A DNA stretch of 64,000 bases, taken from the NCBI RefSeq assembly GCF_964213995.1, contig NC_135806.1:74276001-74340000 (forward strand), written 5' to 3'. The position numbers were made by a program, and so were the translations under genes. The stretch is from Mustelus asterias. Taxonomy: Eukaryota. Positions 1 to 64,000 of the stretch are shown here, piece by piece. A model generated the notes under the pieces. The model was given only the letters and a program-made list of their open reading frames with translations, did not search any database and was not told the DNA's origin. How positions within the stretch are numbered: position 1 is the stretch's first letter; the number at the start of each line of letters is the position of its first letter.

Positions 1-829
1 TTTCAGTTTGTCGGCCTATTCATGACCAGGTAGCTTGCCATCACGATAAGGACATCGAGTGTGGTCCCAAGACTGGAAGGTCAGTTAAGACCCTACAACA
101 ATCCACCATCAAGGTCTGAACTGCCCATGTATGATTGAGAGAGAGAGATGGCCCAACGTGGAGCCACAATGTAAAGAAAAAGTTCGCTTTTTTAAAAAAT
201 GTAAAAAACCTCAGCTGCTTGGCCATGATTGTGGAAGTCAAAACCACACAGCCAGCAGTTGCAGTTGTGGCCTGACGGATATGACAGGCGTCTGTGGGGA
301 TGGGAGGGTGGTGGGGGCAGGAATAATTGCAGATCACCACCCAACCTTTCCTGCTGTGAGGTCACCTTGATTCACTGGCCATGGTTCATCTCAATATGCA
401 AAGCCCTCATGGTAACTCCCAGTCGGCATAGGGAAGGGGCCTTAATATGCCCTTTAACTGCCATCAATTGGCCACCCGCTACTTATGGACGGGCAGCCGC
501 CATTCCGACCTCAACCAAGTTTCTCTAAAAATTGCGCAGCCTCAGGATCGTGATGCCAAACTGGCATGATAGCCAGCAGTGTGAGATTGTAGGCCCAGTA
601 GCCTCTAACTCCAACCCCACAGATGACTGAAAATCCTACCCCTATGGGGTTCAACAAAGTTTGATTCAGATAATGAGTGCAAAAATATTTATTTTTTGGT
701 TCTATTTCTCAGCGGAGATGTCCCTTATATTTGATAACCAAAAGCAATTTCATCACTGTATCTGTAAACAATTGTTCCCACTTGCAGTACTCGATGATTA
801 AAAAGTGGCTCAAGTGACTAACACTCTTA

Positions 830-1260
830 AACCTCACTCCAAGATTTGAACACACAATCTCTAGGCTGGCACTAACATAGTTCTGAGGGAGTATCTTATT
901 ACTGGAGGTCTTAGCTTTCAATAAGATTATATTGAGGCTCTACCTGCCTTTACCATTGGGTCAGTTGGACATTAATAAATCCATGTCTCTGTTGACAAGT
1001 GGCAGGGTGTGTGTGTCTGTTTGTGTGTGGCGAGGGAGGGGGCATTCTCCAATGTCCTAACTAAAATTCTGCTCTTGACCAACACTGCCATAAATAGATC
1101 AGTCATTCACTTCATTGCTCTTTATGAGATCTTACTGTTCCCAAAACAGCTATCATGTTTGCCTATATTAACAACAGTACCTGAACTTCAAAGTGATTAA
1201 TTGTATATGAAATGCTTTTGGAACATCTGAGAGATGTGATGTGGTACTAAATCTTTTCTA
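830..1260 (+). mobile_element. Deu-domain SINE (SacSINE1/AmnSINE-like), old
   Basis: Degenerate Deu-like core (ctgagggag..gaggtc..ccatg..tgtcctaac..gatcttactgt). Similar copies at 15740-16135 and 62260-62620. Confidence 0.55.
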
Positions 1261-2029
1261 CGTCCCTAATCATGCATCTGAGTTCTCCATTCATAAGTCT
1301 TTTGCACTATTGCCAGTGAATTAGTGTGGTGGGATGTTAGAAAGGCTAGAGTTACATCGTCCAATTTTCTTTCGTATGGTGGATAAAATCTCCCACCTGC
1401 ATTGCACATTCCCAAACGCGTCAGCTAAGGTGACAACCTGTCATTAGGAAAATCTTGGGTACAGATCCACAAAGTTCTTTTTAACTTTAATCACTTTTTT
1501 ATCATCTTGGTTTTACTGTGCCTACGACTCCAGGACAACATGAACTAGCCAGCAGCACACAGTGTCCTGTGAGTGAGCCTCTCATGCTCAGTTGCTACAT
1601 CAGAAAGTCCCTTTTGTGTGACATCACTTTGGTCTGCTTGCAGTGCAGAGACTAATGTCATTGAGGCTGGGGTCAGTTAATTTCTCCCAATGTATTTTAT
1701 CCATATGCACACAGCAAAACAAAGAGCTATTATTTGTTTTATAAAAAGGCAGAGAAAAATTTGAGCAGTTGTCAGATTTCACAAGAAATATTTGTTTATC
1801 TCCATATAGCATCATGAAAATCAACTCCACTTGCATTTATTTATTAAGATATCTTTGTTTTACTTCATTTATTCTGATGTAAAGTCAGAGCAGAGTACTT
1901 TTGTAAAAAAGACAAAAACTTGCTGCTGGGGCCCAACGATTCCAGGACGTGGAAAGAGAGGGTGACACCAGATGGCTAAAAAGTAGCAGGGTAAGCATGA
2001 TCATTTGTCTTTCTCTTATACAGTTAGAT

Positions 2030-3520
2030 TTAGTGATGGGTGATTTTCCTGAAATAATCAACAATTTAACGTTAAGGGAGCACTTAGCTAACAGTGACCA
2101 TGACCTGATGGAATTTGATTTAGGTTTGAGAAGGTATAAAGGGTTGGACAGCACAGTGACACAATGGTTAGCACCGTGACCTCACAGCACCAGGGACCTG
2201 GCTTCGATTTTGACCTTGGGTGACTGTCTGTGTGGAGCTTGCACATTCTCCCCGTGTCTGCCTGGGTTTCCTCCTGGTGCTCCGGTTTTCACAGTCCAAA
2301 GATGTGCAGGTTAGGTGGATTGACCACAGTAAATCGTCCCTTTGTGTCCAAAGATGTGTGCGTTAGGTAGATTAGCCTTAATAAATGCTCAGGGTTACAG
2401 GGATTGGGGGTGGGTCGAGGTAAGATGCTCTTTCAAAGAATCAGTGTAAACTTGATGGGCCGAATGGCCTCATTCTGTACTGTAGGGATTCCATGATTCT
2501 ACAGTCACAACCCAAAGTTTTACATTTAGCTGAGGCAGACACTAGAAGAATGAGGCAGAGATTGACCACAGTAGCCTGATAGACATTAGACGATACACTA
2601 CAAATGAACAGTAGGAGGTGTTCAAAGAAGTATTTGGTAGAATACCAGACCTGTACATTCCCTAAAAAGCAAGAGTTCTATTTGTGTAATTAAACAATGT
2701 TGATCTGAAAGAGAAGTGAGAGTCCAATAAAATTAAAATAAATGGCTTATATGAACGCAAAGAACAGTCGAGATGATGAGAGATTAAAAGAACTGCAAAG
2801 GGATACAAAGGAAATCATAAGAACTGTAAAACAGAACAATGAGGAAAAGAACTTGTGAGGGACATTAAGTTATTTGCAAATATACTCCGAGAAAGGAAGT
2901 GACTAACAGCATTGTAATTGAAAATCCCGGGAATAACGACTTACTAAATAAATACTATGTATTCATCCTCAGTAAATTAGAGGATGAAAATAAGACACCG
3001 GTGACACAAAACTAAAAATAAATCAAGGATAGGAATTTACTCAACTTAATGTAAGTTTAAAAAAGGTAATGGAGAAAATAGTTTGACTAAAGAGAGGAAG
3101 ATCTCCAGGCTGAATGGTTTCTATTCCAGGAGTAAAATGATTTGAAAGGTGTAGGTGAGGAAATTATGGAAGCTTTTCTCATGATCTTCCAAAAAGCCTA
3201 TTGATTCAGGAATTGTCCCCTTGAATCAGAAGATACCCAATATCATTCTATTACTAGGAATTAAGAAAGGTAGGGGAGATAAACTAGGAAATTATAGATC
3301 TATTAGTCTAATGTCTGTTGTCTGGAAGCTACTAGAATCTGTTTTTAGGGGTCGAGTGAGCTTTAGTCAATCTAGTTGAATTTTTTTGAGGAGGTAAATA
3401 ATGGATTAGGTAAGGTAATGTCTATGATAATGTTATTTATATGGACTTCCAGAAGATGTTTGGAGACGTTTAGCAAAATGAAGCATATGGAATTGGAAAT
3501 AACGTTATGACATGGATATT
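2030..3520 (+). mobile_element. Old degenerate CR1 fragment (contains an HE1 SINE)
   Basis: REHLANSDHD motif and remnants of SPG.DG, NYRxISL and FFEEV...YMDFQK. Confidence 0.6.
2146..2500 (+). mobile_element. HE1-type tRNA-derived SINE
   Basis: A/B-box head, central ctgtgtggagtttgcac..ggtttcctcc core, and HER1-like 3' tail. Confidence 0.9.
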
Positions 3521-4209
3521 TTTTGTTATTTCCTGGGAAGTGAGCATCAGCGGTGAGGCCAGCAATTGTTGCCCTTGTTCCCTTATTTTCCTTAAAAATG
3601 TGATGGTGTGTCACCTTACTTCTTGAACCGCTACAGTCCATTTGGTGTAGGTACACCTACAGGGCTGTTAGGAAGGCTGGTCCAGGTTTTTGACCCAGCA
3701 ATTGGTTCCAAGTCAGGATGATGTGTGACTTGGGAGAGGAACTTGCAGGTGGTTTTTTTTTCATGTGTCTGCTGCCCTTATCCCTCCTGGTGGTAGAGGT
3801 CATCTATTTGGAAAGTCTTCAATAAAGAAGATCAATGCTGCTTTTAAAGGGATTTCCTTTATCATGTAAATAACTCTGAAACCCAATGAAGCTATTGTAG
3901 CAATAGTTTTACACAATCATAGGCAACTCTGACCAAATAAGCAATTGATGTAAAATCAGAGAAATCAGCATTGCAATCTTCCAACGAACGAGGAGCATTA
4001 TTGACACATTAGTCTGATGATGCTTTATACCTGCATTCAGGAAATCTACAGAGTTCTGCTTCGCATGTGCAATTTGAGGAGGGGGTGTAGTTACAATAAG
4101 TGCCAGGAGCTGGAAGTAAATTGATTTAAATCACCATGATAGACAAATCACACAACAGTGCATGTGTGACAGGAAACAAAAGAAGTAGAGGCATAAAAGA
4201 TTACAAAGC

Positions 4210-4418
4210 AAAGCAAAATACTGTAGATGCTGGAAATCTGAAATAAAAACAGAAAGTATTGGAAAAACGCAACAGGCCTGACAGCATATGTAGAGAGAAA
4301 TAGCGTTAATGTTTTAAGTCTGTATGGAGCTGGGAAGAAGAGTCATATGGACATGAAAAGTTTCTCTCTCCAGAGATGCTGCCAGACCTGCTGAGTTTTT
4401 CCAGCATTTTCTGTTTTA
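4210..4418 (-). mobile_element. Older PLE-derived inverted-repeat element (second family)
   Basis: Degenerate arms (aaaacagaaagtattggaaaaa...cagca vs tgctg...tttttccagcattttctgtttt), ~35-nt unpaired tail on the left, and a decayed GAAGA-AGAGTC-atat-GGAC..GAAA motif. Related single arms at ~26258-26378 and ~16310-16410. Confidence 0.55.
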
Positions 4419-4523
4419 AAAAAAAGTAAGACTATTGGGATGATTAGTAAGTTGAAACTACCATGGTGGTTGACTAAATAAACACACAGATACAATGTAT
4501 AATTAGGCTTAATTTGGAAATTG

Positions 4524-4834
4524 ATAGAATCCCTACAGTGCAGAAGGAGGCCATTCAGCCCATCAAGCCTGCACCGACAATAATCAGGCCCTATCCCTGT
4601 AACCCCTTGTATTTATCCTGCTAATCCCCCTGATACTAATGGTCAATTTAGCATGGGCAATGCACCTAACCTGCACATCTTTGGACTGTGGGAGGAAACC
4701 GGAGCACCCAGAGGAAACCCATGCAGACAGGGGGAGAACGTGCAAACTCCACACAGTCAACCGAGGCCAGAATTGAACCCGGGTCCCTGATGCTGTGAGG
4801 CAGCCGTGCTAACCACTGTGCCACCGTGCTGCCC
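4524..4834 (-). mobile_element. HE1-type SINE
   Basis: Full-length reverse copy. Confidence 0.9.
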
Positions 4835-5289
4835 CTTTAAGGCTCTGGATAATGAAACTTTTTGCACCTTGTGCTCTTACCTATGCTATTGCAAAACATT
4901 GAGTGAGCTTTTGTGCTAGGGGGAGATGATGGAAGAAATTAATTTCAATCATACACAGCAATATTTATGATTGGCTTCTTCTAAAGCTCCAATAAAAAAT
5001 AACTAATGTGGTCCTGCGCCAACAATAAATTTGGAGTAAGTTTTAGAAAAGAAGAAATCTTAGTAATTTGCTGTGAGAGTTGACAGGGAATATCCAGTAT
5101 TCTTTTGTGCTCTGTATGTGGTTACCCTAAAATCGAGTGATTTTTCTTTTGTTAGGCAAGGGAAAAACGTTATAAAACCAAGATGATTATAAGGTACAGA
5201 TCAGCCATGGTGGAAGTGAATGGCTTGAGGGAGTGAACTCATCATGTTCCAATATTCATAGGATGAAAAGTGGATTGAGATGTGCATTT

Positions 5290-6772
5290 CAAAACCTTAT
5301 AGATCTCTTCCCTCATAAGAGATTATCATATAAAATTAAAGCACATGGAATTGGGGGTGGTGTATTGAGATGGATAGAAAACTGGTTGGCAAACGGGAAA
5401 CAAAGAGTAGAAATAAACGGGTCTTTTTCCAAATGGCAGGCAAGTGGGGTACCGCAGGGATCAGTACTGGGACTCCAGCTATTCACTATATATATTATTT
5501 TGATTTGATGTGATTTGATTTATTATTGTCACGTGTATTAGCATACAGTGAAAAGTATTGTTTCTTGCATGCTATACAGACAAAGCACACCATTCGTAGG
5601 GAAGGAAACGAGAGAGTGCAGGCTGTAGTGTTACAGTCATAGCTAGGGTGTAGAGAAAGATCAACTTAATGCAAGGTAGGTCCATTCAAAAGTCTGACCG
5701 CAGCAGGGAGGAAGCTGTTCTTGAGTCAGTTGGTACGTGACCTCAGACTTTTGTATCTTTTTCCTGATGGAAGAAAGGGAAAGAGAGAATGTCTGGGGTG
5801 CTTTGCTGAGGCAGCAGGAAGTGTAGACAGAGTCAATGGATGATTAATATTAATGATTTAAATGGGGGAACTAGATGTTATATTTCCAAATTTGCAGATG
5901 ACACAAAGCTGGGTGGGAGGGTGAGCTGTGAGGAGGATGCAGAGATCTTTCAGCATGATTTGGACAAGTTGAGTGAGTGGGCAAATGAATGGCAGATACA
6001 GATTCGTGAGGTTATCCACTTTGGTAGTAAAAACGGGAAGGCAGATTACTATTTGAATGGCCATAAATTAAGAAAAGGGAATATGCAACGAGACCTGGGT
6101 GTCCTCATGCACCAGTCACTGAAGGTAATCATGCAGGTGCAGCAGGCAATAAAAATGGCAAATGGTAATGTTAACCTTCATAGCGAGAGGATTCAAGTGC
6201 AGGAGCAGGGATGTCTGTCACACCTGGAGTATTGTGTGCAGTTTTGGTCTCCTTATCTGAGGAAAGACGTTCCTGCTCTGAAGGGAGTGTAAATAAGGTT
6301 TACCAGACTGATTCCTGAGATACCTAGACGAGTGTATGAGGAGAGATTGAGTCGGTTAGAATTATATTTGCTGGAGTTCGGAAGAATGACGGGGGATCTC
6401 ATAGAAACCTATAAAATTCAAACAGGGCTATACAGGGTAGATGCAAGAAGGATGTCCCCGATGCTGGGGGTGTCCAGAACCAGAGGTCACAGTCTGAGGA
6501 TACAGGTTAGACCACTTAGGACAGAATTGAGAAGAAATCTCTTTATCTAGAGTGGTTAGCCTGTGGAATTCATTACCACAGAAAGTAGTTAGATATAGTT
6601 CTTGGGGGAAGGGGATCAAAGGATAAGGGGGGAAGGCTATTAACTTGGATGATCAGCCATGATCTTAATAAATGGCAGAGCAGACTCGAAGGGCCGAATA
6701 GTCTAATTTCTGTGCTGTAGGGTTTCTAAGACTCTCTTTCTAAGAATCCTGCTCCTATTTTCTATGTTTCTA
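5290..6772 (+). mobile_element. CR1 LINE 3' half, split by a Rex1 fragment
   Basis: SGVPQGSVLG, KFADDTKL, LEYCVQFWSP motifs and a ttctatgtttctatg tail. Confidence 0.88.
5502..5840 (-). mobile_element. Rex1/Babar 3' end
   Basis: Reverse complement of 45320-45690, with a (tttga)n tail. Confidence 0.85.
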
Positions 6773-7059
6773 TGAAAAGGCTGAGGATTCGGGTGGGCAG
6801 GGGCAGCAAGGATAGTGGGTCCAATAAACAAAGTGTTTACTGCAGTTGTGGCATTGGAGCAGGACAACATCTGATGATAAGGAACATGTGTGACTGTGTT
6901 GGGGACATTTAGGGAGGATTAATGAGTAGTCAGGTGACACATCTGTGGCGAGCAACAAGGGTACAGCTGAGCAGAGTGACAACTGTAGATTGAAGTCTGC
7001 TAATTTTAAACTACAGCCAAACATTTGAATAACAAACCCAGACAAACACCACTGTGCCC

Positions 7060-7620
7060 ATGCAGAGCCGGGAGGGACACATGTGCCTCTGAGACACCTG
7101 CTCTTCCGGGAAGGGAGGGGTGGAGACAGGCTCGCGCTCCGCGGCCAATCGGAGCCCAGCAGAATCTCTTTGTGACGTCAGCCTCCTCGCGCTAAAGAAG
7201 GAAGGAACTAGAACTTCTTCCTGCAGAGGCTGCGTGATACACCAGGGTGAAGTGAGTGAGTGAGAGAGCCGGGCTCCGGGATACACCAGGGTGAAGTGAG
7301 TGAGTGAGAGAGCCGGGCTCCGGGATACACGGGGACGGAGAGAGTGAGCGAGTCGGGCTCCGGGATACGCCAGGGCGGAGTGAGTGAGAGAGCCGGGATT
7401 CACGGCGGAGGCCGAAACGGTGAGGCCCAGGGATGGCGGGTGGGCTGGGGGAAGGAGGGCGGTATTTCCCCCCCGCCGGGGCCGTGCGAATCGGGGCTGG
7501 AGGCTCCTACAGTGGATGTTTGCTCACTCATTGTGCGGCGGGGCCGGGCCTCTTAGGCTCTTTGGGCCGAAGCCTCGGGGCTAGGCCCGCTCTGGGCTGA
7601 CATGAGCCGGTGTGACCAGT
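7060..7620 (+). promoter_or_regulatory. CpG-island promoter and presumed non-coding first exon of the ZFAND5-like gene
   Basis: Sharp rise in GC and CpG content in an AT-rich background. CCAAT box at 7145-7149, perfect CRE TGACGTCA at 7173-7180, GC boxes and GTGAGT donor motifs downstream. Lies 6 kb upstream of the ATG exon, which begins at an acceptor. Confidence 0.75.
7236..7405 (+). repeat. Minisatellite, 4 copies of a 40-44 bp unit
   Basis: GATACACCAGGGTGAAGTGAGTGAGTGAGAGAGCCGGGCTCCGG is identical at 7236 and 7280, with diverged copies at 7324 and 7364. Confidence 0.92.
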
Positions 7621-8574
7621 TGCTGCTTTTAATTTCTGGTGGCCAACTTTTATATTGGAAAGTGATATTTTAAAATGATCTTGGACACGGATTCGAGCAG
7701 CAAGAGGGAAACTGGAGAAAAATGCACGATTTCCATCTGGGATATTAAAACATTGAATTTGATATGGGGGTAAGAATGGAAACCTGTGGGATTGTCTGAG
7801 TAACTTGCTGTGTTGGGCTGGGTTGTTTTCTACATGTTTCTATTCTAAATAACATTCGTCATCCAACGTGTTGGGCAATAAAGTTGCTTTGCTTAAAACC
7901 TCAGCCTAACAGATACCAGAAAAAAAACTGTAATTCTAGACTAGACATAATTTTATAGTTGGTTTCCACAGCATTGCTAAATCATGGGAGATCTGTCCGT
8001 TTTAAAAACAGGTTCTTACCTGCGCAAACTCACCTGGTGATTGCATTTTTATACTGTGACACTGCAAATATTAGCTGTTTTCCATGGCTGTTTTGTGGTT
8101 CAGTGCAGTCACATTGCAGTCTTGTGGTGGTCAGAATTGAATGCTTTGGCCCTTGTGATCTTCCTAAGAATGTTATCAGTAGGGATCTATTTAAGGATAC
8201 TTAACTGTCCTTCTGCTAGGTTAGGGAGCTGTGCCACCGTGCAGTTATTAATTACACTGGCTTCCTTGTTTTTGCTACATTTGGGAGAGAAAATGTGAAC
8301 ATGGTTTTGACTGAATAATTTTCGTGATGACTGCATGTGATATGGAAGGTGGTGGATAGACTCTAAATACCTTGGATTTTTAAAAATAAATGTAGTTTTT
8401 TGAAATCAAGATTTAGTTACTGTCATTTTAAATTGAACTTCCAGTCGAAGGATTAGTTTATATATTTGTGTTAACTTTTCTACTCTGGTTACTTTGTGTG
8501 CTTCTGTCATGGTGCAGCGGATAAAATATTTGAAAGCTAGCTTGAGGTTGACATCCCTTTTGGGGATGGGGTAG

Positions 8575-8950
8575 AAATATAGAAAATAGGTGCAGGAGAA
8601 AGCCTTTAAGTCTGCACCACCATTCAATATGGTTATGTTGATCATGCACTTTCCTGTTCCTACTTTCTCTCCATACTCCTTGATCCCTTTAGCTACAAGG
8701 GCCACGTCCAGTTCCCTCTTGAACGCATCTAACGAACTGGTCCCAACAGCTTTGTGGTAGAGAATTCTACAGATTCACAACTCTGAGTGAAGAAGTTCTT
8801 CATCTCAGTCCTGTATGGCTTAGCCCTTATTCTTAGACTGTGACCCCTAATTCTGCATTCCCCCAACATCCTTCCTGCATCTAGCCTGTCCAGACCCATC
8901 AGGATTTTGTTTCTGAGATCCCCTCATTCTAAATTTCAGTGAGTACAAGA
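8575..8950 (-). mobile_element. CR1 3' end
   Basis: agaaatatagaaaataggtgcagg tail and C-terminal ORF2 remnants, similar to 6400-6770. Confidence 0.75.
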
Positions 8951-9067
8951 TGTTTTTCTTCAGATGCTCTATAAAACTGGCCATATAAATGTCGTGGCTG
9001 CAAGAGCAGATCTGAGGCTGAGTCCTATGGTAAGTAGCTTCCTGATTTCCCAAATGTTGGAATGCTC

Positions 9068-9500
9068 TCCATTTGCCTGGATGAGTGCAGCTCCAACAAC
9101 ATTAAGCTCTAGGACAAAGCAGCATGTGTGATTGATATTCCTTCAACAAACATTCACTCCCTCTACCATCAATGAACTGTAGCAGCAGTGTGTACCATCT
9201 ACAAGATGCACTGCAGGAACCCACCGTGGCTCCTTAGACAGTACCTTCCAAACCCATGACTGCTACTATCTAGAACGACAAAATAAGCAGATACAAGCGA
9301 ATTCCAACTGGAAGTTCCCCTTTAAGTCATTCACCATCCTGACTTGGAAACATATCGCCTTTCCTTCACTGTCACAGTTCCAAAACCATGGGACTAACAG
9401 CACTGTGGGCATACCTGCACCTTGTGGACTGCAGCAGTTCAAGAAGGCAGCTCTCCATCACCACCACGGAATGTGAATGATGAGTATTCATAGTCCTCAA
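9068..9500 (+). mobile_element. CR1/L2-group LINE 3' end (second family)
   Basis: PFAWMSAAPT..DKAA..I..IHSL motifs. Other copies at 3520-3810(-), 40913-41600(-), 56500-56810(+) and 56838-56950(-). Confidence 0.7.
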
Positions 9501-10721
9501 GGTGGTGGCCTAGCCTGTAAATGAATTTTTAAAAATGTTGGTTGTGTTCAGGTTATTGACGCAACAGTAGCTATTTCATGCTAAATATGGGTGTTCCCCA
9601 CCTAAAGCAGTAGACTGCAAAACTTGTTTTGCTCATTCATTCATACACCTATATTACTAAGAATAGGTCATATGTGTCACCAAGTATTTCTGGGCCTGGT
9701 TTTGTTCACTGAGTCATAACTTGATAAAGAAATTGTACTATGGATCTGATGAAAATGATGTGGTCATAGTGCATCTGCACTAACATTATGCCAAGTATTC
9801 AGTCATCAGCCTTTAAGATGAGTGACATAACATGTCTGAGGTATTAAGTTTTCTTGACAAAGCTGTATGGATAAGTTTCAGATGGCAACATTGGAGTTCT
9901 GATGCCTGATGAAGTTAAGAGCTGAATACGGTAAACAAACTTTTCTAGCATTATTAGTCAATGATTATATGAGGAAGTTCCTCCCAATTGCCACATTTCG
10001 AATGATGTAGGGAGAGGTGAAACACTCTGCTGTAAAATCTCCATAGCAATTGAACCATTGTTTTCATCCCAAGTATTGGATATAGTACAGTGAAGCAAAC
10101 TTCTTGTGGTTTGAGGGTTTGGCTAATTAAAATTAATTCCAGGTTTAGCTAATTAAACTTAATTCCTACTTGGCAAGTTGTCATAGAAGTGAATCATATG
10201 ACTATCATAGTTTTTAAAATAAAGCTGATTATTATGCTCTCTACCTTTCTTGGTCAAATTGATTCTTTAAAAATCTTTGTCTGCCAGAAAAAGTTGAGAC
10301 TAATGCTGGTTTTGCATATATATGAAATGCTCAAGTAAATATGATCTGTTGGGAGAGGTGGACAAGAAAGCTGAGTGAAATGTTTTATTTCTCTATTGGG
10401 TCATAAACTGATCTGGCACCACGTCACAAGCAAGACAATTTTGCACTATGTTCTCATTGGACTGAGTTAAAATATTTCCATACTAAAACTAAGTTTCAGA
10501 CAGGATGCAATGACTACAGTTACCTTGATGTAAATCTGCATTTTGATTTATTTAGACCATCCCTTGTTCAATAAAAAAATACTTAATTCAACAGTAATAA
10601 TATGGTGTCCCTGGTCGTACCATTTTAGGCCATTTTTTTTTCTGACTAGTGTGATCAAATCAGTCCTGGTTTCAATTCACACATGGTAACAGAACTAGAA
10701 ATTTTTTATTGAATGCGAGAA

Positions 10722-11000
10722 GGGTGGCACAGTGATTAGCAATGCTGCCTCACAGCTCCAGGGATCTGGATTCAATTCACGCCTTGGGTGACTTTCTCTG
10801 CAGAGTCTGCATGTTCTCCCTGTGTCTGTGTGGGTTTCCTCCGGGTGCTCTGGTTTCCTCCCACAGTCTGAAAGACGTACTGGTTAGGTGCATTGGCCAT
10901 GCTAAATTCTCCCTCAGTACCCGAACAAGCGCCGGAGTGTGGTGACTAGGGGATTTTCACAGTAACTTCATTGCAGTGTTAATGTAAGCATACTTGTGAC
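10722..11000 (+). mobile_element. HE1-head SINE with an alternative 3' tail
   Basis: HE1 head and core followed by gactaggggattttcacagtaacttcattgcagtgttaatgtaagc..cttgtgactaataaa. Confidence 0.85.
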
Positions 11001-11184
11001 TAATAAATGAACTTTACTTTGGATTTTATGGTGTTTTGCTATTTTCTAACAATTAGAGAACGGATCAAATGTTGTTACGTGGTAGGTTAGGATTTATGCT
11101 TGTAATTTGGAGACACTGGTATACTTGATGATGTAAAACAAAAGGAGTGATTTTGGATGTGCTAAGCTCAGATGTGCCCTAGTC

Positions 11185-11383
11185 ATTCGCGCCCGCTGGG
11201 CACCGCAGGGGTTGGGGTGCATCATTGACCCCAATAATCACATTTTAATTTGATGTTTTTAAGTTTCCTTTGTACTTTGATTTCTGTTCAGGCTGTTCCC
11301 CCTCCTTTTTGGGGAGCTGCCCCTTTTACTTTGTCCTGATTTAATCTGAGTTTGTTTACTTGGTTTGGTTTGACCTAAAAAGA
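11185..11383 (+). mobile_element. Tx1-type (L1 clade) LINE 3' end
   Basis: RARWAPQGLGCIIDPNNHILI* (11188-11253) resembles Tx1-type ORF2 C-termini, followed by a T-rich 3' UTR. Confidence 0.5.
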
Positions 11384-13476
11384 GGGCAGCAGTGCTAACC
11401 ACTGAGTCACCGTGCCTGCCCTTCTTGCAGTCAGTTTAAACAAAATTCTAGTTCTGCTACCATGTGTGCATTGAAACCAGGATGATTTGGTCACACTAGT
11501 CAGAAAAAAATGGCCTAAAAGAGGTATGACCAGGGGCGCCATATTACCTGGAAATTCCAGAGCTTGGGGCCTAATAGCAAAATGGCTAGTTGTCATATAA
11601 ATGCAGCTGGGGAATATGTAAAAGTTGGAGGACTGAAAAGATGTTGGAGGAGTTTGAAGATGTTTATGGGTGAAGCCTTTGAAGGATTTCAATAAATGAG
11701 CATTTTAATTTTATGGTGTTAGTTCAGGAACCACTGAGTCAATGAACATGGGATGATGGGTGAACAAGATTTGGTGCAAATCAGGATTTGGATTGTAAAG
11801 GTTTGGGTGAGATCAAGTTTGTGGAGGTTGGCAGCTGATAAGTACGGTATTAGAATAGTTGAGTCTAGAGGAGTTCAACAGATATTTGCATCTGTCTTTA
11901 TGGTGTGCTTAACCATGTCAGAGACTGCAAACAGCTGAGAGAATTGGGAGGATTAGTGTCTGGATCGTGGTGGATGTCTTGGAGTTAAATATGGTACAGA
12001 AGGAGACCGTTCAGCCCATAAAACCATGCCAGCTACCCACTGAGCCATCCAGTCTGTAGCTCTGAAAATTGATTTCCTTCAAGTGCACACCCAAATTTCT
12101 TTTCAAACCATTGTTTCCACATCCACCAAAGTATGTTTCAGATCAGGAGTTCCTGGAGAAACCCATGCACACAGGGAGAACGTGCAAGCTCCATTCTTGT
12201 AAATCGCCTCTGCATCCTGTCAAGGACCATCACTTAGTATTGTGATTGGAACTAGATGTAATGCTCTGACAGGGGTACAACTTGAACTTTGCATAGGTTC
12301 AGTATGTAGTACTGTGCCTGCAGCAATCAATGTTCAAACATAGACTTTGAAAAATTAGCACAGATTTGGACGGTGAAAACACATTTAAGCAATTTGAAGA
12401 GCAGAGGGAGGTTGACAATGGGATTGTAGTTTGCAAAGAATGAAGGGACAGGCCTTTTTGGGGAGCTGGTAGCAGTAGATTAGCTTTGTGGGGAGTGGCA
12501 CAGGAAATGGGCATTGAGTCAAATGGTGAGCCTTTTTGACTAATTGGAGAGCAGCAAAATAAAGGTGTTGGTTCAGGGCTAGGACAGATGCTGTTGCTCA
12601 GTGTATAAATATTTATTTGGGAAAATTCACAGGATAAGGACTTTACGTTAAGTATTTAAATTATTTGCAGAAGCAAGTTGTGGTATGAGTGAGCACAATT
12701 TGAACAAGGTTGCAACAGATTTGCACTGTCAGTCTTGTATTTGAGCGAGGCCTTTTTCTTGAAAATAAGCTCTTAAAAAAAAAACTTCAATTTACAAATG
12801 TTTGAGACTGTTGTATGCCGAAGTAAAACATTTTAACAGTTCAGCTGACTAAATGCCCCTGATTCATCTTGGGGTACATTCTGAATGCACGGCAGCCTTC
12901 ATCAGTCAAGGCTTTGGCTAAAAATATCAAGCCCATACATAGGTTTTTAAGGTTTAACAAGGCTGTCATGACAAGTCAGTGGGTAAATTGTCAATTCCAT
13001 CATTTAAAATGTTGCTTTGGGCAAATGGGTGAGCAGGTAAGTAAGAGCTGGTTTGCGCTTCATTTATTGTTGGAAGCTTCTCCTAATTAGTCTTTCTAGA
13101 ATTTTTGTTTTTGAGTTTTGCCACTGGATATCTGGCAGCTTTCAATGATTCTAATGTTCCCAACCTCAGTTCTGATTTTACTGGCTCGAGGTAAATGCAG
13201 AAAATCTGTCATTCAGTGATACTTAAACAGTATTGTCTGCAGGACCTCGTGTCGTTGCATATGATTAAATGTGTTTTCTACTGTGACCTCTGAATTGTAC
13301 AGTGCATGTTAAAATGAAGACTTAAATATGGCTATTTTATGGTGGTAAAATTCTGCTGTAAAGTGCACATTTTTTTGATTTCTGCATACCACATTCATAC
13401 TTTGCAGTTGTAAGAATTGCCTTTAGACAAAGTCCAATCATGTGCATGATCTTTTATCCACACAGTATATACAAGT

Positions 13477-13627
13477 ATGGCTCAAGAAACCAATCCAACT
13501 CAAGTGCCTGTTATGTGTGCAACTGGTTGTGGGTTTTATGGAAATCCTAGAACCAATGGAATGTGTTCTGTGTGCTACAAGGAACACCTACAAAGACAGC
13601 AAACTAGTGGCCGGATGAGTCCTATGG
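13477..13627 (+). CDS. ZFAND5: ZFAND5-like A20/AN1 zinc finger protein, coding exon 1 (A20 zinc finger)
   Basis: Acceptor cacag ends at 13465. ATG at 13477 translates [50 protein letters not shown](G). Donor G|gtaag at 13627/13628. 151 coding nt, phase 1. Confidence 0.95.
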
Positions 13628-14149
13628 GTAAGATAACTTAATTGTTTCCTTCTCCTCCCAAACACCTTGGTGCTCTGTGAAGAATAACTTTAATATTACA
13701 GCTAGTTGTGCATGGTGTTTCAAGTTGACCTGAATACCGTTACCAGCTGTCAAAACCAGGCAGGTTGGGAACATTTTGAAAAATGCAGAACAAGATTATA
13801 GATTGAGAGCAAAAGCATTGGAGTGGGGGAATGACGAGAAGAAACAACCCTGTGTTTTATATGCAAGACTTGCACGTGCATAAAATCCAGTCCGAATGAT
13901 TGTGATAAACCTAACAGGGGAGGAACTTTAACCAATTGCGTCACTTTTATGATCTTCTAAATAAATGTGTAAAGGAGATTGTTCTTTAGGTGCTTTTCAA
14001 AACATGTCCCTGTTCTGAATCATGGTACAATGCAAAAGGAAGCAATTTAGCCCTAAAAGTTTGTCCTGGCTGTTTAACAGCCCCAGTTGCTTCAATCTAT
14101 CCGCATAACTGATTATTTTTCTCTTGGATCTATTGGGTATAGTCTGTAG

Positions 14150-15700
14150 AGCCATATCCACCTTGCCCCCCCCAGCCTGAAAATGTACCATTTTAGCATA
14201 TTTTGCCCTGTACCTTCTCATTCTGCCAAAACTTTTTCTGAATTTTACCTGCCATGTGTCTACTGTTCCACCAGCCTGTCTGTGTCCTGAGGTTTATCAC
14301 AACTGCCTTCAAGTTTTGTCATCTGTACTTGAGTCCAAATCATTTAATGTATATCAAAAAACATCAGTGGTCCTACTACTGAAACTTGGGGGAACTCCTT
14401 TGTATATCAAAGCAACCATCATTCACTGTTTTCTATGCCTTACTTTGTCCTAATGCATGGCTGTAAATCTGCAAACAAACCTTATAAATGATACCTGGAC
14501 ACCCTTTTGAAAGTCTAACTACACAACATCTTATCTCATAAAAATAACTGAAGTTAGTCAAAAATGATTTGCCGTTAACAAATCTGTGCTGGCCTTTATT
14601 AGTCCATACATGTCCAAAATGTCTTGACTTTGTATTATTGTTTCTAAAGCTTCCGTGCACTGGTATTCAACAGACTCATCTTGTAACCTTATTCATAGAG
14701 GGAGAATTATATACGATCTCTTAATCTTCTGACTATTTGAGAATTGAAAGGTAGTGTCTCTCACTTCTGCCATTTCTACCCTCGGTGTATCCCATCCATT
14801 GAGTTGCCCAGTACTTATCAACTTTTAAAGTACCTCTATTTGTGTCCCATCCAGTTTCCCAGCAACCTGCTTAATTTGCCACAGTATTGGTAAAGTCTTC
14901 CTCGGTACCCAAGTGTCTCAGCTATGCCTTCAGCTTCCATCAGTAAACCTCCATTTTGGTCTCCACTTACCCCAGTGCTCCTCTAACAATCCTTTTACTG
15001 TTGACGTACCTTTAGAAGAGTTTAAGATTCTCTTTCAGGTTGGCTGCCAATCTGTTCGTGTACTGTCTGCCTCATTTCCTTTTCATTTATGCTTTATACT
15101 CTTACTGTTCAATTCAATTCTCCTTCTGCTTAATTCAGCTGACATCTGTCGTAAACCCCTTTTCCTGCTTCACCTTAATCAAACTACTTTTGTAATCCAG
15201 GGAGCTCTAGCTTTGGTTGCCCTCTCTTTTTCTTCATTGAACCATCTAGGTACATTCCTACAATCTCTTAAAGGCGTCCCATTACATTCCATTTCTGCTT
15301 GGCAAGCCTTTGACTCCAATTTTCTTGGTCCAATTTCTTTCTCTCCTTCCCTAAACTACTCTGTCTGACATTTCCAACTTCACCCTCTTCATTCCAGGGC
15401 TAGATCCAGAAATGGCTCCTTCCCTTTTTGGGCAGCAAAGTGCAGATCAAGAAAACTCCCCAGACTGCATAGTTGTTCTATTCAGTATTGGAGTCCCCCA
15501 ATACCACTACTTGTTCTGATTTCTGTCCAAATCTGCTACTCTATCTCGTCACTGGTAGTCTAACGGCTCCTTTACTATTACTTACCTGCAACCTGATAGA
15601 TTCTTTGATCCCTCAGGGACATTCTTTCTAGCAATGCAAATAATATTTTCTTCAATCAAAACCACTCCTTTCCTTCCCTGCCTAGTGTTAAGGGCTAGCA
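14150..15700 (-). mobile_element. Highly degenerate CR1 fragments
   Basis: Remnants such as QHRFVNGKSFLTN on the minus strand. Boundaries uncertain. Confidence 0.5.
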
Positions 15701-15739
15701 TGTCTCAGTTATCGCCACTACATCCCTTTTCCCCCCTTT

Positions 15740-16135
15740 TTGTCACTTGTGTCTCAGTTGGTACCACACCTTTAGTTAAAAGGTTGTGGATTCTCTCTCC
15801 AGATACTTGGGAGGCAAAAGTCTGGGCTGATGCTCAAATGTAGTACTAAGAATGCAGTGGTATTGGAGGTGCTATTGTTTTGGGTGAGACATCAAATTGA
15901 GGCCCCATCTACCCCTTGGGTGGATGTAAAAGATCCCATGACACTATTTTGAGGAGGCAAAGGGAAGTTATCCCCACGTCCTGGCCAATATTAATCTTAT
16001 TTGGTCACCATTGTATTCCTGTGGAGCTTGTTTGCAAACTGGCTGCCACGTTTTCTACATTGCAACAGTGACTACTTAATATTTTGGGGCATCCTGAGAT
16101 CAGAAAAAACACTATAGACATGAAGGCTGTTTTCT
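15740..16135 (+). mobile_element. Deu-domain SINE
   Basis: ggtggatgtaaaagatcccatgacactattttgag...tcctggccaatatt...gtggagcttgtttgcaaactggctgcc. Confidence 0.65.
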
Positions 16136-16499
16136 TGCCAATTCCCAACTTCTTTAACCCCAGACTGAGCCTAGACCACCTTTCTGCAATTATTTCAACT
16201 CTGGCTGTCTGCCTTGGGCATTTGTGCAGCTTTTTTCTACTTTTGGTGCAACACCTTTGTATCCCACATGCTACCAACCTTTCATCACAGCACTTGTTAA
16301 CCTAACCACAAAGATCACAACCTGAAACAGTAACCTTTTCTCTCCTCGGATGTCACCAGACCTGCAGAGTATTTCTAGCTTTTCAAATTTCAGCACCCAC
16401 AATATTCTCTGTTTGCAGAAAAACATTCCACTTTTTTTATAAGGTGGAACCTGTCAATCTTGGTCAAATCCCTCCTGCCAGAAAACTGGTCCCAGGGTA

Positions 16500-17285
16500 A
16501 AACAAAGAACAAAGAAAATTACAGCACAGGAACAGGCCCCTCGGCCCTCCAAGCCTGCACTGACCATGCTGCCCGACAACTAAAAACCCCTATCCTTCCG
16601 GGGACCATATTCCATCTCATTCATGTACTTGTCAAGACGCCCCTTAAAAGTCACTACCGTATCCGCTTCCACTACCTCCCCCGGCAACAAGTTCCAGGCA
16701 CCCACCACTGTGTTTATAAAAAAGAAAATCTGCCTCGTACATCTTTTAAACCTTGCCCCTCGCACCTTAAACACATGCCCCCTAGTAATTGACTCTTCCA
16801 CCCTGGGGAAAAAGCTTCTGACTATCCACGCTGTCCATACCTCTCATAATCTTGTAGACTTCTATCAGGTCTCTCCTCAACCTCTATCGCCTCAGTGAGA
16901 ACAAACCAAGTTTCTCCAACCTCTCCTCATAGCTAATGCCCTCCATACCAGCAACATTCTGGTAAATCTTTTCTGTACCCTCTCCAAAGCCTCCCCATCC
17001 TTCTGGTAGTGTGGTGACCAGAATTGAACACTATATTCCAAGTGCAGCCCAGCTAAGGTTCTATAAAGCTGCAACATGACTTGCCAATTTTTAAACTCAA
17101 TACCCCGGCCAATGAAGGCAAGCATGCCGTATGCCTCCTTGACTACCTTCTCCACCTGCATTGCCACTTTCAGTGATCTGTGTACCTGTACACCCAGATC
17201 CCTTTGCCTATCAATACTCTTAAGGGTTCTGCCATATACAGATAGGAAATATACAGTAATAGACCTTCCAAAATGCATTACCTCA
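16500..17285 (-). mobile_element. CR1/HER1 3' fragment (intronic)
   Basis: RDLGVQVHRSLK, LEYSVQFWSP and LERVQKRFTRM motifs, with the aacaaagaacaaag tail. Confidence 0.9.
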
Positions 17286-17789
17286 CTGCATTACCTAATG
17301 CATTTTCTTATTGATGTCCCAACAATCTGAAACTCTCACTTTGCACCATGTCTCCAGCCATGCGTTTACCTGTCGATCCTTATTTGTGTTCTCACTAGCG
17401 TAATCCCTTTGAAGTACTGCCTTTTATTTTCTTCCTAGCTCCGTAAATTCACTACAGGGCATCAACCACTTTCCTCTCTGACCCTGATATTCTGCAGCTT
17501 GATGTCCCTTGACTAGCCATCAGGGTGGCAGTGCAACGTATGGGTCTTGCATTGGTAGTAGCAGTCACCCTGATTATTCAATCCTCAATTTATACTTTGT
17601 ACCCGCAGTCCCCCAATACAGTCCTTTGCCTCATCACTGGACTGTACCACTTGGAGATATGACCTTCCGGTTGGTATTCTCCTTTTGAATATCTGTTTTG
17701 CATGTCACATTCCAGAAGGCTTCCTACACTGCCTGTCTCTTCCTACCCCACTTGTTGGTCTGAAACTAAGGTCTATGTCAGTGCTGTTC

Positions 17790-18950
17790 TAGAACATGCA
17801 GGAGGAATGGGATTGGTACATGCACCAATCATTGAAGGTGCCAGGGCAGGTTGAGGAAAATGGGTTTCATAAATAGAGATAGAGTATAGAAGTAAAAATT
17901 ATTATTAACCTTGTGTAAAATATTGTTTCTCCCTCAACTAGATTATTGTGACCGAAGACACACTTTAGGAAAGATGTGAAAGCATTGGAGAGGGTGCAGA
18001 AAAGATTTTAAAAGAATGATTTTCGGGATAGGGGACTACAGTTAAGTGGATAGATTTGCAAACTGGGGTTGCTGTCCTTTGAGAAGAGTTGAGAAATTTA
18101 ATATAGATGCTCAAAATCGTGAAGGGTCTAGATAGTTGATAGAAACTGCACCCATTGGCAGAGGATTGAGAACGAGAGAGCACAGATCTAAGTTTAAAGT
18201 TTATTTATTAGTATCACAAGTAGGCTTACATCAACACTGCAATGAAGTTACTGTGAAAATTCCCAAGTCGCCACAGTCTGGTGCCTGTTCGGGTACACTA
18301 AGGGAGAATTTAGCATGACCAATGCACCTAATCAGCATGTCTTTCGGACTGTGGGAGGAAACTGGAGCATCTGGAGGAAACACGTGCAGACTCCGCACAG
18401 ACGGTCACCCAAGCCGAGAATCAAACCCGGGTCCCTGGTGTTGTGAGGCAGCAGTCACTGGGTTTAGGGATTAATTTAGCACTGTAAACATAGACAGCAA
18501 TCATATGTTTAGCTATGTTCCATTCTGCTTGGATTAATAGAAAGATCAAAACTGATGCTTTGGAGTGTTCATGATTTTGATAGAAATATCAAAAGTGGAC
18601 ATCTTGACAAATGTATATACAATGGTAAGAAATCTTCTGTTGCCATTTACTACTGGGATTCTCTGGTGCCACTGAAAGTGAATGGAGTTTTGGAATGCCA
18701 AATGCTCCATTCTCGCTGGAAACCGGAGCACCCGGAGGAAACCCCCGCAGACACGGGGAGGACGTGCAGACTCTGCAGTGATCCAAGCCAGGAATCAAAG
18801 GTGTTAGGCTCTACAAAGCAGTGCCCAAAAGTGTGATAGAGGCAGATTCAATGTGGCCTACAAAACACAATTGGATAATTACCTGAAGAGAAATTGTTTG
18901 CATGGTGGGGGTGTGATACCAGATGAATTGCTGTACCAGGGAGCAGAAGG
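17790..18950 (+). mobile_element. Degenerate CR1 3' fragment interrupted by SINEs
   Basis: tttaggaaagatgtgaaagcattggagagggtgcagaaaagatt (FRKDVKALERVQKR). Confidence 0.6.
18191..18457 (-). mobile_element. HE1-head SINE with an alternative 3' tail
   Basis: Reverse complement of 10722-11000. Confidence 0.85.
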
Positions 18951-18954
18951 CAGG

Positions 18955-20200
18955 GATTTGATTTGATTTATTATTGTCACATGTATTAGTGTACAGCAAA
19001 AAGTATTGTTTCATGTGTGCTACGCAGACAAAGCATACCATAAATAGGGAAGGAACCGAGAGTGCAGAATGTGGTGTTACAGTCATGGCTAGGGTGCAGA
19101 GAAAGATCAACTTAATGCACGGTAGGTCAATTCAAAAGTCTGACAGCAGCCAGGAAGAAGCTGTTCTTGAGTCGATTGATTCGTGACCTCAGACTTTTTT
19201 ATATTTTTCCTGACGGAAGAAGGTGGAAGAGAGAGAAGAGTGCATGGGGTCCTTAATTATGCTGGCTGCTTTTGAGGCAGCAGGAAGTGTAGAAAGTGTC
19301 AATGGGAGGCTGGTTTGAGTGATGGACTGGGCTTCATTCACGACCCTTTGTAGTTTCTTGCGACCTTGGACAGAGCAGGAGCCATACCAAGCTGTGCAAC
19401 CAGAACAAATGCTTTCTATGGTGCATCTGTTGACATTGGTGAGAGTTGTAGCAGACATGCCAAATTTCCTTAGTCTCCTGAGAAAGTAGAGGTGTTGGTG
19501 GGCTTTCTTAACTATAGTGTCTGCATAGAGGGACCAGGACAGGTGGTTAGTTAAACTTGAAGCTCTCGACCATTTCTACTTCGTCACCATTAATGTAAAC
19601 GGGGGCATGCTCTCACTACTTTAGAGAGAGTGCAGAAGAGGTTTACCAGGATGTTGCCTGGTATGGAGGGGCTTAGTTATAAGGAGAGATTGGGTAAACT
19701 GGGGTTGTTCTCACTGGAAAGACGGAGGATGAGGGGAGACCTAATAGAGGTGTATAAAATTATGAAAGGCATAGATAGGGTGAACGGTGGGAAGCTTTTT
19801 CCCAGGTCGGTGGTGAAGTTCACGAGGGGTCATGGGTTCAAGGTGAGGGGGGGAGGTTTAACACAGATATCAGAAGGACATATTTTACACAGAGGGTGGT
19901 GGGGGCCCGGAATGCGCTGCCAGGCAAGGTGGTGGAGGCGGACACACTGGGAACGTTTAAGACTTATCTAGATAGCCACATGAGTGGAGTGGGAATGGAG
20001 GGATACAAAAGAATGATCTAGTTTGGACCAGGGAGCGGCATGGGCTTGGAGGGCCGAAGGGCCTGGTCCTGTGCTGTACTGTTCTTCTTTGTTCTACGCT
20101 TCCTGAAGTCGACGACTAGTTCGTTCATTTTGTTGACATTGGGGAAGAGATTATTGTCGTCGCATCAGTTCGCCAGATTTTCTCTCTCGTACTGTCTCAT
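18955..20200 (-). mobile_element. Rex1/Babar 3' fragment (hosts an HER1 copy)
   Basis: MSATTLTN..CTIESI..WYGSC..KKLQRVV motif and (tttga)n tail. Confidence 0.88.
19620..20094 (+). mobile_element. Young CR1/HER1 3' fragment nested in a Rex1 copy
   Basis: QKRFTRMLPGMEGLSYKERLGKLGLFSLE, nearly identical to the 48.5-51.7 kb copy. Rex1 sequence resumes at ctacgcttcctgaag. Confidence 0.9.
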
Positions 20201-20609
20201 CATTGAGTGATTGCATTGTAGTGCAAGTTGGCAAAAGGGAATATTAATAGGGCAAGTGAAGAAACAAGATGTCTAGATGAGGTGTTAACAGATTTTATAA
20301 TTTGGTGCACCTGATTACTGCCTTTGTTGTTCCGATGGTCTGCAGTCTGAGCATTGGTTTCCACATCTGTTGTGAAAACTGATTTTTAAAAACTCAAATC
20401 TGTGCACAGATTGCTGCATATATGACTCGTGTAACTAGCATTGTATCTTAAAGGACAAGTTTGTTTCTAATACTAATGGCTGTGATTCTGTGAATGGTCA
20501 TATACACACACACACATGCAAAATGTGTTCATACATAACCCCCATCAATTTGTGAATAGTTAGTGAAAACATACATGAACAGCAACTGACGTTCATTTTC
20601 AACTTCTAG

Positions 20610-20706
20610 GTTCAGCTAACAGCTCCAGCTCAGACTTTGCTCATGTCCAGCGAACAGAGAGCTTTAAATCTGAAGGAGCCTCCATCAACGTAACTGTCAA
20701 AACGAA
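20610..20706 (+). CDS. ZFAND5: ZFAND5-like coding exon 2 (linker)
   Basis: ttcaacttctag| acceptor and AA|gtaagt donor. Reads (G)SANSSSSDFAHVQRTESFKSEGASINVTVKT(K). 97 nt, phases 1 and 2 fit the neighbouring exons, and the SD..VQR..EGA pattern matches the ZFAND5 linker. Confidence 0.85.
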
Positions 20707-22356
20707 GTAAGTTCATATTTATGAATACATTGACAATCTGTGCCCCTTGGGTATGTATCATTTTGAGCCACCATGTATTAATTAATACCATAGATCATGG
20801 TGTCTAAGATGACCAAGACTAACAATGTACACGAAAACCCCATTCCTTTTTTAGCAAATTTATGTTTAAGGCTTTATTCTCAATAAGAGTTGGCTTCAAT
20901 TTTTCAGCTCAAAGGACGTGTTGTAAGAGTTGTACTCTTTTTTTATAAGTTGTTACATGGGATCATATGATATCAGCCATGTTGCCAAGGAGATGTGCAG
21001 AAGTGCAAACCGGGCATGGCAACCAACAAACAGAAATGGGTCTACCTGTACCAACAATGGCAGTTTGCAGTTAATGCTCGGCATATAAATCACCCCCAAG
21101 AATTTTTTTAAGCTTTGGTTGACTTGTCTGAATTCTGTGGTAAGTTGCATTCTGTGGGATAGGGGAAGGAAAATGGGTGAAAATATGTATCATGGGTGAG
21201 GTTTGCAGTTCATCAGGCATTTGTCATATGATTTATGATATTCTACACATTTTACCTAAATTATTTTAGACAGTTAGAAACCATGCCCCTATTGGAGTAA
21301 CTAGGTGGTTTGAAGGTGGCCATGTAAATAAAAATGTTCACTAATATTACAGAATTTATTAGATATCAGAAATATTGCAGATTTTTTATCATTTGTTCCT
21401 GGCTTATTTGGTACTATGATCCATTGTGCAAGTTTAGGTTTCAAATAAAGCTTCTACTTAGCTGCAGACTTAGTTTGCACTTGTAATAGTGTGAAATAGA
21501 AATGTTTTTCTTTCATGGCTTTTAAAAGCCTTTCAGTGAAATTGCTGGCCTTGTGTTATGGACTGTTTATCTGGAACCAGATGGATTCTTGTTTTTCAAA
21601 GTTAAAAGCCGCGCACTAGGTTGCTCAGTTTTCCCTACCTCAATCTCAATTTTTCAATGGTGGTAATGAAGTAATGAGTTGTCATGGGTAAATTGGTAAA
21701 TATGCATTTCAATTAATGGCTGCGCAAGTAACCTTTTTAAGCATAACTTTTCTAATTTTGAAAAAGCTCTTGGTTTTTACCTTTTGGAGAATAGTAGCCA
21801 TCCTATCTGGAGGAGATATCAAAAAGCAACTGACCCTGCAACAGATTTCAGTACTGAAGTCTGAATTTGAGTTAATATAATGTATTTGATGCAATGCTTA
21901 GACATATAATGTGTTCAGATGTATCCAAGACTGTTCATGATGTCTACACTAATTAGTCTTTGGACTCTTCAAAAACTAAATGTTCCACTTAAATCTTTTG
22001 CATTGGCCTTAGGACACGTACCACTAACTAAAAACAGTTCTGTTCTATACTTTAAAAAGCTAACTGTAAAGAGGCTGTAATTCATGTGAGTTGGCCAAAT
22101 TTTGGATGCCCTTATGTCATTCAAACTTGTCCAAAAGACTACGGTACTTTTTTATTTCTTGGTGAACTTTTGTTTATAATCGGGAGCTGGCTTGAGGGCA
22201 ATTGAGTTTTCAAAAGAAGTATTTGGCAGAGTTCCTTGCATGTTCATTAAAAATTGAACAAGTAGTGGAATTTAAAAAATTGAAAAAAATTTTCTTGGAG
22301 ATCATCTCAATGAGAACAGTTCATTTTCCTCATGATGCACTTTTTGTACTTGGCAG

Positions 22357-22454
22357 ATGTATGTCTGGATCAACCTTGCCTGTGACGCAGCAGATGACAG
22401 AAATGAGTATTTCCAGAGAGGAGAAAAAGGCAGAAGTTGATGTAGCAGAGCCAG
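22357..22454 (+). CDS. ZFAND5: ZFAND5-like coding exon 3
   Basis: tttttgtacttggcag| acceptor and G|gtatgc donor. Reads CMSGSTLPVTQQMTEMSISREEKKAEVDVAEP; LPVTQQMTEMSISRE is diagnostic of ZFAND5 rather than ZFAND6. 98 nt. Confidence 0.93.
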
Positions 22455-22659
22455 GTATGCTTAAATTTTGAGGCTATTCCAAAAATAATACTTGTTATGC
22501 AATCAATAGATTACACTAAACTTGCTCAGGTTAAACAGAAGCTTTTTTAATAACAGGTTTGAGTCACTTCAAGTTGTTTCCATTCAAAACCATATTCCTG
22601 CACACTCCCCATGCCCCTCGGCACCTTTTAGAGTCTAGATTTTTGAAAGTGTAACTAGC

Positions 22660-23150
22660 AGCTGTGGTGTATTTGAATTTTCAGAAGACTTTCATTAAGT
22701 TCCCATGATGAAAGGAAGAAAAATTTAGAAACCAATGCGGTTGGGAATAATATACTGACATGGATTGGAAATTGGCTAACAGAAATCAGTCAGAATAACT
22801 GGCCTACTCTTTAGGTTGGCAGGCTATGGGACCCCAGCTATTCACAATTTACATCCTTGATTTGGATCTAGGGGCCAAGTATGATATTTCCAAGTTTGAT
22901 GACACAACTTAGTGTGAGATGATGAGAATGAGGCTACAAGAGGATTTGCACATGGAGACTACAAAGTTCATAAGTGCTGAACAGGGTAGATAGGGGGAGG
23001 GTGTTCCCCGGCTGGAATCTAGACAGTCTCAGAATACAAGGTAGGTCAAGAGATGTGTGGGGAAAATGGCATTGAGGTAGAAGATCGGCCATGATCTAGT
23101 TGAATGCTGAAGCAAGCTTGAGGGGCTGAATGGCTGCCTACTGCTCCTTT
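22660..23150 (+). mobile_element. Degenerate CR1 fragment
   Basis: DFQK.F.KVP and WIGNWL remnants plus the CR1 3' tail (gatcggccatgatc...gaatggc). Confidence 0.55.
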
Positions 23151-23269
23151 GTTCACATGTGTATGCATCCTTGCTCAAACTGAGCTCCAGATAATTGACC
23201 CCCCCCCCCCTCTCTGCTGCCTATGAGAAAATGGGCCTTTCACTCATGAAATGCTAATGTTGTCTTTCA

Positions 23270-23820
23270 AGCTGCTCCCGCAGCACAATGCTTTTTTTTT
23301 TCTGAACCTCATCAATTAAGATCAGCAACAATCTCCTGCAAAACGTGCACCATTTTCCACATGTTCCTCCTCTTGATGAAGGCAGATGCAGCAAGTAAAA
23401 TTCTTTGCTTCTACTGTGGCAGCTCAGCACTTGGCAGACCTGAGGAAGAGTAATTGAGGACTGAATCTCAGCGAGAGTTATGACATGGTTTACCAGGCAG
23501 CAGTGATCCTCGTGCTTGGGTCACTACAGAAGGCACCTCAAAAAGCATCCACCAAATTGGCTGTAAGCAAGATGGTCCAACAGCAGCATCACAATGTTAT
23601 CACTCGACCAGCTTCAATGGGCAGTACATGTTGGTTATATGCCTGACACCAGCCTCCCAAAGCAACTGCACTACTCAAAGCTCAGTAGTGGCAGGAGACC
23701 CCCCTAGGAAGGCATGGATACTTTGAAAACACCCCTCAAGCATTTCCACTGAAGAGGTCAAACATCCCTCCCAACTTGTGGAAAACCCTGGCTTATGATC
23801 AACCGAAATGGCGAAAGAGC
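23270..23820 (+). mobile_element. RTE-clade (BovB-like) LINE fragment, degenerate
   Basis: MPDTSLPKQLHYSKLSSGRR and NIPPNLWKTLAYDQPKWRK C-terminal motifs. Confidence 0.65.
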
Positions 23821-24883
23821 AAGCACTGGTGGGTTTTTTAGGTACCCTATTACCACGTCCTTAATGAGATTTTTAGCAATTTCCCCCACTACTGGCAGGT
23901 TAAATGGCCTTCCTATTCCCTATTATCTCCCTGAATAACAAGGTTAAATTTGCTACCTGCCAATCCTTGGGGAACATTCTAAATCCTGGAAGATCAAATA
24001 TCTCTACAGTTGTCTTTTAAAAAGAATCTAGGATATGGCCCATTAGTTTAAAAAGATCATGCTGGATTTTAGTCCCACTAATTTCTCCAGTGCTATTTAC
24101 TGATCACTTCAAGTTCCTCAGAATTAGATTTTTAAAATTAATATTTGCCTTTGCTTGGATATTAAATTTAATAATTTCCCAGTCTATCATAGCCAACTTG
24201 CCCCTCATAACCACGTGTTTGAATTGACCTTGCATCAATCCTTAACTCTAAAATTGTTCCTCATGACCACTCTTTCTGCAGAAGATCCTTTGCCATAAAA
24301 TTCATTATCCCTGTCCCATTAAACAATATTAGATAGCCTATTCCCTCCTTGTTGGTTCCTTGGCATTTGTTCTGAAAAATGTTCCTCATTCTCCAGAACA
24401 AATGCTTCACAGTAGAACAATGCATTCTATGAACTATTCCTCCATATTTGCCAATTCTATATGACGATTGAAATTACTGTTATTCCATACTCTGATTTCC
24501 TGATTTATGTACACTGTTAAACACTTCATAGCTGCAACACCCTTTCCCAACAAGTTTCACAACTGATTTTATTGTTGCATGATTTCCTGGCTACTGTTGC
24601 ACCCACTAAAATTCAGCCCATCTAAAGTTGCTGTCCATGTCCTGTGTACCAAGCCTTGCTTGCCTATCCCTCCCACCCTCAAATGTAAAAAACACAATGC
24701 AATGAGAAAGATTCATCAGTAGCTTATTGGGGGAGCTGAGTATTGTATTAGATTTAAGAGGCTCATGTTGCAAAGAGTGGTAGGTCTGAGGATTCAGTTT
24801 TGGAAGCTAGCAAAGGGTAACTAAAGAGTTAAGGGGGGAGAGCAGATAAGGAAGGAACAAGTAGAATGAGTGTAAACTAGACA

Positions 24884-25160
24884 GGGCAGCATGGTGGTAC
24901 AGTGGTTAGCAGTGCTGTCTCACAACACCAGGGATCTGGGTTCAGTTCCAGCCTTGGGCGACTCTGCAGTTTGCACATTCTCTCTATCTGCATGGGTTTC
25001 CTCCCACACTCCAAAGATGTGCATGTTAGATGGATTTGCCATGCTAATTGCCCCTTACTGTCAGGGGGGATTAGTGGGATTATGGGGCCAGGGACTGATT
25101 GGGATTGTTGGTGCAAGCTCAATGGGCTGAATGGCCTCCTTCTGCACTGTAGGGATTCTG
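24884..25160 (+). mobile_element. HE1-type SINE
   Basis: Head, core and tail as in the other copies. A partial reverse copy lies at 25513-25679. Confidence 0.88.
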
Positions 25161-27346
25161 TTATCTATTAGGGATATAACAAATCATAAATGCTTTTACA
25201 AATGATTTTTTAATAGCTAAAGTAAACAATTTCTTAGAGACAGCTAATATGGGAAATGCAGAAATATCAAATATTGTCTCTATTCACAATAGATTAAATA
25301 AATTACATGCCAGAAATAGCTAGTAACCAAGAGGCTGTTAAGAGAAGAACTTTATTCAATACCATCAGTAGAGATCAAGAATTGGAAAAAAATTGAGGGA
25401 CAAAGGGCCTGCAAATCCTCAACCTTGCAACCTACATTTTAAGATTTGAAAGGTAGTTGCAAGGATAGTGGAGCTATTCCCTAGTTAAGATTATCCAGAA
25501 TTCCCTAAATCCTAGAATCCCTAGAGTACAGAAGGAGGCCATTTGGCCCATTGAGCCTGCACTGACAATGATCCCACCCAGGCCCTATCCCTTTAACCCC
25601 ACACATTTGCCCTGATAATTCCCCTGACATGAGGGCAATTTAGCATGGCCAATCAACCTAACCTGCACATCTTTGGACTCTATTTGAAAGAGGGGGAGAG
25701 AAAACTGGGAAGCATAGCAAAGTTAGCCTGACAGCAATAATCAGAAGCACAAGAATCTATCGAAGTCCTAATATACTAAAAATTAGTTTCATGACAGTCA
25801 ACATAGTTATTTTGAAAGCAATAATTGACAAATTTTAGTTTAGTAAGAATGCAACTGGTATGGTTAATGGGGAGTCAGCAGATGTAATATACCAAAAGGC
25901 ATTGCAAGATACTGAGAGATTAATGTTCATGGAGTGAGTGATAAGACATTGGCATGGGTGGCAGGTTGGTTAACAAAGGAACCAGTGGGGATATATGCAA
26001 CATTTTCAAGTTAGCAGCTTATGGCTGGTGGAGTGCCACAATCGGTACTAGGACCATGGCTATTTACAATCTGTATTACTGAACATGACTTTGACAATGA
26101 AACCAAGGCTATTATATCCAGGTTTGCTGACAATAGAAGCTTAAATGGGATTGTACTCTGAGGAGACAGGCATGTTAAATGTGTGGCCAACAAGCTGGCA
26201 GGTGGGGTATCATGGGGAAGTGAGCTAATTCACTTTTGTAACAAGACAAGGAAGGTATTTGGAAGGGTCATCTAGCTCAACGTTGGCTCAATTCTCTCCC
26301 CACAGATACTGTCAGAGCTGCTGAAATTTTCTGGCATTTTCTATTTTTGTTCCAGCATCCACAGTATTTTGCTTTTATCCAATGATTCTCCCTGGTTATA
26401 CTGGGTGGATTCTCTCAGAATCTTTAAATAGCTGAAGGATGGACTCAGATTCATTGAGTTGTCGGCTTTGCGGATCACAACTGTCTATTTGCAATATTGA
26501 TTTTTGTAGGAAACCTCATGAATGGCTTCCTCTTCCCCATGGCAACATGAAACTCGTTAGCATTTTGTCCTAAATAATGAAGCAGGCTCGTATGGTCTAC
26601 TCCTGTTCCTGTTTCTCATGTTCTTGCTGGCCTAGATTTGATTCCTGGATCCCTAACATCTGAAATCTTGTTATATCCTTCCATGACCAGCGCTATAACA
26701 CTTATCACTCACCTCCCCATGATCCATGCCTTCAGCCATCAGGGCAGTGCTCTAGCATTCTCTCTTCCCTTTTAAAATCCTAATTTAAACCTAGTCACAT
26801 AGATGGGTTTTTGCTTACCTCCTTTACTTGGTCTTATTCCTCTTGGAAGTCTGTTTTTGTTTATGCAAGTTTCTTTAAGGTGTTACATGCAATTTGTTCT
26901 CTTTCTATTCTTGATGCCAATCCAGCATTTATTACCCATGCCTAATGCTTTTGAGAAGATGGTGAACCATTGCAGTAGGTACATCCGTATTGCTGTTGGG
27001 TACTGTTCAATATAAACCCAAGCTTCATAAAACAGACTGCACCTGGGAGTTGTTCGTAGCTTCCTTTATTGTGCTGTATTACTGCCATTCTGCATCTTTA
27101 GTGTTACTATGAAATGGAAAATTTGTCATAGCAACACGACTGCAGTATAAATACCATGAGTGCTAGAACTGTTCTGATTTTTACAATGCTTCATTGCATT
27201 GAATGTTGAATATGATAATGCATGTTTGCAAAATTGTAAATCTGGATAATGTTTACAGTGAACTACAGCATGAATTGCAATTATTTACTATAGATGTCTA
27301 TAACTGCAGAATTCATGTAACTTAAATCACCTATTTGCATTGATAG

Positions 27347-27472
27347 TTATAGCACAGCCATCTGCATTAGCTGCACCATCTAGTACATCAGAAAGTGAAG
27401 AGAAGTCTCCGGAGGTATCCCGACCAAAGAAGAACAGATGTTTTCAATGCAGGAAAAAAGTTGGTCTTACAG
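27347..27472 (+). CDS. ZFAND5: ZFAND5-like coding exon 4 (start of AN1 finger)
   Basis: gatag| acceptor and G|gtgag donor. Reads (V)[41 protein letters not shown](G). 126 nt. Confidence 0.92.
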
Positions 27473-27884
27473 GTGAGGCTAATTATTATGATAGAGGCAT
27501 GTGTTATCCTTTGGCAAAATTTGACTGCTTTTAGGGTTCGTTTTTTTAAATAGTTCCACTAGTTGCTTTTAGATTTGCCAACAAACTAGTGTTCTGCTTG
27601 ATTACTTTTTAACCATTCCAAAGATTTAATTTTTTTGTTTTTCGCCATTGGAATAATCTATTTTCATTTTGTCAAATGCAGTTTTTATGGTGAGGAATTT
27701 GATTGGTAGGAAGGAGAAAAATATTTCTTCTCTAGATGTCTTTGTATTCTGCAGCAATTCCTCTTTGCCAATTTCAAATTACAGTTTAAATTCTACTAGG
27801 TTTTTTCCTATTTCTCTGCCCATCTAGTTCACACCCATGATCAGGTTACAATCATGCATAGTGTTTTCATCTTGGCGCCTTGAT

Positions 27885-28040
27885 CATAGAAATCATAGAA
27901 ACCCTACAGTACAGAAAGAGGCCATTCGGCCCATCGAGTCTGCACTGACCACAATCCCACCCAGGCCCTATCCCCATATCCCTACATATTTACCCACCAA
28001 TCCCTCAAACCTACGCATCTCAGGACACCTAAGGGCAATT
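27885..28040 (-). mobile_element. HE1 SINE 3' part
   Basis: catagaaatcatagaaaccctacagt..ggccattcggcccatc. Confidence 0.85.
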
Positions 28041-28650
28041 ACGGAAGGATCATTACAGAATACTCTATTCTCTTCCTGTAACAACAGCAGGAATACTCAA
28101 TGAACCACATCTTATAGTTCTCGTAGCAACTGCTGCTGTCACCACCTGATCAACCCCCTTTTCTCCCCAACAGGACCATTTACTTTACCTGACTTCCTGC
28201 TGGTTCAGTGTCCGTTCTTCTCCTACCCCTCCCACCCCTGCTAAATGTCTTGGGATATCTTTTACAGTTGTAGAGTTTTTTTTCTCAGCCTATGAAGATC
28301 CTATTTTGGATCCTACAATTGCCTAGCTGGAGATCTTCCAATTGTCACTTCCTTATGCTGTGGGAATAGATTTGGCTCTAATTCCGGAAGTTTATCAGCA
28401 TGGATATTGGATCATGTTGAACCGAGCTTGACTTTTAGATGTAAAGATAAAATAAAAGGGAAAGCTTTAAAGGAATGCTTACATTTGCCATTAAATAGGC
28501 CACTCTTGAGTTATAGACATGGCTACATTAGGCAAAGCTTGATGCAACTACACATTGTAATAAAAGGTTTTTTTAAAAAACCTCATACAAATTAGGATGC
28601 AGTTATAGGCTACTTTGTGTGCAGAATAAAGATTTTGCTTTCTATAGCAG

Positions 28651-28799
28651 GTTTTGACTGTCGATGTGGGAACTTGTTTTGCGGACTTCATCGTTACTCA
28701 GATAAACACAATTGCCCTTATGATTACAAGGCGGAAGCAGCAATGAAGATCAGGAAAGAGAACCCTATTATTGTGGCTGAGAAAATTCAGAGGATTTAA
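28651..28799 (+). CDS. ZFAND5: ZFAND5-like coding exon 5 (AN1 finger, stop)
   Basis: tctatagcag| acceptor. Reads (G)[48 protein letters not shown] then TAA. The five exons sum to 621 nt = 206 aa + stop with no frameshift. Confidence 0.95.
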
Positions 28800-30520
28800 A
28801 CAGGCAATTGAAGAGGACAATAACTATCAAAGACTGCATTTATTTCTTTATCCCCTGATCTATTTTGGGATCCTTCATAGAGCAGATGCATGGGCTGTTT
28901 TTAATCCTTGTCTGTTCTCCAATTGTGCTTTAACCCTAGTTTCTTCTAATTGTAAGGTGGCTGGACATTACTAGATGCAATTGAGCACACAGTATTAATC
29001 ACGACAAGTGAAACCATTGACCTACAAAATAAATGGAATGAGCTGGTTAAATGGTGATTGCTAGCAGTGGGTGATCTGCCAAGCTAGCTTTGACAACATG
29101 TTGTAGTGCTTTTTAATTGAGTAAAATGACCAACCAAAAACTTACTTGGTAACCTGAAAATGTTTCTAGTGCCTAAGCAGACTTCAGTCTTTGGACTTCT
29201 TCTCATATAGTCTATAGAATTAAAAGGATGTAACAATACAATTGAGCATATCTTTGAATAAACAGGATTTTAAGGTAGGTAGTAGATTCCATGAAGATTC
29301 TGGGAGCTGTCTTCACTTGGGCATCCTTCAACCAAGTTTTGTAGGTTAATGACTTTCATGCTGGGGTTATTCAGGGAAAACTTGTGCAAATAGGGAAGGC
29401 TTCCAAAGTAGTAAACTTTTGTTCGGTATTTAATTAGAAAGCAATTTTCCTTGCCTCTACTGGAACACAGTCAGCCTGTAATGTGTTCAGAAAGTATTTA
29501 ACTGTGGCAGTCTGAATAATAGAATGTTGTAGAGGCCAATGAATGAGCCTCTTTTACATTTCATAGAACAGTTAAGTCTGCCTTCATTTATCAAAGCATA
29601 TGTACATTAACTTTGTGTAGCTCTATGATAAATGCAGGCTATGTTTACAAAAGTTGCACATGCTTTTTAACAGAAGAGATGTTAATGAATTAAATCACAC
29701 AAACTGTCCAGGCAACTAACTTAATGTCCCAGTTATACTGCATGTTGGTACGTCGTCTTGTGCCACATGGCTTCCAAATGTGCAATAGAATGCCAAATTT
29801 CAGAAATTGGTGGATTCGTATCACAGGGGAACCTGGAAGAGATGGCCTTGCATGGCTCGTGTGACTGCATGTGGCACCCGGTCATTTTCCTTTAACTTAT
29901 CGGTCTACTAACTGATGCATCCTCTGATGTTCAAGCAGCTAAGGTGGCTCAAACATGTGCCACCTTGCTCTGAAATAATGGATTATGAGCAAGCAGTATA
30001 TTTCTGTCTTCTGGTAGCGCACTCCCATCTTCACCAGTCCCACCTCTACTATACCACAGTGCATTATAACTGGGCTATATATTCTACAGTGATAGGAGTG
30101 TAGCATTGGCTTATTGCATGGACTGCACATCCCCAGCAGTGTAAAATGTTGAACTGTAGCAATGACAATATACTTAATTGAAGCTATTGTACTTTTTAAA
30201 TCTGTTATTGGAAGATTTGTGATGTATGAAATAGTTGCATTTTTAATCCAGTACAATTTAGACATGTAGCGTGATCAGAATCTTAACTATTTTATCTAAG
30301 CTGTGATTTTGATTACTGTTCATTCTTGCAATAACTCTGCATATTTAACTACAGTACACAGGAGCTTTTTTTGTTGACAAACTACAGTATGCCTTTTTAA
30401 TTTTTAATCTTGGGTATGTAATTTGTACAGAAGTATTTATATTTATGTAATGCATATAATCATGCTAGTTGGCATTTATGCGAAATTGGATGTAAATAAA
30501 TATGTACAGAATAGTTTCAT
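28800..30520 (+). other. 3' UTR of the ZFAND5-like gene
   Basis: About 1.7 kb with no recognisable transposon after the stop codon, AU-rich distal part, ending at AATAAA 30495 followed by a GU/U-rich tract. Confidence 0.7.
30495..30500 (+). terminator. Polyadenylation signal AATAAA
   Basis: Flanked by several TGTA motifs and followed by a GT/T-rich element (tgtgcatttgtattttgtttc, ~30522-30541). Confidence 0.7.
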
Positions 30521-30869
30521 TGTGCATTTGTATTTTGTTTCTTCGATCTTAAGGAATTGTACATGCTCAAGATGGACCATGTAACTATATACCTGTGTTT
30601 CTTTTCCAGACACCGCATTTTAGCATGTGCTCTTAATTTTACACACTAATGTTGCCAGCTAGTGTAGGCTGAAAATAAGAAGCAAACTAGCACAAGCATA
30701 AAGCTTGTTCGCTCTCCCTACACTAGGTGCATCACATTGGTTCAAGTTACGTGCATATAACTGAGATTGATGCTTAAACCAAAGGGCATAGAACCCCTTG
30801 CACCTATCCTTGTAACCCCATGCATTTACCATGGCAAATCTCTCTAACCTACACATCTTTGGACTTCAA

Positions 30870-32840
30870 TGCCATTTCCCACACTATCCCCCATATCCTT
30901 TTATATCATTGCCACTTAGAAATCTGTCAATCTCTACTTTAAAAATATTCAATGACTGAGCTTACTGCCCTCTGGGTTGGAGAATTCTAAAGATTCACAA
31001 TCCTCTGAGTAAAAAGAATTCTCATAGTCCGAGGTGACCTTCCCCCTTATTTTGAAAATGTGTCCACTGGTCTGGACTCTCCAACCAGGGAAAACATCTT
31101 GCCTGTATCCACCCTGTCCATCCCCTAATTATTTTGTACGGTTCAATGAGATCACCTCATCCTTTTAAACTCTAGAGAATACAGGCCCACTGTCCCCAAT
31201 GTCTCTTCATAGGACAGTCTCACTATCCTAGGAACAAGTCTGGTGAACCTTTGTTCGTTACACTCTCTATGACAGTTAAATCCTTCCGAAGGTAAGGGGA
31301 CCAAATCTACCCACACTACTCCAATAGTAGTAAAGAATCTTGATTAGACCGCATCTGAAGTAGAATTTCAATCCTGTATTCAAACCCTCTTGCAATAAAT
31401 ACTAACATACCAACAGCCTTCCTAATTGCTTGCTGCACCTTTCATGTTAGTCTCCAGTGACTTATTGACAAGGCACATGGGTCTCTTTGTACATCTACAC
31501 TTTCTAATCTTAAAAAAAACTTCCCATATGTTCCTCTTGATGATGTCACACTTATTCCATTTACCATGTTCTCACCCACTCACTAAGCTGGCCCAAATCC
31601 TCTTGAAGCTACTTTACATCTTCCTCAACATATATTCCCACCAAGCTTTGTTTCATCTGTAAACTTGGAAATATTACATTTGGTCCCCACATCAAAATTA
31701 TTGATATATTGTAAACAGCTGGGACCCAAGTACTGATCCTTGTACCCCACTAACAGTCTGCCAATGCATGAATTGAACTGTTTACTCCTACTGTTTTCTG
31801 CCTGTTAGTTGATCCTTAATCCATGTCACTGTTACCTGTCCTGTGTGCTTTAATTTTGTTCACCAACCTCCTATGGGGGAATTTTGTCTAAAGCCTTCTG
31901 AACATCTAAATATACTAATCCACTGACTCCCCTTCATCAATTCTATTAGTAACATCCTCAAAGCTCCCAACAGATTGTCAAATATAATTTCACATTGGGC
32001 ACAGTCGACGTGGATTTACCAATCGGATCATTATTATTCAAGTCCAGCTGTCACAGTCCTAATAGATTCAAGCACTCCTCTGCTACTGATGTAACAGGTC
32101 TGCAATTATCTACTTTCTCAAAACAGTGCAGTAACATTTGCTACCTTCCAATCTATTACTCCAGAAGTGATAGTATTTAGAAAGATAGTCTTCAACACAT
32201 GTAGAATATCAAGACCTGAGGACTTATTAACATTCAGTCCCATTAATTTCTGTAACAACCTTAGAACATAGAAGATAGAACAGTACAGCACAGAACAGGC
32301 CCTTCGGCCCACGATGTTGTGCCGAGCTTTATCTGAAACCAAGATCAAGCTATCCCACTCCCTATCATCCTGGTGTGCTCCATGTGCCTATCCAATAACC
32401 GCTTAAATGTTCCTAAAATGTCTGACTCCACTATCACTGCAGGCAGTCCATTCCACACCCCAACCACTCTCTGCATAAAGAACCTACCTCTGATATCCTT
32501 CCTGTATCTCCCACCACGAACCCTATAGTTATGCCCCCTTGTAATAGCTCCATCCACCCGAGGAAATAGTCTTTGGTAATAATTTCATTCAATTATTTTA
32601 TTGTTTAGTCCCTTGCAACTCTGTAGAAGATACAGGAAATCTCCCAATGCAGAAAGACAAAGTAATCATTTAGCTCCCCTGACTTTTCTCGATTTTCCCA
32701 TTATAAATTCCCCTGACTCTGTTTGAAATGGACTGTCATTTATCCTAGCCAAACATTCCAATTTCATGTACCTACAGAAGCTTTTACAGTCTTGTTTTTT
32801 GCTAGTTTACATTCATAATCTTTTTTTAAATCAGTTTCTT
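30870..32840 (-). mobile_element. Old CR1 fragment with a younger CR1 3' end (32263-32575) nested in it
   Basis: RT remnants on the minus strand. The young insert reads ITRGHNYRVRGGRYRKDIRGRFF and has a tagaacatagaa tail. Confidence 0.75.
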
Positions 32841-33406
32841 GGTATGCATAAGAGGTGAGGCCTTGCCAGAGGGTTAACTGAAGGAGGAGAGCCCTCCTTG
32901 GAAGATGAGGAAACAGGGGAGATAGTGATGGATAACACGTGTTCTCATGTTATCTTGTGTTATCACATTCCCCATGTTGATGTCCTGCATTCGCACTTAA
33001 GAACTCACGCCTCACTCAGATCACATCTTCGCTGTGGCCATCAATATCCTGCTAATGTAACTTACAGTCCTGCAAGGAAGAACAGTGAGTCAATAGTGGA
33101 TACTTCCTACTCCAAACACTGCCATGGCAGACATGTGGACCAGCAGAGGGCTCCTACCCAAAAGTGCATGCCTTGGTTTTGAGACAGATGTAGAGTCACA
33201 TATCTGATGAGTCCTCTTCAGCCATTGCTATCTCTTGAAAACTAAGGGTTGAGAACTCTCCCATCACATGCTCCTAATAAAGAATTACAAGCATCTCCCT
33301 GACAATGCACAACAATTTGGTAACATGTTGCATTAAGGTTGATATCACAATGTCTTGATCTCAATGATGAAAGTGAACAATGAGTGTAAGAAACCTTACT
33401 TCGGAA

Positions 33407-33673
33407 TAGAATCATAGAATACCTGTAAGGAGGTGGCCATTTGGCCCACCGAGTCTGCATCAACAACAACAATCCTACCCAGACCCTTTTCCAGTAACCC
33501 CACATATTAAACCTGCTAATCTGCCTGACACTGAGACAATTTACCATTGCCAATCCACCTGACCTGTGCATGTTTGGGGACTGTGGGAGGAAACCCACGC
33601 AGACATGAGGAAACATGCAAAATTCCACAGTGGCCAGAATTGAACCTGGATCCCAACAGGCGTGCTAACCACT
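33407..33673 (-). mobile_element. HE1-type SINE
   Basis: Reverse copy, truncated by Rex1. Confidence 0.8.
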
Positions 33674-33675
33674 AT

Positions 33676-34412
33676 GATTTGATTTATTATTGACACATAT
33701 ATTGGGATACAGTGAAAAGTATTGTTTCCTGTGTGCTATACAGACAAAGCATGTTATTCAAGAGTACATAGGGGAGAAGAAAAGGGGGGTGTAGAATATA
33801 ATGTTACAGTCATAGCTAGGGTCTAGAGAAAGATCAGCTTAATATATGGTAGGTCCATTCAAAAGTCAGATGGTATCTGGGAAGAAGCTGTCCTTGAGTC
33901 AGTTGGTACGTGACCAGAGACTTTTGTATCATTTTCCTGACGGAAGAGGGTGCATGAGGTCCTTGATTATGCTGGCTGCTTTGCTGAGACAGCGGGAAGT
34001 GTAGACAGAGTCAATGGATGGGAGGCTGGTTTGCTGATTTGTGATGGACTGAGTTTTGTTCACGACCCTTTGTAGTTTCTTGAGGTGTTGGTCAGAGCAG
34101 GAGCCATACCAAGCTGTGATACGTCCAGAAAGGATGCATTCTATGCTGCATCTGTAAAGGTTGGTGAGCATTGTAGCAGACATGCCAAATTTCCTTAGTC
34201 TTCTGAGAAAGTAGAGGCATTGACCGGCTCTCCTAACTATAGTGTCGGCATGGGGGGACCAGGGCAGGTTGTTGATGATCTGGACACCTAGAAACCTGAA
34301 GCTCTCGACCATTTCCATTTCATCACCACTGATGTAGACAGGAACATGTCCTCCACTTTGCTTCCTGAAGTCGATAATAACCTTTCATTTTACTGACATA
34401 AAGGAAGAGATT
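33676..34412 (-). mobile_element. Rex1/Babar 3' fragment
   Basis: ORF 33929-34318 VESFRFLGV..LYFLRRLRKFGMS. Confidence 0.88.
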
Positions 34413-35136
34413 TCCACCGTGCCGACCAAAATTAGAATAAGAGAATGGCAAAGACCCTTAGCAAAATGCTTTTATATGACCATTAGATTGACATACCCAT
34501 GTAATGGTTTTCAGAAAGTGCAATTTATTCAGTGTGGCATTTTAATACTTTCTTAATCCTAACACTACACCTTAGTGCAGCCCAGCAGGGACAGAGGCAG
34601 CCTGCTGATTGCTGTGACCTGATGTCAGCGATGACTTTGGCGGACATCCTCTGATGGCCCAAGCCCTAGAAAGACCCGGCCTCATCAAGGTCTCCTGCAC
34701 TGGGGCATAGGCATCCTCAGGGACTTGTGCTGCTGGAGTTGATTTTGGCACAGGCGGAGAGGACACTGAGCAGCTGCACACACTTCAAGTGTCCTGAGTG
34801 GAAGTCATCTCGTTGACACTCATCCTGCCTGCTGGTGCCAGAGGACCCTGGTGTGACTCCTTCAGGAGATGGGGTACGAGGAGGATAGTTAAGGTGTCTC
34901 GGCCCACATGGTCTACCTGCTGATTGTGCCCAACAGAATGTTTGGCCATGGAATGCAATGCCAAGTGAAAATCCAGCAGGACCTGCTGGACCAAGGTCTC
35001 CATGATCGCCTTGAGGCACTAACATGTGAGTGCCATAACATTAGACTGAATGCGGAGGGTCTCCTCCACTTTGCGCTCTACTCTGACGTGTGACTGTCGA
35101 AGCTTTGCCCGGTGTTCTACTGTCTCTCTTCACCTC

Positions 35137-35275
35137 TGTAAGAAGTTTAACAACACCAGGTTAAAGTCCAACAGATTTATTTGGTAGCTACCAAATAAAT
35201 CTGTTGGACTTTAACCTGGTGTTGTTAAACTTCTTACTGTGTTTACCCCAGTCCAACGCCGGCATCTCCACATCA
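35137..35275 (+). mobile_element. PLE-derived fold-back mini-element (same family as 40955-41180), perfect 100-bp palindrome plus tail
   Basis: 35138-35187 is the exact reverse complement of 35188-35237. 38-nt tail at 35238-35275. 12-bp TSD TCTCTTCA(C/T)CTC at 35125-35136 and 35276-35287. Confidence 0.85.
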
Positions 35276-36040
35276 TCTCTTCATCTCCACCAGTGAGTTA
35301 ATGGCTGCTTCTAAAGGCTCATCATCTGGCTGGAGCTGAGTGCTCAGAGCCCTCCAAGTGCTGGAGACCTGGGCTTTCCTTGCCTCTGACTGCTGCGGAG
35401 ATGTGTCTGTGAGGTGCTCCCCAGAAAGTGACCTCGATTCTAACCTTGAGCTATATCCCACCCAGGTGTGTGTCTCTGTGTTGGTGGAGGGTGTGGGTGA
35501 GTATTTTGACTGTTCTTCCTGAGTTCCCTCATCCTTAGATGTGCTTCAGCAGCTTGGAGGGCCACTGGGTTGGCGAGCTGGCTGGCCAGTCTGCTGGTGT
35601 CTGAAAAACACAAAAGGACAATTGTAGTGGATAAGCTGAAGCTAATTTAAATTACATTGTACCTGCTGTGAATTGCAGGATTGCGTGAAGTGATGGGGCT
35701 GAAATCCATACTAGGTTGTTGTGAGACCAAGCCCTGCCACAGGAGCGAACCCTGTCCTCGTGATGACCTTTGCCTTCCCTCTCCCGGTCTGGACTCGCTC
35801 AGGTTTATTGTGTGCGGGTTTGGCCTGTATGGAGATGAAAGAGATGTGATCAGAGTGGATGGAGCAGACTTTGGGTGAAATGCATGTCCCCTGTGTGTGA
35901 TGTGCCCTACCCAGAAGGGACAGAGATTGGAGTGTCAGCAACAAGACAGATAGTGGTGTAGTGAAAGTCTTGGTGAGAGAGTAAGTGTTGATATGTGTCC
36001 CCTGCAATTGAATGTATGAGATCCATGAAGAGTATGGCAT

Positions 36041-36360
36041 GGGCGGCACAATGGTTAGCACTGTTGTCTCACAGCGCCACGGACCTGGGTTCGATTCCCG
36101 GCTTGGGTCACCATCTGTGCAGAGTCTGCACGTTTTCTCCATGTCTCGTGGTTTTCCTTCGGGTGCTCTGGTTTCCTCCCACAGTCCAAAGATGTGCTGG
36201 TTAGGTGCATTGGCCATGATAAGTTGCCACTCAGTGTCAGGGGGATTAGAAGGTTAAATACATGGGGTTACGGGGCTAGGATCTGGATGGGATTGTTATC
36301 AGTGCAGACTCAAAGGGCCAAATGGCTCCTTGTGTACTGTAGGGATTCTATGATTCTATG
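36041..36360 (+). mobile_element. HE1-type SINE (in an intron of the Harbinger Myb gene)
   Basis: Full length, B box ggttcgattccc. Confidence 0.9.
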
Positions 36361-37034
36361 AGTAGCCATTTGAGTACATGATGTCACGCCGAGAGTTTGA
36401 TAACGGAGGGAGCTGAGAGAGGGCTTACCCTGGAGGTGCTGATGAGATCATTCACCTGCTTCTTGCACTGGATGGCACTTTGCAGGCAGGTGGCAGCCAT
36501 GTTGACCACCTGGGCAATGGCCTTCCAGGCTGGAGATTTAAGGTTCAGTTGCTTCTTTGAACTTTCCTTGGGGTACAGAATGTGCTGGTGGCCCAGACTC
36601 CCTGAATAAGCCTTATGGCTAAAAGCTAGTGCTGCCTTCTTCTAGAGGTTACTCACCTTTGGCTTCTGAGTTTCAGATATCCTGCACGGTTTGGTGAAGA
36701 CAGGGTGTGATATTGAGTGTGCTGGACTGGTGTTTAAATATGGTGCAGAGACCCACCAGCTGATGGTGGGTGGATGGATTAGCCGTTGGCCTGCCAAGTA
36801 AGTGACTGGGAGGAGAACACGTCTGCATAATTAGTGAGCTTCCAAGTGCAGATTCTGGCATGGGATCCTGCCATTCTGGGCAACCGGAAAGGCACTGCCA
36901 CAGCTCCCACCACCACACTTAATCTCAAGATGGGAGAATTCCAGCATCAGTCTGAATCACATGATGCATTGCATCATTTTCCCTCTCGTAATGTACAACA
37001 TAACCACACCCACTTAAAGATGTACTGCAAAACC

Positions 37035-37275
37035 AGATTTAAAGTTTTGGGTGAGAGATGTGAGGAGGAAGCTTTTATACAGCGAGAGGTAAAGACCTGG
37101 AACTCACTGCCTACCAAGATGCTGGTAGCAGAGATAATCAATGATTTAAAATTGGATGAACATTTCAGGGAAAGAAACTTGCAGGCTCTAGGTATTGAAC
37201 AGGGGAATGTAACTGACTGATGGTTCTGCAAAGAGCCAGCATTCGCTTGATGGGTCAAATGGCCTCCATCTATGC
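37035..37275 (+). mobile_element. CR1 3' end
   Basis: FIQREVKTWNSLP and the gatgggtcaaatggcctcc tail. Confidence 0.65.
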
Positions 37276-37394
37276 CACCGTATACAAGGTTCTGGATCAC
37301 AGCAACACAGTCTGGCTTTCCCTTTGAATTTCATTACTGTCTCCTTGGAAAGCACCAAGCCTTCACTGTGAATTCCCCAAATCTCCAAGGTGAT

Positions 37395-38810
37395 ACTGGG
37401 AATTTACCACTTGGGTGACTGCATGCGAACTTGAGGTTACCCAAGTGTGTCACTGGTCACCACAGACATCCTCTGTCGTGAATCTGTTGTGATTATTTTG
37501 AAGAACTGAATATTCTTCATAGAACTTTGTTTCTAAACTGTTGATTAATTAAACTGCTTTGATAGCCAAGAATCCACTTCTATATGTGTGTCAGATCAAA
37601 AGAACTGTCTGTGGACATTACAGCAGTTCTTATATTTTCTGTGGACTCCCATTCACTTTAACATTTGTCACTATTTTCCTTCACCAATGCGGACAAATAT
37701 CCAAACAGCACCTTATTCCAGTCTTACACCCTTTTTGTCCCATTAAATTAAACCACTGCTGCCATTACTTCTGCACCCATGATCATGCTGAATGTTGCAC
37801 AAGAATATACTGTAATTTTGTCAGTGCTGTGATTGCACTTAAAATAAATTATAGGTCATGCATATGAGTTCAGTTCTATTAACAAAAATCCTGTCCGTTA
37901 TCAATGCAGGTACAAAACCTGACGTTAGCTGGTTTCTTTTTCTGGGGCAGACAAAGCCAATCTCAGAATAGTTCTGTTGAACTAGATAACTAATATAAGC
38001 ATGTCTGACAAAAAAAATGACAATTTGGCAGTTGCTCAATATTAGCACTGTAGATTGGATGGTCACGTGGGTGCTGGGATGCTGCGGGTACAAAAGGGGT
38101 CACATGTCAGGAGCGTGGGAGTTCTCCCCGGGGTGTAGACATACACGCAACATGTAAGAGCTGCTCAGAGTTAACACTAAATATTTTTGTTCCCTGGTCC
38201 CTGGTCACCCATTATTGCAACCCAGCACTTTCTACAAGCATATTTATTATCAAGTTTTTAAAATGTAAATTTTAGCCCTATATGCATAGTAATAACCTTC
38301 TGCAAGCACGGTACAAATATTCAGTATGGTTCCATCTAAACCCCTTCAATTCCTCTCTCCAGAAAACATAATAATGGGCGTGTGAGTACAGGATATTCTT
38401 GTGCAACATTCAGCATGACCATGGGTGCAGAAGTAATGGCAGCAGTGATTTTATCTAATGGGATAAAAAGAGTGTAAGACTGGAATAAGGTGCTGTTTGG
38501 ATACTTGTCTGCATGGTGAAGGAAAATAGTGACAAATGTTAAAGTGAGTGGGAGTCCACAGAAAATATGAGAACTGCTGCAATGTCCACAGACAGTTCTT
38601 TTGATGTGACACACATATAGAACTGAATTCTTGGCAATCAAGGCAGTTTAATTAATTAACAGTTTAGAAACAGAGTTGTATGAAGAATATTCAGTTCTTC
38701 AAAATACATAATCACAACAGATTCACGACAGAGGGTGTCTGTGGTGACCAGTGACACAACTTGGGTAACCTTAAGTTCGCATGCAGTCACCCAAGTCGTG
38801 AATTCCCAGT
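37395..38810. repeat. Long inverted repeat: ~420-bp arms with a 572-bp spacer; unclassified fold-back element or inverted duplication
   Basis: 37395-37814 is the reverse complement of 38387-38810 (manual count ~24 substitutions and 3 indels). The mirrored ORFs 37559+ and 38641- in the ORF track reflect this. Confidence 0.93.
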
Positions 38811-40159
38811 CCTATCTTGATTGGGCTTGATAAACCTTATCCCTATTCCTCTTTGTCCCCAGTCTCTAAAACCAGCTCAGCCAATCCTAAGATTCCAGAC
38901 ATATTTTATGACAATGATCAATGGTTATCTCTTCTGCCTTGGAGATAGTACCTTCTTTCAAAATGGAAGACATTTTGAAACAGGTTATCCTCTGCTGTAT
39001 TCCCCTGGCTCTGACTCTTTTGTATATACTCTTCGCATTTTATTGACAACCATGCTTCTAGCCACATAGGCCAGGGTTCGGCAATCCTTACATAAATCCT
39101 TTGCCCCCATCCTCTTTGCCACCTCTAAGACCCTTGCAAATTCGAACTTTCTGATGATCCCTTCCCTCTAATGATAGCTTCTTTGACTTGGAGACCATTT
39201 TCTGCAAGCAGCCTTCTATATTAAAGTTGTATTATCATTTCACAATACCAACACCTACCATCCAAACAACATTCATTTTGATTAATAGATTAACTACTAG
39301 AGACAAAGCCCTGAGATTGACTGAGATGGGTTGTGTGTGTGGGGTTGGGGTGGGGAGGAAGTTTTGGTCAAGAGGCGTGCACCCTTTTTTCCAGTGGTTC
39401 CCTACCCAGAAGCCAGCTTGGTTGATAGGGCTGACACCCTGTCAGGCGGGAATGCTCCAGAGGGGTTCAGCGGCCCAGAAGATGTGGAAAGCCTGCAGCC
39501 AAGTTAGTGGTAAGATAACGGGGATGGATGGGTGAGGGTTTGGTCACAGATCCTAGGGATGTCCTATCTAATAGGAAAGGGGGTCTGATTGTGGTGGGGC
39601 ATGAGGTAGGGTGGTCCAATGATAGGCAGGAAGCCGGTAAGGAACTGGGCCAGGAAGAAGCACTCCTGCTTCTCCTGTCTCCATTATGACTGCAAGTTGG
39701 ACAGGTTGGGATTTCATTCAAGATTTTAATTTTTTTTAAATTTCACCTTTGTGATAAAGGGGGGGTGGGATTGGATTGGATTTTGCTAACAGCTCGCTGT
39801 TCCCAACAGTGTAACTGTGCATCTCTTCTTCTCTCTTGCTTTTCTCTATTTCCCATGCGATCAAAATTAAAATGTAAAGTGCCAGCATTGTGCAAGGCAG
39901 GCATATACAATTCTGTGGTGGGGGTTGCTTTTCAGCAATGAAAGGGTTAAATATTAGAGACATGCTGCAAGAATTTCTGTGAAGCAGCTGTGAATGCACA
40001 TAAAGTAGAATAATGGACAAAGACGGTAACTTTGGTAGCCATAAGGGAGTCTCAAGCCACTGCTCCAGATAACAGTTACAGACCGTCAAAGACTTTGAAT
40101 ACATGCTTCATTAACAATCGGATAGTATATGATGTAGATATGCCTTATTAGTACTCAGA

Positions 40160-40488
40160 TGTTGTAATTAGGCAAGTGTACAATGCTGCAACTGGTTAAC
40201 TGAACTCATGTCTGTTGAATGTCATAAGTGGGAATATTGATTGTAATAGGTTATAGTTAATAGTAAATTTCAATGTTAGCTTTTGATTGATGTGTGTGAA
40301 TCACTAGTAACTAACTATGCCTGAGGTATAAATGCCACTGCAAAGCTTTGTTCGGAGAACCTGCAAGCCACATGGCTGGAAGCTGGTCCTCTTGCTAAAT
40401 CTCGAATAAAGATCTTGAACTTGAACTCTGAGTGTGTTACGACCTGTGAGGTACACTATAGTCGAATAGCTGTGAAACTCCCGCAACA
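40160..40488 (+). mobile_element. Possible solo LTR
   Basis: TGTTG...CAACA termini, TATAAAT at ~40327 and AATAAA at ~40405. No clean TSD, so the 5' end is uncertain. Confidence 0.3.
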
Positions 40489-40954
40489 CCCACTGTCAGC
40501 TGGCTATGCAGCAGATATAGGTGGGCTATAAAAGAGACTCATGATCAAACAGGGAGGCTCTGCACCATGACCAAACGTTCCCTGCCAACTCCATTCCATT
40601 AACATAAGGCTGAGAGCGCAAAGGTGGCACGGATGCTTTTTAAACTTAAGTTTCACCCATAAACATTTTACATTAGATTGGTTTCGTTTTATTCATATGT
40701 GCATCTTCGTTATTTGTTGAGACTAGTTTAGTCAGACAGCTGGCACACCTCATGGTCGCTACATATCGATGATTGCAGGGGAATCAGGAACATTTTTGTC
40801 ATTGTGGAAGAAACAACGTTGTGGGGTTTTTTCACTCTTTATTGAATGTTCATGTTAGTGTTTAGTGTTGTACTCGGCATTCTGTAGGACCTGGCTCAGG
40901 TTCAGGCTCAGCTTTTTTTATTCATTCAAGGGATGTTGGCTTTGCTGGTTAGCC

Positions 40955-41180
40955 ATGATGTGGAGATGCCGGCGTTGGACTGGGGTGGGCGCAGTAAGAA
41001 GTCTCACAACACCAGGTTAAAGTCCAACAGGTTTATTTGGTAGCACAAGCCACAAGCTTTCAGAGCACTGCCTCTTCATCAGGTGAGTCACCTGATAAAG
41101 GGGCAGTGCTCCGAAAGCTTGTGGCTTGTGCTACCAAATAAACCTGTTGGACTTTAACCTGGTGTTGTGAGACTTCTTAT
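40955..41180 (-). mobile_element. Penelope-like (PLE) inverted pseudo-LTR mini-element with hammerhead ribozyme motifs
   Basis: 92-bp arms (40995-41086 and 41088-41179, 3 mismatches), 40-nt unpaired tail at 40955-40994, and 14-bp TSD TT(T/C)GCTGGTTAGCC at 40941-40954 and 41181-41194. Carries CTGATGA...GAAA cores. Confidence 0.8.
41050..41086 (-). ncRNA. Minimal type I hammerhead ribozyme motif (PLE type)
   Basis: Minus strand reads UCAC-CUGAUGA-AGAGGCAGUGCUCU-GAAA-GCUU-GUGG: intact core, helix II hairpin, palindromic helix III (AGCU), and helix I UCAC/GUGG. The mirror copy on + (41088-41124) has CUGAUAA. Confidence 0.6.
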
Positions 41181-41609
41181 TTCGCTGGTTAGCCCAGCAT
41201 TTATTGCCTTTGAGAAGGTGGTGATTTGCTGCCTTCTTGAACCACTGTAGTCCCTGTGGTGTATGTATACCCACAGTGCCGTAGGAGAGGATTTCAACTC
41301 AGCAACAGTGAAGGTACGTTGACGTATTTCCAATTCAGAATGGTGAGTGGATTGGAGGGGAATTTCCCAGTGGTGATGTTCCCATGAATCTGCTGCCTTT
41401 GTCCTCATGGTCCTGGTCATGGGTTATGGAAAGTACTTTCCAAGGAGTTTTGGTGAGTTGCTGCAGTGCATCTTGTAGGTGATACACACTGCTGCTACTG
41501 TGCATTGGTGGTGCAGGGAGTGTATGTTTGTGGAAGGGGTGCCAAACAAGTAGGCTGCTTTGTCCTGGATTCAAACTTCTTGAATGTTGTTTGAGCAGCT
41601 GTCAACTAG

Positions 41610-41810
41610 TTAGGTGGCTTAGTGGTGGAATTTGAATTCAATTTTTTAAAAATCTGGATCGAAAAATCCAATAATGACCATGAAACTATTGTTAGAAAAC
41701 CCATCTGGTTCACTAATGCCCTCTGCTATCCTTTCCTACTCTGGCCTCCAGATTCAATGTGGTTGACTCTTAAATACCGTTTGAAATGGCCTAGCAACTC
41801 ATTCAGTTAT
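41610..41810 (+). mobile_element. SINE fragment of another shark-type family
   Basis: ggtggaatttgaattcaa..gaccatgaaac..aacccatctggttcactaatg..aatgtggttgactctta, recognised from memory only. Confidence 0.45.
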
Positions 41811-42504
41811 ATTAAACTACAAATAAAGTCTCAGTTGGCCCTCTCTTTTGTGTATTGTAAAGGATACTGTCCAAAATCACCCTTCTAATAATTGAAATAT
41901 TGATGAACTCTAAGCCCTGTAAGGATTTTGCCAGCCATCATTCTGAGATGGACACACAATCCTGACATTGTTCTTTAGGCCCTTCTTTTTCTTACCTTGA
42001 TTGATTGTTTACCACCTCCACCCCCTCAACATCCAGGACATCAGTCCCTTCCCACTTCACTCCTTCATATCCTTGGCCCTCACCTTCTGCCTTCCCTTGG
42101 ACCCCTTCTCCACTTCTTCATGGCCTCGACTCCACTCCACACAACTGCCCCCACCACCACTGACTCACACTTGCTGCTCTCGGCCCCAATGCAAGCTGCC
42201 ATTCTCCTGACACCATCCCTTGTGATAGAGTTAGACCAGAAAAACCATTGGCCTTACACACAACTACACAAAGCTGATTGGTGCACGCCTTTAAACAAAT
42301 GTGAACCAGGAGCCACGAGCTTCTCACGTGCCAATGACTTTATCTTGAAGGTAGGATGTCATTTTAAAACGTTCTATGTTAATGAGTATTTGTGGTATGC
42401 AAATACATTGTGAGTAGGAACCCGCCACAGGCTGGCATGAGCCTCGGCACATCACAAACATGCTGCTGACTTTATTTCTGTATCTGCATCACATGGGCAT
42501 GTGT

Positions 42505-44137
42505 GGGTTCACTAAAGAAAGCCAGCATGGATTTCCTAAAGGAAAATCATGTTTAATTAACTTGCTGGAGCTTTTTGAAGAGGTAACAGAGAGAGTTGAT
42601 GAGGTAACACAGTTGATATGGTGTACATGGACTTCGAAAAGACATGATGACACAATGGTTACCATTGCTGCCTTACAGCACCAGGGACCCAGGTTCAATT
42701 TCGGCCTTGGGTTGCTGTCTGTGTGCAGTTTGCACGTTCTCCCTGTGTTTGCATGATTCCTCCGGGTGCTCTGGTTTCCTCCCACAGTCCAAAGATGTGC
42801 AGGTTAGGTGGATCAACCATGCTAATTTACCCCTTTGTGTCCAAAATGTGTAGGTTAGATGGATTAGCCATGGCAAATGTGCAGGGTCACAGGGGTAGCG
42901 GGGAGATGGGCCTGGGTAATATGCTGTTTTGGAGACTTGGTGAAGACTTGAAGGGCTGAATGGCCTCCTTCTGTACTGCAGGGATTCTATGATTTGATAC
43001 AGCGCCACAAAACAAACATTTGAGCAAAATTATAGCTCATGGAATAAACAAGTCAGTAGCAATATGGATGTGAAATTGGCTGAGTGACAGGAAACAGCGA
43101 GTCGTGGTTAATAGATGTTTTTTGGCTGGAGGAAGGTATCTGACTGGAGTTCCCCAGTGATCAGTGTTGGGACCTTTGCTTTTATTTATTATTAGTGACT
43201 TAGACCTTGGCATACAGGGCACAATTTCAAAATGTGCTGATTATATCTAAGTTGGAAGCATTGGGAACTGTGAGGAGGATAATATAGAACTTCAAAAGGA
43301 TGTAGACAAGTTGGTGGAATTTTTGGATTGGTGACAGATAAAGTTCAATGCAAAAAAATGTGAAGTAATTTATTTTGATAGAAAGAACATGAACAGACAA
43401 TGTAAAATAAAGGGTACAACTCTAAACTGGGTGCAGGAGCCGAGGGACCTGTGTATATATTTGCACAAGTCATTAAATGTGACAGTACAGGTTGAGAGTG
43501 TGGTTAATAAAGCATATAGTATCCTGGGCCTTATTAATAGGAGCTTAGAGTACAAGAGCAAGGAAGTTATGTTGAATTTGTTTAAGCCATTTGTTTGGCC
43601 TGAGCTGGAATATTGCATCCAGTTCTGGGCACCGCACTTTAGCTATTTGCAGAGAGTGTAGAAAAGATTTACGAGAATGGTTACGGGATGAGGAACTTCA
43701 GTTATGAAGATAGAGTGGAGAGCCTTGTTCTCTTCTCCTTGGAGAAGGACGAGAGGAGATTTGACAGAGGTATTCAAAATCATGAAGAGTCTGAACAAAA
43801 CAGATAGGCAAAAACTCTTCCCACTCATGAAAGGATCAAGATCCAGAGAGCAAAGATTAAAGTAATTTGCAAAGTAAGCAAGAGCGATACAAGTAAAAGC
43901 TTTTTCACACAGTGAGTGGTTACGGTCTGGAATGCACTGCCTGAGATTGTCTTGGAAGCAGGTTCAATCGAAACATTCAAAAGGCAAATAGATTGATATT
44001 TGGAATGCAGGAATGTGCAACCTTATGAGGAGCAGGCGCGAGAATGGCACTAAGTGAATTGCTCCTTCAGAGTGCCGGTGCAGACACAATGGGCCAAATG
44101 GCCTCCTTCTGCATTGTAACAATTCTGTGATTCTGTG
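42505..44137 (+). mobile_element. CR1 LINE RT/3' region with a nested HE1 SINE
   Basis: SQHGFPKGKSCLINLLELFEEVT and LEYCIQFWAP motifs, with an attctgtgattctgtg tail. Confidence 0.88.
42649..42993 (+). mobile_element. HE1-type SINE nested in CR1
   Basis: Full length. Confidence 0.88.
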
Positions 44138-44267
44138 TGATCTTAACCAGCCATCGGGATATTGAGATTTTGTATGATTATGTCACTCCACGTATCATGT
44201 TTCCTGCTCTTGCACGCCCCATAAAATTTCACCGAAAACTTCTGATCTACTTATTTCATTAAGTTCA

Positions 44268-45692
44268 GCTGGCGGGGGTAGTTGCAGATATCTTCAACTT
44301 CTCTTTACAACAACCTGAGGTCTCTATCTGCTTCAAGAAGATGACCATCATCCCAGTACCAAAGAAAAGCCAAGCAGCATGCCCTAATGAATATCATCCT
44401 GTGGCTCTGACATCCATCATCATGAAGTGCTTCGAAAGGTTATTCATGGCACGAATCAATTCCAGCCTCCTGGATTGCCTGGATCCACTACAGTTCACCT
44501 ATCGCTGCAACAGGTCCATAGCAGACGCCATCTCCCTGGCCCTGCACTCAATCCTGGAACACCTCGATAACAAAGGCACCTATGTCAGATTCCTATTTAT
44601 TGACTACAGCCTTCAACACTATTATTCCTATGAAACTCATCTCCAAACTCCATGGCCTGGGCCTCAGCTCCTCCTCTGCGACTGGATCCTAAACTTCCTA
44701 ACTCACAGACCACAATCAGTAAGGATAGGCAACAGCACCTCCTCCACGATCATCTTCTACATCGGTGCCCCACAAGGCTGTGTTCTCAGCCCCCTACTAT
44801 ACTCCTTATACACCTATGACCGTGTGGCTAAATTCCTCTCCAACTCGATTTTCAAGTTTGCTGATGACACCACCATAGTGGGTCAGATCTCAAACAATGA
44901 TGAGACAGAGTACAGGAATGAGATAGAGAATCTGGTGAACTGGTGCAGAATCTCTCCCTCAATGTCAACAAAATGAAGGAAATTGTCATCGACTTCAGAA
45001 AGCATAGTGGAGCATATGCCCCTGTCTACATCAATGGGGACGCAGTAGAAATGTTCGAAAGCTTCAAGTTTTTAGGTGTCCAGGTCACCAATAACCTGAC
45101 CTGGTCCCCTCATGCCGACACTATAATTAAGAAAGCCCACCAATGCCTCTACTTTCTCAGAAGACTAAGGAAATTCAGCATGTCAGCTATGACTCTCACC
45201 AATTTTTACAGATATACCATAGAAAGCATTCACCGCTTGGTATGGCTCCTGTTCTACCAAGACTGCAAGAAACTACAAAAGGTTGTGAATGTAGCCCAAT
45301 CCATCACGCAAATCAGCCTCCCATCCATTGACTCTGTGTACATTTCCCATGGTCTCGACAAAGCAGTCAGCATAAATTAAGGACCCCACACAGCCCGGAC
45401 ATACTCTCTTCCACCTTCTTCCGTCGGAAACAAGATACAAAAGTCTGAGGTCACGTACCAACTGACTCAAGAACAGCTTCTTCCCTACTGCCATCAGACT
45501 TTTGAATGGACCTACCTTGCATTTAGTTGATCTTTCTCTACATCCTAGTTCTAGCTATGACTGTAACACTACATTCTGCACTCTCTCATTTCCTTCTCTA
45601 TGAATGGTATGCTTTGTCTGTATTGCACGCAAGAAACAATACTTTTCACTGTATGTTAATACATGTGACAATAATAAATCGAATTAAATCAA
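44268..45692 (+). mobile_element. Rex1/Babar-clade LINE, RT and 3' end (frameshifted)
   Basis: IIPVPKK, PVALTSIIMKCFERL, LDPLQF, GAPQGCVLSPLLYSLYT and FADDTTIVG motifs. 3' end tacatgtgacaataataaatc(aaat)n. Confidence 0.9.
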
Positions 45693-46029
45693 AGTTGAAT
45701 TTGGAAATTCTCTTCTAAGCTTTTTGTATTCTAATAATTAAATTATCTCTCACTACCGGCTTTGAAGTGACATTTGTTTCTTGTTAAAGTTGTCTGAGAG
45801 ATCCAAAAGCAGCTTGTCATCATAAAAGTAATATTTTCCCATGCCTACAAAATGTAAGAAGTCATAAAATTATTTGTTGAGCCAAATAAATTGCTGACGT
45901 ATCTGAGGGGAAATTCCATTCTAACTGGAATTCCCCATTCTTTATGTTACTCCATTGTTTCCAGACATCAAAAGCTAAATGGGAGTTTTTTAATAGAACT
46001 ATACTGTATACTGTACATTATACTGTACA

Positions 46030-46760
46030 TGGCAGAACTCCCAGGAACATTAACATTCAGAGAGATCTGGGTGTGCAGGTCCACAGTTCCCTAAAAGTGA
46101 CAACACAAGTGGCCAAGAAGGTATATGGCATGTTTGCCTTCATTGGCCGGGGCATTGAGTACAAGAGTTAGGAAATCATGACGCAGCTATATAAAACCTT
46201 GGTTAGGCCACATTTTGAGTATTGCATGCAGTTGGGGTGGCACGGTGGCACAGTGGTTAGCACTGCTGCCTCACAGCGCCAGGAACCCGGGTTTCATTCC
46301 CGGCTTGGGTCACTGTCTGTGTGGAGTTTGCACATTCTCCCCTGTCTGCGTGGGTTTCCTCTGGGTGCTCCGGTTTCCTCCCACACTCCAAAGATGTGCG
46401 GGTTAGGTTGATTGGCACTGGTAAATTGACCATAGTGTCAGGGGGATTAGCAGGGTAAATGTGTGGGGTTACGGGAATAGAGCCTGGGTGGGATTGTGGT
46501 CGGTACAGACTTGATGGGCTGAATGGCCTCCTTCTATACTGTGGGGATTCTATGAAAGTTCTGGTCACCACACTACCAGAAGGATGTGGAAGCTTTGGAG
46601 AGAGTGCAAAAAAGCTTCACCAGGATGTTGCCTGGTCTCGAGAGTGTTGGCTATGAGGAGAGGTTGAATAAACTAGGATTGTTTTCACTGGAAAGACGGA
46701 GGCTGAGCAGAGACCTGATAGAGGTCTACAAAATTATGAGAGGCATTGATAGGGTGAATT
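46030..46760 (+). mobile_element. CR1 fragment with a nested HE1 SINE
   Basis: RDLGVQVHSSLK...LVRPHFEYCMQ, then the SINE, then FWSPHYQKD. Confidence 0.85.
46234..46553 (+). mobile_element. HE1-type SINE nested in CR1
   Basis: Full length, flanked by a short agtt duplication. Confidence 0.9.
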
Positions 46761-47075
46761 AATTTGCTTAAAAATCATAGAACTAAGATAATTCCAGAAT
46801 AATTCATTTCTCTGTCCTTCATCAAGTCTATACTCGACCCAGAATATGTTTCCCTATATTTAAAAAGTAAAATTGCACTAATCCATCCCCTGTGACACTC
46901 GAAAACTGTGTTGGCCAATATTGTCACTCTCTTACCTGTCTCCGTCTGTCTCTGACATTTTCAAGTTGCAGTTATTCTTTTTCTCTTGTTTTGTTTACAG
47001 TTCTGTCTCTCTTTCTGTTCTGTTTCTCTCCCTTTTGCTCTTTTTTTCTTCCCCCTCTGTCTTCTTCTGCCTTGA

Positions 47076-47435
47076 ATCATAAAACCCCTACATTGCAGAA
47101 GGAGCCCATTCGGCTCATCTAGTCTGCATTAACCCTCCAAAAGAGCATCTCACCCAGGTCCGCCCCTTCGCCATATCCCCATAACCCCATACATTTACTT
47201 CACTAATCCCCCTAACCTACATATCTTGGGACACTAAGGGGCTATTTAGCATGGCCAATCCACCTAACCGGCACATCTTTCGACTGTGGGAAGAAATTGG
47301 AGCACCCGGAGGAAACCCACACTGACACAGGAAGAGTGTGCAAACTCCACCAAGACAGTCACCCAAGGCCGAATTGAACCAAGGTACTTTGCGCTGTGAG
47401 GCAGCAGTACTAACCACCGTGTCACTGTGCTGCCC
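47076..47435 (-). mobile_element. HE1-type SINE
   Basis: Full-length reverse copy. A further 3' fragment on + lies at 48308-48459. Confidence 0.9.
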
Positions 47436-48496
47436 ACCTCTCATTTATTCCAGCTGAGGGATGGTGCATGGCATGACACGATTGTATAATAGAGAAAGGA
47501 ACATCACAGCTACTGACTGCATTTGTAATGGCTGGGACACTTTCCATCCCTGTCCCTATTCAAATGCTCACACCTCACTGCATCTCATATACTTGCATCT
47601 TGCTATATTCTCCTTCCCTTTCTACCACCCATTAAACTCCATCACATCCCATTCCCATTGTCACTCATTTCACCATTAACCTTCAATCCACTCCCTCCCT
47701 CTCCCATTTATTCCCTTAAGATCTCCACACCCTCAAACTGTTTCCCTCCTTCTCTCTCTCCCTTCATTCTTGCCTTCTTGTTGTGTTTCCCTCAAACAGA
47801 CTTTGGTATGTTCTCAAAATTCAGTTTAGTCGGCTCTTAACAACTCTTCAGAATTGAATAAGCAGAATGAAAATAGCACTGTCTGTCTGCCTTTTTCTCT
47901 ATCTCCATGTCTATTAGTAATTATAGGTTCTTACTGTCAGCAAGGCAAAGATGCATAACAAAATAGCTTAAAAATTTAACATTTTTGAACATTAAACTCT
48001 TTCTATTCTTCTCTATTTCTTTTCCTTTTCTGTAACTCTCCTTCCTCTTTCTCACCCTTTCACCATCCCTTTGGCCCAGAACTTCTTTATTTATGTGCCT
48101 TTCCCTCCTTATGTTTACCCAGTTTAAATACATTTATGAAATAGATAACAAAACATAGGCATTCCATCAGAACACTATTTTTTCTCACTTACTAACACAC
48201 ACGTACCCACATGCACAATGTTTTATAATGGCTGTATATAGTAGCATCGCAAATCACTGTTAAAGTGGAGATGACTGCATGATTCGCTGTCAACCAAAAT
48301 CTTAAAATGTGCAGGTTAGGTGGATTAGCCTTGGTAAATGCACGGGATTACAGGGATAGAGCAGAGAGGAGGGCCTGAGTGGGATGCTCTTTCGGAGAGT
48401 CAGTGCAGACTCGATGGGCGGAATGGCCTCTTTCTGCACCGTCAGGATTCTATGATTCTAACCGTGCTTGGAATCTGCATTGTTGCAAGTGACTGT

Positions 48497-51400
48497 GAAC
48501 AAAGAACAAAGAACAATACAGCACAGGAACAGGCCCTTCGGCCCTCCAAGCCCGCGCCGCTCCCTGGTCCAAACTAGACCATTCTTTTGTATCCCTCCAT
48601 TCCCACTCCATTCATATGGCTGTCTAGATAAGTCTTAAACGTTCCCAGTGTGTCCGCCTCCACCACCTTGCCTGGCAGCGCATTCCAGGCCCCCACCACC
48701 CTCTGTGTAAAATATGTCCGTCTGATATCTGTGTTAAACCTCCCCCCCTTTCTCCTTGGAAAGACGGAGAATGAGGGGAGATCTAATAGAGGTATACAAG
48801 ATTATGAAGGGTATAGATAGGGTGAACAGTGGGAAGCTTTTTCCCAGGTCGGAGGTGACGATCACGAGGGGTCACGGGCTCAAGCTGAGAGGGGCGAAGT
48901 ATAACTCAGACATCAGAGGGATGTTTTTTACACAGAGGGTGGTGGGGGCCTGGAATGCGCTGCCAAGTAGGGTGGTGGAGGCAGGCACGCTGACATCATT
49001 TAAGACTTACCTGGATAGTCACATGAGCAGCCTGGGAATGGAGGGATACAAACGATTGGTCTAGTTGGACCAAGGAGCGGCGCAGGCTTGGAGGGCCGAA
49101 GGGCCTGTTTCCTGTGCTGTACTGTTCTTTGTTCTTTGTTCACCTTGAACCTATGACCCCTCATGAACGTCACCACCGACCTGGGGAAAAGCTTCCCACC
49201 GTTCACCCTATCTATGCCTTTCATAATTTTATACACCTCTATTAAGTCTCCCCTCATCCTCCGTCTTTCCAGGGAGAACAACCCCAGTTTACCCAATCTC
49301 TCCTCATAACTAAGCCCCTCCATACCAGGTAACATCCTGGTAAACCTCCTCTGTACTCTCTCCAAAGCCTCCATGTCCTTCTGGTAGTGTGGCGACCAGA
49401 ACTGGACGCAGTATTCCAGATGCGGCCGAACCAACGTTCTATACATCTGCAACATCAGACCCCAACTTTTATACTCTATGCCCCGTCCTATAAAGGCAAG
49501 CATGCCATATGCCTTCTTCACCGCCTTCTCCACCTGTGACGTCACTTTCAAGGATCTGTGGACTTGCACACCCAGGTCCCTCTGCGTATCTACACCCTTT
49601 ATGGTTCTGCCATTTATCATATAGCTCCTCCCTACATTATTTCTACCAAAATGCATCACTTCGCATTTATCAGGATTGAACTCCATCTGCCATTTCTTTG
49701 CCCAAATTTCCAGCCTATCTATATCCTTCTGTAGCTTCTGACAATGCTCCTCACTATCTGCAAGTCCTGCCAATTTTGTGTCGTCCGCAAACTTACTGAT
49801 CACCCCAGTTCCACCTTCTTCCAGATCATTTATATAAATCACGAACAGCAGAGGTCCCAATACAGAGCCCTGCGGAACACCACTAGTCACAGGCCTCCAG
49901 CCGGAAAAAGACCCTTCCACTACCACCCTCTGTCTTCTGTGACCAAGCCAGTTCTCCACCCATCTAGCCACCTCCCCCTTTATCCCATGAGGTCCAACCT
50001 TTTTCACCAGCCTACCACGAGGGACTTTGTCAAACGCTTTACTAAAGTCCATATAGACGACATCCACGGCCCTTCCCTCGTCAACCATTTTGGTCACTTC
50101 TTCAAAAAACTCCACCAGGTTAGTGAGGCATGACCTCCCTCTCACAAAACCATGCTAACTATCGTTAATGAGTTTATTCCTTTCTAAATGCGCATACATC
50201 CTATCTCTAAGAATCTTCTCCAACAACTTCCCCACCACGGACGTCAAGCTCACCAACCTATAATTACCCGGGTTATCCTTCCTACCCTTCTTAAATAACG
50301 GGACCACATTAGCTATCCTCCAATCCTCTGGGACCTCACCTGCGTCCAGTGACGAGACAAAGATTTGCGTCAGAGGCCCAGCGATTTCATCTCTCGTCTC
50401 CCTGAGCAGCCTTGGATAGATTCCATCAGGCCCTGGGGATTTGTCAGTCTTTAAATTCTCTAACAAACCTAACACTTCCTCCTTTGTAATGGAGATTTTC
50501 TCCAACGGTTCAACACTCCCCTCCGAGACACTCCCAGTCAACACATCCCTCTCCTTTGTGAATACCGACGCAAAGTATTCATTTAGGATCTCCCCTACTT
50601 CTTTGGGCTCCAAGCATAATTCCCCACTTTTGTCCCTGAGAGGTCCGATTTTTTCCCTGACAACCCTTTTGTTCCTAACGTATGAATAAAATGCCTTGGG
50701 ATTCTCCTTAATCCTGTCTGCCAAGAACATTTCGTGACCCCTTTTTGCTCTTCTAATTCCCCGTTTGAGTTCTTTCCTACTTTCTTTGTACTCCTCCAGA
50801 GCTCCCTCCGTTTTTAGCTGCCTGGACCTACCATACGCCTCTCTTTTCTTTTTGACCAGTCCCTCAATTTCCCTGGTTATCCACGGTTCTCGAATCCCAC
50901 CCTTCCTATCCTTCTTTTTAACAGGCACATGCCTGTCCTGTAGCCCTAACAACTGTTCCTTAAAAGACTCCCACATGCCAGATGTGGATTTACCCTCAAA
51001 CAGCCTCTCCCAATCAAGAGCTGCCAATTTCTGCCTAATCCCACTAAAGTTAGCCTTCCCCCAATCCAACACCTTACCCTTGGGACACCACTCATCCTTT
51101 TCCATCACTATCCTAAAGCTAACAGAATTGTGGTCACTATTTGCCACATGTTCCCCTACCGAAACTTTGAAGACCTGACCGGGCTCATTCCCCAGTACGA
51201 GGTCCAGTATAGCCCCCTCTCTAGTCGGGCTATCTACATATTGTTCCAAAGAACCCTCCTGTACGCATTTTACAAATTCCTCCCCATTCAGAGTCCCTGC
51301 TCTCAGCGATTTCCAGTCTATACCAGGGAAATTGAAGTCTCCCACTACAACAACCCTATTTTTCCTGCACCTATCCAGTATCTCCTGACATATCCGTTCT

Positions 51401-51682
51401 TCCACTTCCCTTGGGCTGTTGGGGGGCCTGTAGTACACCCCCAACATAGTGACTGCGCCCTTCCTGTTTCTAAGCTCCACCCAGAGTGACTCGTTACACG
51501 ACCTCTCTGAATTGTCCTCCCTCTGCACCGCTGTAATATGCTCTCCAACTAATACTGCTACTCCCCCACCTCTTTTGGCCCCTCCTCTGTCTCGCCTAAA
51601 ACACTTGTACCCCGGAATATTCAGCTGCCAGTCCTGTCCCTCTTTCAACCAAGTCTCTGTCACCGCAACCACATCCAAATTC
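48497..51682 (-). mobile_element. Young CR1-clade LINE (HER1-like), 5'-truncated, near-complete ORF2 (APE endonuclease + RT)
   Basis: ORFs 50155-51732 and 49141-50145 are in one frame, separated by a single TAG (DS*HGFVRGRSC). Motifs ETWL, YRPP, GDFN, SDH, PQGSVLGP, FADD. (GTTCTTT)n 3' end at 48497. Confidence 0.95.
48751..49140 (+). mobile_element. 5'-truncated CR1/HER1 copy nested antisense inside the larger copy
   Basis: ORF2 C-terminus ERRRMRGDLIEVYKIMKG and gttctttgttctttgtt tail. It splits the host sequence ccccccctt/caccttgaacc. Confidence 0.9.
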
Positions 51683-51809
51683 CTCGTGGTTCTCTTTATG
51701 CACATAATTTGTCTTACATAACTGTTCTCCACTTACTGCATTTTGCTGGATAAATAATCTTGCTTTTATTAGAAGTCTGCTGCAATTTTGGTCACTTAAA
51801 AAAATAACT

Positions 51810-51957
51810 GGTCACAATCACCTTGCTGTGCTCAAATTGGCTGCCAAGTTTCCTACGCTATGACAGTGGCTACAGTTCAAAAAGACATCATTGGCTATGA
51901 AACGCTGGAAGGGTAGACGGTCGTGAAAGGTTCTACCTAAATGCAAGTCTTTTTCTT
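51810..51957 (+). mobile_element. Deu-SINE 3' part abutting the second CpG island
   Basis: cttgctgtgctcaaattggctgcc..tttcctac..acagtggctaca..aaatgcaagtcttt. Confidence 0.6.
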
Positions 51958-51979
51958 CCCTGACTGTTGGAGTTTTGCA

Positions 51980-52480
51980 AGCCAGTCGCGGGGAGGCGCG
52001 CTCTGCTTTGTGTCTGAGCTGTAGGGTTGGGAGTCCCGCCCTGGATTGCTGCTGATAGGGAGCGGGGTACCCAGCCTCCTCCCCTTGCCCTTCGCTCCGC
52101 CCTCCCGAGCGAGTGTAGCTGCTGTCAGTTGTAACCAGGGCTGGGAGCTGAGACTCTGGGAGCGGCAGCCACAGGATACTGCTCTCGCTGGCGGAATAGC
52201 GGCTTTCCTCTTTACCAACTGAAGCTTACTATTGCGAAAGTTCCTTCCTCTCCTCCTCCCACTCTTTACCATTGAAGCCAGGGGAGAAAAGGGCAAGACC
52301 CAACTCGTGCAACCCAAGGAAAAAGCCTAAGTTAGTCGGTGAGTTTCCATTCTCTTGTGACATTTGAGGTTTTGATCCATTTAACCGGCTCCAGCCTATG
52401 AAGTTTAACGCGGATCGGTTGTCATTCGGTTGCTTGCAGACATTTTCGTTTTCGTGCTTGCCGAAGGCTGGGAATTTGGT
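51980..52480 (+). promoter_or_regulatory. Second CpG-island promoter with a probable non-coding first exon (donor at 52338/52339) of an unidentified gene
   Basis: CpG-rich. GC boxes at 52035-52041 and 52095-52102. CG|GTGAGT donor. No ATG seen in the presumed exon and no downstream coding exon recognised in the window. Confidence 0.6.
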
Positions 52481-53567
52481 TGTCATGGTTCAAAAATAGA
52501 ATTCAGTCTTTGTCACTACAGAAGGGTAACGATAGCTGCAATCTTGAACTTCTTCCTGTCTCTGCCTAAGGCTGCACTCTGGCCGTGAACTTTACGAGCA
52601 GTGTGCCTTTGCAAAACAGGATTCTCTTTACTGAACAGCCCCTTGCCCCATTAGTGGGATACAATGAAAAGAGACCACATCTCGCTTCTGATATTCGGCT
52701 GTAGTATGCATCGCCAGCCACTTTTTAATTCATTCGTATGCGCTTGGTTTCACAAGTGAATTTGGTATAAATGTGGGAGACAATTAGACTTTTGTATTTC
52801 ATTAAGTATTCTGCCATTCTACATGAAATCCTTAGAACCATCAATTTATTTAACCTTTTATTTACACTTAATAGATTTTTCTATATTCGCAGTTTTAGTC
52901 GAAAAAAACTCTCTTCCGTGTTATGTTGGATGGGAAAACTCATTCCTTTTCTCCCTCTCCTCGCCCCCGCAAAAAAAAACATTTGAACATCCTCATTATG
53001 GATATATGCCTATTATAGAACAGAAACGTTGAGAGCAAGACAAATAAGAACCTGATTTTTGGCATGTTGAGAAATGTGATTAGCGAGATTGGCATTTGAC
53101 ATCTGTTTTTGCTGGTATCCGCTGCAGTAGAAAAGTACCATTAGCACAACTGTGGTATGGAAACCATATGAACAATTTACATTAAGGTGAATAATATGAT
53201 TAATCAAGTCTCCACGCATTGGTAAAATTGGTGAAGCACAAGTTTGCTTAAAGGTGTCTTTCTTCAGAATTTGCAACGATTATTAATTAATGTTTGTTGC
53301 CAGTCTCTGCTCCCATTTATGGATTGGGCTGAGGCAGTACCACAGAGGTGAATTCATTCAAACCCAATGGATGTATTTCTCTTGGACACTTTTTCCCCCC
53401 TCCCTTTTTCACCTGTCTGGAAGGTGCTGCCTTCTAGCTGAGGATTGGTTCCATTGTGCTGGTCATCTTGTGCCTTGCTTCAGTATACAGTTGATTTTGT
53501 AAACTTAGTTGGCATTGTCAGTTGATTTAACTTTTGATGTCATCAATCACAGCCAAGTTGATCCTGT

Positions 53568-53871
53568 GGGCGGCACAGTGGTTAGCACTGCTACCTCACA
53601 GCACCAGGGACCCGAGTTCAATTCCAGCCCTGGGTGACTGTCTGTGTGGAGTTTGCACATTCTCCCTGTGTCTGCGTGGGTTTTCTGAGTGCTCCAGTTT
53701 CCTCCCACACTCCAAAGATGTGCAGGTTAGGTTGATTGGCCATGCTAAATTGCCCCTTTGTGTCAGGTAGATTAGCAGAGTAAATATGTGGGGTAATGGG
53801 GATAGGGCCCCGGTGGGATTGCCGGTGCAGGCTCAATGGGCCAAATAGCCTCTTTCTGCAGGGATTCTATG
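53568..53871 (+). mobile_element. HE1-type SINE
   Basis: Full length. Confidence 0.9.
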
Positions 53872-54309
53872 AAAATTTCATCCTGTTTGTGTGTCTGATC
53901 AGGGGCTGGGGTCCTAGTTGATTCCAACTTCCCTGCCCTCGCCAAATAATGGTTCAGCTTATTAATACCACTACTGAAAATTCAGTTGAGGTTAGTTAAC
54001 ATTGATTTCTGTTTCTCCTGATTTTGTTTTTGCTATTTTTAGTTTAAAAGACCAGGAATAACCTTTTATAAGTATAAGAGCTAAATCAGATCAGTCGGAA
54101 TAATTAAAATGCACTGTTTGGAGGATATTTTCAGAATATTTCAAAAGAAACCTATTTGATGAGAAAATAACTTGCACTTTACAACCTCAGAGCATCAGAA
54201 ATACCTCAGACATTGTACTTTTTAAAGTGGTCACTTGTGTAGGGAAACACTGGTAGTCAATTTGCACATCAGGTCTGACAAAGTCATTATGTAAGTTAAT
54301 ACCTCATTG

Positions 54310-55295
54310 TCTCCCAAGCCTGGACAGCCTGCTTCTACCTCCTTTCCAAAATCCAATAACAGGATTGTCCTGGTAGGTCCATCATGTCAGCCTGTTCTGT
54401 CCCATTGAATCATTTCCTCCTATCTTGACTCCATCCTCTCTCTCTCCTCTTGTCTGTCCCTTCCCACCTACATCCACAATTCCTCTGATGCGCTATGTCA
54501 TAACAACAACTTCCAGTTCCCTGGTCCAAACCATCTCCTCCTCACCATGGATATCCAGTCCCTCTATACCTCCATTCCCCACCAGGATGGCCTGAGGTCT
54601 CTCCACATCTTCCTCAAACAGAGACCTGAACAATCCCCATCCACCACCACTCTCCTCTATCTGGCTGAACTGGTTCTCCCACTCAACAATTTCTCCTTTA
54701 ATTCGTCTCACTTCCTCCATGGCTATAGGACCTAGTTTTGCCTGTCTCTTTACGGGGTAAGTGGAACATTCCTTGTTCCAGTCCTACTCCAGCCCCATCT
54801 CACAACTCCTTTACCAGTACATCAATGACTGTTTCAGTGCCACTTCATGCTCTCGTCTGAACATGGAAAAATGAATCAATTTCGCTTCCAATTTCCATCT
54901 TTCTATCACTTTTGCATGGTCTCTCTCCGACACCTCCGTTCCCTTTCTTGACCTCCCTGTCTCCATTTCTGGCAGTAGACTGTCCACTAGTGTCCATTAC
55001 AAGCCTACCGATTCCCATAGCTACCTTGAAAACAGTTCTTTATGCTCCACATCCTATCAGGACTACATCCCATTCTCTCAGTTCCTTCGCCTCCATCGCA
55101 GCTGTTCTGATGATGCCACTTTCCAAAACGGCACTGCTGATATGTCTTCCTTCTTCCTTGATTGTGGTTGACCAGGCGCTCAGCCATGTCCGACCCATCT
55201 CCCACACCACTGCTCTCACCTCCGCTCCCCCGCCCTAGAATCAGTATAGGGTCCCCCTTGCCCTCACTTTTCACCTCACCAGCCTCCGCTTTCAT
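54310..55295 (+). mobile_element. Penelope-like element reverse transcriptase fragment (decayed)
   Basis: Motifs FYLLxKI..CPGR, LPTYI, TMDIQSLYTSIPHQDGL, LAELVLxLNNFSF, YKPTDSHSYL and IPFSQFLRL are typical of PLE RT. Frameshifts and deletions present. Confidence 0.85.
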
Positions 55296-55300
55296 TCACC

Positions 55301-55830
55301 TTAGAATCCCTACAGTACAGAAGGAGGACACTCAGCACATCTAACCTGCACTGACAACAATCCCACCAAGGCCCCATAACACCACCTATTTACCCTGCTA
55401 ATCTCCCTGACACTAAGGGGCAATGTAGTATGGCCAATCAACCTAACCCGCACATCTTTGGACTGTGGGAGGAAACCGGAGCACCCAAAGGTATATTGGA
55501 ATGGCCATTAAGGGGTGGCACGGTGGCACAATGGTTAACGCTGCTGCCTCACAGCACCAGGGACTCGGGTTCAATTCCAGCCTTGGTCACTATGTGGAGT
55601 TTGCACCTTCTCCCCATGTCTGCGTGGGTTTCCTCTGGGCGCTCTGGTTTCTTCCCACAGTCCAAAGATGTGCGGGTTAGGTTGATTGGTCATGCTAAAT
55701 TGACCCTAGTGTCAGTAAAATTAACAGGATAAATGTGTGGGGTTACAGGAATAGAGTATGGATGGGATTGTGGTCGGTCCAGACTTGATGGGCTGAATGG
55801 CCTCCTTCCGCACTAGGGATTCCATGATTC
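55301..55830. mobile_element. Two divergent HE1 SINEs (55301-55486 on -, 55512-55830 on +)
   Basis: Adjacent copies in opposite orientation. Confidence 0.88.
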
Positions 55831-56499
55831 TAGTGTATGGATTGCTGTTAATTGCCAAAAGCTCACCAGTCTTTCTGTATTTTTTTACTTTGCAGTTTAA
55901 AAAAAAACATGCTACTAATTATGGTCCCTACCTAATGCAAAGAAAAATGGGTTCATTGTTGGCAAGAATGTTCTACCTTTGTCAACTGTCATGTGTTTTA
56001 AAAGAAACCAGGGGTGGAAAGCACAAACAAGTTTCTGCCTTAACAGACACCTTGAAATATCCATGTTTACCAAGATTTCAAAGTGTTAATCTTATCAAAG
56101 ATAGTTGTAAGGAATCTGAAGGGAAGAAAGTTTTTTTTAAAAGGCAGTCAGTAAGCTCACATTTGTGTATTATTTCATGTTCAAAAATCTAGCAGTCTTG
56201 TCTTAATCTTGCTTGAATTAACACGTACTATGTACTTTGACCAAAGAGTAAAATGTTACCAGTAAGCACGTGGTTGAATCTGTTCTAGCATTTTGCTACA
56301 TGGTTCAGGTATCTGATTTCATTTGCATTTGATTCAAAGTCCAGTATTCAATATATTTCCCTTATTGAGAAAAGATTACTTTATTACCTTGCAGGTTTTG
56401 GCCCTGATATATGTCTATAACAGTCACTCCCCCTCAATTTCATAATGAGCAACTGTTTGTCAGGGATTCAGGAGAGACCTGGGAATCCACTCCCCATAC

Positions 56500-56950
56500 A
56501 CTGTGGCAGCAGAGTTTACAATCTAGAAGATGCACTGCAGGAGCTCAGTAAGGTTCCTTAGACAGCACCTTCCAAATCCACGACTGCTACCACCTAGAAA
56601 GACAAGGGCAGCAGAAACGTGAAAACGCCACTCCCTGGAAATTCCCCTCCACTAACGATCCTGACAGTCAGTGGGTCAAAATCCTGGAACTCCCTTCCTA
56701 ACAGCACTGTGAGTACACCCTATGGACTGTAGTGGTTCAAGAAGGCTGCTATCGTCTCGGGGGCAATTAGGAATGGGCAATAGAGCCAGAGATGCCCACA
56801 TTCCATAAATTATTAATTTGTTTAAAGTTAGGTTTCCTAAAAATAGTGGAGGGAGTGGATGTTTGTGGATGGGGTGCCAATCAAGTGGGCTGCTTTGTCC
56901 TGAATGTGGTTGAGCTTCTTGAGCGTTGTTGGAGCTGCATCATCCAGGCA
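56500..56950. mobile_element. CR1/L2-group LINE fragments in opposite orientations
   Basis: 3' part on + (56500-56810) followed by the upstream part on - (AAPTTLKKLNHIQDKAAHLIG). Confidence 0.65.
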
Positions 56951-57029
56951 ACTGAAGCAAGATGAACTATGATTCCAAGGTTTCTGCTGAATCCCTGACA
57001 ATTTCTCTGTTTGTGTGAATGACCGAAGG

Positions 57030-57310
57030 AGTGCTGCATTGTCAGACATGATGTCCTTGGTGGAGAACTTCAGTGATGGCCCTGTCTGTTCACAGGGAAG
57101 TAAATAATCTCATGACCCCAATAAGAAAATGAGCAGTGAGTGCTGATCAATATTCCTCCCTCAGCCAACACTTAAAATCTAATTAATTGGTCATTCATTT
57201 AGTTCTTAGATCTTACTGTGTGCAAATGCCAACCATGTTTGGCTACAAAACAAAGCTCATTGGATGTGAAATGAGGATGAGGTGAGGTGCTGCATAGAAT
57301 TAAGTTTTTC
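57030..57310 (+). mobile_element. Deu-SINE, degenerate
   Basis: ggagtgctgcattgtcaga..gatcttactgtgtgcaaat. Confidence 0.5.
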
Positions 57311-60300
57311 TTGTGTAGGTACTGTACCTCAAATCCAGCTGTCAGGAAACTGGGCATTTTTTTAAGCGGACCATGTAAGAATTTTAAGATTCATTAAATA
57401 ATGAAAAAACTCACTGGCTTGTCCAGGGGGTTCCTGCATTTGCGTGCTGGCACAGTCAGTAGTTATCTGCCTTGCAGTCCTATTGTTTCCAACGCTCTTG
57501 AGTGGTCAGGGTGATCCCCCAGCTTGGAAAATCTGATCTGGACACTGTTTTTAAACTGTGACCATACCACTATCCAGCTTCAGTGTAGTTGTCTTCGACT
57601 TAGATTTAACCACTGTCAAGCTTATTTAATTATACTACAGGTACTGTGAAATGCCTTGGGGACCATTTTCCAAAATCTGGCACCGTCTCAGTCCCTGGAC
57701 TGCCAGTTTACAGACTCTAACTTGCAAGGAGCACAACTGACTTATCAGGTCATTTACCACAAATGGAATACCTATCTGTACAGTGGTTCCTCCACATTGC
57801 TTGCATCATGTTTTGTGTGAGATGATTTAAATGTGAATATTGCCAGTGGAAGTTTTTGACATGCAGGGTAAATTACTTGTTCTTGCACAGCAAGTGGCAA
57901 GATATTGGTTTGTGCTCCATTCCTCCTCCAGAGTTCAGTCTCCATCCTGAGGAGGAAAACTACAGGCTAACTGCACCTGAATTGCTGTAGGATATGTCCT
58001 GCTGGCCAATTTGAATGGTGCAGATATAGACAGAGGCCTTAAAGCAGGTGGTTGCTCGCTCATTTGGTTGGAGAACCAGTGGGGGATTTTGTACTTGAAT
58101 GAATATTTTACCCCAAGCATGAACAAAATGTGAACATTTAATAAAATTATAATTTTAACTTCTTAAACATTCACATTTATGTGGGAAATATATCTTGTCA
58201 GGGTCACTCTTTATTCCAGAATGAAGTCTGCTGTTTTTAGAAGGGGAACCTATGGAAAGTAATTAAACTTTTTAATGTAAGGAAACAAGTAATATTTGCA
58301 GATGGTGAGTGGAAGGTCTGTTTGCCATTTCCTACTCAAATTTTCTGTGTTTCAGACCAGAAGCTCCAGCCGGGCAGTGCCTCATTTATACAGCTTTTCT
58401 CCAATTAGTAATCTCCCACCCAGGAGGGAGGTCGAGCAAGTACATGCTTGTAGGCTTGCCTCCTCATCATAAAATTGTTAATGCTTTTACAATGTGGCTT
58501 CAGGTTAGTGCTCGAAGTTTAATGAAATTCTGAAGACTTTTAAAATTGGATTCGGCACTACAGTGGCGTTGTATTCCATTCATTGTCAACTCCAACTTGT
58601 ACGAGACTGTATCCCTATGAGTCTAATTCCAAAACTTACCTTGTGTTGTGCCTCGACCTTAACATGCTGTAAAGCAGAAACTGCTTCGCAGAGATGCTAG
58701 ATGTGTGCTTGTACGATCCAGTACTTTTTATGCATTGCATTATTGACACTTGACAGTATTATTGACACATGGCAATAACACATTGATAGGTTGAGATGAT
58801 GACATGAACTGCCAATGCAGAGCTTGTTAAATTGCAGATTCTTCTTGATTGCAAGGTTGCCTCTTGAACTTGAGGCGTTTAACATGTATAATCTGGAATT
58901 TGGAGGCAGATGTGACTCTGCCAAGTCTTTTTTGTGAAGAGCAGCTGCTATGGCAACAACCAGTAGTTTCTTGTGATTTGAACTGAAATGATGGTTTTTT
59001 ACTGTATTTACTTTGTTTTGTTGACAACAGAAATTCCATGGATGTGATGTATTCAAATTTCACATATTACTATGCCTAGCAATTGGGTATGAAGGTACAG
59101 AATGAGGGCAAGCTTCTGAAGTGAATTTAAAAGTGGTTAAATTGAAGAATGGCTATGAATGGAGCTGCATTGACGTGTTTGATCTTAGAAAGCTTTGGAA
59201 GGTGGGTTGATAAGTAGTAGATGGGATTTAACATGAATAAAGTCATGAGACGAATGAAGGAAGATTAACAGTAGGGATTTGAACTGAATGGCCATTGCTT
59301 ACAGGGTGCAACAAAGGGGTAAGGAGCATTGGTGAATAGTTCATTTATACCAACAGCACAATGTGGACAGCAGTAAGGAAAGCAAATCAGACCTTGTATC
59401 CACAGCTAGAGAGAAAATATTCAGGCGGTAATGATGATTCAGTGCAAAGCACTGGTACAGCCATATATAACTCTATACAATTCTGATTGCCATAACAGTG
59501 CAAAGAAAGCCAGGCATTGAAGTAAAGGGTAATTAAATTGGTCCTTACCTGAGAGATCAAGACTATGTGGGAATGGTGGACGAGGCCAGAATCATTTACT
59601 CTGAAGGAGTAGATAAATTGAATCCCGATAATATGTTTGAAGTTGCCACAAATGCTACAGCTACAGATAAGGGAATCCATTTTAACCCACCCGCCAGCCA
59701 GCCACTACTTTAGTTAACTGCAATTCATAATTACATGCAAGAATGTCATTCAACTCAAGCCAATAGGGTCCTCTTTAACTATTAGGTTCTTGAGGCCTGA
59801 GTGATAGAGCAATGATAGCTTCCTTGTCAGGCAAAAATGCTAAGAATAACAGCCAAGACCAAAAATGTGGAGCTCCTCCAGGCTCCCCTCCACAAACACT
59901 TGAATGTTCCCTGCTCTGTGTTTCCAACTCTGATGGGATTCACCTCCTGGAACACTTGCCTTTTGCTGCAGGTTGTCCTCCAGAACCCTCATGGCAGCCT
60001 TTGCAATCCAATTTTAATGGCAAGGCAATCACTTTACAGCCATTCTGGTTGAGGAATCAATAGGCAGCATTTCAATGAGGCTTGTTTATTAATATTGGCT
60101 GAGCTTCCTTGCTGCAATTCCTGGTCATCTCACTTTTTTGCATGTCTGCCTGGGAATTATAATTGAAGTCTATTGGGCTCAAGTGTAAGAGAGACTGTAT
60201 GCGGGCAGTTTAGATTTAACTACTTTGCGTGTATGATGGAATTTGCTGCCCATTGAGCCAATGGAGACAAAGCATCCTGAAAACTTAAATGAGTATTATA

Positions 60301-61546
60301 AATATTTAAGGAAGTTTGTGCGATATTGGTTTTGCAACTGGGCTTGTGGACTGTGTATCCTAAACCTAGAACTTCAATGTTTGAGTGGGATTAACAGAAT
60401 GTAAACTTGGAAATTTTCTGAGTTATTTTCACTATTGTAAGTGCATGAGAAAATGTTGAAGCAGGGAGAATTTTTGGAATGGAGAATGGTAAACAATTTA
60501 ATGGAACTCGTGGGACAACTATGGTGATTTCACTTTATATTGAAGCTTCCAGTGTAATGTAAATGCAGTCACAATCCACAGTCAAAACTCAATCTGATGC
60601 CACAGTCAACAGAGTAAAATTCACCATAGGAGCTTTTGTCCGTTTCATTGTCGGATGAATTTAAATATTAACCCTCCACTTTGTCAGTGTAGAACAGACA
60701 TACTTTACACTAATGCTAATCATGTCAGCTAGGCTTATTTGTTGTCAGCCCATCATGTTTTCTCCATTAAAGTGAATCGGTAGAAATTATGCCCTGACGA
60801 ATGCAGCAGAAATCCAAGTTATTATGTAAAATTGTTTAAATAGATAAGGTTCCAGATAGTTGTGGGTGTGCAACATTCAGTACTGATTATCTTTTAAATA
60901 AGTTGTGTTAAGCAATCTAGATTGTTCCCAGCCTGATCCAGTCATGAAGCTATTGTTTGTGGAGACCAATCCCATATCAGTAACACACACAATGCACTTT
61001 TAGTCTGCAGTGCCACGGGCTACTCGGTGTGTTATTAGAGAAATGGAATTTAAATAAATGAATTTGGATTCCTTCAACACTTGATATTTTGCTGTATCTG
61101 AAAGTATACATTTGACTAGGAATAAATGTCCTTTTTGTTTTTTTTAAAAAAATGGAGAAGCAGCACTTCTTGAAAATGAATCAGTTTGTGATGTTGTCTA
61201 TGGAATAAACTTTAATCTAGGCTCGTTTCCATTTCCCATTCATGCTTCCTGTCAGTATTATTCCTGTTGAGCATTAATTGATCCCTCGTGAGATAAGTAA
61301 ATTGTTTAGTCGACCTTGACAAAAAGGAAAATGCTAAGTAACCCAAGTTTCCATTAGTGCTTATTTTCGTTTCAGAAACTTGCTCTCTTGGTAAATGAAT
61401 GAGATACCCAAGCAAATTTTGATAAGAAAGGAAACTGGAGAATCTCCTCCGGTTGGTGTTTTGGCCACCCATCCATTTGACAAGAGCATAGGTTTATTAG
61501 ATGGAACCACAAGTTAATGGAGATAGCAGTTGTAGGGCTAGGCTTA

Positions 61547-61702
61547 TCCAAAGATGTGCAGGTTAGGTTGATTGGCCATGCTAAATTGACCCTAGTGTCG
61601 GGGGATTAGCAGGGTAAATGTGTGAGGTTACGGGAATAGGGCCTGGGTAGGATTGTGGTCGGTACAGACTCGATTGGCCTCCTGTAGTATAGGGATTCTA
61701 TG
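61547..61702 (+). mobile_element. HE1 SINE 3' half
   Basis: tccaaagatgtgcaggttagg...gggattcta. Confidence 0.85.
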
Positions 61703-62259
61703 GATAATCAACTTGGAAATGAATGTGAAACAATTCATGTGTGTTCATACTCCTTTAGTTTTGGGACCAGGTCAAATCGCATGCTGTTATCTCCTTATTT
61801 AAGATCTTACAATGAAGGATGCGCTTAACTTGTATTGGGATAGCAATGAGGAAATACGTGCTGCCACAGGGAGAAGGAAATCTTCTTGAATCTTTAAAGT
61901 CCATTTTGGGTGAGAGGATTTTAGATAATTGTTGAATTCATAGAAGTTAGAGCATAGAGGGATATGCCCCAACATGTCTGTGCCAGTTGAAAGACATACA
62001 ATAAATAGATATTACAAAATGAAACCAGGGGAATTCTAACAAACACTTAAGAAAAGAAGAAAACAATATGTGGAAAGCTGAGTATGAAAGAAGACCTGGC
62101 CTTCAACTCTTCAAGTGGAGTTGTCTTTTCTCATCCCATGTTACTAGCATCATAGAATGGAACAGAAAGGAGCAATTCAGTCCATCAAATCTGAACTGAC
62201 TCTTTACCAGTGTAATCCAAAACTAATCTCACTGTCCTCGCTCTATAGCTCTGTGCCTC

Positions 62260-62740
62260 ATTTAGTTGGGCTCAGTTCACTGCATTGTCTACTTTGAATC
62301 GAAAGTTCATGGGTTCAAGCTGTGCTCCAGGATTTGTGTGCATCAAATAGTGCTGTGTGCAAGTGTCAAATAGAAGTTATTGTATATTAAGAGGATATGC
62401 CATTTTTTTGGAAGCAATATCAAACCAGGGAATCATTTGTTTGTTTTATTGATCTATGAGACTTTAGGGTGTTATTTAAAGAACTGAGAATTGTTTTGGT
62501 GTCCTAACCAATTTGGCATTTAATTTCTTTTTGGCGCCATTTGTTTACTGTTCATTTAGCCCATTGCTGTTGGTGGAACCTTGCTGTGCACAAATGGGCT
62601 GCTGCATTTTCCAAATTAAAAATAGGCTGCATTTATATGGCACTTTTCATGACAACTGGACGTCTCAGAGTACTTTATAGCCAATCAGGTACTTTTGAAG
62701 TCTAGCCACTGTTGTAATATAGGAAATGCTACAGCCAGTT
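62260..62740. mobile_element. Deu-SINE (+) followed by an inverted 3' fragment (-)
   Basis: gggttcaagc B-box-like head, ccttgctgtgcacaaatgggctgctgc, then a reverse-complement tail. Confidence 0.55.
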
Positions 62741-63206
62741 ACCCTAGCATAGGAAAGTTGAAAGTACTTCCCCCATGTCTAAATTTCAAATTGGGGAAAA
62801 ATTGACGTAACCAAAATCTGTGGAAAAAGAAAGTGAATTTTGCAGTTTGTGCAGTCATGATGTATTAAATATAATTTAGCTTCAGTTATAAAAACCCTTT
62901 CATTTGGACCTGTTTTTCACATTCCGCCTTCCACATATTGCTTTTTCCTTTTCTTAAGAGCTTGTTATAATCCTCCTGGTTTCATACTATAATATCTATT
63001 TATTCTATGTCTTTCATAAACCTTGGTTTATTCTAACCTTTTGTCTTAATTATTGAACCCTAGTGCTTTACATGCTCCTAGTAGGACCGTATTTGGCCTG
63101 TGCTTAATGCATCTTATCTCCCACTGCTAATCTGTGATTTGATCTTCTATGTTTTTAGTTTGTTTTTCCTTAAAGTAGTCACAGTTTAAATACTCTGTTT
63201 GGAATT

Positions 63207-63607
63207 CATAGAAATCATAGAAACCCTACAGTGCAGAAGGAGGCCATTCGGCCCATCGAGTCTGCACTGACCACAATCCTACCCAGGCCCCCAGATTTGG
63301 GATTAAATCTATGGTTTGCCATAGAATCCCTACTGTGCAGAAGGAGGCCATTTGGCCCACTGAGCCTGCACTGATGATAATTCCACCCAGGCCCTATCCC
63401 CATAACCTGTATTTACCCTACTAATCCCCCTGATGTTAAGGAGCAATTTTAGCAAGGCCAACCAACCTAACCCACACATTTTTGGATTGTGGAAGGAAAC
63501 TCACGCAGACACGGGGAGAATGTACAAATTTCACACGCACAGTCACCCAAGGCCGGAATGGAACCCGGGTCCCTGGCACTGTGAGGCAGCAGTGCTAGCC
63601 ACTGTGT
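63207..63607 (-). mobile_element. HE1 SINE (63320-63607) plus an extra tail fragment (63207-63290)
   Basis: Reverse copies. Confidence 0.88.
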
Positions 63608-64000
63608 GCTATCTCATTCCTGTGATGGGGAAATGATATTTTACCATTTTAAGATAGCCACAAGACCATACATGATTTATTTCTCAAAGGGCAACAGATT
63701 CTGAGATGCCATGAAGTAGTTTGTGTTTATTGAAGGAGAGAAATCAAATCATTCCAATCATCATTGCATTTCAAGAATTAACTCCTTTAAATTGCTGTTG
63801 CAGCATATTCCTTTGTGACACGAGAAGATACTTGCTGAATTGTGTGAACAATTTCTTTCCAGTGAAGATCCATTTACTGGTGACTTCTGGAGTTCCTGTC
63901 GAGACTGGAGACTTTGAAACATGTTTTTGGTTCACTGGCCCTTATATTCCTTTTTATCCTTGCACTGAATATATTCTTCTCCAGCATAAGTGGTTCTTGT

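Follow-up and report, generated by a model that had tools for sequence, protein, structure and literature searches.

What kind of element leaves behind a 226-bp insertion that folds back on itself and carries hammerhead ribozyme motifs on both strands? The insertion in question lies in a stretch of 64,000 nucleotides from Mustelus asterias (NCBI RefSeq assembly GCF_964213995.1, contig NC_135806.1, positions 74,276,001 to 74,340,000; hereafter the window, in whose numbering its positions are given). It resembles the hairpin of a miniature DNA transposon (MITE). However, an initial annotation attributed it to target-primed retrotransposition, and considered it to be either an extreme truncation product of a Penelope-like element (PLE) or a protein-free, retrozyme-like RNA element. 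We find that it is almost certainly a PLE insertion product. As a single object it is ordinary, being one short, damaged stub among very many that a PLE has left, and neither the element nor its architecture is new in kind, since head-to-head PLE insertions have already been published.

Structure of the Insertion

Recomputation reproduced the layout that had been claimed for the insertion, which is a 185-bp palindrome centered on 41087 whose 92-bp arms (40995-41086 and 41088-41179) carry three mismatches (41077/41097, 41073/41101, and 41062/41112), with an unpaired tail of 40 nt (40955-40994) on one side only. The palindrome is not a product of chance, because the insert folds with z = -25 and none of 200 shuffled sequences is equally stable. 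The 14-bp direct repeat surrounding the insert, whose copies (40941-40954 and 41181-41194) are identical at 13 of 14 positions, is indeed a target-site duplication, because the flanks read through as a continuous older repeat once the insert and one repeat copy are removed (14 alignments to 13 other loci). The parts of the insertion and other features of the window are collected in Table 1.

Table 1. Positions of the insertion, its parts, and other repeats in the window
Feature	Position	Strand	Remarks
Target-site duplication, left copy	40941..40954	+	14 bp, within older repeat; from flank alignments
PLE tail	40955..40993	-	39 nt; minus-strand end is the ATG that opens the ORF of full-length copies
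Tail-bearing arm	40994..41088	-	PLE 3' end (part of pLTR) in minus-strand sense; first base is the initiator-like A at 41088
Minimal type I hammerhead	41050..41086	-	Intact core, but G.U and A.C damage in helix II; cut predicted after 41054
Head-to-head junction	41083..41091	.	27-nt junction pattern has 631 exact matches genome-wide
Tail-less arm	41088..41179	+	Inverted second copy of the same PLE end
Minimal hammerhead	41088..41124	+	C3-G8 pair lost through G8>A at 41097; cut predicted after 41120
Target-site duplication, right copy	41181..41194	+	
Second head-to-head PLE insertion	35138..35276	+	Other subfamily; 51-nt arms, one tail, 12-bp duplication
300-350 bp repeat, first five copies	2145-2501, 4521-4843, 10722-10918, 24884-25171, 36037-36362		
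300-350 bp repeat, further five copies	42648-42995, 46234-46556, 53568-53873, 55504-55832, 63321-63607		

The second head-to-head insertion in the window folds short of the hammerhead and is thus without a ribozyme. Two long frames of 384 and 525 aa, separated by a stop, occupy 49000-51732 on the minus strand and presumably correspond to the endonuclease and reverse transcriptase (RT) parts of a CR1-like LINE, which they resemble. Fragments of a second LINE-like RT family are present at 44263-45380 (plus strand) and 33929-34384 (minus strand), and a SINE-sized repeat of 300-350 bp has at least 10 copies in the window at 70-85% identity.

A Parent Element with Reverse Transcriptase and GIY-YIG Motifs

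A 20-mer from the arm has 99,284 exact matches on the plus strand and 98,871 on the minus strand of the 3.68-Gb genome (198,155 in total), and the reversed 20-mer, used as a control, has none. The family would therefore comprise approximately 100,000 insertions genome-wide, as an order of magnitude. Copies picked by their tail alone have many different centers, some extend for hundreds of bases, and one reaches the end of an ORF on the strand that carries the hammerhead in its sense orientation. A genome query with the peptide from this ORF end returned 82,745 candidates, of which 150 were scored. Among 523 distinct arms, 139 continue into the end of an ORF for RT and GIY-YIG domains, which upholds the PLE origin that had been proposed.

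The ORF of three long copies (L181, L182, and L192) contains an RVT_1 domain, a DKG motif, and a CX4CxxC linker, and its end is GIY-YIG-like. The arm is the terminus of full PLEs, a point that the annotation had proposed to check. RVT_1 was detected in two long copies with E values of 8.6e-9 and 1.1e-7. In translation, the ORF reads GLNF (a GxKF/Y-like motif), PADKGG, and the RT motifs, as is typical of a single-ORF PLE, as well as VVY...C..C...YIG and then R, H, E, and N motifs, which is the pattern of a GIY-YIG/CCHH endonuclease. A Pfam search of the long-copy ORFs gave no GIY-YIG match, no relatives of the protein were found among solved structures, and a single-sequence structure model (pLDDT 35.8) was too poor for use. 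Two atlas hits (0.96 and 0.95) belong to clusters in which 31% and 18% of the members carry PF01541.

Direct and inverted copies of this arm delimit the ORF of the long copies, and in those of full length the tail stops at the ORF's ATG. These copies show the pLTR from a partial tandem, the inverted truncated copy, the one-sided tail of 30-40 bp, and the variable duplication that mark a PLE. By the motif definitions in the available part of PMC8557442, where a CX2-5CxxC linker characterizes the Neptune/Nematis type, the parent is classed on its sequence as a C-terminal endonuclease-bearing (EN+) PLE of this type, with the linker in CX4CxxC form in all three long copies. It would be Neptune rather than Nematis according to the host range described in the accessible text of bioRxiv 10.64898/2026.07.22.740005.

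One full-length copy (L181, 1128-5739) has an ORF that is broken near its start by a LINE-like fragment on the opposite strand. A subfamily represented at L068, L253, L255, L260, L288, and L289 has a longer 3' region, of 387 nt, and its ribozyme region is identical in 12 arms, which suggests recent activity.

Hammerhead Motifs in This Copy and in the Family

The hammerhead in this insertion is the ribozyme of the parent element's own pLTR, carried along with the arm. The minus-strand CUGAUGA (41082-41076) and GAAA (41061-41058) elements are located where they had been annotated, as are the predicted cuts at 41054 (minus strand) and 41120 (plus strand) and the G8>A change in the plus-strand copy. 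The minus-strand copy had also been described as intact. This description holds for the core but not for the ribozyme, given that helix II is damaged: a G.U pair replaces the conserved G10.1-C11.1 pair, and an A.C mismatch adjoins it. Neither arm combines an intact core with an intact helix II, and an Rfam scan of the insertion revealed no hammerhead match at E values up to 10, only sub-threshold hits to microRNA-like hairpins. Furthermore, a read-through transcript is predicted to form one long hairpin in which both motifs are buried and the ribozyme helices have a probability of 0.0, in agreement with a caution in the initial annotation. Judging from these data, both hammerheads of this copy are damaged, and we predict that the copy is inactive.

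At the family level, the claim of a genuine minimal type I hammerhead motif is sustained. The motif could be parsed in 138 of the 139 ORF-linked arms, although these arms are related and were partly chosen through the protein search, such that the counts are not independent. Core positions are conserved in 128-138 of the 138 arms, including a G at position 8 in 134, and helix III is palindromic. Variation is seen where hammerheads tolerate it, at N7 (C in 71, U in 34, A in 33) and at position 17, or H17 (U in 92, A in 33, C in 12, G in 1). The helices covary, with the first pair of helix I being C-G in 65 arms and U-A in 64. This variation is a pattern across subfamilies rather than a series of independent events.

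The distribution of arm ends may also report on ribozyme action by the parent. In one subfamily, a purine immediately precedes the cut site in 1,904 arms, compared to 485 one base upstream, which served as a single control position. Five sampled arms start at the cut, versus at most two at each of three neighboring positions. Such ends would be an indirect sign that the parent ribozyme cleaves in vivo, and they say nothing about this copy. At L092, L265, L266, and L287, both arms start at or within one base of the predicted ribozyme cut, in some cases with filler DNA between them.

Geometry of the Family

The initial annotation proposed that copies be tabulated by fold point, tail, and duplication. 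We did so in a sample unbiased with respect to fold point, in which the window and 69 arbitrarily chosen stretches of 10 kb were combined with the first 100 matches to the 20-mer on the plus strand. This sample yielded 262 arms, which form 88 head-to-head pairs and leave 86 arms unpaired owing to stretch edges, later insertions, or single arms. Pair statistics are based on 87 pairs, with the insertion in the window itself left out.

Exactly one tail is present in 83 of these 87 pairs, and two tails are present in none. A duplication accompanies 71 of the 87 pairs and measures 12-14 bp in 55 of the 71; the duplications range from 9 to 18 bp and have no fixed sequence. For pairs defined by geometry, a good duplication was observed in 63 of 80, compared to 1 of 238 mismatched flanks. 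Arms have a median length of 122 nt (at most 150 nt in 142 of 253, at least 1,000 nt in 15 of 253), and the fold points across the family vary widely and form a continuum.

The two arms of a pair are not independent of each other. Their lengths are correlated (Spearman 0.69), and partner arms agree within 10 nt in 36 of 80 pairs, whereas 10,000 permutations gave a mean of 6.1 and a maximum of 15. Partners are also mutually alike, with a median of 0.975 against 0.81 to other copies, and an arm's own partner is its best or tied match in 27 of 48 cases. The 3' ends of the 262 arms are bimodal, with 122 at 0-4 nt and 85 at 36-41 nt. Of the 76 one-tail pairs, 24 have a tail-less arm that exceeds the tail-bearing arm in length. 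Two loci (L170, 1619-1750, and L264) consist of a lone tail attached to a long arm in inverted orientation, similar to an L1 inversion formed by twin priming.

Arm Ends at a Putative Capped RNA Start

Arm 5' ends gather at an initiator-like A, with a spread over approximately 4-10 nt upstream of the ribozyme core. Both halves of the insertion in the window end at this family-wide pile-up, and the annotation had given the end point without recognizing that it lies there. In the tail arm, a G comes before the initiator-like A. In the subfamilies that show the pile-up, the base before this A is C in 65 of 65 long arms, and 34 of the 65 (36 with any match) have a TATA-like box that begins 30-32 nt upstream of it, which is the spacing of a TATA box and an initiator. 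A TTATAA variant is present in several further long arms, whereas none of the 68 long arms of the other main subfamily has a TATA-like box. Ends within 10 nt of the ribozyme core were found for 22 of 105 arms versus 6 of 98 TATA-less arms (p 0.002), under noisy subfamily labels: on visual inspection, 2 of the 22 proved to lie on the wrong strand and 3 of the 6 to be of the other type.

Genome-wide, the base before the initiator-like A is the reference C in 70,800 matches, G in 4,631, and A or T in 2,003. A accounts for 41 of the first 100 A/T matches listed, which gives a G:A ratio of approximately 5.6 to 1. The G excess is absent or weak in two controls, each judged from the first 100 matches listed: G:A is 10:11 four bases downstream, and the homologous base of the TATA-less subfamily gives 26:17. 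Of 30 G arms inspected, 29 end at the initiator-like A. A splice site was considered as the cause of the pile-up but discarded on the grounds that each of the 30 loci has its own sequence ahead of the G. The G has no evident template in 14 of these loci, and in 15 it could have come from the partner arm or the target by a loose test. Because these 15 can be read from partner or target, part of the G excess may represent microhomology. Among whole palindromes the pile-up is modest, with 8,370 in the size bin of this copy compared to 6,634 and 6,026 in the two preceding 30-nt bins and 5,127 in the next. The pile-up of arm ends with a non-reference G suggests run-off at a capped RNA start.

The same PLE could have produced these ends in another way, if the front edge of the hammerhead fold caused RT to pause or drop off, with the G arising by microhomology joining rather than from a cap. 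Such pausing is in keeping with a pile-up located just 5' of helix I, with ends scattered over several bases, and with the G junctions that partner or target could template. However, it does not readily explain the 14 junctions that lack an evident template or the disappearance of the G excess four bases away. Moreover, little pile-up or G excess is seen in the TATA-less subfamily, even though its ribozyme fold is the same and its partner strand is just as rich in G. Thus, we consider pausing an unlikely source of these ends, though one to be taken seriously.

A Proposed Mechanism for Head-to-Head Insertion

We judge it probable, with real room for doubt, that the insertion consists of short 3'-end copies of an endonuclease-bearing PLE that were laid down head-to-head in one event, with both target strands primed and with run-off at the capped 5' end of the RNA. 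In this scheme, the initiator-like A downstream of the TATA-like box would be the first base of the PLE RNA, and both cut target strands would prime reverse transcription on one RNA in a single insertion event. Copying would begin approximately 95 and 134 nt downstream of the RNA start, beside the ATG of the ORF, and the cDNAs would be short because they begin so close to that start. The RNA 5' end, whether capped, cut by the ribozyme, or broken, would halt both cDNAs. The extra G would reflect a C incorporated opposite the cap, and the two cDNA ends could then anneal over a 5-nt near-palindrome with one central mismatch to give exactly this junction.

Our own evidence comprises the family, the ORF link, the single tail, the duplications of 12-14 bp, the coupled arm lengths, and the G-bearing pile-up. 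Priming of both strands on one RNA is the simplest account of the bimodal 3' ends, the coupled arm lengths, and the likeness of partner arms. Available portions of the literature add two points. In vitro, both strands of the target are nicked and extended by a PLE protein, copying begins at a pair of internal RNA positions that mark the limits of the tail, and insertion is independent of ribozyme cleavage (PMC11167929). In full-length L1 and SVA, the cap G is reverse-transcribed (PMC2912911). A point against a TATA-directed start is the Penelope promoter of D. virilis, which the accessible text of PMC2377424 reports to be TATA-less and internal. Our searches of the open-license literature yielded no description of cap run-off or twin priming for PLEs.

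A second priming event on RNA would be needless if a single cDNA folded back and primed itself, such that the same enzyme copied the mirror arm, as has been proposed for PLE palindromes (PMC3846280, in the part available). The close likeness and frequently equal length of partner arms are as expected for this process. However, a simple fold-back from the tail arm is disfavored because a longer tail-less arm, as seen in almost a third of the one-tail pairs, requires a later central loss, and in two loci the tail stands alone. In addition, the second arm has a fixed end point at the tail border, which corresponds to the second of the RT start sites in the accessible portion of PMC11167929. Therefore, self-priming appears improbable, even though twin priming and a fold-back followed by central loss cannot be told apart here.

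It is also quite possible, at somewhat less than an even chance, that short PLE palindromes in general are a record of transposition. These would form by two-strand priming at the tail borders of the 5' pLTR copy, with run-off either at the cap, as for this copy, or at the hammerhead cut, a class with approximately 1,400 excess ends in one subfamily.

Probable Recurrent Formation of the Junction

An exact junction that is common to 631 copies might be expected of a protein-free element that propagates itself as RNA with ribozymes in both polarities, as in the second origin proposed initially. The center base of the junction is likewise skewed, with 12 G and 2 C among 14 one-tail matches oriented with the tail on the left, which counts against a symmetric process because random mismatch repair would give an even split. 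However, among the first 100 of the 631 matches, 40 have both arms from the N7=A subfamily and 54 have both arms from others, whereas only 6 are mixed. The G8>A change of this copy is present in just 2 of the 200 arms of these matches. It was rejected as a mark of a fold-back lineage on account of this rarity and because the best matches had been selected by similarity to the query.

We also constructed a tree (97 columns, weak support) in which 24 junction arms were placed with 36 ORF-linked arms; 3 of 15 junction matches were left out of it as they are not two-armed. Junction arms are interleaved with ORF-linked arms through 9 label changes, and none of 200 bootstrap trees groups the junction arms together with a single change, although the well-supported branches taken alone are compatible with a single origin. 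The better reading is that the identical junction formed repeatedly from different masters.

Other features are equally at odds with a retrozyme. The insertion is a single head-to-head unit rather than a set of head-to-tail tandem repeats that each carry a ribozyme, both of its ribozymes are damaged, and its transcript would be locked in one hairpin. Neither a lineage of its own nor a fixed monomer is apparent, given the continuum of fold points and the presence of the junction in several ORF-bearing subfamilies. Thus, the self-propagating retrozyme-like reading is largely refuted, and the insertion is most likely not such an element; we regard this origin as very unlikely. The other origin first proposed, an extreme PLE truncation product, was right in kind, as this is a short PLE product. 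A MITE derived from a DNA transposon, which the long terminal inverted repeats call to mind, can be dismissed almost outright together with a fixed monomer, because the sampled copies have variable centers, one tail, continuity with an RT ORF, and duplications of 9-18 bp without fixed sequence in place of fixed termini and a fixed short duplication, and the target-primed insertion envisaged at the outset stands.

Relation to Known Systems

The comparisons that follow draw on the available portions of the papers cited. Published complex insertions of EN+ PLEs (PMC8557442, PMC3846280, and PMC2377424) likewise include a head-to-head inverted pLTR arrangement with an inverted 5'-truncated copy, a one-sided tail of 30-40 bp, a variable duplication, and heavy 5' truncation. 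The insertion described here differs in its minimal size of 226 bp, and the duplications are 12-14 bp compared to 8-10 bp in the rotifer paper. The 5'-end pile-up and the extra G measured here are unmentioned in the accessible text of these three papers.

The minimal hammerheads of metazoan PLE pLTRs (PMC4209133) share with this family a short helix I, an extra base between positions 9 and 10.1, the G10.1-C11.1 pair, a palindromic 15.2-16.2 pairing, and covariation among subfamilies. Dual hammerheads on opposite strands, 100-700 bp apart, are known from Schistosoma (PMC4209133). Unlike the hammerheads in that report, the motifs of this copy are damaged, and the family shows an excess of starts at the cut site. 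Non-LTR retrozymes (PMC7229834 and bioRxiv 10.64898/2026.07.22.740005) are also small, non-coding, and PLE-derived, and carry a type I hammerhead. However, they are head-to-tail tandem repeats of 170-400 nt that are expressed as circles, whereas here a single head-to-head insertion has a variable center.

The anole PLE PAc (PMC11167929) has the same arrangement of two internal RT starts that delimit a tail near the ORF start. Its protein cuts and extends both target strands, and the ribozyme is dispensable in vitro. PAc belongs to a different clade, Penelope/Poseidon, whereas the ORF here has the CX4CxxC linker. The tail ends at the ATG here but inside the ORF in PAc, and run-off at a capped start in genomic copies is not discussed for PAc in the available portion of that paper. 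L1 twin priming (PMC2912911) is similar in that both target ends prime on RNA, the products are joined by microhomology, and a 5' G derives from the cap. However, the inverted part of an L1 insertion copies a different upstream stretch, whereas both arms here copy the same one.

Implications for PLE Transposition

The statistics of this family bear on how PLEs generate their inverted repeats and one-sided tail, a process described as undefined in the accessible literature. They also bear on whether the minimal hammerhead of PLEs cuts in vivo, a question for which the available part of PMC11167929 reports that no RNA reads were found at the hammerhead cut. If arm ends mark a capped start and a ribozyme cut, then thousands of stubs would constitute a directly testable model. 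This would explain how a retroelement leaves hairpins that look like MITEs, and such insertions would map both the promoter of a PLE and the cleavage of its ribozyme in vivo from genomic sequence alone.
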